64,000 nt of DNA from an uncultured Nitrososphaerales archaeon (GTDB lineage: Archaea > Thermoproteota > Nitrososphaeria > Nitrososphaerales > Nitrososphaeraceae). Within the stretch, counting starts at the first letter, position 1. Each line of letters opens with the position of its first letter. The stretch is taken from positions 537,343 to 601,342 of the forward strand of contig CAVOHZ010000008.1 in the NCBI GenBank assembly GCA_963695855.1, in the 5' to 3' direction. The position numbers were made by a program, and so were the translations under genes. Of the stretch, positions 1-64,000 are shown in pieces. A model generated the notes under the pieces. That model saw nothing but the letters and a program-made list of their open reading frames with translations. It ran no database searches and was not told the DNA's origin.

Positions 1-387
1 TTCTACGAGTTGAAAAGTTGGATCGTTCTTTTGCATTTCAACCTCCAAGTGATCTATCAAGGCATCAGCATAAGAAGAATAAGACTTGAATAATGGAAAA
101 CCATACTTGCCATTAATATCATCAAGCGGTATAACGTTAAACGATATTCGTACATTTTCAGAAACATTTAGGTGCGATATCAAGACTTCATTATAGAAAG
201 GAGGGTTTTTATTTTCCAACTTTTCAATTTTCCAGTCAGTTTCATTAGGAAATTCTAAGGTAAATAGACCATCAGGATCGTTATAATCAAGCCATTTGAT
301 ACTTTCAAGATCTATGAAATGAATTGGGACTAAAGGAGACAAAAAAAATAATGGGAAAAATAAAGATACTAATTGTATTTTTACCAT
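1..387 (-). CDS. Secreted PsbP-like protein (partial, runs off window)
   Basis: Not in ORF track. Translated by hand from ATG at 387: MVKIQLVSLFFPLFFLSPLVP...KWLDYNDPDGLFTLEFPNETDWKIE..., open to base 1; hydrophobic N-terminus plus PsbP-like W-x-x-Y...F-x-L-x-F-P...W pattern. Confidence 0.7.
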   Translation of the reverse strand, partial: MVKIQLVSLFFPLFFLSPLVPIHFIDLESIKWLDYNDPDGLFTLEFPNETDWKIEKLENKNPPFYNEVLISHLNVSENVRISFNVIPLDDINGKYGFPLFKSYSSYADALIDHLEVEMQKNDPTFQLVE

Positions 388-544
388 TTAAAATATTATT
401 ATTACTTCTCAATTTATCTGTATTTTTAAATATTATTGGTACTGATAGATATTGGTATTGAGGCTACACTGTAGGTCAAAGATAGAATATTCATAGCTAA
501 ATGTATTTATTTAAATTTATACACGCGAAGATTAATCTATTGAA

Positions 545-563
545 GTACATTCATCGAATGTAC
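545..563. promoter_or_regulatory. Palindromic operator candidate GTACATTC-ATC-GAATGTAC
   Basis: Perfect 8-3-8 palindrome; the ~35-bp context recurs as a reverse complement at about 30525-30559. Confidence 0.7.
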
Positions 564-634
564 CACAACGTTATTAACACTTATCCCTGTCTATTAATTG
601 AATACCTTTAACAAGGTTTCGAGTAGTTTCAATT

Positions 635-658
635 CAGGTGACCGGTTTTGGTCACCTG
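635..658. other. 9-bp perfect inverted repeat CAGGTGACC-N6-GGTCACCTG
   Basis: Seen directly; GC-rich hairpin in AT-rich DNA; function unknown. Confidence 0.4.
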
Positions 659-1330
659 TATCTTCATTTTGTTTGTTAAAACACACATATTGAGATAAAC
701 TTGAATTGGAATTTATCTGAAATCCTATTCTTATTTGTTGGTTATATACACTAATAAAAAATTTATCCAATTCTACAAATGACAGACCATGTTTCATGTT
801 CTTTTTCTTGGCAGGAAAATTATCATCAAAACTACATTTGGATCAGATTCTTTAAGATAGGTAATATATTGTGTCTTTTGGATTCAGAAGGTATACTATT
901 GGCGTAACAATACAAATTCGAGATTGTAAATAAATATCTTCAATATTTGAGGTCAAGTTCAGATAACATTCTCTCTTACAGGCATATTTCTTCTTAAATA
1001 TTTATTTATACCAAGAATGGATTTATGAGCGAGATCTACAGCAATCAATAACCATCAAAATGATCTCCAATCTGAACCTCACTTGCATGGTTAATTAACA
1101 GAATGGATGTAAGGTTCTCCCCAGTTTTTCTATTTGTGATCTATTTGGTTTCCTTTTTTGAGAATATCTATATAAAAAGTGTTTTTTCAGAAAAATCTTA
1201 ATTATATATAGAGTCAATACCGGAAAAAAAGGTTGATTAGTAAAAAACTTAACCCATTCAGTAGAAAATCACAATCATGGATAAAACTGTTTGGTTGACT
1301 CTAGATAGTAGATAGTAAATTCATGAAAAA

Positions 1331-1870
1331 TTAAAATTCTTCCATCATCTCAACATAATCTTCTACAATGTCCGAATTGAAACTGTAATTGTATTTTTGT
1401 AAAGTATCCAGTAAAAAAGATTTATCAATCGAGAGTTCATAAATATTGTAATCTTTTTGTCTTCGTATCCTTATCATATTAGATTCTTTTAGTCTCATCA
1501 AATGCCATGAGACGGTTGAGGGAACCTTATTAGTGTAATCTACTATTTCATTGAAGCTACACTGATCATGATCCGATATAAATAGCAGCACGCTTCTTGT
1601 ACTTTTCTGTCTCAATATTGCTAAAATTTTGGACTCCTCATCAGATATGTCAATAGAATAATATCTAGTTACTCTATTGTTAATTCTGTCAATTTTAACT
1701 TTGCCAGAATGATCCAATTTATTTAAATGATAAGTTAGAACACCGTTAGAAAGTCCAGTCAGTCTCATTAATTCCCTATATCTGACGCCTGGAAATTTAA
1801 TAATATAATGAAATATCTTATGTTGAACTGAATTTTTTTCTTTCTTTGTTAGAGTAGATTCTATAATCAT
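1331..1870 (-). CDS. Double winged-HTH transcriptional regulator (ArsR/MarR-like)
   Basis: PGVRYRELMRLTGLSNGVLTYHL and second HTH SFNEIVDYTNKVPSTVSWHL; start overlaps the stop of the upstream membrane gene. Confidence 0.9.
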   Translation of the reverse strand: MIIESTLTKKEKNSVQHKIFHYIIKFPGVRYRELMRLTGLSNGVLTYHLNKLDHSGKVKIDRINNRVTRYYSIDISDEESKILAILRQKSTRSVLLFISDHDQCSFNEIVDYTNKVPSTVSWHLMRLKESNMIRIRRQKDYNIYELSIDKSFLLDTLQKYNYSFNSDIVEDYVEMMEEF

Positions 1871-2277
1871 TTATTAGCACCTTTCATAAAACTTACCCCA
1901 AAAAAGATGACCATAATCAAGAGGATAACGTGAGAAAGCTCTATATTAACAGTCGGTATAAACATTCCATAAATATTTTCAGTGGAACTCAGTAGGTACA
2001 AATATTCAACTGCTACTAGAGTTACAAATCCCAGAGTCATAAATAAGATCTTGATACTTTTGGTTCTAGCATATGCGAGGATAGAAACTATAGCGAGAAA
2101 TTGTGATATTATCAATGATGCCAAGTGCATAGTGATGTGGTAGATCATATGTGTGTGGTAGAGGTGTGGTAAGATAGCTGGGACAGTTAAAATTGACAAT
2201 ACAACACTTGCGATCAATGCAAGTAGTTTAGGCTTATTATAAAATTTATCTGGATCATTAAAATTCCTTAGCAACAT
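1867..2277 (-). CDS. 4-TM membrane protein with His-rich segment, coupled to the wHTH gene
   Basis: Four hydrophobic helices; PHLYHTHMIYHITMH; 4-bp overlap with regulator. Confidence 0.8.
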   Translation of the reverse strand: MLLRNFNDPDKFYNKPKLLALIASVVLSILTVPAILPHLYHTHMIYHITMHLASLIISQFLAIVSILAYARTKSIKILFMTLGFVTLVAVEYLYLLSSTENIYGMFIPTVNIELSHVILLIMVIFFGVSFMKGANK

Positions 2278-2461
2278 TATAAATAATCATCAAGAATTTA
2301 AATATATTATGGTACAAACTTGAAAAGAGTAGATTGTATTTATCTATCTAATAAAATGTGTCAAGATCTTACTATAAGAAAAGGTAAAGGTAAATTTAAC
2401 GATATTAATCTTCGAATGTTTTAGTATAAAGTTTAAAAGCATTAATTGTCAAGAAGATTTA

Positions 2462-3037
2462 ATGGGAAAATATTTCACAAATAATATTTTAATATTTGTC
2501 ATGGTAGCATTTGCGATAGGACTTTTAAATACAGTACCTATCTTTGCACAAGGAGGCAATGGTACTATGACCAACACAACTACTACTACGGAAGAGCATG
2601 GTGAAGAGTACACTGAAGGAATTTCAGTCAGGGATACCGTTACTGTTTTGCTGCAGGACCTAACATTACCAGCTCAAGATTTTATCCATCTCTATGATAG
2701 TACGCCTGATACGATATTAAAAGGTCATGTTGCAGTTAAAATACCATGTGAAGACAACTCTGTTTCTCCAATTCAAGTCTTGATAGGATCTGCACCACAA
2801 TTTGCTCCAGCTGAATTAGAAAATATAGCAAATCTATCTAAACCGGGAGATTTATGTTTATATCATGTTGATTTGATGCCCGGTGGAAATGTTTCTAAGA
2901 TAACAGATATTGCCTTGAAGAATCCAACTGACGAGGACATAGAATTTCCACCTACATCAACAGTCGTAATCGGCGTTAATGAAATAGCCAAGGGAGAACA
3001 TGAATCTGATGAAGCTACAGAAGCAGGACATACCTAG
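2462..3037 (+). CDS. Secreted His/Cys-motif protein (RDxVT-HLYD-GHVA-PC-CxYH family, copy 1)
   Basis: Signal peptide; clear paralogues at 24149-24688 and 12787-13504. Confidence 0.85.
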   Translation: MGKYFTNNILIFVMVAFAIGLLNTVPIFAQGGNGTMTNTTTTTEEHGEEYTEGISVRDTVTVLLQDLTLPAQDFIHLYDSTPDTILKGHVAVKIPCEDNSVSPIQVLIGSAPQFAPAELENIANLSKPGDLCLYHVDLMPGGNVSKITDIALKNPTDEDIEFPPTSTVVIGVNEIAKGEHESDEATEAGHT

Positions 3038-3303
3038 CCTATAAAAGACACATAACACAATAAAAATCTAAGTTGAAGACATCTATTTTCTTTTTTTGAA
3101 TTTGAAAAAGTGAACTAATATCAATATAACCAATAAATACCAAAGATGGAATAGACCTAAGAATTTGTAACAATAAAACAATTCATTTCCAGAGATTGGA
3201 TTGATTTGATTTTTGCATCGCCAATATTAGAACTATAATAAGGAGAAAGTTGTTTGAGACAACTGATACCTTGGAAGATCATATAGATGATTATGTTAAC
3301 TTA

Positions 3304-4235
3304 GAACCTATCCCAAAATTATCCTCCTGTAGATAATAATGCTACTTGCCAATTTTACAAGACCCAGATAGTTCTCCTCTTCCTTCTTTTCATATCTTGT
3401 AAATAACTTCCTGAATCTATTATGCCATGAATTTGTTCTCTCTACAACCCATCTTCTTACTGCTGGATGTTTTCTATGAAATACCCTTTCTTCTCCTCTT
3501 CTGTGTCGCATATGTGGAATAGAATATATCCTCTCTCTCTTGATGATTTCTTGTTCTATTTCTTTGGAATGATATGCTTTATCAACGCACAGGTTCTGTT
3601 TCTGTTTATTGCTTTGGTTTGGATGATGATGATCTTTTGATAACCATGCTGTCAACTGTTTCAATTGCAACAGTGACATCATTGTGAGTATTTGCAGATG
3701 TTATAATAGCAGATAGTGGAATACCATCTTTCTTTATCTGTAAAAATGTGTCTTTTACTACCTAATTTACTTCTATTAGCAGTGGGATTATGACCAGCAG
3801 TCATCGCCCCCCTAAAGGTGATTTTACTGATATCCTATCAAGAAGTGATTGCCATGACCATTTGATTCCTCTTTTTTTATGATCGTATATTTTTAACAAA
3901 TCTGGTCCATAGTTAGTCTATCAAAAATACCAGACTGCCTCCGTTCATGAAATCTTCTATGGCATGTTGAACCAGAACCATATTCTCCTGGTAACATTTT
4001 CCACTGAGATTCAGTGCTCAGGATAAACATTATACCATCAAATACTTTTCTGTATGGAACAATTGGACGACCTATAGTGTTCTCCGGTTTCTCATCTGGT
4101 AAAATATCTTCAATTTCATTCCAAAGATCATCTGGAATGCGTATGATTGTTCGAACATACTTTTTATTCTTAAGCATTATCAGATATGATAAGAAACCAA
4201 TGAGCTATATTCCTATCTATTTTTGGGATAGACTC
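3304..4235 (-). mobile_element. IS5-family element, frameshifted transposase
   Basis: TIRs GAACCTATCCCAAAA / TTTTGGGATAGACTC, TTA target duplication; IPDDLWNEI, DKAYHS and RWVVERTNSW motifs in split ORFs. Confidence 0.93.
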
Positions 4236-4694
4236 TTAATTACATATTGATATTGAGGGTCATAGTTTTGTGTCACATATGTATTAATTACAAAAGTAGA
4301 TTTCTTTTGAAAATATACTTAATTTAATAGGGTTCATCTCGGCTTGGTGCTATTTATTAAATAGCTTCAATATTTTTCAAATAATATTAATAAATATGTT
4401 ACTAATTCTATTGTGTAATAAGGAATAAATGGGGCAGGCAAAAGTTACAAGGATTCAGTACTCTTTATAACTAAATTGTGTGGGATTTGAACTCTAAAAG
4501 GAATTAATTACTTTTATAACATCCAAAAGAAGATATTTTAGTAAATCCTATGATAAAGAAGTCTTAAAAAATGTACATTCCATCAATTATCTCTGTTGTC
4601 AATAGATAATTATTTCAAATTAAATTTATAAACATGTTAAATAAATTTATAATATTTTTCATCTCTGTATGATCAAAATATTTATTAATATTAT

Positions 4695-5222
4695 ATGGAA
4701 ATCGGATTTATGAAATTAAGTTTTACAATCATAACAATTTTTACTATGGCCATTTTACTAAATACTGTTATTCCATCATCATTGTCAGATGCTCAGAATT
4801 TTACTAATATAGATAACAAATTAACTATGAAAGAGATAGAATGTCAGAGCAAAGAACATTTTGACTTTCACATACATACAAAACTTACTATAATGATTGA
4901 TAATCAACTTTATCCTATACCTGCTAATATAGGAATTATTCCAGAAAAATGTATTTATTGGATACATACACATGATAATAGCGGGTTAATACATATAGAA
5001 TCTCCTATCGAAAGAAACTTTACTTTGGGACAATTCTTACAGATATGGAAGTTATTTGATAAATCAGATATTGTTCATGATATTGCTGATAATAAAATTA
5101 ATGGAATTATTAGGATATATTTTAACTATAATCATAGTAATACTTCAGTTGTAAATGATTATAGAAATTTAGTTTTAAAAGATCAGGATAAAATTTTAAT
5201 GAATATAACTACTACTTACTAA
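4695..5222 (+). CDS. Secreted His-rich putative metal-binding protein
   Basis: Signal peptide; HFDFHIH and CIYWIHTHDNSGLIHIESP...FTLGQF motifs. Confidence 0.8.
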   Translation: MEIGFMKLSFTIITIFTMAILLNTVIPSSLSDAQNFTNIDNKLTMKEIECQSKEHFDFHIHTKLTIMIDNQLYPIPANIGIIPEKCIYWIHTHDNSGLIHIESPIERNFTLGQFLQIWKLFDKSDIVHDIADNKINGIIRIYFNYNHSNTSVVNDYRNLVLKDQDKILMNITTTY

Positions 5223-5568
5223 TTTAGGAAAGATCATCAATATTTTTGAAATTTAAATATGTTAAAAGCTTATTCTTTATAATGGTTAAATTGGTGTGAA
5301 AAAGAAATTAAGTTTAACAACATTTTTGTATTCTTCTCAGTATGATGTGAAACAAATTTGATCTAGAGAGAGGATTTAGCAACTCATGCAAGTAAATTTA
5401 TTTGAATATCTCTAAATTTTTTATGGAAATACTATTTTTAGAAAAAATTTACTTCTGTTTTAAAAAATTTCTTAGATGTTATTGATATAAGTTTTTAGTA
5501 TTGATTGTATTGCAGTATCTTTTTTTCCTTCTTATGATCTACAAAAAATTGATAAAAAGTTATTTTAA

Positions 5569-6029
5569 TTATTTTACAGTAAATTCAAATTTAACATATT
5601 CTGGATTTATAGGAATAAAGTTTATTCCAAGCACAGGTATATTGATTGAATATTATCCTGGTGAGGAAAAGGTAAATGGATAGTAACAGAACCTTCAGCT
5701 GTATGAAGAAGTGGTTGGCTAATTTGTTTTGCAGCAGAAAATATTTCTTCTCCATTATTTAATATTTGAAAATCATAATCAACATGAACTTGAATATTAT
5801 CTGTACCTGGTTCAAGATAATTAATCTTAAATTTAACTTCATTGATATCAATAGCTTGAGAAGGAGAAATATTCACATCTAAGGATCCACCATTAGTAGA
5901 TTGAAACGATTTCGGATCTGTAATTGCAAAAGAATCTACAAAAGATGTACCTCCTATGAAGGTAATTGTTAAAAATAATTCCAATATTACAAAACATTTT
6001 GAATATTTTTGTGTCATAGTATAGTACAA
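5569..6029 (-). pseudogene. Secreted Ig-like protein (HVDYDF...HTAEG type), frameshift plus nonsense
   Basis: A plausible C-terminus FTFSSPG*YSINIPVLGINFIPINPEYVKFEFTVK lies in a shifted frame ending at 5569. Confidence 0.65.
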
Positions 6030-6343
6030 TAGAATATATATGTATTTATTTATCTTGCTATTAATAAAAATAATAAGATAATCGTTGATACATTGATATC
6101 CATCAAATTGATACCTAAAATTATCTTCTTAGTTTAAAATTTACAAATTTTAATCCTGAATAGGTGAGAGGTCTCAAGCGATAAACTTAATTTTCCATAT
6201 TTGAAAATATTAATGTTTCTAACATATAGAATTATAAACTTATCAAGCTATATCACATCTTCACAATCATCTAATTATTTTTAAAGATGGCATTAGATTT
6301 AGTTATATTTCTATCTGTCTATTCTAATATTAGCATTTGCTAT

Positions 6344-7447
6344 TTAACTACATGCATAATTTGCTCTAAAGTGAACATTTCCGCTATCACTTATGTAAAT
6401 ATTACCATTTGGATCAATTGTTATATCATGAGGTATCAGAAATTGATCATCCTTACATCCAAGCGAGCCCCACATTGTTATAAAATTACCATTACTGTCA
6501 AATTTCTGTATCCTTACATTTCTTGTATCAACGACGTAAACCTTTCCCTGTTTATCCACTGCAATACCATGATCTTCAATAAATTGCCCTTTGTCACTCC
6601 CTCTAGAACCCCACATTGTTATAAAATTACCATTACTATCAAATTTTTCTACTCTTGAATTGTCCCTACCATCAGTTACATATACGTTATCTTTTGAATC
6701 TAAGGCAATATCATGAATATGAACAAATTGCCCTGGTTGCGATCCATATGAACCCCATTTTTTTATGAATTTGCCATTGTTTTCAAACTTTTGTATTACA
6801 GGATTTGCTTGATCTCCAACATAAACATAGCCTTTAAAATCGACCCCTATTCCCCATGGTTTCATGAATTGATTTGTTCCATTTCCTTTAGATCCCCACA
6901 TTGTAATAAAGTTACCATTACTATCGAATTTTTGAACATGCGAAGTACCGTAATCAACCACAAACACATTATCATTTTTATCTATGGCAATACTTTCTGG
7001 TTGTATAAATTCACCTGGACCATTGCCCATTTTACCAAATGCTAGCAAAAAATTTCCTTTACTATCAAACTTTTGGATATTACACAATACAGCATCACTT
7101 ACATAGATGTTTCCATGAGAATTAGATCCAATTCCATGAGGATGTAAAAATTCTCCTTTGCCTGTTCCTTTGAGCCCCCAATTACTAATTAGAACACCAT
7201 TAGAATTGAATTTTTTAATATGATGAAAATTTTCTATTGATAAAGGATCATTTTGAAAGTTAGAATTTGAAATTGCATTCTTTACTATCTTCCCATTTTT
7301 ACAATTTTGGATTTCATTTATATCACCTGGAAAATCTGAATATACTGACACATAAGCAATATTATTTCCTATAATGTATACAATAATAAGAGATGTTACT
7401 AAGATTAGATTATTATTATTAAAAATCTTTTCTATCATATTTTTCAA
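6344..7447 (-). CDS. Secreted NHL-repeat 6-bladed beta-propeller
   Basis: Repeated QKFDSNGNFITMWGSxG...GQF...P.GIAVD units. Confidence 0.93.
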   Translation of the reverse strand: MKNMIEKIFNNNNLILVTSLIIVYIIGNNIAYVSVYSDFPGDINEIQNCKNGKIVKNAISNSNFQNDPLSIENFHHIKKFNSNGVLISNWGLKGTGKGEFLHPHGIGSNSHGNIYVSDAVLCNIQKFDSKGNFLLAFGKMGNGPGEFIQPESIAIDKNDNVFVVDYGTSHVQKFDSNGNFITMWGSKGNGTNQFMKPWGIGVDFKGYVYVGDQANPVIQKFENNGKFIKKWGSYGSQPGQFVHIHDIALDSKDNVYVTDGRDNSRVEKFDSNGNFITMWGSRGSDKGQFIEDHGIAVDKQGKVYVVDTRNVRIQKFDSNGNFITMWGSLGCKDDQFLIPHDITIDPNGNIYISDSGNVHFRANYACS

Positions 7448-7510
7448 AATCTATACACCAAACCTATCAATAAAGATATTCATAAAATAGAATACAAAAA
7501 TAGAACATCA

Positions 7511-8017
7511 TTATACAACTATACCTCCATGCATTGTTGTTGGATGATACTTACAATGATATTGATATTTTCCATTATTAGTAAATTTAAAATGAATATC
7601 ATCAGTTCCACCATTTGAAATTGTTGTTGATTTTGCTAATTGCTTCCCATTTTCATCTTGAATAATTAGTTGATAAGAATTGTTGTTATCCCTATTGTCT
7701 ATTTGAAAAGTATAATCGTTTCTCGATTTTAGATCGAGTTGGCGATTGACTTGACTATTACCAGACGTCCATACATAATTGTTGTGTCGTTCTGATGCTT
7801 TCAAATCTATTATATTTGAATCTGTTATAGAAGATGCAAGTTGTGCATTTGTTATATTTTTTTCTAATATATCGATAATTAAGTTTCCTTTAAGATTAAA
7901 AAACATTTTAAATAATCTAATAAAACTTAATAATACAAATAAGAGTATATTGATATTTCTAGTAGGAAATAGAAAGAGTACTGTTCCTTTATCTTTTTTA
8001 TTTCTACTTTGTTCCAA
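7511..8017 (-). CDS. Cupredoxin-domain protein, N-terminus possibly degraded
   Basis: C-terminal YQYHCKYHPTTMHGGIVV (Cys-His-Met loop); upstream His ligand not evident. Confidence 0.7.
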   Translation of the reverse strand: MEQSRNKKDKGTVLFLFPTRNINILLFVLLSFIRLFKMFFNLKGNLIIDILEKNITNAQLASSITDSNIIDLKASERHNNYVWTSGNSQVNRQLDLKSRNDYTFQIDNRDNNNSYQLIIQDENGKQLAKSTTISNGGTDDIHFKFTNNGKYQYHCKYHPTTMHGGIVV

Positions 8018-8277
8018 TTATATACTTTTTATGTTCCAAATAATTATATAAGTTATAGTAAACCTAGTTAACATATTATACTAACCAACAAAAGTTCGTT
8101 TACATATTTTTCTTAATATGTGAGGTTTACTACACTTAAAAAATCCATTTTCTGGGTTTTAAAAGATATACTAAATTATGTTAGGCAGTATAGAACTGTC
8201 AATCTATGCATTTACATGACTGATAACATAGTTCACTCAACTTTATTAATTCGGATTAGGTATAGTTAACTGGGTAT

Positions 8278-9228
8278 GTGCAAATGAGCAGTTTCGATTA
8301 TGATATGAATAATAGTAAGCAGGGGGAAGGCCGGTGGTTCAATATTTTTAGATCTAGGTGTACAGCTGTACCACTGTTAATTATTCTAATGATAGCAGCG
8401 AGCAGTATAATTCTTGTCAACCAGAATATCGGAAAGGCTTATGCTCAACCGGAGACTAACTTCCCACCGTCTATATTTTATAAATTAAGAAACGAGCCTT
8501 CATATCTAATTGACATTCCATTTAGTGCTACAGGACTTTCAACCTATGAACCTTCGCAGATCTCTATACCTACGGGTATGACAGTTATATGGTTCAATGA
8601 TGATGATATAGAACACACTGTAACTACAACGGCCTCTAACTCAACATATAATGCTCCTGAGAGTTTTGATTCAGGACCCATAGTCACAGACGGAGGTTCT
8701 TTCATACATACTTTCGACAAGCCAGGAGTCTACCATTACTACGATACCTTTTATCCATCAGTCCAAGGGACGATTATTGTGGATAGTACTGTAAAGGAGG
8801 GCAAGTACTTGAACATGATGATAGGAGGTAATGCATTACCATTCAACTCAAGCCAACCTCAGAGATTCGTGCTATCTTTTATTCCAAAAACTATTACTTT
8901 TCCACCTACTATTGCATTGACCTATAATGTTTCTATCTTAAATGCATCAACTGGTAAAGTATTATTCAGCCACAAGTATGATGATAGTGATGGAATACTA
9001 GACTTGGAACTAGTTCCATCTCATGCAGGTATGAACGCTTCACACTTTATTACATGGGGTCCAGACTTTATAGGTCAGGAAGCAGTCAATAACGATGGTA
9101 CATTTCACATTAAAGGGCCGGTATTAATTGAAAATTCACCCTATACTGTAGATGTACAAATAACTGCAAAAGATAATAACGAAATATCACCGCCGGTGGG
9201 TGACCAGTTCATATTGCCAAATTCGTAG
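8278..9228 (+). CDS. Secreted plastocyanin-like (cupredoxin) protein with extra C-terminal domain
   Basis: GMTVIWFNDDDIEHTVT...FDSG...HTFDKPGVYHYYDTFYPSVQG; the type-1 Cu Cys/His/Met positions read D/Y/V. Confidence 0.85.
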   Translation: MQMSSFDYDMNNSKQGEGRWFNIFRSRCTAVPLLIILMIAASSIILVNQNIGKAYAQPETNFPPSIFYKLRNEPSYLIDIPFSATGLSTYEPSQISIPTGMTVIWFNDDDIEHTVTTTASNSTYNAPESFDSGPIVTDGGSFIHTFDKPGVYHYYDTFYPSVQGTIIVDSTVKEGKYLNMMIGGNALPFNSSQPQRFVLSFIPKTITFPPTIALTYNVSILNASTGKVLFSHKYDDSDGILDLELVPSHAGMNASHFITWGPDFIGQEAVNNDGTFHIKGPVLIENSPYTVDVQITAKDNNEISPPVGDQFILPNS

Positions 9229-9384
9229 TCTAACTCTTATCATTTCTTACAGTACAATTTTTTAGCCTGGAGAAATTGGACAAGATTCAGTTCTCACATT
9301 TTGGTGTAAATGCGGCCCTCAAATATTGCTTTCAAAATGGTAAATGTTAGTTTACTATAATTGTCAATCTATGTATTTACATAA

Positions 9385-10104
9385 CTGTTAAGCAGTAAAA
9401 GTTATAGCTAGGCATGTTCTCTTTATGATATGAAAGTTAGATTTGAAAGAAACATAACATCCACAGTATAGTTATGTATTCTCTTTATCTATACTTTCTT
9501 GGTCTAAGTTTTAAGACATACTTCCAAGACATCAGTATTATTTAAAGATGAGAATAAGAGAAGTTATGTGTCTGTATGGAACTGGATTCAGAGATTTGGA
9601 TCCTGTCAGATCTATAAACGTAAAAGAATATCAGCCTTCATAATAGATGAAACAGTTATTCAGATTGGTAGTCAACATTTCTGGTTATGGTTCTGTATAG
9701 AACCAATTCCTCGTTCAGTACTTGGAATATACATATCTGAGGAAAGAAATATGCTTGTTGCTGAAAAATTTATTCATTCACTAGTCGAGAAATATGGAAA
9801 ACATGCCGTGTATACAGATAATGGTGTTACATGGTATGATGAAGCATGTAATGTAATTGGATTGAAACATTATGTACATTCTTCAATAGAGAAAAGTCTA
9901 ATGGAACGGGTCAACTAGTATTTGAAAGACAGAATCGAGAGTTTTGATGATTATTATCGATGTATGCAGAAGAAAAATTGCAATCTATTTCATGTGTATA
10001 ACTGGATACAATTCTTTGTATCTATGTATAATGATACAATAGCAAATAATAATAATGATTTTGAGTTAGAGGAGGTGAGAATATTATCTTAAATTAACAC
10101 AACC
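9385..10104 (+). mobile_element. IS6-family element, degenerate
   Basis: VWNWIQRF..IIDET..YTD..LMER; homologous to 63197-63921; right IR TCTTAAATTAACACAACC; stops and frameshifts; left boundary approximate. Confidence 0.88.
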
Positions 10105-10287
10105 TGATTCACTATCAGTCTTAAAAGCAAATTCATTGCGCTCTTTATTACTATATAATACAAGTTCATTATCTTCAAACCATTGCATTTTTAGTACGTG
10201 ATTAGAGAAGAACAAATGAACAAAAATTTTTCGCACAGTCCAAATAATAGCAATAATATTATTGTATAAAACTATAATAATAATAGT

Positions 10288-10707
10288 ATGACAAAGCAGG
10301 ATTCTCATTCAGATTCAGAGTTAAAGAAAATCTACCAGTTGAAAAATATTGCAGTAGTTGGTATGTCAAAAAACGAAGAAAAGGCAGGAAATTTTGTACC
10401 TAAATACCTTATTGAACATGGATATAATGTTATTCCAGTCAATCCAACAATTTCTGAAGTATTGGGAAGAAAATCATATCCAACAATAGCAGACATTCCA
10501 GAAAGGGTAGATGTAGTAGACATATTTAGAAAATCAGAAGATGTACTTCCTGTAATAGATGATGCACTTAACAGAAAAAATGACATTAAGGTGATTTGGA
10601 TGCAGGAAGGCATCTACAATGAGGAGGCGGAGAAGAAAGCAAAGGAAAATGGCATGGATGTTGTTTACAATAGGTGTATGATGGCAGAGCACAGACTTCT
10701 CTTTTAG
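10288..10707 (+). CDS. CoA-binding protein (YccU-like)
   Basis: IAVVGMS...GYNVIPVNP...VDVVDIFR...IWMQEGI...VVYNRC. Confidence 0.93.
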   Translation: MTKQDSHSDSELKKIYQLKNIAVVGMSKNEEKAGNFVPKYLIEHGYNVIPVNPTISEVLGRKSYPTIADIPERVDVVDIFRKSEDVLPVIDDALNRKNDIKVIWMQEGIYNEEAEKKAKENGMDVVYNRCMMAEHRLLF

Positions 10708-10859
10708 AATATAAAGACATGAAATAGTCAGCCAGCCAACGTGATCCACAAAGTGTAACGATAATCCATATCATTAGATAAAAAAAGATATGGGATTAGC
10801 GAGGCTCTAAAGGTTGTCACCTTTTCCTAAACACTTTTTGGTCTGACACTGAAGACTAA

Positions 10860-11500
10860 TGTCAATATAAAATGTCTATCATTCTTTAATTAATACCTTC
10901 AGAGGGACCTCACCTTCTGCGTATTTTTCCCTGAATCTAATATGTTTTAATTTTAGTAATTTTATGATTTCTCCATTTAGATCCCAAAACAATGTTAGAG
11001 CTGCCTTCTTCTCTTTATATGGTTGATTTTTGATTATAGACAATAATTCATCTTTTTCCCAAATTTCACTTTCTAAATATGGAGATATTCTTTTACTTTT
11101 TTTGTTCTTTATCCTGACAAATTCTGGAGTTCGCCAATTTTCATGATCAGTGTCATTAGCATGATTGTATAACCATCTATAAAAATGAAATAGTCTTAAC
11201 CAATTGAGGTAATTGTTCCATGTTGATATCATTCTTTTATCAGGATTTCATAATAGTATTAAGAAATTCTAAAATTTGTTCTTTTTTGGTTATAGCCTAA
11301 AAATCAAATGTTTTACCTATAAAATTACCAAATGTTATTATAAACTTTTATATTCTTATTTTGATGATGTTCTGAAGAACTATTATTTCTCATATATTCT
11401 AGAAATTCATTTATTAGTTCTATATTTTTGGAATTAGGGATATTTTGAATTTTTCCTATCGTTGTAAATAATTTCAATGATATTTATCCTTCTATTATCC
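10860..11500 (-). pseudogene. Tyrosine recombinase/integrase remnant
   Basis: ISTWNNYL..FYRWLYN..SPYLESEIWEKDELL..LFWDL; fragmented; bounds approximate. Confidence 0.65.
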
Positions 11501-11609
11501 TCCTTCTTGCTTTTACAAAATCTTATAGCAAACCCAAGGTATATGAACCCACTTATAAATGGGGCCAGTGGTTTCCATTGTGATATTGATACTAAAAATG
11601 GATTCATAA

Positions 11610-11810
11610 TATAATCTACAATTGTCGCTATAAAGGTTTCGATTAGATTCTAACAGAGCGTTGCATGAATGCCTTGCAATGGATATGCCATATAATAAAA
11701 AAGTAATGAAGGGATGTGGACTCTCAAGTCGCAGAGTACCACCAAGCAGAAGAACGTTTGATAGACTTTTTGCTACAATATCCAGAGATATAAAAACTAA
11801 AATTATGGTT
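11610..11810 (+). mobile_element. Transposase remnant
   Basis: Translates DSNRALHECLAMDMPYNKKVMKGCGL..PSRRTFDRLF, resembling thaumarchaeal DDE transposase N-termini. Confidence 0.55.
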
Positions 11811-11861
11811 TTAACTTTCTAGTTCATTTCCGTTGTCAAATTCTTTCAGTTAGAAGGAAGG

Positions 11862-12398
11862 TTAATGAGTTTCTTTAGATGAATGTTTGTCTAAGCCATA
11901 GACAAGCTTTTCAACAATTCCTTGTAGCCCATTTGGAAAATGATTTTCTGTTTTTACATTATTTAAGGCTATATCAATCGTATTATATCCGTTAATTAAT
12001 ATTCTAGTTGGGACTTCAGTCCATTTTATTTTACCGTGACCTGAAACATCTACAATTCCATCTATGCTAGTAAATCCATTTTGTTCAAGGATAACTTTTG
12101 TATCATTGCTTTGTTTGAAATTTGTAAATCCCATCTCGTGTCTATCAGAACCATTTAATCCTACCATAGTAAAATCAGCGTTAAAATCTTGAATTTCACC
12201 ATTGACAGATAATAAATTCCACCATCCTCCTGCCAAATATGGCTTTGTCTCATTAGAAACGACTGTTGAATCAATCCATCCTTTGCTTGTAAAGGTTGAA
12301 CCTATACTCTCTTGAGCAATTACAGACTGAGGATAAACCATAGCAAACATCCCCAAAAATAGAGCAATGATATAAATTGTCATAATATATCTTGACAT
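11862..12398 (-). CDS. Secreted hypothetical protein
   Basis: Signal peptide; LAGGWWNL..FNADFTMV..GSDRH..NHF motifs. Confidence 0.8.
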   Translation of the reverse strand: MSRYIMTIYIIALFLGMFAMVYPQSVIAQESIGSTFTSKGWIDSTVVSNETKPYLAGGWWNLLSVNGEIQDFNADFTMVGLNGSDRHEMGFTNFKQSNDTKVILEQNGFTSIDGIVDVSGHGKIKWTEVPTRILINGYNTIDIALNNVKTENHFPNGLQGIVEKLVYGLDKHSSKETH

Positions 12399-12434
12399 AT
12401 TTCTTACGCTTTCGTATCGAATAAATACATTGTG

Positions 12435-12453
12435 GTTTATTCGTCGAATGTTC
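12435..12453. promoter_or_regulatory. Operator candidate GTTTATTC-GTC-GAATGTTC
   Basis: 13/16 match to the 545/30541 palindrome, same TTGTG flank, 37 bp upstream of the 12398 start. Confidence 0.55.
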
Positions 12454-12786
12454 TAGATCTCGTATAACACCAATCTTAAGTATCTTGATTCTTATGAAAC
12501 TAAAGATGTAATTGATAATAAGTAACGATACCAAACAATCACAGACAACAACGGAAAAAATAATACCATATCAGAAAAGATAGTCAGCAATAATAAGGAT
12601 TTTTCAATATTCTATTAGCAGTTAAAACGGCATAATGATTGTTTATATTACATGAGACAAAGCAGATATGAACCTTTAAGTGAAATAGATTGAACGAATG
12701 TCATTGATTCACAAGGTAATACAAAGAAGGGTTTATCGAGATGAAATGATAAAAAAAATAATGATTTTTGATGTTGTTATTGCATT

Positions 12787-13504
12787 TTATTCTGTATGTG
12801 TGGCTCCAGTAGTAAGTTTTTCACTTCGAGAGTGACCATGTCTTCCTCTAGTTATTTCAGTTCCACACCGATAACAACTGTTGCAGTTGGTGGGACATCA
12901 ATATCCTCATCAGTAGGATTAGATAGTGCAATATCTGTTATAGTTGTTACATTTCCCTCAGGTATTACATCAACATGATAGAGACATAGCTCACCTGGAG
13001 TTGAAATAAAGTAGGAAAATTTTCACGGGCTGTTAATGTCATGTTGGGGTCGGTCGAACTCGAAGATTTTCAAGACTAACAGCTGCCAAATTGGGTGCAG
13101 AACCAATCAGTACTTGAATTGAAGAAGTACTGTTATCATCACATGGGGCTTTTAAGGCAACATGCCCTTTGAGATGTGATATGGCGTAGAATCATAAAGA
13201 TGGATAAAATCTCCTCCGGGAATACTTTTATCTTGTAATAATATTGTAACTGAATCTCTGACTACGTTTGTTTTATAATAATCTTTTTTTTCTGATGGGT
13301 ATTCTTCTCAGTAGCATGTACTGCATATGCTAAGGTAACATTCATCATTGTAGAATTGTCCATTCCCATAGTGTCGTTTTGGGCATAAGCGAATGTTGCG
13401 TTAGCCATGGTTGAATTATCAAGATTTGAACTGTCTTGAGCATAGGAAGGAATATGGTTAAACATTCCTGCTACAAGAGATACACTTAAAATTACAATTA
13501 TCAC
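12787..13504 (-). pseudogene. Pseudogene paralogue of 2462-3037
   Basis: RDSVTILL, IHLYDSTP, GHVALKAPC, CLYHVD and ITDIAL segments in shifting frames; 37-bp insertion at 13026-13062; 5' end abuts the CRISPR array. Confidence 0.85.
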
Positions 13505-13513
13505 ATTTTTCTA

Positions 13514-14272
13514 GTTTCAAACCTATTTTAGTCAATTTCTAAGCGAGACGACGAGAAGAATGCATTTACTTACACAGGTTTCAAACCTATTTTAGTCAAT
13601 TTCTAAGTGTTTCTGAAAGCCTTTCAGAGAATCATCGCGGACTAGGGTTTCAAACCTATTTTAGTCAATTTCTAAGCACAGTACTGCTGCTTATCATATA
13701 GATGTATATAGTTTCAAACCTATTTTAGTCAATTTCTAAGCTTGCTGGATCTGGCTTGTATGTTCGATTGAATCCAGTTTCAAACCTATTTTAGTCAATT
13801 TCTAAGCACAGACCATTTCAACTAGCAAATAACTATCGCCTGTTTCAAACCTATTTTAGTCAATTTCTAAGCAAATAAATCTAAGGCGTTATATGAATTA
13901 GGAATCCTGGTTTCAAACCTATTTTAGTCAATTTCTAAGATATCACAGCTATTTGACATAGGTTACGATAGCTGAGTTTCAAACCTATTTTAGTCAATTT
14001 CTAAGTATTATTGGCAACGACTTATATTTGCGATCGTAAGTTTCAAACCTATTTTAGTCAATTTCTAAGTTATCATTCAGTGTAATCGTTCAAGAATCGT
14101 CTATTAGTTTCAAACCTATTTTAGTCAATTTCTAAGGATAATGCAAACGTTGAAAACGCCTGCAGAATCATAGAGTTTCAAACCTATTTTAGTCAATTTC
14201 TAAGTGGAAGTAAGCAAATGGGTAATTCCAGCTATGTCTATGAGTTTCAAACCTATTTTAGTCAATTTCTAA
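13514..14272 (-). CRISPR. CRISPR array 1: 12 repeats (30 bp), 11 unique spacers of 34-39 bp
   Basis: GTTTCAAACCTATTTTAGTCAATTTCTAAG starts at 13514, 13578, 13647, 13711, 13777, 13842, 13910, 13976, 14040, 14107, 14175 and 14244 (last truncated by IS630). Minus-strand sense inferred from the TTGAAAC 3' end. Confidence 0.98.
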
Positions 14273-15390
14273 TAATAAGTCAAGTGTCATCATGAATGTC
14301 GTTACACCATCTTCCAAATCTCTTATCCAGATATTCTGATATTGCATCTTTTTGTTCTTCTATACTGGTATAGAATCTATTTGCACACACATCTGATTTT
14401 ATCTTCTGATTTACTTTTCTCTCATTTGGATTAAGGTATGGCGCCCTCTTTGGAAGGTGTATTATACTGAGCCAGTCTTTTTTCTGTGCATTGATATATT
14501 TTTTTGTCATCTTGCTTAGGTGAAATGAAGCGTTATCCCATACCAGTACAATTCTTTTCCAACCATTATTTTTCATTACATGTATCCTGAGATTCTCTAA
14601 ATGGTTTATAGCATTGGTGGAATTTGATCTGTCATAGAAATCATACAACAGATTCTGTTCAGGCCATAGCATGGATATGTACATTGAGAATTTCTTTCTA
14701 CTACCGTTATGCCTAATTTTTTGTTGTTCACCTTCAAAACTCATTGACTTTCTTATACATGGCTTCTGTGTTACTATAGTTTCATCTTCAAAGACCAACA
14801 TCACTTTCTTTTTTTGAGAGCGGATGCTACTTGTTTGTAGTTCTTTACCTGTTTCTTTCCCTCTTCATAATCAGTCCCATGTTCAAGTTCAAGTCTGGTT
14901 CTCTCACATCTGATACCCATGTCCTTCAGTATCCTTTGAAGGTGTTTGAAACTGATTGGAATGTCAAGTTCTTCTGTAAGACACTTTGCCAGTGACCTCA
15001 GACTCCAGGTGTTTCTGATGAAACCAAAAATATTGGGATCGTTAAAAAGTACAGAAAGTATAGTCTCTCTATCCTCATCTGTTATACGGAATTTTGTACC
15101 ACCTGGTTTCCTTATCTCCAATCCTTTTGTTCCTATCTGGAGATATGCCGATATCCATCTTTGAACTGACCTGATACTGACACCATGTTCCTTCCTTTGC
15201 TATATCTGCAAAAGTTCTACCGTTGCTCTTCTGAAGTATTGCCATTAATCTGCGATAATGCTTCTTGTCGGTACTATATTTCATCAACGACTTTAGACTG
15301 TTCTTCTGTCCTGTGGTGAGGTTGAGTTTGGTAGTAGAACCATGGTACATAGAATTATGATATTCAGGATACCTTAGACTTTACCTATTC
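14272..15390 (-). mobile_element. IS630-family element inserted at a TA in the CRISPR repeat
   Basis: DDE motifs FEDET / WDNASFH / PYLNPNE; slippery A-run at the ORF junction near 14805-14816; extra frameshift near 15190; only imperfect IRs. Confidence 0.9.
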
Positions 15391-15419
15391 AATAATTTAG
15401 ACCTGTTAGTTAAAAGGAT

Positions 15420-15720
15420 ATGACATTAACCAAGCCACTTGACTTATCTGGAGGTCTACCACTTTTTGGTCTGTTTTTTAATCCTTCTATATACCTTCTT
15501 TCCTGTACCTCTTTAACCAATCAGAAGCCCATGCCCTACTTCTGTGCAGATCTCTTGCCACCTGTGCAGACAATCCTTTGTCATATACTACGTTTAACAC
15601 AAGCAACATTCTTTCCTTTACACCTGCATCCGATTCTCGTTTATACAGTTGTTCAAATCTTTTCCTAGAAAGATTATTGTCTCTCTCAATCAAATGGATA
15701 AACTGTATGCTTCCTTTCTT
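15420..15720 (-). mobile_element. IS630-type HTH transposase remnant
   Basis: LYKRESDAGVKERMLLVLNVV..VARDLHRSRAWASDWLKRY; homologue at 32655-32790. Confidence 0.75.
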
Positions 15721-15790
15721 CAGCTAAATCTATTATTGTCTAAAGTGTATGAGCCTTATGTTAAATTATTGTTAGCATAATTATATTAAT

Positions 15791-15982
15791 TGGTATAATA
15801 CAGTTAAATATTTTAATTGTAATTATTGTGGAGCAGAATTTATTGTTGTAAAACCAGATGATATACATACAAAACCAAATAAAAATAGAATTAAAAGAGA
15901 TGATATCGAAATATTGCATAAATTCGATGAGTGTGGAAAGAATAATAAAATATATTTGTCTGAACAACAAAATTCTAAATAA
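15791..15982 (+). pseudogene. Small zinc-ribbon protein, decaying
   Basis: Hand translation YFNCNYCGAEFIVVKPDDIH...HKFDECGKNNKIY; no start codon, third Cys appears lost. Confidence 0.5.
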
Positions 15983-16504
15983 TTTTTAATATATCTTTGT
16001 TTTATTGTCTATTATTTTGTGATCTTATTTTGTTAACAATTCTATTATACGGCCCAATATTAGTAAAAGTAAATCTGTTAAATGAATGGTTTTCGAACTT
16101 AATGTCTTAAGTTTTAATTTCTAGTGGGTTCTTACTAAATTTTGTTCGTAAAAACTGCTATGTCAATTTCAATCTTTAGATGTTATAAACATATAATGAA
16201 CCCCAAATGTTATATTATTTTTTGGTTAGTTAAATTCAAATCTATAAGAAAGGATTTTATCAATTGTTATTGTTAACAGAACATTAGCTTCAAATGACTG
16301 TTATCTATTCAATAACCTAAAATAATAAACTGTTATCGGTTATTTCACAAATCAATTATTTAAATCAGATATTAAAGTTAACTTTTTATTGATTATAGAA
16401 TAAGAAACTCTGAGTGACGAAAATACAACATGCAAACGATGCAATCATCTTACATTCTAGGTAATAAAGTATTAGTCAAATTTCTAACATTTCAATTTAA
16501 CTCA

Positions 16505-16904
16505 GGAAACGTGATCTAAGTTTAAGCCCTATATTCGCTAAATCGGTTAAGAACAATGACACGATATATTCTACATATGGCGGTTACCTAAGTCAATCGG
16601 GAGAGTGGAATCTAAAGGTAACGGTTCAGTGATCCAATTTATATGATCTAAATTATCGTCTCAGTGTTATGCTAAATAATAGCGCTGCAGTGTTATGCTA
16701 AATAATAGCGCTGCTAGTTTGCATCACCAACACGACGTCGATACTGTGAAAATTGAAGATAAAACAAACAAGACAGCTAGTATGAATCTGATGGTAATTT
16801 TACTGTCTCTGGTGGTAGTTGCATTCTCTACCTACTTTTCAATTAAAGCGCTAAAACATCTGAGAATAGCACAGCAAGGCTTTGGGCTACGAAATTATAT
16901 TTAA
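16505..16904 (+). pseudogene. 3' remnant of a second CopCD-like gene
   Basis: YSTYGGYLSQSGEWNLKVTVQ*SNLYDLNY matches YAITGGYISQPGEWNVAIAAQRPSDYDLNY of 19352-21904; C-terminal TM; 26-bp tandem duplication at 16662-16713. Confidence 0.75.
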
Positions 16905-17013
16905 ATTAAATGAAAACAGACAACCATTCCTTTGGTTCATTGATAAAATCATTTGTGTAGAATTAATGTTGCAAAGGGTACTATAAATTACATAGACAGT
17001 CACAAATTACTTA

Positions 17014-18078
17014 TTATTTACGTAACTGCAAGTCAAAGGCTTCTAATAGGTTTGGATGAATTTGTGTGTGAACTATCATCATAACATCTAGAGGTAAACC
17101 TTTTTTTGCAATTGAGTCATTAAGATGGGTGAGACCATTTTCCAGATTAGTAACAAAGGCCGTTACTTTTTTGTTGTCGCTTGGTGTCATATGCTTAAGT
17201 TTAGTGTCAAAGATTTCGAATGCCTTTGCAGCTAGTCCTTGAGCACTCTGGTAATCTGAAATATTAGATAGTGAGTAGCCCATATTCATTTCACCGCCTT
17301 GTTCCGTCATCATCATCGTATTGGACGAGGTATTCATAGATGGCATATTCATTTTCATATTGCTAGTGCCAGAATTATTCCCGGTTACAGGATTGCTCAT
17401 AACCATGGAACTTGGACTACTGTTGTTCCCGATCATAACCATGTTTGACATATTGGTCATGTCAAATCCAACATGGTATGCCTTTCCATAGTCTATTAGC
17501 ACCTCATCTATCACATTGACAAGAACTAAGGCCTGAAGCTTTGTATTCGGATCTAGTTCCTGATTGGTATTGCTACCGCCAAATATGCTTTCTAGAGACT
17601 TTAGAGCTCCCTCCAAAAAGTTTAAAGAGGTTGGTTGCAGCTGAGCAATTCTAACAATTGCGTCTTCATCCAGCCTTTTATTAAGATCATTTACGAGTTG
17701 ACTTACACTTTTTAGTTGGCTTTCTGAAGATGATGACATGTTTTGCAGCTGACTCACAGCTCTTCTAAGATCACCTGTTAATCGTGGATTATCCTCTGTT
17801 ATTTCAATCATTACCTTCGGAGTTAGAAGGGATGAGGCCTTAATCGCATGACTCTGAGCTAGTGACACGTTATTATTTTCTAGGTTTGCTACAACGAGCT
17901 CCAATTCTGCTTGGATTTGGTCTAGAATCCCTACAAAGGTAGCAGTTTCGTTTGGTGTAAAAAGATGTCCATATACCAGTAAATTATTAAAATCATCCAT
18001 ATTGAAAAGCATAATGATGAGGCAAATACCCAGGAGTAGAACTAGAAATTTGGTCTTTAGAGAAAGAGCTTGTATCAA
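17014..18078 (-). CDS. Secreted helical protein with predicted N-terminal His and Met-rich linker (family copy 1)
   Basis: VYG|HLFTPNE; MTNMSNM Met cluster; C-terminal HTQIHP; paralogous to 25164 and 26109. Confidence 0.85.
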   Translation of the reverse strand: MIQALSLKTKFLVLLLGICLIIMLFNMDDFNNLLVYGHLFTPNETATFVGILDQIQAELELVVANLENNNVSLAQSHAIKASSLLTPKVMIEITEDNPRLTGDLRRAVSQLQNMSSSSESQLKSVSQLVNDLNKRLDEDAIVRIAQLQPTSLNFLEGALKSLESIFGGSNTNQELDPNTKLQALVLVNVIDEVLIDYGKAYHVGFDMTNMSNMVMIGNNSSPSSMVMSNPVTGNNSGTSNMKMNMPSMNTSSNTMMMTEQGGEMNMGYSLSNISDYQSAQGLAAKAFEIFDTKLKHMTPSDNKKVTAFVTNLENGLTHLNDSIAKKGLPLDVMMIVHTQIHPNLLEAFDLQLRK

Positions 18079-18363
18079 ATTTGGATTGCTCCTTGCAATG
18101 AATTATTCACGAAAAGGAGGCTTCCTATTACTACGACAAATACCAAAATACAGCTAACTGACGTTACGTCTCCTTTATTCATTATACTGCGAGTGGTAAA
18201 ACTCGATCTATTAATAGATTCTCTTTTTCTGACCATACCAAATCAATTATAGAGAATATAATAAAGAAATTACTGCTGATCTTTATTAATTTATTATTTA
18301 AAGTCAAATTTTCATCATTCATTTTTATGAAATATTCTTGGAAAGATACACTGCTATATAAAT

Positions 18364-18419
18364 AATAGTAAACGAAGTTAAGATATTATTAAATAGTAAA
18401 CGAAGTTAAGATATTATTA
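18364..18419. repeat. 28-bp perfect tandem duplication
   Basis: AATAGTAAACGAAGTTAAGATATTATTA x2 in a divergent intergenic region. Confidence 0.9.
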
Positions 18420-18634
18420 TAGTATATAATAATCACATGATATACCTTATTGTTTCCATTTTCCTAAATTAATTGTTTTGTTTCACTACAAAAAGAATTA
18501 CTAAAAGTTTCTCATTTTTTCGTAAATAAACAACAGGAATAAGGGTTCGCGTTCTTCTTGTTTCTATAAATTCCATCATAATTCGTCATTTGTACTAATA
18601 ACTTTTTATTCTACTTTCACGATTTAAAATATAA

Positions 18635-19225
18635 ATGGTAACTAAAACAAATATACGATATTTTGTGCTGTCAGTAATGATTTTTGTTGTTACTTTCAGT
18701 CTAGTTCTTTCAATGGGTTCACAGTTTGCTTTTGCTCATGAAAAACAGCTACTCTCAATTAATGGAAAACCATACTTATTTGTAGTTGGTTCAATCGATG
18801 AACCAGTTTATATAAATGACAAATCAGGAGTTGAATTCTATGCTTATACTCCAGATCCAAATGATCCATTATCTGAGGAGCCTGATGGGACAAAACCAAT
18901 CACGGGGTTAGAAAAAACTTTAAAAGTGGAGGTATCTGCAGGACCAAAGAATAAAACGCTAGATTTTGAGCCCGATGAAGATAATCCAGCACATTATACA
19001 GCTAGATTCTTCCCGAGTGCAGAGACTACCTATACGTATACACTAACTGGTACAATAGATAATACACCTATTCATATAAGTTATTCATGTGTTCCTGGTG
19101 GTGGTGCAGAAGAAGAAGAGGTTACAAGCAATACAAAGACTGTCCTTTCACAAGCTGTAGTCAGTGAGCAAGTAGCTGGAAGCTTTCCTTGTCCAGTTCC
19201 TAGAGATGAAGTAACCATCCCTTAG
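18635..19225 (+). CDS. Secreted protein with predicted N-terminal His, upstream of copCD
   Basis: AFA|HEKQLL; VVGSIDEPVY..GLEKTLKVEV..HYTARFFP. Confidence 0.8.
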   Translation: MVTKTNIRYFVLSVMIFVVTFSLVLSMGSQFAFAHEKQLLSINGKPYLFVVGSIDEPVYINDKSGVEFYAYTPDPNDPLSEEPDGTKPITGLEKTLKVEVSAGPKNKTLDFEPDEDNPAHYTARFFPSAETTYTYTLTGTIDNTPIHISYSCVPGGGAEEEEVTSNTKTVLSQAVVSEQVAGSFPCPVPRDEVTIP

Positions 19226-19351
19226 GCTATGGATTTAACATCGACGATTTGCAATATAAGCAAGACCAAATGACATCATTATATTATATTTTTTTATTAA
19301 AGTATAGAGCGAATCTTATATATTACTCACAACTTAGGATGATGGAAAATT

Positions 19352-21904
19352 TTGCAGAAACATAATCCCAAGAACATTAATTATACTTGTATTATATTTA
19401 TATTCATACTAAGTTGTTCTCTTCTTTTTCTTCTCACATCAATTTCAGATTCAACATTTTTATGGAACAAGGCTTATGCTCATTCTCTCCCTGTGAGCGA
19501 AACTCCTGCTCATGATTCCATACTTAAAAAAGAAGAGTTACCATCAAAAGTTATTATTGATTTTTCAGAAAGACCTGTACCTGGCATAAGTACTATTCAA
19601 GTTCTTAATGAAAAAAATAAAAGAGTAGATAATGGAAATTTCGTAATTATCGGGGATCATGATAGAGAAGCAATGACTACACTTGATACCAAAAAACTTA
19701 CTGATGGAGTATATACAGTTTCATGGATGACACAATCTGCTGATGATGGACATATAGCAAAAGGCTCATATGTCTTTGGAATCGGCAATGTAGGTTCAAG
19801 GGCATCCTCAATAACATCATCATCATCCTCAGCATCATCAATTGGATTAGCAAATAATGAGCAAAATTATAAAGTACAGGCTATTACATCTAGCTTAGAT
19901 GGATTAATAAAATGGCCACTCATAATCTCTCAAGTAACAGTTGTAGGCGTAATTTTTTCTCATTTATTTTTATGGGAATTATTTGGTAAAAAAATAATAG
20001 TCAATACAAATCAGACATCATCAGCCACCAATTCTACTGCTAACACTAATACTACTACTGCAAACAATACGATGATGAATTTAAGATATAATAAAAGATT
20101 TACATTAATACTTGTAGCTGTATCGGTTACAATAATAATTTCAGCAAATGCACTATTGTTTTTGCAAATTACCGAATTAGTTCCTACTAATAATGGTATT
20201 TCTAGTTACACATCAATTTTTTTATTAGTTCTCCAAGGACCTTCTGGATTTTCATGGTTAATAAGGATAACAACATCTTTTGTAGTAATTATTGTATCTG
20301 CAGTCATTTATTATTATTTAAAGAAAAAGCACAATGTAAAAGATAATAATAAAGATCACATTGATATCAAGATAAAGAAGAAAAATGATAATTTATTTTC
20401 TATGACATTACTCTCCATAGCTTTTACAGCTGGCTCTATCAGCATATTCGCAAATAGCCTTACAAGTCATAATGCAGCAGTGAATTTTTTTCCATCAATT
20501 GCAGTTTTTTTAGATTGGCTTCATTTTATGGCAATTTCTGTATGGGTAGGTGGACTATTCTATATATCTACAATTTTATTAGCAACAATAAGAGATAAAA
20601 CAGAAAATTATGAAACCATAATTAATTCTCAAAAACCAAGAGGAATGCCAAATGCGATTTCTTCCTTAAATGTAAAAAAGAGATTTGTCTTTCATTACTA
20701 TTTGGCATTATTACTTCCACGATTTTCCCTTGTTGCTAGCCTTTCGTTGGCAATAATCGGAATTAGTGGAATTTATATGGCTTGGATTAATATCCATAAT
20801 TTCAATTTTCTTTTTAATAGCGAATATGGAAGTATTCTGATAATCAAATTAATCAGTGTGATACCTTTAATTCTTTTAGGAGGATATCATCAACTAAAAC
20901 TTCACAATACTATTGTTAAGGTAGCAAGTTTAGGTGAGAATGGTGAAAATATTGGTAGCAGTAGAAATGATAATATATTCAGAAAAAATAGGATTGATCT
21001 TACAGATAATCCGGAAAAAAATACAATAGGAGAGGACAAGTCAGAAAAAATAAAAGCAAATAAAATAGACATATTTGGCAAATTTAGTAAGACAATTAAA
21101 ATTGAATCCTTGTTTGCAATTGGCGTATTACTAGTAGCATCTCTGCTTAGTACAACTTCTCCTCCTTCTGCTTCAATGAATATGCCTTCTTCTATGGGTG
21201 AAGGTTCTCATACTATGGTAATGTCTGATGGCGGTGGTGGTAGTGGTAGTGGCGGTAGTATGTCAATGAATGATATGTCAATGAGCAATTTAAAGAACAG
21301 TAGCTATATCAAGGAAGTAAAAATATTAAATGTAACTACAAAAATCGAAATAAATCCATTTTATTCTGGCTTTAATACATTTAAGATTACTTTTACTGAT
21401 TCAAATGGACAACCGTATTCTAAAATATTAACTGTAAGAATGATTTTTAAAAATGATCAAGCAGATATTGGACCTATAACAACTAAACTCAACCAAATCT
21501 CTCCTGGAGTATATGCAATTACTGGAGGATATATAAGCCAACCTGGTGAATGGAATGTGGCAATAGCAGCTCAGAGGCCATCAGATTATGATCTTAATTA
21601 TAAATTCACTTCTATAGTAAATAATTCATCATCGTCATCTTCTTCTAACATGATACAAACTGGTAGTAGTAGCAGCAATATTGGTACTGAGAATGCTAGT
21701 ATTGTTACAAATATAGAAACAACCAAGTCTATGAATATGACTAGTTCCAGTTCACAAGTTATTATGCCTGCGTTTGACTCCTTCACATTGCTTACAATTA
21801 CTCTAGCAATAATTATTGGACTTGCTAGTTCTTACTTTTACAAAAAAAGTAAACAACAACTTAGAAAAACTTTGGACCTATTGGATCAAATGCATACAAT
21901 ATAG
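19352..21904 (+). CDS. copCD: CopC-CopD fusion copper uptake/resistance protein with YtkA-like C-terminal domain
   Basis: CopC: AYA|HS..FSERP..YTVSW..SADDGH. CopD: TSHNAA..WLHFMAISVWVGGL..RFS..YG.ILIIK. Met-rich linker and C-terminal TM. Confidence 0.92.
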   Translation: MQKHNPKNINYTCIIFIFILSCSLLFLLTSISDSTFLWNKAYAHSLPVSETPAHDSILKKEELPSKVIIDFSERPVPGISTIQVLNEKNKRVDNGNFVIIGDHDREAMTTLDTKKLTDGVYTVSWMTQSADDGHIAKGSYVFGIGNVGSRASSITSSSSSASSIGLANNEQNYKVQAITSSLDGLIKWPLIISQVTVVGVIFSHLFLWELFGKKIIVNTNQTSSATNSTANTNTTTANNTMMNLRYNKRFTLILVAVSVTIIISANALLFLQITELVPTNNGISSYTSIFLLVLQGPSGFSWLIRITTSFVVIIVSAVIYYYLKKKHNVKDNNKDHIDIKIKKKNDNLFSMTLLSIAFTAGSISIFANSLTSHNAAVNFFPSIAVFLDWLHFMAISVWVGGLFYISTILLATIRDKTENYETIINSQKPRGMPNAISSLNVKKRFVFHYYLALLLPRFSLVASLSLAIIGISGIYMAWINIHNFNFLFNSEYGSILIIKLISVIPLILLGGYHQLKLHNTIVKVASLGENGENIGSSRNDNIFRKNRIDLTDNPEKNTIGEDKSEKIKANKIDIFGKFSKTIKIESLFAIGVLLVASLLSTTSPPSASMNMPSSMGEGSHTMVMSDGGGGSGSGGSMSMNDMSMSNLKNSSYIKEVKILNVTTKIEINPFYSGFNTFKITFTDSNGQPYSKILTVRMIFKNDQADIGPITTKLNQISPGVYAITGGYISQPGEWNVAIAAQRPSDYDLNYKFTSIVNNSSSSSSSNMIQTGSSSSNIGTENASIVTNIETTKSMNMTSSSSQVIMPAFDSFTLLTITLAIIIGLASSYFYKKSKQQLRKTLDLLDQMHTI

Positions 21905-22021
21905 ATATAGATTGTATTTAATATTCAATTATATGCTACTTTAATTTAATTGGCCAAATTAAGTAATTTCCTATGAATATAGTTTAAAAAATAAGGGGAG
22001 TTAGTTTTAGGTATTAACTTA

Positions 22022-22950
22022 GAGCCTATCCCAAAATTATCCTCCTGTACATAATAATGCTACTTGCCAATTTTACAAGACCCAGATAGTTCTCCTCTTC
22101 CTTCTTTTCATATCTTGTAAATAACTTCCTGAATCTGTTATGCCATGAATTTGTTCTCTCTACAACCCATCTTCTTACTGCTGGATGTTTTCTATGAAAT
22201 ACTCTTTCTTCTCCTCTTCTGTGTAGCATATGTGGAATAGAATATATCCTCTCTCTTGATAATTTCTTGTTCTATTTCTTTGGAATGATATGCTTTATCA
22301 ACGCACAGGTTCTGTTTCTTCTGTTTATTGCTATGGTTTGGATGATGATGATCTTTTGATAACCATGCTGTCAACTGTTTCAATTGCAACAGTGACATCA
22401 TTGTGAGTATTTGCAGATGTTATAATGGCAGATAGTGGAATACCATCTTTATCTGTAAAAATGTGTCTTTTACTACCTAATTTACTTCTATTAGCAGTGG
22501 GATTATGACCAGCAGTCATCGCCCCCCTAAAGGTGATTTTACTGATATGCTATCAAGAAGTGATTGCCATGACCATTTGATTCCTCTTTTTTTATGATCA
22601 TATATTTTTAACAAATCTGGTCCATAGTTAGTCTATCAAAAATACCAGACTGCCTCCATTCATGAAATCTTCTATGGTATGTTGAACCAGAACCATATTC
22701 TCCTGGTAACATTTTCCACTGAGATTCAGTGCTCAGGATAAACATTATACCATCAAATACTTTTCTGTATGGAACAATTGGACGACATATGGTATTCTCC
22801 GGTTTCTCATGTGGTAAAATATCTTCAATTTCATTCCAAAGATCATCTGGAATGCGTATGATTGTTCTAACATACTTTTTATTCTTAAGCATTATCAGAT
22901 ATGATAAGAAACCAATGAGCTATATTCCTATCTATTTTTGGGATAGGCTC
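22022..22950 (-). mobile_element. IS5-family element, near-identical to 3304-4235
   Basis: Perfect TIR GAGCCTATCCCAAAA, TTA duplication, shared frameshift. Confidence 0.95.
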
Positions 22951-23059
22951 TTAAGCAACAAAAGCTATAACTAACAAGGTTCCATTTATTATATACAAAT
23001 TACTTCTGAACGAAATAGAACATCTAACAGTTCTTCTGATAATTGGGGGATTAGTACCA

Positions 23060-23345
23060 GTCTTTACTGGAATTACTCCTCTTTTTCTAGGTCCATTAAT
23101 ACCATTAATACCGTAGATTTCCAAACCCTCAAATTAGCACAGCTTTCTACAGTAGTTGGTTTATCGTTACTGGTTCTTGGAATTGCAAGTTTGAGCATAG
23201 CATAGGAGATTTTGAAAGGAAAACGCTGGGCGAGAACGGTCACTTTGCTACTAAGCATAATAACAATAATAGATGCCATTATTTTTTTTGTTGAGAAAGA
23301 TCTAGTTCATATCGTCACAGTAATAATTTATGTCGTAGTAATTTA
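23060..23345 (+). pseudogene. Small membrane protein remnant
   Basis: LLVLGIASLSIA*EILKGKRWARTVTLLLSII pattern with in-frame stop. Confidence 0.45.
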
Positions 23346-23449
23346 ACCATCTGTATGCAAATCAAGTAAAACTATTTTGGAAATAAGCTATCACCGTGAG
23401 CAAAAAAAGGTATCACCGTGAGCAAATAAATATGACTTGAATCAATAGC

Positions 23450-24000
23450 CATGGTGATTAATGCTCATGGTGATTAATGCTCATGGTCTTCTCATATCAA
23501 AAAGAGGTAACTACATTGGAGACATATAGAATAAAGAACGAAAAGAATATCTAAAACCATACATTTCAGTTAATGTAAAGTCAAAACGGATAGTATCATT
23601 AATAATAACCAAAGGTACAGTTCATAATAAGAAGAAACTTGTAATAATGATAAAAAAAATTTACAAACATGAAAATATTGCAAAAATATATACAAACAAA
23701 GCATATGACAATAAACCTAATTTCAATCTGTCAGATAAATTGCTTATTGAACCAGTAATATCAATTAGAAGAAATACTAACGGTAAAAATAGAAAAGTCT
23801 TGAGATGAACAGGTCCATCTGATTTAAGATATTGGAAGTGACATATATAAGAAACTACAAGATACTAGGCAAAGATGGATTGCCGAAGTATCTTTTAATC
23901 ATTAAACCTTGTATTGAGAGAACATCTAATATCAAAGAAATTCATCATACAAAAGGTAGAAACTAACATAAAGATAATTCTGTAAAGAAGATTCGTGTCA
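23450..24000 (+). mobile_element. Highly degenerate IS5 (IS903-like) transposase remnant
   Basis: Fragments YLK..ISVNVKSKRIVS, KAYDN..NFNL, IEPVISIRRN, GKRWIAE. Confidence 0.6.
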
Positions 24001-24148
24001 CTTAATTGTCAATAATTCGTAATTAACTATCACATTCTTGAATTAAGCTAAACACTAAGTGGCTGCACCTAGAGTTCTATTACGCAATTAAGAAAAAAAA
24101 GGTAGTTTATTTTTATAAGTTTTTTTCTCTTCTATATGAATTCACTTT

Positions 24149-24688
24149 TTAACCTGGAATATTCCCTTCACTTGCCGGTAGAACATTGGGATTTTTCATT
24201 ATTTCATTGACACTAACGATTGCTACACTTTCTTCAGGGAATGTAATCTTTTGATCGGACGGATTATGTAATGCAATATCGGTAAGTAACCATCCATCTT
24301 CTGCCATGACAGACCCAAGATCGGTATGATACATACATATCTTTCCAGCTAGGGACATATTTGCTACAGCATGGAGTTCAAGTTTTTTCATAAAAGTTTC
24401 ACCTGAAGCTACTCCGCCAAGAAGTTCGATTAATGGTTCTGATTTATCATTACATGGAACTTTTACTGCCACATGACCATTCATTATATGGAATTTCCCC
24501 GTATCATAAAGATGTATCTGGCCATTTGGCAAGATTGACTTTCCTTCTAATAACAATGTAACGGAATCTCTTGTTAGAATACTTTCTGAATCTGTTGCTG
24601 GTTGTGCACTAAGAAAATTTACTGAGGATGTAAAAGTTGTGAGGATAACTACGAACACAAGCCCAATTAAAATGTTTCTTTTTTCCAT
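24149..24688 (-). CDS. Secreted His/Cys-motif protein (family copy 2)
   Basis: RDSVTLLL..IHLYDT..GHVAVKVPC..CMYHTD..LTDIALHNP, as in 2462-3037. Confidence 0.87.
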   Translation of the reverse strand: MEKRNILIGLVFVVILTTFTSSVNFLSAQPATDSESILTRDSVTLLLEGKSILPNGQIHLYDTGKFHIMNGHVAVKVPCNDKSEPLIELLGGVASGETFMKKLELHAVANMSLAGKICMYHTDLGSVMAEDGWLLTDIALHNPSDQKITFPEESVAIVSVNEIMKNPNVLPASEGNIPG

Positions 24689-24810
24689 TCTTAATTATTA
24701 CTATGCAAGAACTTGTATTTAACATTTAAATCATATTTGTTAAGATAGAATACAATTTATTGTGATATTTTATTAATGATAGAAAATATTGGTAGCAAAT
24801 ATAAATACAA

Positions 24811-24885
24811 GTTGCATTGTCGGGCCGTAATGATAGCCCGACAACGGTTAGATCTTATCTGGCTGGGATATCGAGCTTCTTTTTG
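24811..24885 (+). ncRNA. Candidate structured small RNA or cis-element
   Basis: Perfect 9-bp stem TTGTCGGGC/GCCCGACAA (24817-24844), adjacent stem CGGTTAGAT/ATCTGGCTG with three G-U pairs, then a T-tract. Confidence 0.35.
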
Positions 24886-24926
24886 CCGTAAACGTATTCC
24901 TGAAGGTTTAAGATATAAATATTGAC

Positions 24927-24945
24927 GTACATACATCGAATGTAC
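24927..24945. promoter_or_regulatory. Operator candidate GTACATAC-ATC-GAATGTAC
   Basis: 15/16 match; lies between divergent secreted-protein genes. Confidence 0.65.
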
Positions 24946-25163
24946 TACCTAGACAATTAATTGCAAATATATATGGGACTCAGAATTATCTTAATATTCT
25001 TTACATTATTAGGTTTTTCAAACTTTTATTCTAATTAAATTATCAAAATAAAATGATAATGTTTGAATAATAAGTTTTAATTAATTAATCTTTTCAAGCT
25101 TTTATGGTTTTTAACGGGATGATAAATTTTAGTATTTATAAATCTTCATAGTTACCGCACTTT

Positions 25164-26105
25164 ATGATTTCATGGATGTACCATAAGTTTCTTAAGACTG
25201 GTATTCAAATTCCTTTTATGCAAAGTGTGGGATTCAAGATAATCAGTTCGATATCTCTATCTTTAACCATGATCCTTGTTTTATTTTATATCAATGCTTA
25301 TGCACATACGTTTTCTAGCGACGAAAGTGCTTCATTTCTTGTGACCATCGATGAGATTAAAACCCAGGGAGATTTAATTCAAATGGCAATAAATAGCAAA
25401 GATACAAAATCCATTATATCCCACATGAACAAATTAAAAGGCCTCTATAGTGAATACATAAACAAAGAGATATCGGAAAAGAATAAGAGAATTTCTACTG
25501 AAATCTATTCAATCATAAATTCACTTAATTCCACAAATTATGGTTACCCAAATATCAAGTCTAAAATGCTAGACCTGAACCATCTGTTAGATGAATCAAT
25601 ATCGATAAGGATACTTCCAGGTGCTGAAAATAATTCTACTGTTCAAGCACTACGATTTGCTGGACTCATTAATTCTATAGATAAATATTATGTAAAGGCC
25701 TTTCATAAAGAATCAATGAATATGTCACAGATGAACGAAATGAAGAAGGATAATAGCTCGCTTATGTCTATGAATTCGAAGCATAATCAATCTTCAATCA
25801 CTGATTCAACAGCATACGATACCGCAAAAAAATTATTGATTACATTGAAATCTGTTTTTGAATCAAAATTAAAACAGGTTGATTTAAAAAATGAAGTTAA
25901 TTATTCGGACATAATAAATAAGGGACTTGAAAATTTAACATCCATAATAAATGATAAAAGACCTTATGAAGAAGCTATTAAAATAATTCATGGTATAATT
26001 CAACCCACATTAAAGGAAGAATTTAACCTCAAATTGGCACAATCTCTACCAAATAAACTTGGTAATGGTACAAATGACCATGTGTCTCATGTGAAGGTGC
26101 ATTAG
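25164..26105 (+). CDS. Secreted helical N-His/Met-rich protein (family copy 2)
   Basis: AYA|HTFSSDESASFL; STVQAL; MNMSQM; HGIIQP; His-rich tail; true start possibly 25218. Confidence 0.85.
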   Translation: MISWMYHKFLKTGIQIPFMQSVGFKIISSISLSLTMILVLFYINAYAHTFSSDESASFLVTIDEIKTQGDLIQMAINSKDTKSIISHMNKLKGLYSEYINKEISEKNKRISTEIYSIINSLNSTNYGYPNIKSKMLDLNHLLDESISIRILPGAENNSTVQALRFAGLINSIDKYYVKAFHKESMNMSQMNEMKKDNSSLMSMNSKHNQSSITDSTAYDTAKKLLITLKSVFESKLKQVDLKNEVNYSDIINKGLENLTSIINDKRPYEEAIKIIHGIIQPTLKEEFNLKLAQSLPNKLGNGTNDHVSHVKVH

Positions 26106-26108
26106 AAA

Positions 26109-26909
26109 TTGCATAAAGCTTTTCTACCTTCATTTTTCATTTTTTTATTATTTATCAATTTTCAAATTGAAAACTCTTATTCACATAGTTTTACCATGGA
26201 TGACTCTATTTATTTTATTTCTCTAGTAAAGCAGACAGAATTGGAATTAAAATTTGCAACAGAATATTTTCCAACCAATATTACGTTATCATTAGACCAT
26301 CTTGATGAACTCGTTCCTAAAATTACCGATCTCTATTACTTTAATGATGCATTCGTAACTGACCAAGATTTTGTAGATAGATACAATAAAGATGTATATT
26401 CCACAAACAGTACTACTCAGGCTTTAGTAGTAGGTACACTAGTTGATATTTTGTTAAGTAAATATGCCTCATCCATGAATCTAAATTTTGACCTCACAAA
26501 TATGTCTAATTTACTAGTATTTGTTAATTCATCTGAATTAAGTGATACTGTCCAAAATAATACTTTTGAAACTAGTTATAAACCATCGAATACAAATATC
26601 GATATCAGTGAACATGATTACAAATTGCTGTTTTCAAATACTAATCCAATTATCGATCATTCAGATTATTTTGTTGCAAGGGAGTTATCAAAAGAAATAA
26701 ATTCAATATTTTATTTTTATCTTAAATCCTTTGATGGCTTAAATAGGGAAAATATTCACAATGTTATAAGCTTAGAAAATAATTTACAAACTTTAGATGA
26801 GATGGTTAAAAATAAAGATCCACCTGCTGAACTTATGAAACTAGTTCATCTTGATATTCACCCTATAATGCAAAAAATTTATTCTTTAAAAATAAAACAA
26901 CCAAAATAA
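26109..26909 (+). CDS. Secreted helical N-His protein (family copy 3)
   Basis: SYS|HSFTMDD; STTQAL; FDLTNMSN; HLDIHP. Confidence 0.82.
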   Translation: MHKAFLPSFFIFLLFINFQIENSYSHSFTMDDSIYFISLVKQTELELKFATEYFPTNITLSLDHLDELVPKITDLYYFNDAFVTDQDFVDRYNKDVYSTNSTTQALVVGTLVDILLSKYASSMNLNFDLTNMSNLLVFVNSSELSDTVQNNTFETSYKPSNTNIDISEHDYKLLFSNTNPIIDHSDYFVARELSKEINSIFYFYLKSFDGLNRENIHNVISLENNLQTLDEMVKNKDPPAELMKLVHLDIHPIMQKIYSLKIKQPK

Positions 26910-27284
26910 TTCAATAATTTATTATATGAATTGTTCGTGTCTGTTTTTATTTTTTTAACTCATTCATGAATATATTATATGTTATCTTTGGATAGTAAGT
27001 GAATTATTTTTATTTTGTTTTCCTTGGCAGGTTTTGGACTCTGGTTATTCAAGATTTTCTCATTCATAGACGCTAAATCTATAATGAAAGATTTAGGACT
27101 TGTCTCCAATTGTGTCTGTAATTGTATTGATATATATCTGACGGGTATTATATAATTTGACGGATCGTGCTCAATATCATCGCTTTTCCAGTTATTTTGT
27201 TAAGATAAATAATAAGTTAAATGAGAATTTCATGTTGTAGAATAAACAATATATTTAAATATAGTTTGACATGTCTGGCTTTTT

Positions 27285-28382
27285 GTGAAAATAACAAATG
27301 TTTATTATATTGTACTATTAATTATTGTGATATTTCCTACATATACGGCATGGACAGAAGAAAAAACTAATATCAATAATTCTTCTTTAGCCCCATCATC
27401 TTCAATTTCATTAAACAGAACAAATGTTGATTTTGCTACAAATATAGAATTTATAAAGGGGCATTTATCTGCTGCAATTTCAAATAAAGAAATAGGAAAT
27501 AATGAACTTGCACAGACACATACTTTTCATCCAATACATGAAATATATACGTTGATTAGAGATCAAATATCATCTTCAGATACTGAATTAAATAATACGT
27601 TAATTAATTCATTAAACAATCTAACATCCATAGTTTTTACATCCACATCTGCTGAATTTACTGATTTGGCGTCTTCTGTCAAGAGTTTATTAGATAAAGC
27701 AATAATTAAGGCTGTACCAGAAAATGAGATTGCTGATATTAAGTTTAACATGAGTACTTTGATTAATTTACTTAAAACTGCTGAATCAGAATATGGTATT
27801 GGAATAGACAACGGTACAATTATAAATATAGCAGAATATCAAGATGCTCAAGGGTTCGTTTCATCTGCCAATGAACTGTTCAATAAAACAATTAACAATT
27901 TAAATGAATCAATGACTAATAAATTTAGAGAAATTAAAGATTCACTTTATCAATTAAATACATCTATGAGTAATAAAGAAGATGCAAAACAGATTTCCAC
28001 AATAGTCAATAAGGTAACAAATCTTATACCAACTATACTAAATGTACAGGCAAAGGATCTTGCAATTCTTGTTTCAACAGAGAAAGAATCAACCGAATTA
28101 ATAGATAATATTCGTAATCTATTAGATCAATCTATTGAAAAGATAAAGAATAGCGATTATCAGAATGCCGAAACTTTAGTAATAGAAGCGTATTTAGATA
28201 ACTTTGAATTTTTAGAAGGCGAAATAGCAAAACACGATGAATCACTTATGAAGGATACTGAAGTTCTATTAAGAGAACAACTACGTAACCTCATACAAGA
28301 AAAAGCCAGTCTAGAAGATATACAAAAAATGGTAGATAATATAAACACTAAATTAAATGAAATAGAAAAACTATTACAATAA
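27285..28382 (+). CDS. Secreted helical metal-binding protein resembling FTR1-associated ectodomains
   Basis: EFIKGHL..HTFHPIHE..EYQDAQGF..EAYLDNFEFLE; no permease TM region. Confidence 0.7.
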   Translation: MKITNVYYIVLLIIVIFPTYTAWTEEKTNINNSSLAPSSSISLNRTNVDFATNIEFIKGHLSAAISNKEIGNNELAQTHTFHPIHEIYTLIRDQISSSDTELNNTLINSLNNLTSIVFTSTSAEFTDLASSVKSLLDKAIIKAVPENEIADIKFNMSTLINLLKTAESEYGIGIDNGTIINIAEYQDAQGFVSSANELFNKTINNLNESMTNKFREIKDSLYQLNTSMSNKEDAKQISTIVNKVTNLIPTILNVQAKDLAILVSTEKESTELIDNIRNLLDQSIEKIKNSDYQNAETLVIEAYLDNFEFLEGEIAKHDESLMKDTEVLLREQLRNLIQEKASLEDIQKMVDNINTKLNEIEKLLQ

Positions 28383-28959
28383 AATTTTTTATTCTTTTCA
28401 GATATTTAAATTAATAGATCTAGTAATCTAGCGATATATTGTTTGAAATTACTATCAATTAAAATTTATGATATTTCGGATTTTCTAAGGAATATAAAAT
28501 TAATCTTTTTAAACAAAGTTTACCAATATCATATTACCACTGTTCTAGTCAATTCGTTTTTGATCTAGAGGTTTCAACTATTTTTCTGGGGAAAAATTAT
28601 TTTGTTAAGTAACGGATAGCTACTTCAACTGCTATATACCCAATAAACAACAGTGAAGATATTGTTATTGCATAGGGAATTAAACGGAGCTTAGATTTTA
28701 CCCTAAAAGATTTTTGGTCTAGATTCATCTAATACATCTATATAATTTATTTATATATCAAATTTTTCTTATATAATAATGATATATTGTTATATAACGT
28801 AGTTATAGAATGCTTTTAAAGGTACTGAAGTTTCAAATATTTTAATACTCTTTTAGTAGCCACATTGGACAATTACAAGTTAATGAGACTATCTTTGGTA
28901 ATGTTGTTAACAATTACCATTTGTTTTATTATTATTATGAATCAATATTTGAGATTTGT

Positions 28960-29670
28960 TTAACCTGGCCATTTACTTTTTTTATAAAGTACTTCTGGCT
29001 TTACTTGTACCAAATATGGATTTTGTTGTATTAATAAAAAAACTTGTTCAAACTTTTTATTCATTTCATTAATTTGTACTTTCATTCCTTTTATTTCCTC
29101 ATCTTTTTCCTGGAGTTGGTCTTTTATTACATAATCTTTATCTTGATTCTTAGCAAGTAATTCTTGAACTTGTTTGGAGAGTCTATTCTCATCATTGATT
29201 GTCAATGCGTCAATTCCATGTAAATATCCTTTACAGTCATTTGTTCCTTCTAGCAATACATTAGAATCAGGATTGAAATAATGAGAACAAACACCAGGTA
29301 GTTTATGACTCATTAGCATTTCAACAAAGTCGGGATATACACCTGCTGTTCGTGCTTCGGTATCAAAAAATTTACTAAAAGCGTGAGTTAGCATTGTTGG
29401 ATTTTTTTGTTTTTTTTTTATTTACAAAGTCATAAGGTATTTTTTCTCTTAGATACACTAAAAAGGATTTAATATCATTTTCAATCATTTTCTTATCTTT
29501 TTAAACCATTATAGAATATTGTTTTGAGTCTGCAGCACCAAGAAATTCTAAAAAATATTTTATTCGTCTGGTATAATTTTCTTTGTAATTTTTGATTTTA
29601 ATGCATTAATAAAATTTAGATATAATATTTCATTTTGATCTGATAAATGTTCTTGTTTTAGCAATACTTA
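28960..29670 (-). pseudogene. Tyrosine recombinase/integrase remnant with internal deletion
   Basis: THAFSKFFDT..VEMLMSH..HYF followed by a coiled-coil tail; N-terminal fragments upstream. Confidence 0.7.
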
Positions 29671-29899
29671 CATAAAATTAAACCTTGTATATATTGTTAG
29701 TATATCTTATCAATTCTATAAAAAATTGTTAATTTTTCTTAATTTTAGTTAGTGCGTTAGTATGGAAGGAAAAAGAGCAAAATAACAAAAATAATTGCAG
29801 CAAGTGTTGACAAAATTACAAGAGTAGTTGACTTCATAATAGTATATTATAGATTGTATTATTTTTGTTTCTTTATATTAAAGTTTTTGTATGATGATG

Positions 29900-30348
29900 A
29901 CGAATAAGAATTACAGAAATGTCTAACGGTGTTTTGTCTTATCACTTAAATCTTTTGGATTATTCTGAAAGAGTTAGAGTACATAGAGTTAAAAATAGAA
30001 TAACCAGATATTTTTCTCATGATGTTTCCACTGAGGAATCTAATTAAATTAATTAGGACTTTTACGTCAAAGTACTGCTAGAAAGATTATTCTTTATATG
30101 TTAGAATCTGGACTTTGTGGATTTAATGATATCGTTACTTGTACAAGAAGGTACTGTCCAATGTCTCGTGGCATTTGTTAAGATTAAAAGATGCAGACAT
30201 TATCAAGGTACGTAGACAAAATGAACTTAATTATTATGATATTAAAATAGACAACCTTAAACTTTACAATCTATTAAATAAATATAAAAGTAGTTTTATT
30301 ACAGAAAAAATTGTCGATGATTATGTAGATATGATTAATGAATTCTAA
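29900..30348 (+). pseudogene. Pseudogene paralogue of the wHTH regulator 1331-1870
   Basis: SNGVLSYHL..NRITRYFS, LLRQSTARKI and VSWHLLRLK..IVDDYVDMINEF in broken frames. Confidence 0.85.
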
Positions 30349-30540
30349 TAAAAATCTTTAAACTCAGTTTTTCTTATTATTGTATATTTTAATTTAATAA
30401 TTAATAATAATAAAGCAGAAATAGTAACCTTTCTAAGATCACCAAATCAATCATATGAAACTACTGCTAGACAACCGGTTTGTAACTTATTCCGCCTTTT
30501 GTCTCAATCTTTTTATTAATTGAATGTTATTAATCTTGTG

Positions 30541-30559
30541 GTACATTCGATGAATGTAC
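30541..30559. promoter_or_regulatory. Palindromic operator candidate GTACATTC-GAT-GAATGTAC
   Basis: Perfect palindrome about 100 bp upstream of 30662. Confidence 0.7.
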
Positions 30560-30661
30560 GTTATCAAGATCTGTATAACGATTCGGTAATTTATTATCGG
30601 ATAAATTTTAACGTGTTATTCTTCGAACTTCAATTATAATTAAGAAATTTAATAATAAACG

Positions 30662-32455
30662 ATGTACAAGTTATATATTTCAATGGCTTTTTTGACGAGC
30701 CTAATATTGGGATCAGGTTTTGCTATTGTAGGTCAATCGGTCCTAGCTCAAAATTTTGGATACAATGACCATTCATATGACAGCTATTCCGACTACAGAC
30801 CTATCTATAACGAAGATCCAAGAATGGATAAAAGATATGATTCAGACACATATGACAGTTATTCCGACTACAGACCTAGCTATTACAAAGATCCAAGAAT
30901 GGATAAAAGCTATGATTCAGAAACATATGACAGCTACTTCGACTACAGCTCAGGCTCAGAATGTCAAAATACCTTAACATCACATCCATTTAGTATAAAC
31001 ACGGATATGATGAGACCAGTCTTGTACTTGATAGATCCTATTAGCGATACTATTATAACTGTAGATCTTTCTACAGATCCTAAATATCCAACTGGCAGTT
31101 TTCCACTTCATACTCTCATTACACCAGATGGAAAGAAGGCATTTCTTAGTACAATGAGTTCTGATACTGCTCCTGCTACAATACTTGCACTTGATATAAA
31201 TTATATTGATTGGCAAGCAGGCTGGGCTGATGTTGAGATTACTAATGTTATTGAAATAGCTGAACCCAATACCATACCACCAACTCCAATTGTACAAAAT
31301 CGTACAGATGATGATACTCAACCAATAATAGCTAGCTTGTGGTTTCCACAGAATGTCCAAATTCATGGTCCTTCATTACATCCAACCTGTAAATTTGCAT
31401 ACTTTACAGAATGGACAGGCAATGGTAAAATAAGAGTATTAGATGTTGATAAAGGAACTCTAGCAGAGTCTGACCCAATTCAATATGGAGATACAACTAC
31501 ATGGTTACATGGAGTATTCTTTAATCCTTCTGGAGATAAGGCATTAGCACCTAAATACCACTTTGAGGGAAACTATTTAGTTTTTTTTGATGTTGATAAA
31601 GAGACAGGTCAACTCAGTAATCCTGTAAAAGTAATATTAGGATCAGATTCACAATATGCAGCATTTCCACACTTTGTCACATGGATAGATGATACAACTG
31701 CAATAACATCTACTCAGCAATTAGGTCCAACATCTCTTACTCCAGATAATGCCGAGATTATAGGTCCAAGTGTATGGTTGATTAATACTAATAAAATAGG
31801 AGATGATAAAAGCTATGATTCAGACACATATGACAGTTATTCCGACTACAGACCTATCTATAACGAAGATCCAAGAATGGATAAAAGATATGATTCAGAC
31901 ACATATGACAGTTATTCCGACTACAGACCTATCTATAACGAAGATCCAAGAATGGATAAAAGATATGATTCAGACACATATGACAGTTATTCCGACTACA
32001 GACCTAACTATAACATAGGATCCAATACTGAAAATCCAACAGAAGCTGCTGCAACTATGATTATAGCTGCAACTCAAAGTCCAGATGGTAATGGAATTTA
32101 TAAACCTGCTTCAGATACCACAATAATTAACACAAAATTATATGTTGCTGAAGAAGATTCAATGGATGAAGAAATAAATAATGATGGACATGTATCAATT
32201 TGGGATATAAGCGATATAACAAATCCACAATTAATTAATAGACTTAGTCCTGGAAAAGGTTTGCCAGAGAATTTCGAATTAGGACATACAATTTATTCAA
32301 CACCTGACAATAAATTTGTCTATGTTGAATCCTGGCACTCAGCTCACTTAGTTAAGATAGATACTGCAATAGACGAAGTCATACAGGTCTATAATAACGA
32401 AAATGCAGGATTTCACCATCCACATGGTGGTTTTATAACGGGTAAATTCCGATAG
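30662..32455 (+). CDS. Secreted His-lined beta-propeller with two blocks of 25-aa Tyr/Asp-rich repeats
   Basis: Signal peptide; blade motifs PLHTLITPDG, IHGPSLHP, LHGVFFNPSG, PHFVTW, GHTIYSTPDN, HHPHGG. Confidence 0.85.
   Translation: MYKLYISMAFLTSLILGSGFAIVGQSVLAQNFGYNDHSYDSYSDYRPIYNEDPRMDKRYDSDTYDSYSDYRPSYYKDPRMDKSYDSETYDSYFDYSSGSECQNTLTSHPFSINTDMMRPVLYLIDPISDTIITVDLSTDPKYPTGSFPLHTLITPDGKKAFLSTMSSDTAPATILALDINYIDWQAGWADVEITNVIEIAEPNTIPPTPIVQNRTDDDTQPIIASLWFPQNVQIHGPSLHPTCKFAYFTEWTGNGKIRVLDVDKGTLAESDPIQYGDTTTWLHGVFFNPSGDKALAPKYHFEGNYLVFFDVDKETGQLSNPVKVILGSDSQYAAFPHFVTWIDDTTAITSTQQLGPTSLTPDNAEIIGPSVWLINTNKIGDDKSYDSDTYDSYSDYRPIYNEDPRMDKRYDSDTYDSYSDYRPIYNEDPRMDKRYDSDTYDSYSDYRPNYNIGSNTENPTEAAATMIIAATQSPDGNGIYKPASDTTIINTKLYVAEEDSMDEEINNDGHVSIWDISDITNPQLINRLSPGKGLPENFELGHTIYSTPDNKFVYVESWHSAHLVKIDTAIDEVIQVYNNENAGFHHPHGGFITGKFR
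30774..30948 (+). repeat. 75-bp coding tandem repeat, block 1 (about 2.3 units)
   Basis: Units start at 30774, 30849 and 30924; encode YDSYSDYRPIYNEDPRMDKRYDSDT. Confidence 0.93.
31805..32013 (+). repeat. 75-bp coding tandem repeat, block 2 (about 2.8 units)
   Basis: Same unit, near-identical DNA, in phase at 31827, 31902 and 31977. Confidence 0.93.
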
Positions 32456-32654
32456 AAAAAACTACTATATATCATCTATATGTATATATGTATTTGACAT
32501 GTATACTACACTAATTATTTTAATCTCTTAAATTATATCAATAGCATAAGTATACTGACATTATTTTACTATCTGTTGTACATTTTAGATCGCAATAGCT
32601 ATTAGCTAGTATAATTAATATCATATATAATTTCTATTGATTAATACAGTATCA

Positions 32655-32790
32655 AGACTAGATTTGAAAAACTATACAGATCTGAAGATGATGTTAATGT
32701 TAAGGAAAGAATGCTACTTGTTCTAAATGTAGTATATGCCAAACATATTCCTGCATAGGTAGCAAGAGATCTTCACAGAAGCAAAACATG
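32655..32790 (+). mobile_element. IS630-type HTH remnant
   Basis: RFEKLYRSEDDVNVKERMLLVLNVVY..VARDLHRSKTW, with an internal stop. Confidence 0.7.
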
Positions 32791-32924
32791 GAACAATTAG
32801 GAATAAATTTTCAAAATTTGCAAAGGAAAATAAGATAGATTTTAACTTAAAGTTAAATATTCTTAAAAAAGGTGAGAGTACTGTTGGTCCACTGGGTACT
32901 GCAGCAGTATTTGCAACTACTCCC

Positions 32925-33308
32925 ATGGGTGATAGTGTGGACAAGGTATTGGATAAAATAATGGATGATGCTATCGCATCAGCAAAAAAAGTAGTTGGTA
33001 ATTGTAATGAGAGATGGAAAGGAGAACTTAATCTGGATACTAGACAGTTCTATCAGGAAAAACATACAAACAATTTCTCATTTGATATTCTTGAAGAAGA
33101 ACCTACCACTGACCACTTTTATAAACCAATCATAGGAAGTGGCAAGGGGAATCTTACTTATACTATAGATAAGACTTTACCTGCACCTTCTGCATGCAAT
33201 TTGCTAACTGAAACTTATTATGAGAAAATTTTGTTTGAAGGAAAGTATGATTTGAGAACAAATATTGCCAAATTAAAAGTTGTTCGAATAGAACCTTCAC
33301 AGCTATAG
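32925..33308 (+). CDS. Hypothetical protein, probably a 3' gene fragment
   Basis: 127-aa ORF between an IS630 remnant and a solitary IS6-like end (CTTAAGTTAACAGCACC, 33316-33332). Confidence 0.45.
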   Translation: MGDSVDKVLDKIMDDAIASAKKVVGNCNERWKGELNLDTRQFYQEKHTNNFSFDILEEEPTTDHFYKPIIGSGKGNLTYTIDKTLPAPSACNLLTETYYEKILFEGKYDLRTNIAKLKVVRIEPSQL

Positions 33309-33369
33309 CTCTTTCCTTAAGTTAACAGCACCAACCAAATTGTTAAACTAAAAAAATATATTATAAATA

Positions 33370-33867
33370 ATGATATCCTTTTTTTATATGGATACGAAAA
33401 TAAATATAACAATAATTCTACTTGCATTATTTCTGATTACGTCACTGATCACAAATACATCTTTGGGTCTAGTTTTTGCAGAAGGAAATTTAACTTTGAA
33501 TACATACACGGACATTAAAAATTCTGTTCCTCATAACGCAGTTAATCATGAATCTCATCAAGTAGTCCATTTTATAGAACCTCGGGATAACGTGTTGTAT
33601 AGTGGCATGATTACCTTTACCTCTTCCATTCCTGTAGATATTATTTCCCTTCATGATATAACTAATATTGCTAAAAAGAATATAACCGGTATTAAAACCT
33701 GGATTGTGGATGGTAAAGAGCTAGTACCTACAACACTGATGAAAAATGTCACATCTGGAACAGTGGATTTTGTGGGATCAGGTATACTTTCTCATATCCC
33801 ATATAATCAAACATATAATATGGTCTTCTCGATAGAGGCAAATTCGTTTAAAAAGGAAATAAAATAA
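33370..33867 (+). CDS. Secreted protein with HNAVNHESHQ His motif
   Basis: Signal peptide; HESHQ..YSGMITFTSS.PV..FVGSGILSH. Confidence 0.78.
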   Translation: MISFFYMDTKINITIILLALFLITSLITNTSLGLVFAEGNLTLNTYTDIKNSVPHNAVNHESHQVVHFIEPRDNVLYSGMITFTSSIPVDIISLHDITNIAKKNITGIKTWIVDGKELVPTTLMKNVTSGTVDFVGSGILSHIPYNQTYNMVFSIEANSFKKEIK

Positions 33868-34304
33868 AATAATATAAAAAGTATAAATTCAATTATATAT
33901 CATTTTATACTGATAGTCATTATCGATCTTTTCATCCTCGATAGCTCTAAAATAAATGCAGCTAGCTCCAATAAATAAATCCTGATAAATAAAAATTAAA
34001 GTATCTATCAAATAAAATTATGGTAGACTAAAGATTACAATTTGTTTTTTTAGTTAAGAATGAATTCTAGGTGAAAAATATAATATTAGTTTAATGATGA
34101 AATGAATGATTTTTTTCTAACATAACGTGTACAATTGAAAAGTTTTTTTAACTTGTCTAATAGGTAAAATGTAGTGCTAATAACAATTATACAACCTTGC
34201 AAAATTCAAAGCAGCCTTATTGTTTACCTGTTACATACAGCTCCTTCTGAGATCCAAATGTAATAATAATAAAAGATCTTAAATTATTGTGAATTTAGTT
34301 TTCT

Positions 34305-34811
34305 TTATGCTAATTTATCAAACATACGCAAGATACCATCAAAGAAATTGTCGTTATTGCCACTTCTAACTTTCAGGTCAAAATTTGCTATTATCGGTAC
34401 CATTTCATAATTTTTATCGCCGTTTATCTTGGTTAACAACGATACTCTGTAGTCTCCGTTATCTGGAAATGAAAATGGAAGACTAATGTCTCCTCTTGTG
34501 TAAAATTTAAAGGGAGTTTGAAATACGATGGAACTATTCTTCTTGTTTGATATTATAACAGAGGAATAAATATTTTCAAGATCGCCATTTTCATCTACAA
34601 TGTTTAAATTTAGTAATGTAGTATTGTCACCTTTAATAGGTTCTTTTGGATAGGGCAAAAAAAGTACTTTATAGTTTTCCATTTTTTTTATAACAACGTT
34701 TGGAGCATTTTCAGGTATATGAGCCTCAGTTGGAGAAAAATTGACATTGGCAAGAAATAAAGATAATATTTGTACCGCTGAAATTAAGATCATAGCTTTG
34801 TACATAGTCAA
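34305..34811 (-). CDS. Secreted Ig-like protein with predicted N-terminal His
   Basis: TEA|HIPENA; FSFPDNGDYRVSL. Confidence 0.78.
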   Translation of the reverse strand: MTMYKAMILISAVQILSLFLANVNFSPTEAHIPENAPNVVIKKMENYKVLFLPYPKEPIKGDNTTLLNLNIVDENGDLENIYSSVIISNKKNSSIVFQTPFKFYTRGDISLPFSFPDNGDYRVSLLTKINGDKNYEMVPIIANFDLKVRSGNNDNFFDGILRMFDKLA

Positions 34812-34847
34812 TAGACGTTAACTATTTTGACATCATTAAAGTTTGTG

Positions 34848-34866
34848 GAGTATTCGTAGAATGTCT
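34848..34866. promoter_or_regulatory. Operator candidate GAGTATTC-GTA-GAATGTCT
   Basis: ATTC-N3-GAATGT core with TTGTG flank, 37 bp upstream of 34811 (same geometry as 12435). Confidence 0.5.
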
Positions 34867-35323
34867 GCAATTATCTATTAGTATTTTGTTCTCTTTATTC
34901 CTTATATTTTATTTCTCAGAATTATTTGATTATAAGAATTTTTTAAAATTCTAATCATATGATGCGCTCGAATCACATTTTTATACCATCTAGAGCATTA
35001 GTGTATTCATAAGAGAATTCTTATATTTTTATAATTTGTCATATGTAGTTTTTGATTTATGTTTTATGGCTTTGTGCAAACCAATTTCCAGAGTTCTACC
35101 TAGATAATATTAAATCGTTAGTTCTATCGTACTCTAGAAAAATAGATTAGATATAGCGCTTAGTAACAATACATAAAATTTTTATAAATTTCACTTACTT
35201 TATAACACAAAAACATATTCAAACGGGTTGATTTTTACAGTGTTGGCAATGATGTGATGGACCTAAATACTCTGGAACATTTTTTATAAACAAATAATTA
35301 TCTCTAAAGAAATTATTTAATGA

Positions 35324-36286
35324 TTGAGTTCAATAAACAAGCTTTCTTCGAAAGAACTAGAGGATTTATCATCAAAATATGGTTATCCGATCTGGTTGGT
35401 ATCTAGATATTCAAAATATGTTCCTAATTTAAGGCAATTTCTAGAATGCATGACAAGAGAAGAACCACGTAGGTACATACGTACAAACTCTATTAAAATT
35501 TCTCCACATAGTCTCAAGGAAAGACTCTCATCAAAAGGATTCATTTTGGAAACAACCGATCTCCCAGAAGTTTTCTTGATAAAGAATGACCCGTATCCAA
35601 TTGGAGCTACAACGGAATACCTGTTAGGATATTATTACATCCAGGATTTGAGTTCTTGTTTTACAGTGGATGCACTAGATCTATCCAACAATCTTTTGGT
35701 TTTAGATATGGCTTCATCCCCCGGAGGAAAAACCACATTTATTGCGCAGAGAATGAATAATACTGGTTGTATTCTTGCTCTAGAACCGAATCCGCGTAGA
35801 TTAAAAAGATTGTTTTATAATGTAGAACGTTGTGGGGTAGCTAATACATTAATTTGGAATATAGACGGAACAAGTATTTTAGATTATGATTTGAATTTTG
35901 ATCGAGTTTTACTTGACGCCCCATGTAGTTGCGATGGCATTATTCAAAAGGAAAAGAGTAGAAAAACAACATATTCTAAGGAAAGTATTACTCATTGTAG
36001 TCTAAAACAAAACAGGCTGTTAGAAGCTGCTGTGGAGATTACTAAACCTGGAGGTTTAGTAGTATATTCTACATGTTCTCTTGCACCAGAAGAAAATGAA
36101 TTCATAGTAAATTCTGTTTTGGGCAAATATGATATTCGCCTGGAAGATATTTCATTTGGAGTGGATGGACTTACGCAGTTTGAAACTATCAACCTGGATG
36201 GTTCCCTTAGCCTGACAAAGAGATTTTATCCACACATGCATAATACTACTGGTTTTTTTATAGCTAAATTACGACGGGTTTCATGA
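35324..36286 (+). CDS. NOL1/NOP2/Sun family RNA m5C methyltransferase
   Basis: YYIQDLSS, VLDMASSPGGKT, DRVLLDAPCS, VYSTCSLAPEENE, GFFIAKL. Confidence 0.95.
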   Translation: MSSINKLSSKELEDLSSKYGYPIWLVSRYSKYVPNLRQFLECMTREEPRRYIRTNSIKISPHSLKERLSSKGFILETTDLPEVFLIKNDPYPIGATTEYLLGYYYIQDLSSCFTVDALDLSNNLLVLDMASSPGGKTTFIAQRMNNTGCILALEPNPRRLKRLFYNVERCGVANTLIWNIDGTSILDYDLNFDRVLLDAPCSCDGIIQKEKSRKTTYSKESITHCSLKQNRLLEAAVEITKPGGLVVYSTCSLAPEENEFIVNSVLGKYDIRLEDISFGVDGLTQFETINLDGSLSLTKRFYPHMHNTTGFFIAKLRRVS

Positions 36287-36325
36287 AAACGACCAGACTT
36301 TTAGATAGATTGGTGAAATAAGAAT

Positions 36326-36901
36326 ATGTTTCGTGAACTTACCAGAGAGGAACTAACTTTATTTAAGAGAGAATCCAATAAATGGGGTCTATATCCTTTT
36401 TTTAAAAACAAATTAATTGTAATCAAGGATGAAAATCTAGATGGCAATAAAGAGAATAATAAATTATTATTTTTAATAACAGAAAATTTAAAAAAATTCA
36501 TTTTTTATCCATCAATATATGCATCAGGTATTTTTTTGGGATCCTTGAATAATAAGAAATTTTACCCTTCAATTTCATTTCTATTTCTTACAAGTAAGTT
36601 TGGAAACAATTATCCATTCGTCGTAGTAACCGATGAGGCTGAAAAACTGGTTCTTTATGGTCGTGATATTCTGGGAGGTTCTATCATTGAATTTTCTCCC
36701 AATCTCAAGGAAAATTTACTAGTTATCATTTTTAACAAAAACAAAGAACCACTAGGTATCGGACGTACTCGGTTTTCTAATTCACTAATTCAACAAAAAG
36801 GGAAAATTACAGTTAGCACCTTGATGGATTTGGGAGCGTATTTACGTGAGGAAAATAATAAATATCAATATGGTCTAGACACAAGTTTATTTCTAGATTG
36901 A
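36326..36901 (+). CDS. nip7: Nip7-like PUA-domain ribosome biogenesis protein
   Basis: AEKLVLYGRDI..DLGAYLR; adjacent to Nop2/Sun, as is usual in archaea. Confidence 0.8.
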   Translation: MFRELTREELTLFKRESNKWGLYPFFKNKLIVIKDENLDGNKENNKLLFLITENLKKFIFYPSIYASGIFLGSLNNKKFYPSISFLFLTSKFGNNYPFVVVTDEAEKLVLYGRDILGGSIIEFSPNLKENLLVIIFNKNKEPLGIGRTRFSNSLIQQKGKITVSTLMDLGAYLREENNKYQYGLDTSLFLD

Positions 36902-37106
36902 ATTCGTGTCTTTTATTACTGTCTAAAAATTAATAACGAAATTTATTAAAAACTCATATTTTACCCTAAATTTAGACAATTATGTTCTATTATTAAAAAT
37001 TTCTACTCGATTTAATACTTAAATTTTTTATAAGTTTAGCTAATAATAAAAGTATAGAAAAGTGCTTAAAAACCCCAATATATTTATTTTGCAACATTAA
37101 AAACAT

Positions 37107-38880
37107 ATGGAGCAATCTGATTCTGGCATAAATAATGGTAAAGTATCTCGCAAAGATTTTATCAAGTTAATTGGTGCTGGGGCACTTTCTTTGGGTCTAG
37201 CTAATTTCATTGGTATAGATAAACTGATATCCAATAGTGCTTTTGCAACACAAAAAGAGAAAAACAGTTACAGTGAGAATAACAATTATGATACGACCAT
37301 TATGTCTGACAAAAGGGCAAAGAAAGCATTTGATATCCGTGTTGATGCAGCTAAATTTGAAAGGGATTTGCCAATTCCAGAACATCCCGATAACGGTGAC
37401 GATAATCGTTATGAAAATAGGATTGGAAGTTTTTCCAAGGTACTACCCCATAATAGATGGGGAGAAGTCGATCCGCGAGCCTATTCTAAACTCTTATTTG
37501 CATTAAAGTCTGGAGATCCAAGGTTATTTGAACTGATACCTATGGGCGGATATTTTCTGGCTGGAACACAGTCAAAATATCCTCGCCATCCACATACCTA
37601 TTCTTTTGAATTAATATATGAAAAACAGAGCGATTATCTTAAACTAGTTAACCCACTAGCAGCTTTTTCATTTGAATTAATCGCTCCTGATTCTCATCAT
37701 CTCTTTATAAGACCCCCACCAACTTTTGACAGTCCTGAAGAAGCCGGAGAGATGGCTGGAATTATATTGGCAGGCTGTTGTGAGAGATATTGCATTTACA
37801 GATTATACGAATGATTTTTTGATAAGGGATGCTTGTAGTGATCTTTCTAATTTTATTTTTGATGGTCCGAAAATATATGGCAAAGTTTTACCTGAAACTA
37901 TCTTTAGAGGTAAGACTAGTGGCGATCTATCTGGTCCATATATTTCACAATTCTTGTTAAAAGATGTTCCGCACGGATCACTCGCTATGAAACAGAAGTA
38001 TAATGCTGGTTTACCTGACATAGACTATCTGATCTCATATCATTCGTGGCTTTCTTCACAAAATGGTATTGTAACAGAGATAGAACATATTGATACTAAT
38101 ACACCTCGATACATAAGAAATGGAAGGGATCTGGCTGAGTGTGTCCACAAAGATTATCCATGCCAGGGTTTTTTGAATGCATGCCTGATACTGTTGGGAT
38201 CTGGTGCAAAATTTGATTCCGGAAATCCATATCTTTCATCAATAACACAATCTGGATTTCCGACTTTTGGTGGTCCACATGTTTTATTTCTATTATCTTC
38301 TGTTGCAAATTTAGCTTTAAAGGCCGCTTGGTTTCAAAAATGGCTTGTCCATAGAAGATTAAGGCCAGAGGCGTTTGGCGGATGTATCCATAATACGCTA
38401 ATGGGAAATACAAACTATCCAATTCACAAAGATATCATGGATTCTCAAGTACTTTCAATCATTTACTCAAGAAACAAAAGTTATTTGTTACCAATATCGT
38501 TCCCAGAAGGTTGTCCAGCTCATCCTGCATATCCAAGAGGACATGCAACATGGGCAGGTGCATGCGCAACTGTAGTAAAGGCATTTTTTGACGAGGAGGC
38601 TATCATAGATGATCCAGTTGTACCAACCCATGATGGTCTGGACCTCCTTCCATATAAAGGGCCGGATGTGCTAACCGTGGGAGGGGAATTAAATAAATTG
38701 GCATCAAATATTGCAATAGGACGTGATTTTGCTGGTATTCATTGGAGGTCCGATGCCATTGAAGGTATGAAGTTAGGGGAAGAATTAGCTATTCGTTTCC
38801 TCATTGAACAGAAGGATATTTTTTATGAAAAATTTGATTTTTCAATTACAAAGTTTGATGGAACGTCTGTTACCATATAA
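37107..38880 (+). pseudogene. Vanadium-dependent haloperoxidase, split by a single frameshift near 37755
   Basis: Tat-like SRKDFIK; KAAWFQKWLVHRRLRPE, HPAYPRGH, RDFAGIHWRSD; ORFs 37107-37814 and 37726-38880 join at EAGEM/ELYW. Confidence 0.88.
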
Positions 38881-39457
38881 TTTTTTTCTTTTTTACCGTA
38901 TGCTTTGTATACGTTGATAATAAGATTATTGTTTTATAATGTTCTAACGACTCTCGTACTTTTATCCCATTTTTACATATTCACTGTTGTTTTTGACTTG
39001 ACCTAAATTTACACACAAATTAAAGTGAATGCCACTTGCTATCGATATTTTTTTCATTTAATTGTATTGAGGAACCTAATCTTATCATTTGCATAGAATG
39101 TCAAACAAAAGATAAAGGTTATATCTGACTGTATAAGGTATAACAACCCACATATTTATCAGAATGCAATGTATTAGCCATTTATTTTTTGAAGGAAATA
39201 AAATATTAAATCTTTATCTTCATAGATTGATCGAAAAAACAGGAAGGATCTGCCTACGAGAAATATAGAAAAAATTTCTAACGTATTTCATAATGCTGGC
39301 TATGGAAAAAATGAAATCCATCCAGAACAAGTGAACCGATCCTCTACTCAAGTAAAAAAGGAAAACAAAACAGAGATCAAATCTCCTGTAATCGTTACCA
39401 ACCCTGCTATTCAGAAACGTTTTATATAATAATTTATTATAGTACCAATAATATAGT

Positions 39458-40303
39458 ATGATTATTTCAACTCATTTGGGAATAAATGAGTTAAATAAAT
39501 TAAAAGAAATAATAATTAGCAAAAAATTAAAGGAAACCAATACTACTAATAGTTATGAATTATTACGTATTAGGGATGACAAAATAAATTTAGTTTGCTA
39601 TAAATCTGGCAAAATAGTATACGAGAATAATCCACAAACTATGGAGATAATACGACAAATATTGGTGACAGATTCAGAATATGACTATGAATTGGGGTCA
39701 GACGAGACAGGAAAGGGAGAATCTTTTGGACCATTGGTAACAGTTTGTGTTGCTTTAAAACCAGAACAGATAACTGAATTAAGAACAATAGGAGTGAAGG
39801 ACAGCAAACAACTTTCACCAAGAGAAATTGTTAGAATCGCTGAAGAAATAAAAAAAAGGAGAATTGTTTATAGAAAAATAATACTTCAACCAGAGGTATA
39901 TAATAGCAAAATTGAAGAGTTGAAAAAAGAAAATAAGAATCTAAATGAATTGCTGGCTTGGACTCATTCTCGGGTAATTCAAAATACACTTGACACGTTA
40001 AATTATAACTCAGTTAAGGTGGTTATCGATAAATTTGATGTTGAAAAGACTTGTAGAAGATTAGCAAAACTAGACAAAAATAAAATAAAAATTATACAAA
40101 AATCAAGGGGTGAATCAGAAATACCTGTTGCTGTTGCCAGTATTTTAGCCAAAAGTTTTTTTGAAGAAGAAGTTAACTTAATGTGTAGGAGATATGGCAT
40201 TGATTTTAGAAAAATTAATCCCGCTGAAATACCGAAAGTAATAATTGACAAAGTATACAAAACTCATTTTAAGAACATTTCAAAGTTATTGGAAGAAAAA
40301 TAA
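39458..40303 (+). CDS. rnhC: Type 2 ribonuclease H, HIII-like (N-terminal TBP-like domain)
   Basis: GSDETGKGESFGPL, GVKDSKQL, NLNELLAWTH, VIDKF, VAVASILA; ~70-aa N-terminal extension with YKSGKIV. Confidence 0.78.
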   Translation: MIISTHLGINELNKLKEIIISKKLKETNTTNSYELLRIRDDKINLVCYKSGKIVYENNPQTMEIIRQILVTDSEYDYELGSDETGKGESFGPLVTVCVALKPEQITELRTIGVKDSKQLSPREIVRIAEEIKKRRIVYRKIILQPEVYNSKIEELKKENKNLNELLAWTHSRVIQNTLDTLNYNSVKVVIDKFDVEKTCRRLAKLDKNKIKIIQKSRGESEIPVAVASILAKSFFEEEVNLMCRRYGIDFRKINPAEIPKVIIDKVYKTHFKNISKLLEEK

Positions 40304-40655
40304 ATACAAGTTCTACATCTGCTTTTTTAGTTTCTAATTTATGTAAATGTTTCTTTACTTAAAATTTAAAGATAAATAACAGATAATTAATTGATGACTA
40401 TCTTAAACCTGATTTGAGAAATTACATTATAATGGCAAGACAAAAATACTTTTGACAATCTTGCAGAGATATGATCGACTCAGTCACCTTTCGAGCCGCG
40501 TATGCAAATGCCTGCCAGACATATTTTGTTAAGTTTTTCTTGATACACTCATCGGTGCCCGATTCTAAAAACCTAAAAACATATTATCTTATCAATTACT
40601 GCATAAGAAAAAAAGAGAAAAATAATATTGTCTAATCCTTGACTTTTTATATATA

Positions 40656-40728
40656 TATGGTACGTGGACTTTGGTCTTCATTCTATTTATTTCAATAGTC
40701 AGTTCGCCCATCGAATGCCACGTACCTG
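40656..40728 (-). ncRNA. Candidate H/ACA-type guide RNA with k-turn
   Basis: GGUACGUGG/CCACGUACC basal stem followed by AUA, an internal loop, and a consensus k-turn CUGA-CUAUU...AAUAG-AAU-GAAG. Confidence 0.55.
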
Positions 40729-40754
40729 ATATTTATTGATAATAATTTTGTAAA

Positions 40755-41165
40755 TTAAACTTTTTTGATCGTTATCTTCTGATTATCTGCATCTAAAAAG
40801 ATCTCAGTTTTTTCATCTATCAGTGGTCTTATTTCCAGATCAAGATGGTCAACCAAAGGAATATCAGAGATAGCACACCCTGATGCTGTCATAGTATCGC
40901 ATTTTTTAAGACATATGATTGCCAATGGATTGACTTGATTTGTTTTTAAGGAATAAAAAACATAAGCACCAACACTGCTTCCTATAGCGTTTGGGAAAAT
41001 TAGTATTTTGTTCTTTAAGGTTCTTTTAAACAATTCATGGTTTTCGTCTTTAATCTCACCCGATTTGGTATCAATCATAGAAAGCATATTCAGTGGTTGA
41101 TTGGTCAATAATGCTTGACCATTAGCCTTGCCTCCCACAATTCTCCTACATTTTATTTCGATCAC
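40755..41165 (-). CDS. Aconitase X swivel subunit (DUF126; phosphomevalonate dehydratase small subunit)
   Basis: KILIFPNAIGSSVGAYV..P.AII..TASGCAISDIP. Confidence 0.92.
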   Translation of the reverse strand: MIEIKCRRIVGGKANGQALLTNQPLNMLSMIDTKSGEIKDENHELFKRTLKNKILIFPNAIGSSVGAYVFYSLKTNQVNPLAIICLKKCDTMTASGCAISDIPLVDHLDLEIRPLIDEKTEIFLDADNQKITIKKV

Positions 41166-41171
41166 CTTTTT

Positions 41172-42326
41172 TCACTCACAATATTCTTTAACTATGGATT
41201 TCATATCGCGTAGCGCAACATCTATTTTATTGGCTTTTTTCATGTAGTACGCACCTTTAATACTATTTGTTACAATTGAATCGCAGCTGTCTCTAGTAAT
41301 AAGTGGCGTTAAACAGGTACATGCATCACATATTATTTCAGCCCCAGCATTTTTTAATCCATTCACTAGCTCCTTATTTTTGTTGGATTCGGAAACAGTG
41401 CGTGGGCAAAATATCATACATCTTTTCTTGAATTTTTTTCCATCAATCATATTGGACAAGATATGTAAGTCCTGGTCCCCTAGCTGTGGGCTACCAAAAA
41501 CTATTATTTCGCCTTTCTCTGCGGTATCAAGTTCTTCCTTAGTTTTTTCAAGTTCTTCTCTTCCAAAAGGTATTCTTTCCACGTTTTCTTTTATTTTGTT
41601 GCTAAACATCCCGCAAATTCCCGAAGTACCCATTCCAGCTGAGAGAGCTTTAGCTCTGAACATGTCTATTTTCTCTATCTCCTCTATACCCACGCAGCTT
41701 TCGTTGATGTTTTTACCTGCAAAATAACCTAATAGTCCATAATCTAATTCGGATTCAATCTTTATCTCCGGTCTAATTGCTATTTTTGGAGTTCTCATTT
41801 CATCAATTAATAAGTCTGAATAGGGCGTTTTTCCTGTTAACGCACTTGCTAAAGCACTTAGTGCACTCTCCTTGTTTGTTTTTGCTCCCAAAATAGAGTT
41901 GACAAAAACTGCCGCATTACTTTCAGCAAAACTTACATAATCGCCTCTTTTAGGAAGATCAAAAATTTCATAAGGAATACAAGTAAATGATGGTTTTACA
42001 CCTAAATCTATGTAAGCGTTAACTATCTTTATCTGTTTTTCTTTAAACTCGTCACTAAGATTATTGTCTATTTTCGAGTCAAATCCCATGGGATTTAATG
42101 TACTCGTAACTGAGACTTTGGTACCCTTATCAATACTTTGAAGAAATTCAAGTCCTGCATCTCCAATAGTATTATAATTGACTCCCGAAATATGGGCCCA
42201 CTTTACAGGAATAAATTTGGTTGCGTTATTGGCAATTCCTATAGCCACTAGGATTTTGTAGGCTTGTTCCAAGCCCGGTCCATATTCACCCTTTATGGCC
42301 TTTTCTTCTTCTCTTGTTAGCTCCAT
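41172..42326 (-). CDS. Aconitase X catalytic subunit (DUF521; phosphomevalonate dehydratase large subunit)
   Basis: AHISGVNYNTIGDAG, TLNP, FTCIPY, AESNA, DACTCLTP, TNSIKGAYY. Confidence 0.93.
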   Translation of the reverse strand: MELTREEEKAIKGEYGPGLEQAYKILVAIGIANNATKFIPVKWAHISGVNYNTIGDAGLEFLQSIDKGTKVSVTSTLNPMGFDSKIDNNLSDEFKEKQIKIVNAYIDLGVKPSFTCIPYEIFDLPKRGDYVSFAESNAAVFVNSILGAKTNKESALSALASALTGKTPYSDLLIDEMRTPKIAIRPEIKIESELDYGLLGYFAGKNINESCVGIEEIEKIDMFRAKALSAGMGTSGICGMFSNKIKENVERIPFGREELEKTKEELDTAEKGEIIVFGSPQLGDQDLHILSNMIDGKKFKKRCMIFCPRTVSESNKNKELVNGLKNAGAEIICDACTCLTPLITRDSCDSIVTNSIKGAYYMKKANKIDVALRDMKSIVKEYCE

Positions 42327-42485
42327 TAATCAGAATCATTTATAATTTATTTATATCATTTAAAAGTTATTTTATTATTTTATTAGCCTGTAATTCGTAT
42401 TAGTTATTGATTTAATGATATTGTATAGCAAATCTTGATATTATACAGCAAATAGTCTATTAACAAGTGTTAACCTAATCATTAT

Positions 42486-43208
42486 GTGCAATTTGTAACT
42501 TGGTTTCCCCACTATCAAGATATTAGGAGTAAATTCGGTTATAGCACTGAACAAGATCAAAATTCTGCTTATCTTCTTTCCCAGAAAATAAAAAATAAAG
42601 CATTGGATCCTGCTGTTTTAAGAAAAAAAATTCAAAGCAAGAGTGTAATTGTAATTGGTTCAGGTCCTGATCTGGAGAATTATCTACCCTTTTTAAAAAG
42701 AAACAGATCTTTTGTAAAGATAGTAGCTGACGGTACTGTGAAGTTCTTGATAGAAAATGGTATGAAACCTGATATTGTAGTTACAGACCTTGATGGCGAC
42801 CCTAAATCTCTTCTTCAAGCAGAAAAACTTGGATCAATTATGGTAGTACATGCTCATGGAGATAATACCGCTATTATTGAAAAATTAGTACCTAAATTTA
42901 AAAAGGTATTCGGTACGACTCAGGTGATGCCTGTGGAAAATGTTCATAATTATGGTGGATTTACAGATGGTGACAGGTGTGTCTTCCTTGCAGAGGAATT
43001 TGGTGCAAAGGAAATCATCCTAGTAGGGATGGCATTTGATGGCGATGTCGGAGAATATTCTAAAAGTGTACAAAATATAGAAATAAAAAAAGAAAAGCTC
43101 AAAATAGCTAAAAAACTTTTGCAGCTACTTGCAAAGGATTCCAGATCTGACCTGTATGATACATCCCAGAAACCTGTTCCTGGTTTCAAGGTATTTCCTT
43201 TAAAATAA
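42486..43208 (+). CDS. mptE: 6-hydroxymethyl-7,8-dihydropterin pyrophosphokinase
   Basis: IVADG, PDIVVTDLDG, VHAHGDN, GTTQ, NYGGFTDGDR. Confidence 0.92.
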   Translation: MQFVTWFPHYQDIRSKFGYSTEQDQNSAYLLSQKIKNKALDPAVLRKKIQSKSVIVIGSGPDLENYLPFLKRNRSFVKIVADGTVKFLIENGMKPDIVVTDLDGDPKSLLQAEKLGSIMVVHAHGDNTAIIEKLVPKFKKVFGTTQVMPVENVHNYGGFTDGDRCVFLAEEFGAKEIILVGMAFDGDVGEYSKSVQNIEIKKEKLKIAKKLLQLLAKDSRSDLYDTSQKPVPGFKVFPLK

Positions 43209-43512
43209 GGTATAAAAAACTCTCTATCTTGGATTATCTTTATTTGTTATTCTGATGTGGCCGGACGACCTCTTCCATTTACCATCAAAAAATTTCATTC
43301 TTTACACTGAGAAATCTTGTATGGACAGTCTACTATTATATTTTGTACCTTGAAATTTCAGATTTTGTATATTCATCTAGCCAATCTAGTATCTGCTTAT
43401 ACATATTCAGATTTTTTATTTTAAATACAAATAGATAGAGTTAGTACATTTTTTCCTACCTGTCTGTTTATCTCCCCTTTGTCTCTTAGAAAGCATACTC
43501 AATAGTAAATTT

Positions 43513-44316
43513 TTGACAAATAAACAACTTTATACTCTTTATTATATTAAGAATGGAATGTTGCATTATTCTGAAGATGATGTTAAAAAAGCAGCAGACT
43601 TGCGTGAATGGCTGCTTAAACAAATTTCTGATAAACAAGAAGAGGTAGATAGACTTAGAAATCTACTTCTCTTAATTGATAGTTTATTAAAGCAAGAAAG
43701 TTTTAAACCCGCATCTACTCTTGGACGTCCTGAAATTTATACTATTGATACCAATGCTGCCAGTCTACCTTCTTCTGTTCCAATTACGGATGAGAGTACA
43801 CAAATAGAAAAAGGTTATACTTCTGGAAATAAAAAATCTCAGGTCAATAATGAGGATCAAAAAATTGCTATAAAAAAAGAAAAAGAGCAAGATCTTGATT
43901 CAAAAAATAAATATGAAACAAAGGAGCTAAAAAGACTTAAAGATAATTTCTTATTGGCAACTGTCAAGGTTTCAACCAGCTCAGTTGAAATAATTCCAGA
44001 AAAGAGTTTATCATTTGATATAAATACTCCTCCATTTAAGACGTTTTTTATTAAAAGAATTCTAGATGGAATGGTAAACCAGGATAAAGAACAATTACGG
44101 AAAAAACAGATAGGTGATGACGAAATTCTCACCTATCAGATTGATGAGGCAGATGGAATTATTAAAAAAATAATAATAAATAATTATAGGGAAAAAGAGA
44201 GGTTGACCGACATTTTCAATACTTCGGCATGGGTATTTACAAGAATGTTAGAAAAGAGTAGTGGTACTAGCGGTATCAGCGGTAGTAGCAGCAGCAGTAC
44301 CAGTGCTGGAGTATAA
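43513..44316 (+). CDS. Conserved hypothetical protein upstream of guaA
   Basis: Coiled-coil N-terminus; TPPFKTFF..ILDGM; probable start at ATG 43558. Confidence 0.75.
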   Translation: MTNKQLYTLYYIKNGMLHYSEDDVKKAADLREWLLKQISDKQEEVDRLRNLLLLIDSLLKQESFKPASTLGRPEIYTIDTNAASLPSSVPITDESTQIEKGYTSGNKKSQVNNEDQKIAIKKEKEQDLDSKNKYETKELKRLKDNFLLATVKVSTSSVEIIPEKSLSFDINTPPFKTFFIKRILDGMVNQDKEQLRKKQIGDDEILTYQIDEADGIIKKIIINNYREKERLTDIFNTSAWVFTRMLEKSSGTSGISGSSSSSTSAGV

Positions 44317-44321
44317 ATCGG

Positions 44322-45854
44322 TTGGATAAAATAATTATATTGGATTTTGGTTCACAATACAGCCATCTTATTTGTAGGCGAATTAGAGAAGCAAATGTTT
44401 TTTGTGAAATATATCCATATAATATATCATCGGATCAAATAAAAAAGATATCGCCAAAAGGAATAATTTTTTCAGGTGGTCCTGCTAGTGTATATGATCC
44501 TAATTCTCCAAAACCAGATAACAAAGTATTTGATCTGGGTATACCAATTTTGGGGATATGTTATGGACATCAATTGATTGTGGATAATTTCAGAGGCAGA
44601 GTAAAAAGGTCTGAAACGCGAGAATATGGAAAATCAACATTGCAAATAGATGATAAATCCGATCTGTTTAAAAATTTTGATGATAAAATTCAATGTTGGA
44701 TGAGTCATGGTGATGTAGCAGAGCAAATTCCATCTGACTTTAAAGTCTTGGCACACACCGATAATTCTTTCTCTGCAGCAATTGGAAATCACGAAAAGAG
44801 ATTCTATGGATTACAATTTCATCCTGAAGTAAATCATACCGAACATGGTTTAGATATCTTGAAAAATTTCTCAGTTGATATTAGTAAGGCTGAAGCCAAT
44901 TGGACGATTCAAAATTTTATTGATATGACTATTGCAGAAATAAAGAGACAAGTTGGTAACGAAAAAGTTCTGTGTGCAGTCAGTGGAGGAATAGACTCTA
45001 CGACTGTAGCAGTCCTTCTAAATCAAGCAATACCTGACAATTTACAATGTATTTTTGTTGATCACGGTCTATTGAGATTGGGGGAGGAAAAATTGGTGAT
45101 GGATCTATTAAATAAACTTGATCTTAATATTAAATTTGTAGATGCATCTGAGAGATTTCTGGAAAAATTAAAGGGTGTAACAGATCCTGAAGAAAAAAGA
45201 AGAATAATAGGGTACGAATTTGTTAATGTCTTTCTTGATGAGGTAAAGAAAGAGACCGAATCCTTTCAATGGTTGGCACAGGGAACGCTTTATCCTGATG
45301 TAATAGAAAGTGGGATTTCTTTAGGTCCGGCCTCTGTCATAAAAACGCATCATAATGTCGGCGGTCTGCCTGATATGCTTCATCTCAAAGTTCTTGAACC
45401 TCTGAGATATCTCTACAAAGATGAGGTAAAGAGGGTAGCCAAAATGCTAAATGTTCCGGAAGAGCTCCTTAACAGACATCCTTTTCCAGGACCTGGACTT
45501 GCAGTTAGGATCATTGGAGAGGTAACTGCAGATAAGATTAGAATTTCAAAACATGCTAGTGATATTGTCGAACGGGAATTAAAAAATGCTAGGATTTATG
45601 ATTCAGTCTGGCAAGCATATGCAGCAGTTGGTGACGATAGGGCAGTAGGTGTAGTAGGGGACGAAAGGCTTTATGGACACATTGTTATTATTCGTGTTGT
45701 GAATTCGGTTGATGCTATGACTGCAGATTGGACAAAATTATCATACGACCTGCTTGAAAAAATGAGTAACAGGATTACAAATGAAGTTGAAGGTGTTTCT
45801 TGGGTCACGTATACAATATCCAGCAAACCACCAGCAACCATAGAACCACAATAG
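44322..45854 (+). CDS. guaA: GMP synthase (glutamine-hydrolysing)
   Basis: LDFGSQY, GICYGHQ, QFHPEV, SGGIDS, QGTLYPDVIES, RHPFPGPGL, KPPATIE. Confidence 0.98.
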   Translation: MDKIIILDFGSQYSHLICRRIREANVFCEIYPYNISSDQIKKISPKGIIFSGGPASVYDPNSPKPDNKVFDLGIPILGICYGHQLIVDNFRGRVKRSETREYGKSTLQIDDKSDLFKNFDDKIQCWMSHGDVAEQIPSDFKVLAHTDNSFSAAIGNHEKRFYGLQFHPEVNHTEHGLDILKNFSVDISKAEANWTIQNFIDMTIAEIKRQVGNEKVLCAVSGGIDSTTVAVLLNQAIPDNLQCIFVDHGLLRLGEEKLVMDLLNKLDLNIKFVDASERFLEKLKGVTDPEEKRRIIGYEFVNVFLDEVKKETESFQWLAQGTLYPDVIESGISLGPASVIKTHHNVGGLPDMLHLKVLEPLRYLYKDEVKRVAKMLNVPEELLNRHPFPGPGLAVRIIGEVTADKIRISKHASDIVERELKNARIYDSVWQAYAAVGDDRAVGVVGDERLYGHIVIIRVVNSVDAMTADWTKLSYDLLEKMSNRITNEVEGVSWVTYTISSKPPATIEPQ

Positions 45855-46031
45855 GTTGTAGCAATGATCGAAATAACAATATTAATAATTTTGGTTAAGA
45901 ATATGTCCTAATATTGAATATGTATCAAGTTTTTTGAAAATATAAATTGTATTGTATGTTGTTATCTTTGTCTTAAAATAGAGTTTTATTATCCATTATA
46001 AGTGTAATTTTTTGTGCATCCAAAAGGCAAA

Positions 46032-46218
46032 GTCAAAAAAACAAAATCCATCATAACAAGAATTGAAACGTTAAATCTACCAAAATATCTTGTAAGTTTG
46101 AAAAGTCAACAAAAAACAAAATCCATCATAACAAGGATTGAAACAACCCTTTGAATGGATCCTCAGTCTTGAATAACTCTTGTCAACAAACAAAATTCAT
46201 CATAACAAGAATTGAAAC
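46032..46218 (+). CRISPR. CRISPR array 2, block A: 3 repeats of 37-40 bp
   Basis: GTCAA(C)AAACAAAATCCATCATAACAAG(A/G)ATTGAAAC at 46032-46069, 46105-46144 and 46182-46218; spacers of 35 and 37 bp, then a 37-bp spacer leading into block B. Confidence 0.88.
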
Positions 46219-46255
46219 TTGATACCGGCACGGTAATAGAGGCGATGTCGTCGAC

Positions 46256-46836
46256 CTTAGAAAGTGACTAAAATAGGTTTGAAACTGTAATTTCGTGCCA
46301 CAATTGACGCAAAAAGATGTGCTTAGAAATTGACTAAAATAGGTTTGAAACTAGAGACGTCCCCGCGAAACGAGAACATCGGGATTCTTAGCTTAGAAAT
46401 TGACTAAAATAGGTTTGAAACAAGCTTTGTTCTAGTTGTTGCATTATTGTTTTTGCTACCTTAGAAATTGACTAAATTAGGTTTGAAACGTTTTCTCGTT
46501 TCTTGTTTATCGTTAAAGGGTGCAATAACATAGAAATTGACTAAATTAGGTTTGAAACGTTTTCTCGTTTCTTGTTTATCGTTAAAGGGTGCAATAACAT
46601 AGAAATTGACTAAAATAGGTTTGAAACATTGCTGGAACAAATCAGACCGGAACAATTACTACGACGGCTTAGAAATTGACTAAAATAGGTTTGAAACGTT
46701 TTCTCGTTTCTTGTTTATCGTTAAAGGGTGCAATAACTTAGAAATTGACTAAAATAGGTTTGAAACATTGCTGGAACAAATCAGACCGGAACAATTACTA
46801 CGACGGCTTAGAAATTGACTAAAATAGGTTTGAAAC
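46256..46836 (+). CRISPR. CRISPR array 2, block B: 9 repeats of 30 bp, 8 spacers (5 distinct)
   Basis: CTTAGAAATTGACTAAAATAGGTTTGAAAC at 46256, 46322, 46392, 46460, 46529, 46598, 46668, 46737 and 46807; reverse complement of the array 1 repeat. Confidence 0.97.
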
Positions 46837-46937
46837 AAGAAGTGAAAAAAGGTAATTTACCCTTTTAGACGTATGAAAAAACATCGGTTTTTTTAAAAAT
46901 GTTCCTGTTTTAAATCAAAGTAATCATCAAACCTTAA

Positions 46938-46970
46938 GTCAAAAAAAATCTCTCATAATAACCATTGAAC
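46938..46970 (+). CRISPR. Degenerate A-type repeat (possible trailer)
   Basis: GTCAAAAAAAATCTCTCATAATAACCATTGAAC aligns end to end with the block A repeat. Confidence 0.5.
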
Positions 46971-47439
46971 ATATATAAACAGAATTATTAGTACTGCCAA
47001 AGATGTCAAATAAAAAAAAGTTTGTTCTTGCCGAGTGAATATTTATTTTACATTTTCCTACTTTAAATAATTTTACTTATCTTTATTTTGAGTATAGAAA
47101 TTAATATTGTTTTTCATTATCTTAAAACCTTTAATTTATCATCAATCAGAATATCAATTTCCTTAAAGAATTTCGTCAACAGTCAACATATAGTTCAGTC
47201 ATTTGTAATGAATAGCATCCATTTCATTTTTTTATATGATGAATATTTTTTTGGAATACAATTTGACTTGTAAAGAAGGTACAAATATAATCAAATTATA
47301 TCGCTTTATAGCTGATATTGTATCCGATATTGGAAATTATCTAACCAATGGTAATATTTCGGCGTAATCAAATACTATGAAATTTCTTAAAGAAAATGTA
47401 GATATAGTCTAATTACATATATCTACTAAATACTGATAC

Positions 47440-48222
47440 CTATACTTCTTGAATTGTAGGTCTTATGAGGATCTCATTTACGTTTACATATGATGGAGAT
47501 TCTAATGCAAATAGAATAGCGTTAGCTATGTCTTCAGCTTTGAGAGATTCCATCTTTTTTGATTTTTCAACAAATCCTTCTAATGACTTATCGGTGATTG
47601 TGTTTGTCAATTCAGTTGAAACTACCCCTGGCTCTATTGATGTTACCCTTATGTTATATCTAGGACTAAACTCTTGTCTCAATCCTTCGCTAAATGCAGC
47701 GACAGCATGCTTTGTTGCACAATAAACACTTGCTGATGGAAAAACTATTCTTCCTGCCACAGAAGAAATATTCACTATATGGCCGGATTTTTTATTTATC
47801 ATTTCTTGAATTACTGCAGCAGTACAATATAAGACACCCCTGATGTTAACATCAATCATTTGATCCCACTCACTAACTTTTAGATTTTTAAAGAAACTAA
47901 GCGGCATAATACCAGCGTTGTTGATTAGGATATCTACTGTTTTCCAAGATTTTATAACTGCATCAACAAATGAATCGCACTGTTCTTTTTTTGTAACATC
48001 TAACTTGTGAATCAAAACCTCTCCACCATTTGACGTAATCTGTTTTTTTAATGATTCTAGTCTATCAATTCTTCTAGCTCCCAATGCTACTTTCGCACCG
48101 GCTTTAGATAATGCCAAGGCAGTTGCATAACCTATTCCACTACTAGCTCCTGTAATTAAGGCTATCTTGTCTTTTAACATTATTAATGTATCAGAATAGC
48201 AAACGCGTTTAAATTTTGTCAT
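47440..48222 (-). CDS. SDR family oxidoreductase
   Basis: TGASSGIG, NNAG, YCATK; probable start at 48180. Confidence 0.95.
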   Translation of the reverse strand: MTKFKRVCYSDTLIMLKDKIALITGASSGIGYATALALSKAGAKVALGARRIDRLESLKKQITSNGGEVLIHKLDVTKKEQCDSFVDAVIKSWKTVDILINNAGIMPLSFFKNLKVSEWDQMIDVNIRGVLYCTAAVIQEMINKKSGHIVNISSVAGRIVFPSASVYCATKHAVAAFSEGLRQEFSPRYNIRVTSIEPGVVSTELTNTITDKSLEGFVEKSKKMESLKAEDIANAILFALESPSYVNVNEILIRPTIQEV

Positions 48223-48297
48223 TTTTTAATAAAAAATAAAATTTTCTCTAGTTGCAACAGAACAAATAATTTTTTTGATTTATAATAAATATACTAA

Positions 48298-48805
48298 GAG
48301 CCTATCCCAAAAATAGATAGGAATATAGCTCCTTTGTTTCTTATCATATCTGATAATGTTTAAGAGTGAAAAATATATTAGAACTATTACATGTATTCCA
48401 GATGATCTATGGAATGAAATTAAAAATATTTTAACTGATGCCAAACCAAATATACAATAGGTCGTCCAATTGTTCCATACAGAAAAGTATTTGATGGTAT
48501 CATGTTTATACTAAGAACTGGATGTCAATGGAAAATGTTACCCAAAGAATATGGTTCTGGTTCAACATGTCATAGAAGATTTCAAGAATGGGTACAATCA
48601 GATATATTTGATAAATTATGGAGCAGATTATTAAAATTATATGATTTAAAGAATAGAATAAAATGGAACTAGCAGTCACTTGATAACATCTCTATAAAAT
48701 CACCTTTAGGGAGGCGATGACAGGTCATAATCCTACTGCTAATAGAAGTAAATTAGGTAGTAAAAGACATATTTTAACAGATAAAGATGGCATTGCCCTT
48801 TCAAC
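48298..48805 (+). mobile_element. Truncated IS5-family copy (same family as 3304/22022)
   Basis: TIR GAGCCTATCCCAAAAATAGATAGGAATATAGCTC plus the 5' half of the transposase; 3' half missing. Confidence 0.88.
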
Positions 48806-48935
48806 TTTTATAATAAAGCTGAGAAACCTAAATCTGTATCATAAATATCTGTTTCCCTTCATGAAAATTGTGTTAATTTCCAGTTATTCAATTTAAAAAA
48901 TTAGATTTATAAATTATATTAAAACTTTCGATATT

Positions 48936-50087
48936 ATGAACTGCAGAAAAAATTATGTTACTATCATATTTGTAATTTTCTCAATTTCTATATCATTTTC
49001 CATACTATTTCATTGGAGTTTTCTACCAATCTACAGCTTACAGGATAATGAAAATCAGGGAATCTTAACTATAACGTTATCTTCTATTAACGGCTCCCTT
49101 CTATCAAACGGAACATTTCTGATTGCTCCAGATCCTATTCTGAAAAATCAACCGTTTCTGATAGCAGATAACGATCTTAGAGATGTAGATAAATCTCAAG
49201 GTACTATTTCAATAACAAATCTTCCAAATGGTAATTATACTGTCACTCAGGGCGGAACTGCAAGTGGTTTTCTCCCCAATACTATTCCCAAAATAGTGAC
49301 AATCGATAATAAAACCAGCCAAATTTCTACCACATCATTTGTAAATATAGTTCAAGAAACAGATGAAAAATATCAATATGAAAATTACAGTTCCGGCTAT
49401 ACATACAATGCTAAATTTGTATGTGGGTCAATTAGAGGCGATGAAGGTCCACTAAGACCAGGTCACTATGACACTGATATTAGTATTTATAATAAACAGA
49501 AATATCCTATCAACATTTCCTGGAACGTTGTATTCAATAACGGTGATTCTACCAATTCTCTTTTAAAGAAATTAGGACCTGAAAGTTCTCTAGCCTTTGT
49601 TTGCAAAGATATCAAAGAATTGAGCAATTCTAACTCATATGATACTGATTTCCTAGAGGGTTTCGTGATAATTGGGGTAGAGGGTATCAGTGATACTTTC
49701 GACCCTTTGGGAAAGGTTATTTCAAGGTCTGATTTCCAAAAAGACGACAAGACAGAACCAGTTTCCATCCAAGTATTTTACACCGCTAATGCTCTAGACT
49801 CTCTTCCTCACGAGATATTAATTGATCAAATCGTTTTTCAGGTTTTAGAAGATCCATCTGGTAAAATACCTGAATCTCTTTTAAAAACCGACCTAGCAAT
49901 TTCTACAAGATCAGAATTAAATACAATATCTGATGAAAGTTTAAAAATCAAATCTCTTGTGGCATCTAAATATAACCTAACTGAATCGGATCTTGCTGAA
50001 TTATCTATATCTATAAAGGATACAGATATTGGCGTCGCCAGCATGCTCGATGATCATGCCATATCCCTATTTAGACTAGTTCCTTGA
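48936..50087 (+). CDS. Secreted or membrane-anchored protein with prealbumin-like domain
   Basis: N-terminal TM; GNYTVTQ; YNAKFVCG..PGHYDTDISIYN. Confidence 0.75.
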   Translation: MNCRKNYVTIIFVIFSISISFSILFHWSFLPIYSLQDNENQGILTITLSSINGSLLSNGTFLIAPDPILKNQPFLIADNDLRDVDKSQGTISITNLPNGNYTVTQGGTASGFLPNTIPKIVTIDNKTSQISTTSFVNIVQETDEKYQYENYSSGYTYNAKFVCGSIRGDEGPLRPGHYDTDISIYNKQKYPINISWNVVFNNGDSTNSLLKKLGPESSLAFVCKDIKELSNSNSYDTDFLEGFVIIGVEGISDTFDPLGKVISRSDFQKDDKTEPVSIQVFYTANALDSLPHEILIDQIVFQVLEDPSGKIPESLLKTDLAISTRSELNTISDESLKIKSLVASKYNLTESDLAELSISIKDTDIGVASMLDDHAISLFRLVP

Positions 50088-50324
50088 TCATCAAAAAAAA
50101 AAATAAAACAAAATAAAATAAAACAAGAAAAGAATTAATCAATCGTACTGACACAAGTATTCTTTATAACTTAGATCTCTGATTGTCCTGCTGACAATGA
50201 TATACAACAGTTTATCATGTAACAACACTGTAAGTATTTTTTTTCCTATGAAGTTTTGATGACTAAAAACTAAAGAAAAACTATTTTATTCATTTAAAAT
50301 ACTATCTTTATTTTATTTTCCAAT

Positions 50325-51470
50325 TTGAAATTAAGTGTTGTAATAACGTCAGTCATCTTGGCGATCACGTTCACGATCGTAGGAAATGTTTCACTAGTTT
50401 ACGGAGAATGGAAAATCCCTATAGAAATAAAAACAAAACAATTTACCACCTTCGAAAATGAATTATTAAAAATTGATTATCCTGTTAATTGGAATATTAC
50501 TGAAGAAAAAGATTCGATAATCCTTCATCCAAAGAAAGATTCTTCTGATCATTTAAAAATAACCGCAATTAGCTTTCCAAGCAGATTAGTTACGCTCAAA
50601 TCGATTGTTGATTCAACACTGGACCAATTTGCAAAGAACCTAACTGAATTTAATTTACTTGAATCAAACAATTTTCCCAATATCAAAAGTGACAACCATA
50701 AACTTGTCTATTCATATCTAGATAACAACAATGCAAAAATAAAACAGGCAGATATAGGTATAGTTCAAGGAGATAAATTATTTGTACTTTCTTTAATTTC
50801 AAGTCCTAATAATTACTATAGCTATTTGCCAGATTTTGAAAGAATGATTGCATCATTTAACTATTACAATGAGCAAAGGATGTTAAATCAGTATTCCTCC
50901 CAGTTGGTTTCTCCCATTGCCAACTTTGTACCAATTCTTGGAAATTCTAGCTCTAATGTTACTATAGTAGAATTTGGAGATTATCAGTGTACATTTTGCG
51001 CTAAATTTCATAACGAGACTAGAAATCAGGTTTTGTCTGATTTTGTAGATACAGGAAAGATAAAATTCTTGTTCAAGGATTTTATAGTGAATGATAGCAC
51101 AAACGAGACAAGTTCTTCCTTTGCTGCAGAGGCATCGTATTGTGCAGCAGAACAGGGAAAATACTGGGACTACCATTCTGAACTTTATGATAATTGGGCA
51201 GGAGAACGTACAGGTTGGATAACCCCAGAGAGTTTAAAGAAATTTGCAATAAATGTTAAACTGCCAAGCATTGAACAGTTTTCAGAATGCCTTAATTCTC
51301 ACAAATACACAAATCTAGTACAGTTAAACGATAATATCGCTAGGAACTTGGGATTAACCGGAACTCCTTCCTTCGTATTATTAAAGAATAATGAAATTCA
51401 GTCAATAGTACCAGGAGCCTTACCTTATGAAATATTCAAACAGACACTAAACATTCTAACATCACGTTAA
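50325..51470 (+). CDS. PsbP-like plus DsbA/thioredoxin-domain protein
   Basis: KIDYPVNW; LGN..VTIVEFGDYQCTFC; AAEASYCAAEQGKYW; GTPSF. Confidence 0.9.
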   Translation: MKLSVVITSVILAITFTIVGNVSLVYGEWKIPIEIKTKQFTTFENELLKIDYPVNWNITEEKDSIILHPKKDSSDHLKITAISFPSRLVTLKSIVDSTLDQFAKNLTEFNLLESNNFPNIKSDNHKLVYSYLDNNNAKIKQADIGIVQGDKLFVLSLISSPNNYYSYLPDFERMIASFNYYNEQRMLNQYSSQLVSPIANFVPILGNSSSNVTIVEFGDYQCTFCAKFHNETRNQVLSDFVDTGKIKFLFKDFIVNDSTNETSSSFAAEASYCAAEQGKYWDYHSELYDNWAGERTGWITPESLKKFAINVKLPSIEQFSECLNSHKYTNLVQLNDNIARNLGLTGTPSFVLLKNNEIQSIVPGALPYEIFKQTLNILTSR

Positions 51471-51580
51471 TTTCTTCCATTCTTTTTTGTTTATTTTGGA
51501 ACAATAACTTATCTTCCTATTATCTGTGTCGTCGGTTCATATTGATAAGATATAAATGACTTGTTAACATCTAAAATCTG

Positions 51581-53260
51581 ATGAGACTCTATAATCGTTA
51601 TTTCTCCGATGCCGATGCATTTTATCTCGGTTCTATTCCATTGATACTGTTTTTCTTTGCAATAGCACTGTCCTCATTATTAGATGATAATTCAGATTTT
51701 TCCAAAATCCTTGATTCCTCCTCTATTTCATCTATCATATATCAACCTGTCTTGGCACAACCGATGGAACTTTCAAAACAACAGGCAATTGAAACATACC
51801 AAACCCAGTTTTGTGGATTGAGTACTGTTCCCAATTCAAACCAATATGTACAAGAAATTAAATTAAATAACAAATGTGAAATGCCACTGGCCATTACTGC
51901 TGACGAAGATGGAATCTGGTATGTTTCTACGAAATTGGGATCTTTAATATTGTATAACAATAATGACAATTCCTTTGTCAAATATGATATCCCCACTTGG
52001 GGATCAAGAGATAAGCCAATAGATAATTCCAATGTATGGGATATCAAAAATGACCCTAGCGGGGCGACCCTTTGGTTTACAGATGAAAAACAGAACCTTA
52101 TCTGGAAATTCAACAAAGATAGTAAAACCTTTGAAAATTTTAAGATTCCAGCAAAGGATGTGGTTTTTGGAACAATTTATCCAGTTTCTCTAGATTTCGA
52201 TAATAAAGGTCATATCTATTTCGTTGGAATCAGATCTCCGACTCTCTGGATTGGTAACATAAATGAGATGAAAGGAGGCACTTCAAATGGAATTAGTAGT
52301 GTTCCACTTCCTACAGAGATTTTTGGTGATATTGATAAAGTACTTATCAGTACGGGTTCGCTTCTTGTGGATAAAGAGAAAAATGACGTCTGGATTTCTA
52401 TGCTAGCTTTTGGTTACAAAGGTCAAATTTTAAAATATAATATTGATGATAAAACAATTAAAAAATACGATATCGGAGATCTTCCGTCGCCTGTTGCAAT
52501 GGCATTCGATGAGGAGGGCAATATCTGGGGAACAGACCATGGAACCAGCATATTTTTTAAACTTGATCCCGTTAACGCCTCCCTGACCAAGTTTGTGACA
52601 TCTCCCTCTTCTATGAAAATCACAGGAGGGGTAAAAATGAAAGGAAACATTTATACTTTGCCTTATTGGATAAAAGCAGGCTCTAACAATTCACTCATTT
52701 TTAACGAACATACTGGAAACAAAATCGCAAAATTCTTTCCCGATTCTCTAACCTTGATTGAATATTGGATTCCAAGTCAAAATAAATACTTTTCAAGATG
52801 TCCGATCGATTCTCCTCCTGATACGTGTGGAATAGGAAATGTTTTACAATTTACTCCAGAATATAATAATAACGAAACAATCTGGTTTACAGAGTGGTCA
52901 GAGAATAAGATCGGAAAGCTAAATACTGCTCTTCCACTTCCATTTTCAGTTTCTGCTCTATCTGACGATTTTACGGTCACACAGGGTAACAGCATTGAAA
53001 TAAAGATGGATATCAATGCACATAAAGATATAACTTTAAATCCAATATCGTCTTCTACCTTTACGCCCACAGGTGATCTAGGAACGTCTTACGGAATTTT
53101 CAGTGAGAACAAAATTAATCTGAAGTCAGGAGACTCAAAAGAACTCTCTTACGTCCTGACAGTTTCAAATGATGTACCTATTGGAGACTATATACTCATG
53201 GTAGGAGCTGAAGACGATTCTATCTCAATTTCAAAAGCGATCTTTATCAAAGTAACCTAA
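51581..53260 (+). CDS. Vgb-lyase-like beta-propeller surface protein
   Basis: Repeats LWFTDE, IWGTDH, IFNEHTGNKI, IWFTEWSENKIG; C-terminal Ig-like domain. Confidence 0.85.
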   Translation: MRLYNRYFSDADAFYLGSIPLILFFFAIALSSLLDDNSDFSKILDSSSISSIIYQPVLAQPMELSKQQAIETYQTQFCGLSTVPNSNQYVQEIKLNNKCEMPLAITADEDGIWYVSTKLGSLILYNNNDNSFVKYDIPTWGSRDKPIDNSNVWDIKNDPSGATLWFTDEKQNLIWKFNKDSKTFENFKIPAKDVVFGTIYPVSLDFDNKGHIYFVGIRSPTLWIGNINEMKGGTSNGISSVPLPTEIFGDIDKVLISTGSLLVDKEKNDVWISMLAFGYKGQILKYNIDDKTIKKYDIGDLPSPVAMAFDEEGNIWGTDHGTSIFFKLDPVNASLTKFVTSPSSMKITGGVKMKGNIYTLPYWIKAGSNNSLIFNEHTGNKIAKFFPDSLTLIEYWIPSQNKYFSRCPIDSPPDTCGIGNVLQFTPEYNNNETIWFTEWSENKIGKLNTALPLPFSVSALSDDFTVTQGNSIEIKMDINAHKDITLNPISSSTFTPTGDLGTSYGIFSENKINLKSGDSKELSYVLTVSNDVPIGDYILMVGAEDDSISISKAIFIKVT

Positions 53261-53437
53261 TCTAACTGTTGTACTTGTACACATCTTTATCAATCCTAAC
53301 TGTTGTACTTGTATACAGGTTAATTTTATTTTCTGAAAAAGGTAGCACTTTTAGACAATCCTATATAATATAATATAAATGAAAAATACATGCTCAACAG
53401 TATTAACATTAATATCATTTAAAGAAGTAGAAACTTT

Positions 53438-53995
53438 ATGTCTTCAACTAAAAAAGATGATGTAAAAGAAAATACAAACCGAACTAAAGAATCCACAGAG
53501 AGATATATGGAACAGCAAATACAACAATATAAGGATACAGCATCCAATCTATCTCAAACTACAGAAAAGATTAATGAAAGAGTAAATAAATTTCAAGATG
53601 ATAACAGAAGAATTATTGAAAAGAATGCCGATACTTTTGGAAAATTCCAAGAACAAATCAACAAAACTACACAAGAGATATCCTACAACATTATAGAATT
53701 ACAAAAAAATATCCTTAACATATGTCAATCATCATATTCTCAATTCTTGGACAATATATCCAAATCCTACTGGCAAAATTTCATGATTCCAGGAAGATAT
53801 TCTGAAACATATAATACATTGAACAAAAACATACAAGATAGTACGGTAAATACATCAAATTTCCTAAATGAAATTTTTGTAGGTAGTATTGAGAATCTAA
53901 AGAAATCATTCGACTTCACACAAAGCTATTACAATGATATTGTTAAAAACAACTTTAATTACATGCAAAAATTGGAAAGATCATATAATAGATAA
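53438..53995 (+). CDS. Coiled-coil, phasin-like hypothetical protein
   Basis: Q/N/E-rich helical sequence; ELQKNI..YSQF..W..P.R; similar to 54581-55144. Confidence 0.7.
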   Translation: MSSTKKDDVKENTNRTKESTERYMEQQIQQYKDTASNLSQTTEKINERVNKFQDDNRRIIEKNADTFGKFQEQINKTTQEISYNIIELQKNILNICQSSYSQFLDNISKSYWQNFMIPGRYSETYNTLNKNIQDSTVNTSNFLNEIFVGSIENLKKSFDFTQSYYNDIVKNNFNYMQKLERSYNR

Positions 53996-54042
53996 TCAAA
54001 AATAATCAAAAAATAGATTATTTTTTTTCATTTTCTTTTTAA

Positions 54043-54363
54043 TCAATCATGAAATGTTTCTGACGTCTTTATCTTATCAAAATTCTTAATTAAATACTCT
54101 CTAATCATAAATAATCTTTCGATAAATTGATAGAGATTGTTTGCCCTGTAGATTATATGCTTGTCACCTTCTTCTGATTCATATACATTTAACTCAAATC
54201 CATCTTTTCTGAAAGTATCAAAGAAAAATTTCTTATTCGTGATTTCTTCAAACAGCCTTAATTCATAATTTATATAATTGACAAAATGTTGCGGAAGTAC
54301 ATCGTAATGACCATCGATATCGTTAAAATTATTACTCATTGGAGCTTTTTGTAGTATCCGCAT
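54043..54363 (-). CDS. Hypothetical protein
   Basis: 106-aa ORF with normal composition. Confidence 0.55.
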   Translation of the reverse strand: MRILQKAPMSNNFNDIDGHYDVLPQHFVNYINYELRLFEEITNKKFFFDTFRKDGFELNVYESEEGDKHIIYRANNLYQFIERLFMIREYLIKNFDKIKTSETFHD

Positions 54364-54580
54364 TATTTAATGGATTGGTTTCATTCTGTACTATTGAATC
54401 GTACAGTAGATAAATATTATTTGGTGAACAGCAGTTTAATGACGATGGAAGCATTTCTTTAATTAATGCAAAATCATGTTCAGATATTACAAATTTACCA
54501 ATTTTGCAGCCAATTTAATTTTAGTAGTCAGTATATATTTTTTATATCAATTTTTTTAAGTAAGAACGTCTGTATTTTTC

Positions 54581-55144
54581 GTGTTGTCATCTGAACAAAC
54601 CTTAAATCAGAAAAAATCCATCTCTAAGAAAATAAAAAAGAGTTATAAAAAATACCCAAATAAAGGAAAGAAGAGTAAGCAAGCACAAGAAGAACAACAA
54701 TTACAAATGAAAAAGAAATTCCCAGACCCTATAATTTACGACCCAGACAGCAATCAAAGAAATATACCATTAGCAATAGCAGAGGATACTATTTCCAAAG
54801 ATAAAGTGCAAACTGCTAGAGTTGCTATGAAGATCACAAACGATTATCTAGGTATTCATAAAGATATAATAAATACCTATAGCTCAATATATTTCCAGAC
54901 TTTACAAAATAACTTGAATTTATCTTGGAATGGTATCTCTATCCCTGTAAGACTTGTGAATTCTTCAATTGACATTAACAAGAATATCTATACTAGTTCT
55001 ACTGATACGACAGAAGAGTCATTACAATTGCTAGACAATATTATAAATAAAAACTTGGATACGTTTATCAAATCAATTGAACTTACACATAAATTCTACA
55101 AAGATGTAATCGAGAGTTACCTGAATTCTATTAAAAAGTTATAA
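54581..55144 (+). CDS. Phasin-like hypothetical protein (paralogue)
   Basis: YLGIHKDIINTYSS..W..IP.R..NLDTFIKSIELTHKFY aligns with the C-terminal half of 53438-53995. Confidence 0.65.
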   Translation: MLSSEQTLNQKKSISKKIKKSYKKYPNKGKKSKQAQEEQQLQMKKKFPDPIIYDPDSNQRNIPLAIAEDTISKDKVQTARVAMKITNDYLGIHKDIINTYSSIYFQTLQNNLNLSWNGISIPVRLVNSSIDINKNIYTSSTDTTEESLQLLDNIINKNLDTFIKSIELTHKFYKDVIESYLNSIKKL

Positions 55145-55231
55145 CCACTTTTCACTGTTTATTTATTTCTCTAAATAATTTTAATTTTAATGATTTTTAA
55201 ATTATCGTTAATTATGCAATTTATTACAGTA

Positions 55232-56107
55232 TTATTGATCTTTAATAATGTCATCCAAAGTGGTTCTTGAATAATAACTCCTGGCAAATTCCAATGCATT
55301 TTTCTGTCTATTAGATAGTGATATTCCTAACATGTCTTTGAATTCAAATGCATTAATAACGGCTTTAGCACCATAATGATTGTTAAAATAAATTCTTAAA
55401 GTATTGGTTTTACTAGTGATCTCTTTTATCTTTCCGATCCATGGTTTCAGTTCTTCCTTTAAATAAAGGTAATTGTATCTGTGTCTTGAACTTCTTCCGT
55501 GAAATCGTATAAATGAGTGGTTGTTTGAAGTGATCGTAACCTCTGCCAGATATTGAAGATTGTCTGATAATGGTGAATCGGTCATTACCGCTGCAATATC
55601 ATAATGTTTTAGCATTTCCCACGGACCCTCTGTATTCCATGATGGATGTCTGAATTCCAATGCGTATTGATATCCTGATGGTAATCTATCAAGAAAATTC
55701 TCAGTATCTTTAAAATCACTAACGGTAAAGCTAGGAGGTAATTGTACAAGTATGGCACCCAACTTATTTGCTATCTTCAAGGGTGAGATCTTGTCTAGAA
55801 ATTCTTCAAGCGATGATATTGCTCCTTTCCTTACATCCAATCTTTTTATATGTGTAACAGTTTCAGGCACTTTTATTGAAAATTCAAAATTTTCTGGAGT
55901 TGCCTTATCCATGCCAATGAATGTTTGTTTTGTCATGTATATGTAAAATTTTTCATAGAATGTTGAATCCATTTCAACGCTATCAAAGAAACGAGAATAA
56001 TAGGAAAGTCTTTTTGTTTGACTACTAGGATAAAAGACTTTGGTCCATCCCCCTTTCTCTGGAGGGTCTGCATAACTCCATCCTGAACATCCTAAATAAA
56101 TTTGCAA
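55232..56107 (-). CDS. DUF72 (YecE-like) protein
   Basis: GCSGWSY, VEMDSTFY, KVPETVTH, QLPPSF, EFRHPSW, IRFHGR, YFNNH. Confidence 0.95.
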   Translation of the reverse strand: MQIYLGCSGWSYADPPEKGGWTKVFYPSSQTKRLSYYSRFFDSVEMDSTFYEKFYIYMTKQTFIGMDKATPENFEFSIKVPETVTHIKRLDVRKGAISSLEEFLDKISPLKIANKLGAILVQLPPSFTVSDFKDTENFLDRLPSGYQYALEFRHPSWNTEGPWEMLKHYDIAAVMTDSPLSDNLQYLAEVTITSNNHSFIRFHGRSSRHRYNYLYLKEELKPWIGKIKEITSKTNTLRIYFNNHYGAKAVINAFEFKDMLGISLSNRQKNALEFARSYYSRTTLDDIIKDQ

Positions 56108-56503
56108 TATTTTATATTATATCCTGGATGCAAAAATCCTTTCTAAAATAAAAATCACTTGCAATTGGAAAAGTTTGCTAAGATGGTGTTATATTTATCC
56201 TGGAGTTCAGGTATGTTTCTTTTATAAATTAAATGCCTTTCCATTTCTTCAAAATCTTTGGATATATTTTTTATTGAGAATGTCACAAAATTCATCGTAT
56301 AATATAACATTCATCGTTATACTGCTGTTTATCATTAGAAATATTTAGCGCAGATAATTTTATAACGTTTTTTATAATACCCTCAATACATTTCTGGATC
56401 TGATAACAACACATTATTTGACAAGCTATAAATTTCGAAAAAACAAGATCAGAGATGATTAAAAAGAAAAATCCTTAATTATTTCTTATCAATATAATAT
56501 ACT

Positions 56504-57034
56504 GTGAAAATTCAAATTCCATTTGTTACCATGATATTGGCAATCGGTTTTTTATTTCCAATGATGGTAAATTTTGCTTTTGGAGATTCAGATTATACAC
56601 TTGAATTAAAGGATGTAGATACTATACCTATTGTTACAAAGTTCGAAGTAGATGGAGAAAGTTACATGCAGATATGTCCATATGTTATCTGTAAAATAGA
56701 GGTTATTAATAGTTCATTTACTCCTCCAAATCCTGATAACAAGACGATGATGATCGCACATGCTATAGATTTTAATGTAAAGTACAATAACACGGATATG
56801 AAAGAAGGTCTTAATCAAAATATATTTGAGAAATTTAGCGAAAGTATGGATGGATGCATAATTCATAATATAATTAAAGATGAAGAACGTGAGATTTATT
56901 TCTGTAATAATGGAATGGACGTTCTCAAGCGAAATTCTGATTCTAAATCTTGGTATTATGATTCTAATGGAATTTATGATGTAATAAAACATACTTATAC
57001 TGTAAAGGGAGACTTCAACAGCGATTCTCCATAA
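56504..57034 (+). CDS. Secreted hypothetical protein
   Basis: Signal peptide; four Cys. Confidence 0.7.
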   Translation: MKIQIPFVTMILAIGFLFPMMVNFAFGDSDYTLELKDVDTIPIVTKFEVDGESYMQICPYVICKIEVINSSFTPPNPDNKTMMIAHAIDFNVKYNNTDMKEGLNQNIFEKFSESMDGCIIHNIIKDEEREIYFCNNGMDVLKRNSDSKSWYYDSNGIYDVIKHTYTVKGDFNSDSP

Positions 57035-57447
57035 AAAACAAAAATATAAAAATATAAAAATATAAAAGTATAGTTATAATTATAATTTTATCACATGGCG
57101 TTATAATTGATATTTCTGTCTATACCAAATCGCTATTTTCTGCTGTTGCTTCCTCTCTGTCGATTTCCTATTATACCTAAAAATGAATTGAAATTATTTT
57201 AATTATTGATAATTGAGAGTGTTAAAATATTACAACGTCGGATAATGTTCCTTTCAACCGTAGATATATTATAATTGTAGATAAAAACTGTCTAAGAATG
57301 AGCAATGTACGAAATACTAGATGATGCGGGAATTTCTCCTGAAGACAAATAATCTATACTACAATGTTTGGTTTTTTTGGGAATAATTGAACTGCCAGCA
57401 CCAAAACTATAAATTTTATCTTTTTTTTAATTCTTATGAATTTTAAT

Positions 57448-57684
57448 CTATTTTTTAGCCATCGTTACTTCATTAATCCAATCACATTTTACGTTAATCT
57501 TGGAGTGATGTTTTTCAACTGCTTCCTTGCTGGGTGCTTCCAGCACACAGTAACATAGATCTGCTTCCCTGTTGTAGAAAATGTTAATGTGGGTAACACC
57601 TAATTCATCCTTGGGTAAATCAATAAGCTCTTGTATGTTCTTGTCCAAGGATGGAATTTTGTGCACATCCAGAAAAATCGGCAT
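57448..57684 (-). CDS. DUF4242 / SCO4226-like nickel-binding protein
   Basis: MPIFLDVH..CYCVLEAPSKEAVEKHH..CDWINEV. Confidence 0.85.
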   Translation of the reverse strand: MPIFLDVHKIPSLDKNIQELIDLPKDELGVTHINIFYNREADLCYCVLEAPSKEAVEKHHSKINVKCDWINEVTMAKK

Positions 57685-58135
57685 AACTATATTTCGGGAA
57701 CAAATTTATTAATTTATAGCTAATTTTATATTAAATCTCATAACTGTTGTTTGGTATATTACTATTGTTGTATTTCTATACATATGTAATTGATATTTTA
57801 CTTGTACAAAAAAATCCCTTTAATTTATGATTCTGCTGGACAACCAATTAGCGTTTATTTCAATCTTGATTATACGCAATAATAACAATCAAGATAATAT
57901 TAGTATTAAATACATCATAAATTGTCATTCTATTAATTTCAAGTTGGGTTGGTCAGAAAATAAATAATTATAAAAAAATTTTTTTAATGCAAAAAGTACT
58001 TATTTCGATCTACAAAATCCGTCAAGATTAATTGACTATGCACTGAGTAAGTTTATGATCTATGTCATCGTTTAGCATAATACTTCATGTAAAATTAGAT
58101 CATTTGCAGAAATAGTGATATTCAAAAAAATTATC

Positions 58136-58432
58136 TTATAATTTCTGAAATATTTCTCTGTTTTCTTCATTATAAGTGAATGCTTTGAGCGTTTTAGTTC
58201 TAACATTGCCTAGACTTCCAGTTGACAGCATTACTTTCATTATTGCCTTGTCATCAGGAGCCTCAACTATTACTATCCCGTCATATTCTCCAAATGTAAA
58301 GTATTCATTGATTAATTTTGCACCCACCTTTTCCAATTCAGATTTGAAGTTCTCAATTCTTTTCGGTACATCTTTTACGTTTCGTATTCCTTGATCTGTC
58401 CAGTTGTATAAAATTATATAATTAGGCATCAA
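58136..58432 (-). CDS. GYD domain protein
   Basis: WTDQG..YFTFGEYD..EAPDD..GNVRTKTLKAF. Confidence 0.92.
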   Translation of the reverse strand: MMPNYIILYNWTDQGIRNVKDVPKRIENFKSELEKVGAKLINEYFTFGEYDGIVIVEAPDDKAIMKVMLSTGSLGNVRTKTLKAFTYNEENREIFQKL

Positions 58433-58613
58433 AATATATCTACATAACTATTTTTTAAAGATTTCCAATTTTCGAGGAATAAAAATTGTGATATCAGAAT
58501 GCCAACAGGTACTTACCTATCCAACTATAGGATCACCTGAAATTATCAGTTTTTCCTTACAAGGGTAGAAATGTCTTTTTATAATTGTTAACCATATCAT
58601 CTGTGATGGCAGT

Positions 58614-58766
58614 GTGAAGGATAAATCCATGTGTCCTATTTGTAAAAAGAAATTGATCGAACATTCAGAGTTGCAGGACAAAATATGCAAAATGATTACA
58701 ATAAAGCAATTTGCAAATAACTCTCCTAATTTTGATGTTCAGTTTAGACCTTTCTTCGAAGATTAA
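58614..58766 (+). CDS. Small CPxC zinc-finger microprotein (not in ORF track)
   Basis: Hand translation (V)KDKSMCPICKKKLIEHSELQDKICKMITIKQFANNSPNFDVQFRPFFED*; start at GTG 58614 or ATG 58629. Confidence 0.55.
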   Translation: MKDKSMCPICKKKLIEHSELQDKICKMITIKQFANNSPNFDVQFRPFFED

Positions 58767-59597
58767 ACATAATCTTCCTTAAAATTACTTGTACTGGTCA
58801 TGTATATATTTTGAAACCTTTAGCTAATACATCGAGTTCCAATAATGTATCAGCCGCCAAAAAATGTCTCAAACTTTTTTTCACTTAAGGATTGATTTTT
58901 TTGAATGCTTATATAGTAAACATTTCAAGGGGAAGAATGCACAATCATGCATGGATACCAAAATATAGAGCAAGAAGATGGGTTTTTGAAAGGAGACATT
59001 CTTGGATGAACAGATTCAGGCGATTGGTGATTCGATGAGAAAAGAATGAAGATAACATCCATGTAAGTTTGTTAGCATATGTTAAGCTAACAACCGTTAG
59101 AGCTATATATATGATAAATGGAAAAATAATATAAAATAACAATAATTATCAATAACTATCCTGTTGAATTATATAGTCTGTAATGACTGATGAGATTTTG
59201 AATCATCAATCTGACAAAAATTATTTGATTCAAAAGAAGGTTTTGCTCTAACGTGTTTGCACAAGATGAAGGTGGAATGATTTTCGGTAACTCATAAAAA
59301 TAAATAGAATTTCCAAATTTTTAAACAATTTTTAATTTTTTATTGTAATTTTCAATTTTAAATATAACCGTTAAATAATACATTAAATTATTTTAACTTA
59401 ATTTATTTTTTGATACATTAAAAATTTTGTTATTTGTTTATTATAATTCTTATTATGAGATTAATTATTCTGAACAAGATAAGTATATCTACAGTATCGT
59501 ACTAATAGGCAATATCAATGATAATTTGTATAATCAGAATACAGATACTAGGTGATTTATATGAAATCCTTAAATAGTTCTCACAAATCTTTAATTT

Positions 59598-60443
59598 GTG
59601 GAGTTAGAAAAAAATCATATCATAATTCTATCTTATATTTTTATTATTTGCTTTGTTAGTAGTAGCATATTGTTTTTATCTGTTCGCCAGTTATCTTTTG
59701 CACAAAAAGATGATGATAATGATAAACTAGTAGTTAGAGCTAAAATTAATTTACAAAATATAGATTTTGAAATAGCAAAATTCATAAGAGTTATAGGTTT
59801 TATAAATGGTGAGGAATTTAAAGAAGATATTCCAATCTCTTCTATAGATAAGACCAAGAAAACTCTTAATGTTGATTTAAAATCAAATGTTAAAAATGAG
59901 ATAGTCACAGCAGATACACCAGATGAATTCTTTGTATGCGCATATCAAGTTGGAGATGTACAACATGAATATAATTCCATTACAAAATTTGATTGTAATG
60001 AAGGAGATCTACTAAGTGTAGATAAACCTACAATAACTAGGCTTTTTAGTTTAGGTTCCCAAGTGTACGCTCAAAGTAAAGCAGTTTATGATGCTACTCT
60101 AAATAAATCAACAAATGACAAAAGTGATACAGTTAAACTAAAAATTCTTGCTCCTTTGGCAGATAGAAAAGATACAGAAAAGTTAAAAATTGCTGTGATG
60201 ATAAAAGGTCAAATAAAATCAGAAGTTATAGAAGATGTTCAAGCTGAACTTGATAAAAGCAAACATAGTACAATAAAAAGAATATTTACTTTTGACAGAG
60301 ATACTGACATAGGCAAAATACAAATTGGAGATAGATACCATGCCTGTGTTTCAAGTGATGATTTACGCCCACCAGAAGGAACAGAATGTGAGAAGAGAGT
60401 AGTACACCAATTTGATAAAGTAAATTCCCTGCCAGCACGCTAG
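59598..60443 (+). CDS. Secreted protein with two similar Cys-pair domains
   Basis: DEFFVC..DCNE and DRYHAC..ECE halves; signal peptide. Confidence 0.75.
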   Translation: MELEKNHIIILSYIFIICFVSSSILFLSVRQLSFAQKDDDNDKLVVRAKINLQNIDFEIAKFIRVIGFINGEEFKEDIPISSIDKTKKTLNVDLKSNVKNEIVTADTPDEFFVCAYQVGDVQHEYNSITKFDCNEGDLLSVDKPTITRLFSLGSQVYAQSKAVYDATLNKSTNDKSDTVKLKILAPLADRKDTEKLKIAVMIKGQIKSEVIEDVQAELDKSKHSTIKRIFTFDRDTDIGKIQIGDRYHACVSSDDLRPPEGTECEKRVVHQFDKVNSLPAR

Positions 60444-60634
60444 ATAAATAAATAAATTACATATCTAATAAGGATTCGATAATAGTTTTTGAATTATTGT
60501 ATGTAATTATTGGATTTCATAGTTGCGCAACAAAACAACTTGAAAGGAAATATCATGTAATAAAGTGATCGATAACAGAAAAATTCAAAAAACGGAAATA
60601 AAATTTTTCATCTCATCACTAGTATTATTTCATA

Positions 60635-61729
60635 TCATATTATTCCTTTTTTATACAACAAAAATATTACTACTAACGCTGCGGGAATAGCAAATATTAT
60701 TGCATATGTGAGCTGAACAAGAAAAATAGTAGATATCAGACCAGTGCTGTATTCTGCAACTGGTGAAGTGATCCCTCCATGCTGCATTTCAGCATCATCA
60801 GATGCTAAGGACGATGATGGTATATCTGGATTTTGATACACTATAGTATCAAATATTGTATGAGAGGGATTATTTCCAACATTCTCTATTCGAATTGTTA
60901 CTGGACCTGGCTCAGAAAATGTATATTGAAGTGTAGCAGCCCCCACTTGAGATATTCCAGAGGTTCGTTCTAAAGTTTTGTTATTTTGAATAATCACGAA
61001 GTCAAAAGGCAGTAAATGAGATTTTCTATTTGATGGCATTTCAAAAAAATCAATTAAAAAAGTTGAAGGATCATGAATTTTTAAAACTCTAGGACTCCAT
61101 CCCATGTCTATGTCATATTTCTCGTCATTAGTAAGTGTATGAACTGGAAACCTTGATAGTTTATTTCCCAACCCATCAACAGGATAGTCTGGTATATTTT
61201 TCAACATACCATCGTGTTTAAATGGCTGCTCACTAACTTGGACTGATCCCGTCATCCAAGGATGAATAGTACAAAAATAGGTAAATAATCCCCTTTTGTT
61301 AGTAAAATTGTATGACCAAGATTCACCAGGGCCAAAAAGCCCGCTATCAAATATACCATTTGTCTTTCCTAATTCATTACTCAAAAGACTCATAATACCT
61401 GAACCTACTCCGCTAGTGACGGTATGGGATTCAACGTCATTGTTAGTCCATTTGACTGTGTTTCCAGAACTAATATCAAGTTTTGGAGGGATATACCACT
61501 TTCTCTCTTCTAGATTGGTTATATCCACTGAAGGATTTGCAGATCCTTTGGGAATAGTTACCTCGTATATTTTGCTAATGTTTATTTTCTTATTTTCCTG
61601 TGCATCTATGGTAGTTATAACATCAAAGGTGAAATGCAAGTTATAGAAAAGAAAAATTGATGAGATCAGTATCAGAGGCGTAAAAACAAAATAGTAGCAT
61701 ATAAAATGGCGATTATTAGAATAAAGCAA
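60635..61729 (-). CDS. Membrane-anchored blue (type 1) copper protein
   Basis: GNTVKWTNNDVESHTVTSG..FDSG..YFCTIHPWMTG, intact ligands; C-terminal TM. Confidence 0.92.
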   Translation of the reverse strand: MLYSNNRHFICYYFVFTPLILISSIFLFYNLHFTFDVITTIDAQENKKINISKIYEVTIPKGSANPSVDITNLEERKWYIPPKLDISSGNTVKWTNNDVESHTVTSGVGSGIMSLLSNELGKTNGIFDSGLFGPGESWSYNFTNKRGLFTYFCTIHPWMTGSVQVSEQPFKHDGMLKNIPDYPVDGLGNKLSRFPVHTLTNDEKYDIDMGWSPRVLKIHDPSTFLIDFFEMPSNRKSHLLPFDFVIIQNNKTLERTSGISQVGAATLQYTFSEPGPVTIRIENVGNNPSHTIFDTIVYQNPDIPSSSLASDDAEMQHGGITSPVAEYSTGLISTIFLVQLTYAIIFAIPAALVVIFLLYKKGII

Positions 61730-62179
61730 TATACTGTTTTTTATACTTTTATACTAAAAAGTTTTCGGGAAATAAGATTGAACACTTTATATTCATTTTT
61801 TGAATTTATTTTTAAAAAACAAACAAATCTATCGTTAAAGGATCTATTGTTATATCTTGCTCATTAAGATATATTTCGACTTTCGTATGTTTTATAATTA
61901 TGGATTTCTAGTAAGGAAATAGAGTCTCATTCAGATAAAATCTTTTAGTTCTAAAATGTGCGGATACATGATGACAGATCGCTTTTATTCTTTATAGAAT
62001 CTGATAATTAGTAAATTTGATTAGAAAATATAGATTAATTGGAACAGGTTACCGAAATGTGCTAGCAATAGCGAGATACACTACAAGACACGAACTATAT
62101 AAATAAGATAGTTTTAAAATAAAGAGAAGGTGTAAAGATAATTCTCAACAGAAAACTTTCAGAATTAACTTTAGAAGAA

Positions 62180-63013
62180 TTGTTTTCCCAAACATTATTC
62201 GAAACACCATGCATTTTTGTAGATAAAAACAGAGATATTTGGATTGCTATAGAAATATGCGCTCAATATTTAGAATCAGCTGTAGATGCAATTATTGTTA
62301 AAAGTGATAATAATCCTGTCGGGATGATTGGTGGACGTGAGATTTTATCTCATTTGAGAAAAAATACCATACCTGATTCTTATTTTCGAACTAAGATAGA
62401 TGATATTTTTTTTAACCACTTTCCTGAAGTCGATGGAAAGGTGCAACTTGGTGATTTAATGGACAAATGGAAAAGTACAGCAAGAGCATTTTCTGTCATT
62501 CCTAACGAGAATGGAGATTATTTTTCAATCTCTGCAAGGAAAATGCTTGAAATTGGTAAGCGATATAAATCAGGTATTTCTGTTTCATCCATACCAAAAA
62601 AGAACATAGTTACTTTTAAGGGAGACGAATCTTTAGGCGATATTCTCGACATAATGTTAAAAAATCACATTAGAAGGGTCTTGTTGGAAAACTCTAATCA
62701 ATTTATTAGTGATCGAATAATTCTGGGTGAACTTTCTATGATCTTGAAATATCAAGACTTAGATAATCTTCTAGATATTCCTATTAATAAATTTAAATTC
62801 GAGTACACAAAAGATATTACTACTGACCTAACTCTAAGCCAAATTTGTTTAATAATGGATAAAATGGATCATCCTTGTATATTGTATCAAGATTCAATAG
62901 TTACACCTTGGGACATATGTCTCATCTTGCTTTCAGAGAATTTGACAGAATCTAGTGGTAGAACATATTTACAAAAAAGGTTATGTCCACATTGTGGAAA
63001 GGAAATAGAATAA
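62180..63013 (+). CDS. CBS-domain protein with C-terminal CPHCG
   Basis: PVGMIG..IL; ESLGDILDIMLKNHIRRV; IVTPWD. Confidence 0.8.
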   Translation: MFSQTLFETPCIFVDKNRDIWIAIEICAQYLESAVDAIIVKSDNNPVGMIGGREILSHLRKNTIPDSYFRTKIDDIFFNHFPEVDGKVQLGDLMDKWKSTARAFSVIPNENGDYFSISARKMLEIGKRYKSGISVSSIPKKNIVTFKGDESLGDILDIMLKNHIRRVLLENSNQFISDRIILGELSMILKYQDLDNLLDIPINKFKFEYTKDITTDLTLSQICLIMDKMDHPCILYQDSIVTPWDICLILLSENLTESSGRTYLQKRLCPHCGKEIE

Positions 63014-63196
63014 GAATAAGAATTTATAGAAGCAATTTATAACCTGTTTTTATAAATTTCTTCTATTTATTATATCCTTGTTTGAAAAGTCATAATCATA
63101 GAACTTCAAAATAATGTCAAAATCAGTTGACTATCCTCAGAGTTCGTATATTGTCAATTAAGTGTGTACAAATTTTTAACTTTTATACACAATTTA

Positions 63197-63921
63197 GGAC
63201 CTGTTAATTTAAGAGAACAGATTTAGCTGTGAATTTCCTATTCTTAACTTGTATGTTACTAAGATTTTTCAGAAACAGAACATCCACTATTGTAGTTATG
63301 TACTCTTTGTATATGTATTTTCTTGGTTTGAGTTTACGGAATACTTCTAAAGCATTAGATATATTTGATGATGAGAAACGAAGTTATGTTTCTGTATGGA
63401 ATTGGATTCAAAGGTTTGGTTCTTCTCAAATCTACAAAAGGAAAAGAATTTCAGCATTCATCATAGATGAAACTGTTATTCAGATTGGAAACCATAATTA
63501 TTGGTTATGGATACCGATTGAACCAATTCACAAATCTGTACTTGGTATTCACATTTCAGAAGAAAGAAACATGTTTGTAGCAGAAAATTTCCTTAGCTCC
63601 TTGGTTGACAAATATGGCATACATACAATTTACACTGATGGTGGTACATGGTATCCTCAAGCGTGTCGGTTCTTACATCTAAAACATAGATTGCATTCTT
63701 CTTTAGAGAAGAGTTTGATAGAAAGAGTAATGCAGTATTTTAAGGATAGAACTGAATGTTTTGATGATTATTATCCATGTATTACTAAGAGGAAGAATAA
63801 TTGTGATCTAGAACATGTATACAATTGGATAAAGTTATTCACCTATTTGTATAATACAATAACTAGAAATAAAATTCTATTTATCAAAGGAGAGGTGAAA
63901 TAGTCTTAACTTAACAGCACC
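63197..63921 (+). mobile_element. IS6-family element with apparently intact transposase (63229-63903)
   Basis: IRs GGACCTGTTAATTTAAGA / TCTTAACTTAACAGCACC; IIDET, YTDGG, IERV..FKDRT. Confidence 0.93.
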
Positions 63922-63986
63922 GTTATCAATGTGTTATTATCGTATATATTTTCTTATAAGTCATATAAATAGAGGCATATTTGCAA

Positions 63987-64000
63987 CGGGCCCGTCGGGA
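63987..64000 (-). tRNA. Probable tRNA 3' end (partial, possibly Arg)
   Basis: Minus strand reads TCCCGACGGGCCCG, typical of an archaeal T-arm/acceptor 3' strand; only 14 nt visible. Confidence 0.45.

What the first reader, a model, noticed from the sequence alone, without database searches (positions are those of the whole stretch)
46032..46970. Chimeric CRISPR array: a 30-bp repeat family follows, and may be nested inside, a different 37-40-bp family
Seen: three long A repeats, a normal 37-bp spacer, then nine 30-bp B repeats in the same orientation with no gap or internal leader. About 100 bp later comes a degenerate A-like repeat. A and B share little beyond the 3' TTGAAAC. Established: an array normally carries one repeat matched to its Cas6 and Cas1. 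From memory, B resembles Pyrococcus/Methanothermobacter-type 30-mers and A resembles Methanosarcina-type 37-mers. Inference: either a B block recombined into an A array through the shared 3' handle, or one transcript feeds two Cas systems. The junction spacer 46219-46255 would need cleavage of both repeat types to mature.
Basis: partly seen in the sequence, partly recalled or inferred. Interest (0 to 1): 0.85.

Follow-up and report, generated by a model that had tools for sequence, protein, structure and literature searches.

The report
Orphan CRISPR array of two repeat types
A soil ammonia-oxidising-type archaeon carries a real CRISPR array in which a block of one repeat type sits inside an array of another, but the genome has no cas genes, so it is most likely a recombined relic rather than a working two-system array.

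Summary
Three 37-40-nt A repeats (46032-46218), a 37-nt junction spacer, nine 30-nt B repeats (46256-46836), a 101-nt tail and one degenerate A repeat (46938-46970) lie on one strand after guaA. The A-to-B junction is not a misassembly: a contig of a public run spans it. A metagenome relative about 88% identical keeps B block, tail, three A repeats and the same SDR gene.

In sister genera, A-like and B-like repeats each sit beside their own type I cas operon. This genome, 99.87% complete, gave no Cas1, Cas2, Cas6 or RAMP match and no hit to relatives' cas operons. Congeners hold only a cas6 pseudogene and one cas5-cas3 scrap.

Best reading: an orphan composite built by recombination between arrays, probably through the shared TTGAAAC. 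It now changes only by repeat-mediated duplication and deletion. The reading of one transcript feeding two systems has no support here.

The scan noted similar chimeric arrays on other DNA (e1-5517306, e1-5425416).

Moderate interest; a new member of a known kind.

The parts
44322..45854 (+). guaA (fused GMP synthase), upstream neighbour
   Evidence: Pfam GATase + GMP_synt_C; 94% identical DNA in closest relative G014
45855..46031 (+). AT-rich stretch between guaA and the first A repeat; position of a leader, not shown to be one
   Evidence: No similarity to leaders of cas-linked A-like arrays of relatives on inspection of the printed flanks. No other match in the genome. No significant match to the upstream part of L059 (score 28, shuffles up to 38).
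46032..46218 (+). Upstream A block: three A repeats (46032-46069, 46105-46144, 46182-46218) and two spacers (35 and 37 nt)
   Evidence: Rfam CRISPR-DR7 on the + strand: A2 43.7 and A3 39.6 bits (gathering 37), A1 30.1 bits.
46219..46255 (+). Junction spacer, 37 nt, GC 0.54, between A3 and B1
   Evidence: Spanned by contig record 3 of run X1 (46116-346350 read as 46116-46350) and, with 13 nt of B1, by record 15 of run X3.
46256..46836 (+). B block: nine 30-nt B repeats and eight spacer slots holding five distinct spacers
   Evidence: Duplicated 139-nt unit 46531-46669 / 46670-46808 at 99% identity.
46837..46937 (+). 101-nt tail between the last B repeat and the degenerate A repeat; contains a T7 run followed by an A/T-rich box
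   Evidence: Homologous to the 108-nt tail in L059 (local score 77, shuffles mean 17, max 27). Not similar to tails of the other B arrays. No unusual fold (z -0.15).
46938..46970 (+). Degenerate A repeat, remnant of a downstream A array
   Evidence: 68% to A1. Homology to L059 runs from its third A repeat onward (L059 2296-3648 = window 46940-48297, 87.7%).
47440..48222 (-). Short-chain dehydrogenase gene, downstream neighbour
   Evidence: Pfam adh_short 6.6e-63. The same gene follows the array in L059/L053. It is absent from this locus in G014.
13514..14273 (-). Second, pure B array of 12 repeats in the same window, abutted by an IS630-like element (14280-15121)
   Evidence: Pfam DDE_3 and HTH_32.

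Best explanation
The locus is an orphan, composite CRISPR array. It is a remnant of two type I systems that this lineage has lost.

The A family (37-40 nt) and the B family (30 nt) are both true CRISPR repeats, read on the + strand with the usual ...TTGAAAC 3' end. In other genera of the family each sits next to its own cas operon.

Here a piece of a B array, with about 100 nt of trailing DNA, lies inside an A array. The left join is seamless. It is most simply explained by illegitimate recombination in the 7 nt (TTGAAAC) that the two repeat families share, so the junction spacer would originally have been a B-array spacer. The right breakpoint lies somewhere in the tail.

Since then the array has changed only by recombination between repeats. 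Units were duplicated in tandem in the B block. The downstream A array collapsed from three repeats to one. One strain has one A unit fewer.

Without Cas6, Cascade and Cas1-Cas2 the array cannot be matured, used or extended in this cell.

Shown: the anatomy, the reality of the junction, homology of both repeat families to cas-linked arrays, and the failure to find cas genes. Inferred: the recombination path, the microhomology site and the lack of function.
For: (1) Anatomy and non-chance repeats.

(2) Both families occur elsewhere in the genome as ordinary arrays.
- A: 4 repeats at C8:198147-198403.
- B: 12 repeats at C8:550856-551615 and 13 repeats at C10:1185517-1186376.

(3) Cas-linked homologues in relative G112.
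- A 30-nt repeat, 20/30 identical to B, follows cas4-cas1b-cas2 of a type I-B operon (Cas8b1, Cas7/Cst2, Cas5t, Cas3, two Cas6).
- A 37-nt repeat, 30/37 identical to A, follows the cas1-cas4 end of a second type I operon (Csh2-like Cas7, Cas5h, Cas3).
- G058 has a repeat 32/37 identical to A beside Cas1.
- Gene order there gives the read direction.

(4) A metagenome contig, L052, has cas4-cas1-cas2, about 108 nt, then the variant B' (27/30 to B). L052 has GC 0.28 against 0.311 for the genome.

(5) No cas genes in G000 (99.87% complete, 11 contigs).
- 0 matches for PF01867, PF01881, PF03787, PF09827 and PF10040.
- 0 matches for TIGR01877.
- Best cas3_core score 79.4 bits against a cut-off of 102.45.
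- Of 218 ORFs from 8 cas loci of relatives, 69 hit G000. None of these lies in a cas operon.

(6) Decay in the genus.
- Cas1 over cut-off in 0 of 25 genomes; RAMPs in 0 of 25.
- cas6 in 1 of 25, and that copy has two in-frame stops.
- cas3_core over cut-off in 1 of 25, on a 3.3-kb contig with a cas5 fragment.
- G019 has an array of 5 degenerate B repeats.

(7) The junction is real.
- X1 record 3 covers 46116-46350 with 1 difference, although that strain differs at 9 of 363 upstream positions.
- X3 record 15 joins A repeats to the junction spacer and 13 nt of B1.
- X6 records cover B7-B9 and B9 plus 94 nt of tail.

(8) Shared architecture. L059 and L053 carry 5 B repeats, a homologous tail, 3 A repeats and the SDR gene at 87.7% identity, with an A repeat also upstream of the B block.

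(9) Recombination signatures.
- Duplicated spacers and a 139-nt tandem unit.
- The 75-nt unit missing in X3 has 25 nt that fit either side.
- The junction spacer has GC 0.54, like B spacer 2 at 0.53 and unlike the A spacers at 0.23 and 0.38.

(10) Precedent. Garrett et al. 2015 (PMC4390879, passages of sections 4.4-4.5) report that repeat-spacer regions duplicate and recombine between loci. They also report an 899-bp foreign fragment between two repeats of a leaderless locus.
Against: - The repeats are very well kept for relics: 12 of 12 B repeats identical from position 2 at 13514-14273, and 6 of 9 perfect in the B block. This argues for recent activity, recent arrival or homogenisation.
- The unit absent in X3 is the leader-proximal one. 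That is where a newly acquired spacer would sit.
- A cognate adaptation module exists somewhere in nature next to B' (L052).
- Cas islands are often lost from assemblies and bins. Most of the 24 congeners are fragmented, at 20 to 580 contigs.
- Absence rests on Pfam/NCBIfam models and on relatives' proteins. An unknown effector would be missed.
- Two ORFs of unknown function that flank a solo Cas1 in G136 do have homologues in G000.
- The crossover at TTGAAAC is inferred, not shown.
- The tail does not resemble the flanks of the other B arrays, so no donor array was identified.
- No IS copy lies within 16 kb of this array.
Confidence: 0.65

Rival explanations
1. The locus is an equally cas-less relic, but it is not nested. 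It is three arrays in tandem (A, B, A). The 101-nt tail is the leader of the downstream A array. Only the A3/B1 join is a fusion, for example a deletion between the TTGAAAC of an A repeat and that of a B repeat which removed what lay between, possibly cas genes and the B leader.
For: - The tail abuts the 5' end of an A repeat exactly, both here and in L059.
- It is conserved between the two.
- It holds a T run followed by an A/T-rich box about 50 nt before the repeat.
- In L059 the three downstream A repeats are no more degenerate (33-34 of 37) than A3 here (34 of 37).
Against: - The tail shows no similarity to the conserved leader motifs of the cas-linked A-like arrays of G112, G136 and G058, nor to the stretch upstream of A1.
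- In relative G112 the A-type and B-type loci lie about 0.7 Mb apart, so adjacency is not the family's ground plan.
- Having A repeats on both sides of B needs more events than one insertion.
Confidence: 0.2
2. The array works. Its cas genes lie on a strain-variable island, plasmid or virus that is missing from this assembly. One leader drives a single precursor that two Cas6 enzymes, or one tolerant enzyme, cut in both repeat types.
For: - Repeats are near-perfect.
- L052 shows a low-GC cas4-cas1-cas2 next to B'.
- Run X1 holds a contig whose loose end before a B repeat resembles the L052 leader.
- There is a leader-end unit difference between strains.
- The would-be 8-nt 5' handles differ by one base, ATTGAAAC against TTTGAAAC (read).
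Against: - No cas family match in a 99.87%-complete, 11-contig genome.
- No hit with L052's own Cas4, Cas1 and Cas2 other than one spurious 64-aa match inside a housekeeping ORF.
- No Cas1 over cut-off in 25 of 25 genomes of the genus.
- The closest L052-like Cas1 among 238 family genomes and 401 sampled order genomes is 47% and 51% identical.
- No A or B core in IMG/VR viral contigs.
- The B block grew by duplication, not by new spacers.
- One congener's cas6 is a pseudogene.
Confidence: 0.1
3. The B fragment, 719 nt from 46219 to 46937, was captured as one oversized 'spacer' by the A system's Cas1-Cas2 integrase while that system was still present. Later A spacers were then added in front of it.
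For: - Both ends of the insert coincide with A-repeat borders, here and on the right side in L059.
- The A repeats in front of it are better kept here than the one behind it.
- Large foreign fragments between two repeats are on record: 899 bp in S. solfataricus locus F (PMC4390879) and a 666-nt 'spacer' noted by this scan (e1-3357444; not checked).
Against: - Cas1-Cas2 measures prespacer length. This is established knowledge that I recall, not something tested here.
- The left border is equally explained by the shared TTGAAAC.
- The right border is explained if the last about 37 nt of the tail are a residual A spacer.
- No duplication signature can be read.
- In L059 the A repeat upstream of B is separated from it by 1.4 kb.
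Confidence: 0.05
4. Assembly artefact: two arrays were joined wrongly through the shared repeat end.
For: Repeats are classic places for misjoins. The source reads could not be examined.
Against: - Independent contigs of other runs cross the join (X1 record 3; X3 record 15, partly).
- They come from strains that differ from the window elsewhere.
- A related contig has the same B-tail-A order.
Confidence: 0.01

Closest known systems
Type I-B CRISPR arrays of other Nitrososphaeraceae genera (loci L025/L030 for the 30-nt family; L026/L027/L032 for the 37-nt family)
   Same: - Same repeat lengths, 30 and 37 nt.
- Same ...TTGAAA(C/G) 3' end.
- 20-23 of 30 and 29-32 of 37 identical positions.
- Spacers of 32-40 nt.
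- Same reading direction relative to cas1-cas2 or cas4.
   Different: - There, each array has one repeat family, a conserved leader and an adjacent cas operon.
- Here, two families share one array, no recognisable leader is present and the genome has no cas genes.
Orphan (isolated) CRISPR arrays, i.e. arrays in genomes without cas genes
   Same: - Arrays without any cas locus in the genome.
- A survey preprint counts 966 of 11,592 arrays (8.3%) as orphan (10.1101/2022.05.19.492656, passages).
- Another study sets such arrays aside as 'no cas type' (PMC12814883, passages).
   Different: Those reports concern arrays of one repeat family. The composite make-up is extra. 'CRISPR arrays away from cas genes' (Shmakov et al. 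2020) is recalled only. I saw it named in search listings and did not read it.
Recombination, duplication and foreign inserts in Sulfolobales CRISPR loci (Garrett et al. 2015, PMC4390879, sections 4.4-4.5 read as passages)
   Same: - Repeat-spacer regions duplicate within loci and recombine between loci.
- Changes occur by recombination between direct repeats.
- Leaderless locus F is frozen and carries an 899-bp foreign fragment between two repeats.
   Different: - There the exchanges are between loci of the same or sister repeats, in cells that have cas genes.
- Here the partners share only 16 of 30 positions and a 7-nt end, and the cell has no cas genes.
Rfam CRISPR-DR7 (RF01320)
   Same: A2 and A3 score above the family's gathering score on the + strand, at 43.7 and 39.6 bits against 37.
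   Different: A1 is below the score at 30.1 bits. The B repeats match no Rfam family at E up to 1.
Chimeric arrays noted earlier by this scan on other DNA (e1-5517306, an Asgard genome; e1-5425416, a hot-spring archaeon)
   Same: Two repeat types in one co-oriented array, read there as recombination between arrays or as a foreign array behind a native one.
   Different: - Different organisms and repeat families.
- Those genomes were described as having active systems or a 'growing' native array.
- I did not check those notes.

Membership tests
CRISPR array | Three or more near-identical direct repeats of about 23-47 nt, separated by unique spacers of similar length | tested here: met
   - A: 3 repeats of 37-40 nt with 35-37-nt spacers.
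- B: 9 repeats of 30 nt with 36-40-nt spacers, of which 5 are distinct.
- 0 matches in 100 shuffles.
CRISPR array | Repeat belongs to a family found next to cas genes | tested here: met
   - A-like repeats lie beside cas1-cas4 operons in G112, G136 and G058.
- B-like repeats lie beside type I-B operons in G112 and G043.
- B' lies beside cas4-cas1-cas2 in L052.
- A matches Rfam CRISPR-DR7.
CRISPR-Cas system (functional locus) | cas genes in the genome: adaptation genes cas1 and cas2, and processing or effector genes cas6, cas7, cas5, cas8, cas3 or cas10 | tested here: not met
   - 0 matches for Cas1, Cas2, Cas6 (PF01881, PF10040, TIGR01877) and RAMPs.
- cas3_core is below cut-off.
- No tblastn hit to the cas operons of relatives.
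CRISPR-Cas system (functional locus) | Leader with promoter and integration signals in front of the first repeat | tested here: inconclusive
   - 177 AT-rich nt precede A1.
- They show no similarity to the conserved leaders of cas-linked A-like arrays, which belong to other genera.
- The consensus promoter scan on offer is bacterial and was not used.
CRISPR-Cas system (functional locus) | Transcription and processing into crRNAs | not testable with these tools
   No listed run is on record as RNA.
CRISPR-Cas system (functional locus) | Spacers match mobile elements | tested here: inconclusive
   - 37 spacers of the four arrays were tested against the genome and 63 fetched loci.
- No convincing protospacer was found.
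- There is one gapped 34-of-36 match of a spacer of the other B array at C3:303179-303213.
- Public viral collections were not searched with spacers.
Orphan CRISPR array | Array present with no cas locus anywhere in a near-complete genome | tested here: met
   Completeness 99.87%, 11 contigs, with the searches as above. Caveat: accessory islands can be missing from an assembly.
Single-family array (the normal state) | All repeats of one array belong to one family | tested here: not met
   A and B agree at only 16 of 30 right-aligned positions and alternate A-B-A on one strand.

The most novel reading that the evidence does not exclude
The composite array is a working dual-specificity precursor. 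One leader after guaA drives a single pre-crRNA. A mobile, strain-variable type I-B island of the L052 kind, missing from this assembly, matures and uses it.

The two repeat families give almost the same 8-nt 5' handle, AUUGAAAC and UUUGAAAC. One Cascade could therefore load guides from both blocks. That includes a hybrid junction guide with an A-type 5' handle and a B-type 3' handle.

The array would then be a chromosomal memory that outlives, and can be re-armed by, incoming cas modules.
Probability: 0.07. Interest if true: 0.75.

Novelty: new member of a known kind. Interest (0 to 1): 0.35.

Why it matters
- It is a clean natural case of two CRISPR repeat families that share only a 7-nt end being joined in register. 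The join is stable enough to be shared by strains and by a relative about 88% identical.
- It documents CRISPR-Cas decay in a soil lineage of Nitrososphaeraceae. Arrays survive while cas genes are gone or broken.
- This matters for anyone using spacers from such genomes to link viruses to hosts, and for array-typing software that assumes one repeat per array.
- If the minority reading were true, with arrays re-armed in trans by a mobile cas island, it would bear on how immune memory persists through cas loss.
- As it stands, the finding explains an oddity rather than revealing a new mechanism.

Tried and rejected
- RNA evidence: no RNA holder listed among 22 runs. All four runs laid were contigs, and parts without cover say nothing.
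- Viral carriage: the B core and the A core have 0 exact matches in IMG/VR.
- Leader comparison: printed flanks showed no shared motif between the stretch before A1, the tail, the flank of the other A array and the leaders of cas-linked arrays. Window 45857-46031 against L059 1-288 is not above shuffles.
- Donor search: the tail is not similar to the tails of the other B arrays (270 of 500, 222 of 500 and 177 of 500 shuffles reach the score). No spacer is shared between arrays, and no flank is repeated in the genome.
- IS-mediated origin of this particular array: the nearest IS240-like copy is 16 kb away. ISs do abut two other arrays.
- Cas1 relics: a 64-aa match of L052 Cas1 at C3:205364-205552 lies in a frame that I read, from memory of the family, as porphobilinogen deaminase. 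I rejected it. A sub-threshold Cas1 hit in G012 (18.9 bits) found no support from relatives' Cas proteins.
- Anti-cas spacers: none of 37 spacers hit the fetched cas loci.
- SDR-linked arrays elsewhere: 0 of 12 flanks of SDR homologues in other genomes hold A or B repeats.
- A-to-B junction pattern in 238 family genomes: only G000. Two other matches, with 2 mismatches each, are an A repeat followed by a gene start.
- Literature: searches found no paper on a natural array of two unrelated repeat families. One search was spoilt by a badly chosen term. The library lacks most subscription journals, so this is not proof of absence. Supplements were not opened.
Full report
WHAT IS THERE

Downstream of guaA (44322-45854), after 177 AT-rich bases, the + strand carries these elements in order:
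- three A repeats: 46032-46069 (38 nt), 46105-46144 (40 nt) and 46182-46218 (37 nt), with spacers of 35 and 37 nt;
- a 37-nt junction spacer, 46219-46255;
- nine 30-nt B repeats from 46256 to 46836;
- a 101-nt tail;
- a degenerate A repeat at 46938-46970.

An SDR gene follows on the minus strand (47440-48222).

The B 30-mer, with up to three mismatches, occurs 21 times in the window. Nine matches are here and twelve are in a second, pure B array at 13514-14273. None occurred in 100 shuffles. The A core occurs three times against none in shuffles.

A and B agree at 16 of 30 right-aligned positions and share the last seven bases.

The eight spacer slots of the B block hold only five different spacers. 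One occurs three times and one twice. A 139-nt unit is tandemly repeated at 99% identity.

BOTH FAMILIES ARE REAL CRISPR REPEATS

The genome is 3.55 Mb in 11 contigs, GC 0.31. It has further ordinary arrays:
- A with four repeats at C8:198147-198403;
- B with 12 repeats in this window;
- B with 13 repeats at C10:1185517-1186376.

A2 and A3 pass the gathering score of Rfam CRISPR-DR7 on the + strand. B matches no Rfam family. Both repeats are essentially unstructured.

The gene content is archaeal (AcnX, MptE). An exact search for the B core in 185,579 species genomes found it only in seven assemblies titled Nitrososphaerales or Nitrososphaeraceae archaeon.

In a complete genome of another genus of the family (G112), each repeat family has its own cas locus:
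- A 30-nt repeat, 20/30 identical to B, follows cas4-cas1b-cas2 of a type I-B operon with Cas8b1, Cas7/Cst2, Cas5t, Cas3 and two Cas6.
- A 37-nt repeat, 30/37 identical to A, follows the cas1-cas4 end of a second type I operon with a Csh2-like Cas7, Cas5h and Cas3.

The gene order there fixes the read direction. The window's composite array would be read from the guaA side.

A 2.3-kb metagenome contig (L052, GC 0.28) carries cas4-cas1-cas2, about 108 nt, then the variant B' (27/30 to B).

NO CAS GENES HERE

Searches of the genome, rated 99.87% complete, gave these results:
- no match to Cas1, Cas2, Cas6 (two Pfam models and TIGR01877) or RAMPs;
- best cas3_core score 79.4 bits against a cut-off of 102.45, from a helicase found in every congener.

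Of 218 ORFs taken from eight cas loci of relatives, 69 hit the genome. All were flanking genes or false ORFs that run through arrays. The exception is two ORFs without Pfam family that lie next to a solo Cas1 in G136. None lay in a cas operon.

L052's own Cas4, Cas1 and Cas2 gave one weak hit, which lies inside a housekeeping ORF.

In the genus (25 genomes, this one included):
- Cas1 passes its cut-off in 0 and RAMPs in 0;
- cas6 passes in 1, with two in-frame stops;
- cas3_core passes in 1, on a 3.3-kb contig next to a cas5 fragment;
- one congener has an array of five degenerate B repeats.

In the wider family, Cas1 passes in 12 of 121 sampled genomes.

The picture is a lineage that had both systems and is losing them. 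The caveat is that most congeners are fragmented bins, where cas islands are easily missed.

THE JUNCTION IS REAL AND OLDER THAN THIS STRAIN

No run holds more than 27% of the stretch's words, and none is on record as RNA. Four runs were laid as contigs.
- In X1, a 235-nt contig covers 46116-46350 with one difference. That span is the end of A2, spacer 2, A3, the junction spacer, B1, a spacer and B2. The same run's contig over the guaA end differs at 9 of 363 positions, so it is another strain.
- In X3 (same study as X1), a contig joins 45912-46035 to 46111-46268. That strain has two A repeats instead of three, then the junction spacer and the first 13 nt of B1. 25 nt fit either side of the skip, as expected for repeat-mediated loss or gain of one unit.
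- In X6 (another study), contigs cover B7-B9 and B9 plus 94 nt of tail.

Two metagenome contigs, L059 and L053, are the same locus seen in two samples. They carry:
- an A repeat;
- 1.4 kb of other DNA;
- five B repeats;
- a tail homologous to ours (score 77, shuffles at most 27);
- three A repeats;
- then 87.7% identity to window 46940-48297 and 88% identity to 48896-50301.

The homology starts in their third A repeat. Our single degenerate A repeat is therefore what is left of a short downstream A array.

The closest genome (G014, guaA 94% identical) is collinear up to the guaA stop and again from window 48896. Between these points it holds 2.5 kb of different DNA with degenerate solo B-like repeats, the first about 110 nt after guaA.

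Arrays have therefore sat at this locus since before these lineages split, and have been remodelled differently in each. Among 238 genomes of the family, the A-spacer-B pattern occurs only in this genome.

HOW IT WAS MADE (INFERENCE)

New repeats are copied from the first repeat of the same array, so normal adaptation cannot create an A/B boundary. Recombination can.

The left join is in perfect register: a 37-nt spacer between intact repeats. That is what a crossover in the shared TTGAAAC would give. The junction spacer would then be a former B-array spacer. Its GC (0.54) fits the first B spacers better than the A spacers (0.23 and 0.38), which is weak support.

The right breakpoint can lie anywhere in the tail. 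Its last about 37 nt may be a residual A spacer.

Later changes are all of the repeat-recombination kind: tandem duplication in the B block, collapse of the downstream A repeats, and the one-unit difference in X3.

Such behaviour is described for Sulfolobales loci. Repeat-spacer regions duplicate and recombine between loci, and an 899-bp foreign fragment sits between two repeats of the frozen, leaderless locus F (PMC4390879, passages). Duplications were seen in 23 of 87 array families in a survey preprint (10.1101/2022.05.19.492656, passages).

I could not decide between two variants:
- a nested insertion;
- three tandem arrays in which the tail is the leader of the downstream A array.

The tail abuts an A repeat exactly and has a T run and an A/T box. 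However, it resembles no known A leader. Capture of the whole B fragment as an oversized spacer by an integrase is a bolder alternative that the borders allow but nothing requires.

I identified no donor array. The tail and spacers are unique in the genome, and no IS lies within 16 kb. IS elements do cut two other arrays:
- an IS630-like element at the leader side of the array at 13514-14273;
- an IS240-type copy 62 nt from the A array on C8.

WHAT IT DOES

Most likely nothing now. Without Cas6 no guide can be cut out, and without Cas1-Cas2 nothing can be added.

The product would carry an A-type 5' handle and a B-type 3' end.

The two 8-nt handles differ by one base, so in a cell that had either type I-B-like Cascade both sets of guides might be usable. 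That is speculation.

Points that keep a functional reading alive at about one in ten:
- the near-perfect repeats;
- the leader-end position of the unit that differs between strains;
- L052, together with a contig in run X1 whose sequence before a B repeat resembles the L052 leader.

Against it, the closest L052-like Cas1 in 238 family genomes and 401 sampled order genomes is only 47% and 51% identical. Its close relatives (65-93%) are all unnamed metagenome proteins.

VERDICT

- The reading of two systems fed by one transcript is not supported.

This is an orphan composite array, a new member of a known kind (orphan arrays remodelled by recombination) with an unusually clean cross-family join. 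The scan has reported similar chimeric arrays on other DNA (not checked by me).

Interest 0.35.

Noticed in passing
G000 C8:260125-261530; C3:255292-256690; C10:1665955-1667504; C10:1359164-1359456 (outside the window): A segment of about 1.4 kb is repeated at 94-95% identity. It carries the 3' part of a tRNA-like sequence, a mini-array of the variant B' repeat (full and truncated copies with the same 'spacers' at each locus), a conserved tail and an IS240-type transposase gene. B' is the variant that sits next to cas4-cas1-cas2 in L052.
   Followed up: partly
L033, L034, L041, L043 (one MAG); L040, L050, L055, L056; L047, L057, L064: Solo or terminal B-type repeats are followed by the same tail of about 70 nt at several loci of one genome, and in contigs of different samples. 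There are three different tail families. B-type repeats may travel as part of repeated elements.
   Followed up: no
window 13514-14273 and 14280-15350: A pure B array of 12 repeats, 11 identical and the leader-side one differing at its first base. It abuts a frame-broken IS630-like element (DDE_3, HTH_32), so it has no leader.
   Followed up: partly
window 9568-9918 and about 63201-63917; about 60 loci genome-wide: An IS240/IS6-type transposase family with about 60 loci, 25 of them near full length. One copy lies 62 nt beyond the last repeat of the A array at C8:198147-198403.
   Followed up: partly
G000 C3:303179-303213: Spacer 6 of the array at 13514-14273 matches an intergenic site of the same genome at 34 of 36 positions with two gaps. 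The site lies between an enoyl-CoA-hydratase-like ORF and a ParA-like ORF, near an IS110-like fragment (gene names from my reading of the translations). It may be an old self-match or chance.
   Followed up: partly
L092 (G019:C70) 4805-5524; L093 (G022:C389) 354-3189: One congener has a cas6 with two in-frame TAA stops. Another has a cas5 fragment plus a cas3 only 22-25% identical to the Cas3 of the A-type loci. These are the only cas traces found in the genus.
   Followed up: partly
L052 (metagenome contig, 2274 nt): Its Cas1b has relatives of 65-93% identity only among unnamed metagenome proteins. The next named ones, at about 55-57%, are labelled archaeon, Aenigmatarchaeota or Diapherotrites. 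That is closer than the family's own Cas1b at 47%. The host of this module is unknown.
   Followed up: partly
L028 7385-9655 (G136) and G000 C3:195469-197714: Two adjacent ORFs without Pfam family (211 and 542 aa) sit next to a solo Cas1 in G136. They have 38-39% identical homologues in this cas-less genome and in a congener (L041).
   Followed up: no
L013 261-290 and 1381-1405 (G014, after guaA): The closest relative has degenerate solo B-like repeats at the same locus, together with small ORFs homologous to other parts of G000. This is a differently decayed version of the same site.
   Followed up: partly
G000 C10:1185517-1186376: In the 13-repeat B array, the six leader-side repeats share an A-to-G change that the seven distal ones lack. 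This is the pattern expected from past polarised growth. One spacer is duplicated, and a B-repeat end plus 16 nt of the tail of the window's other B array lies just upstream.
   Followed up: no
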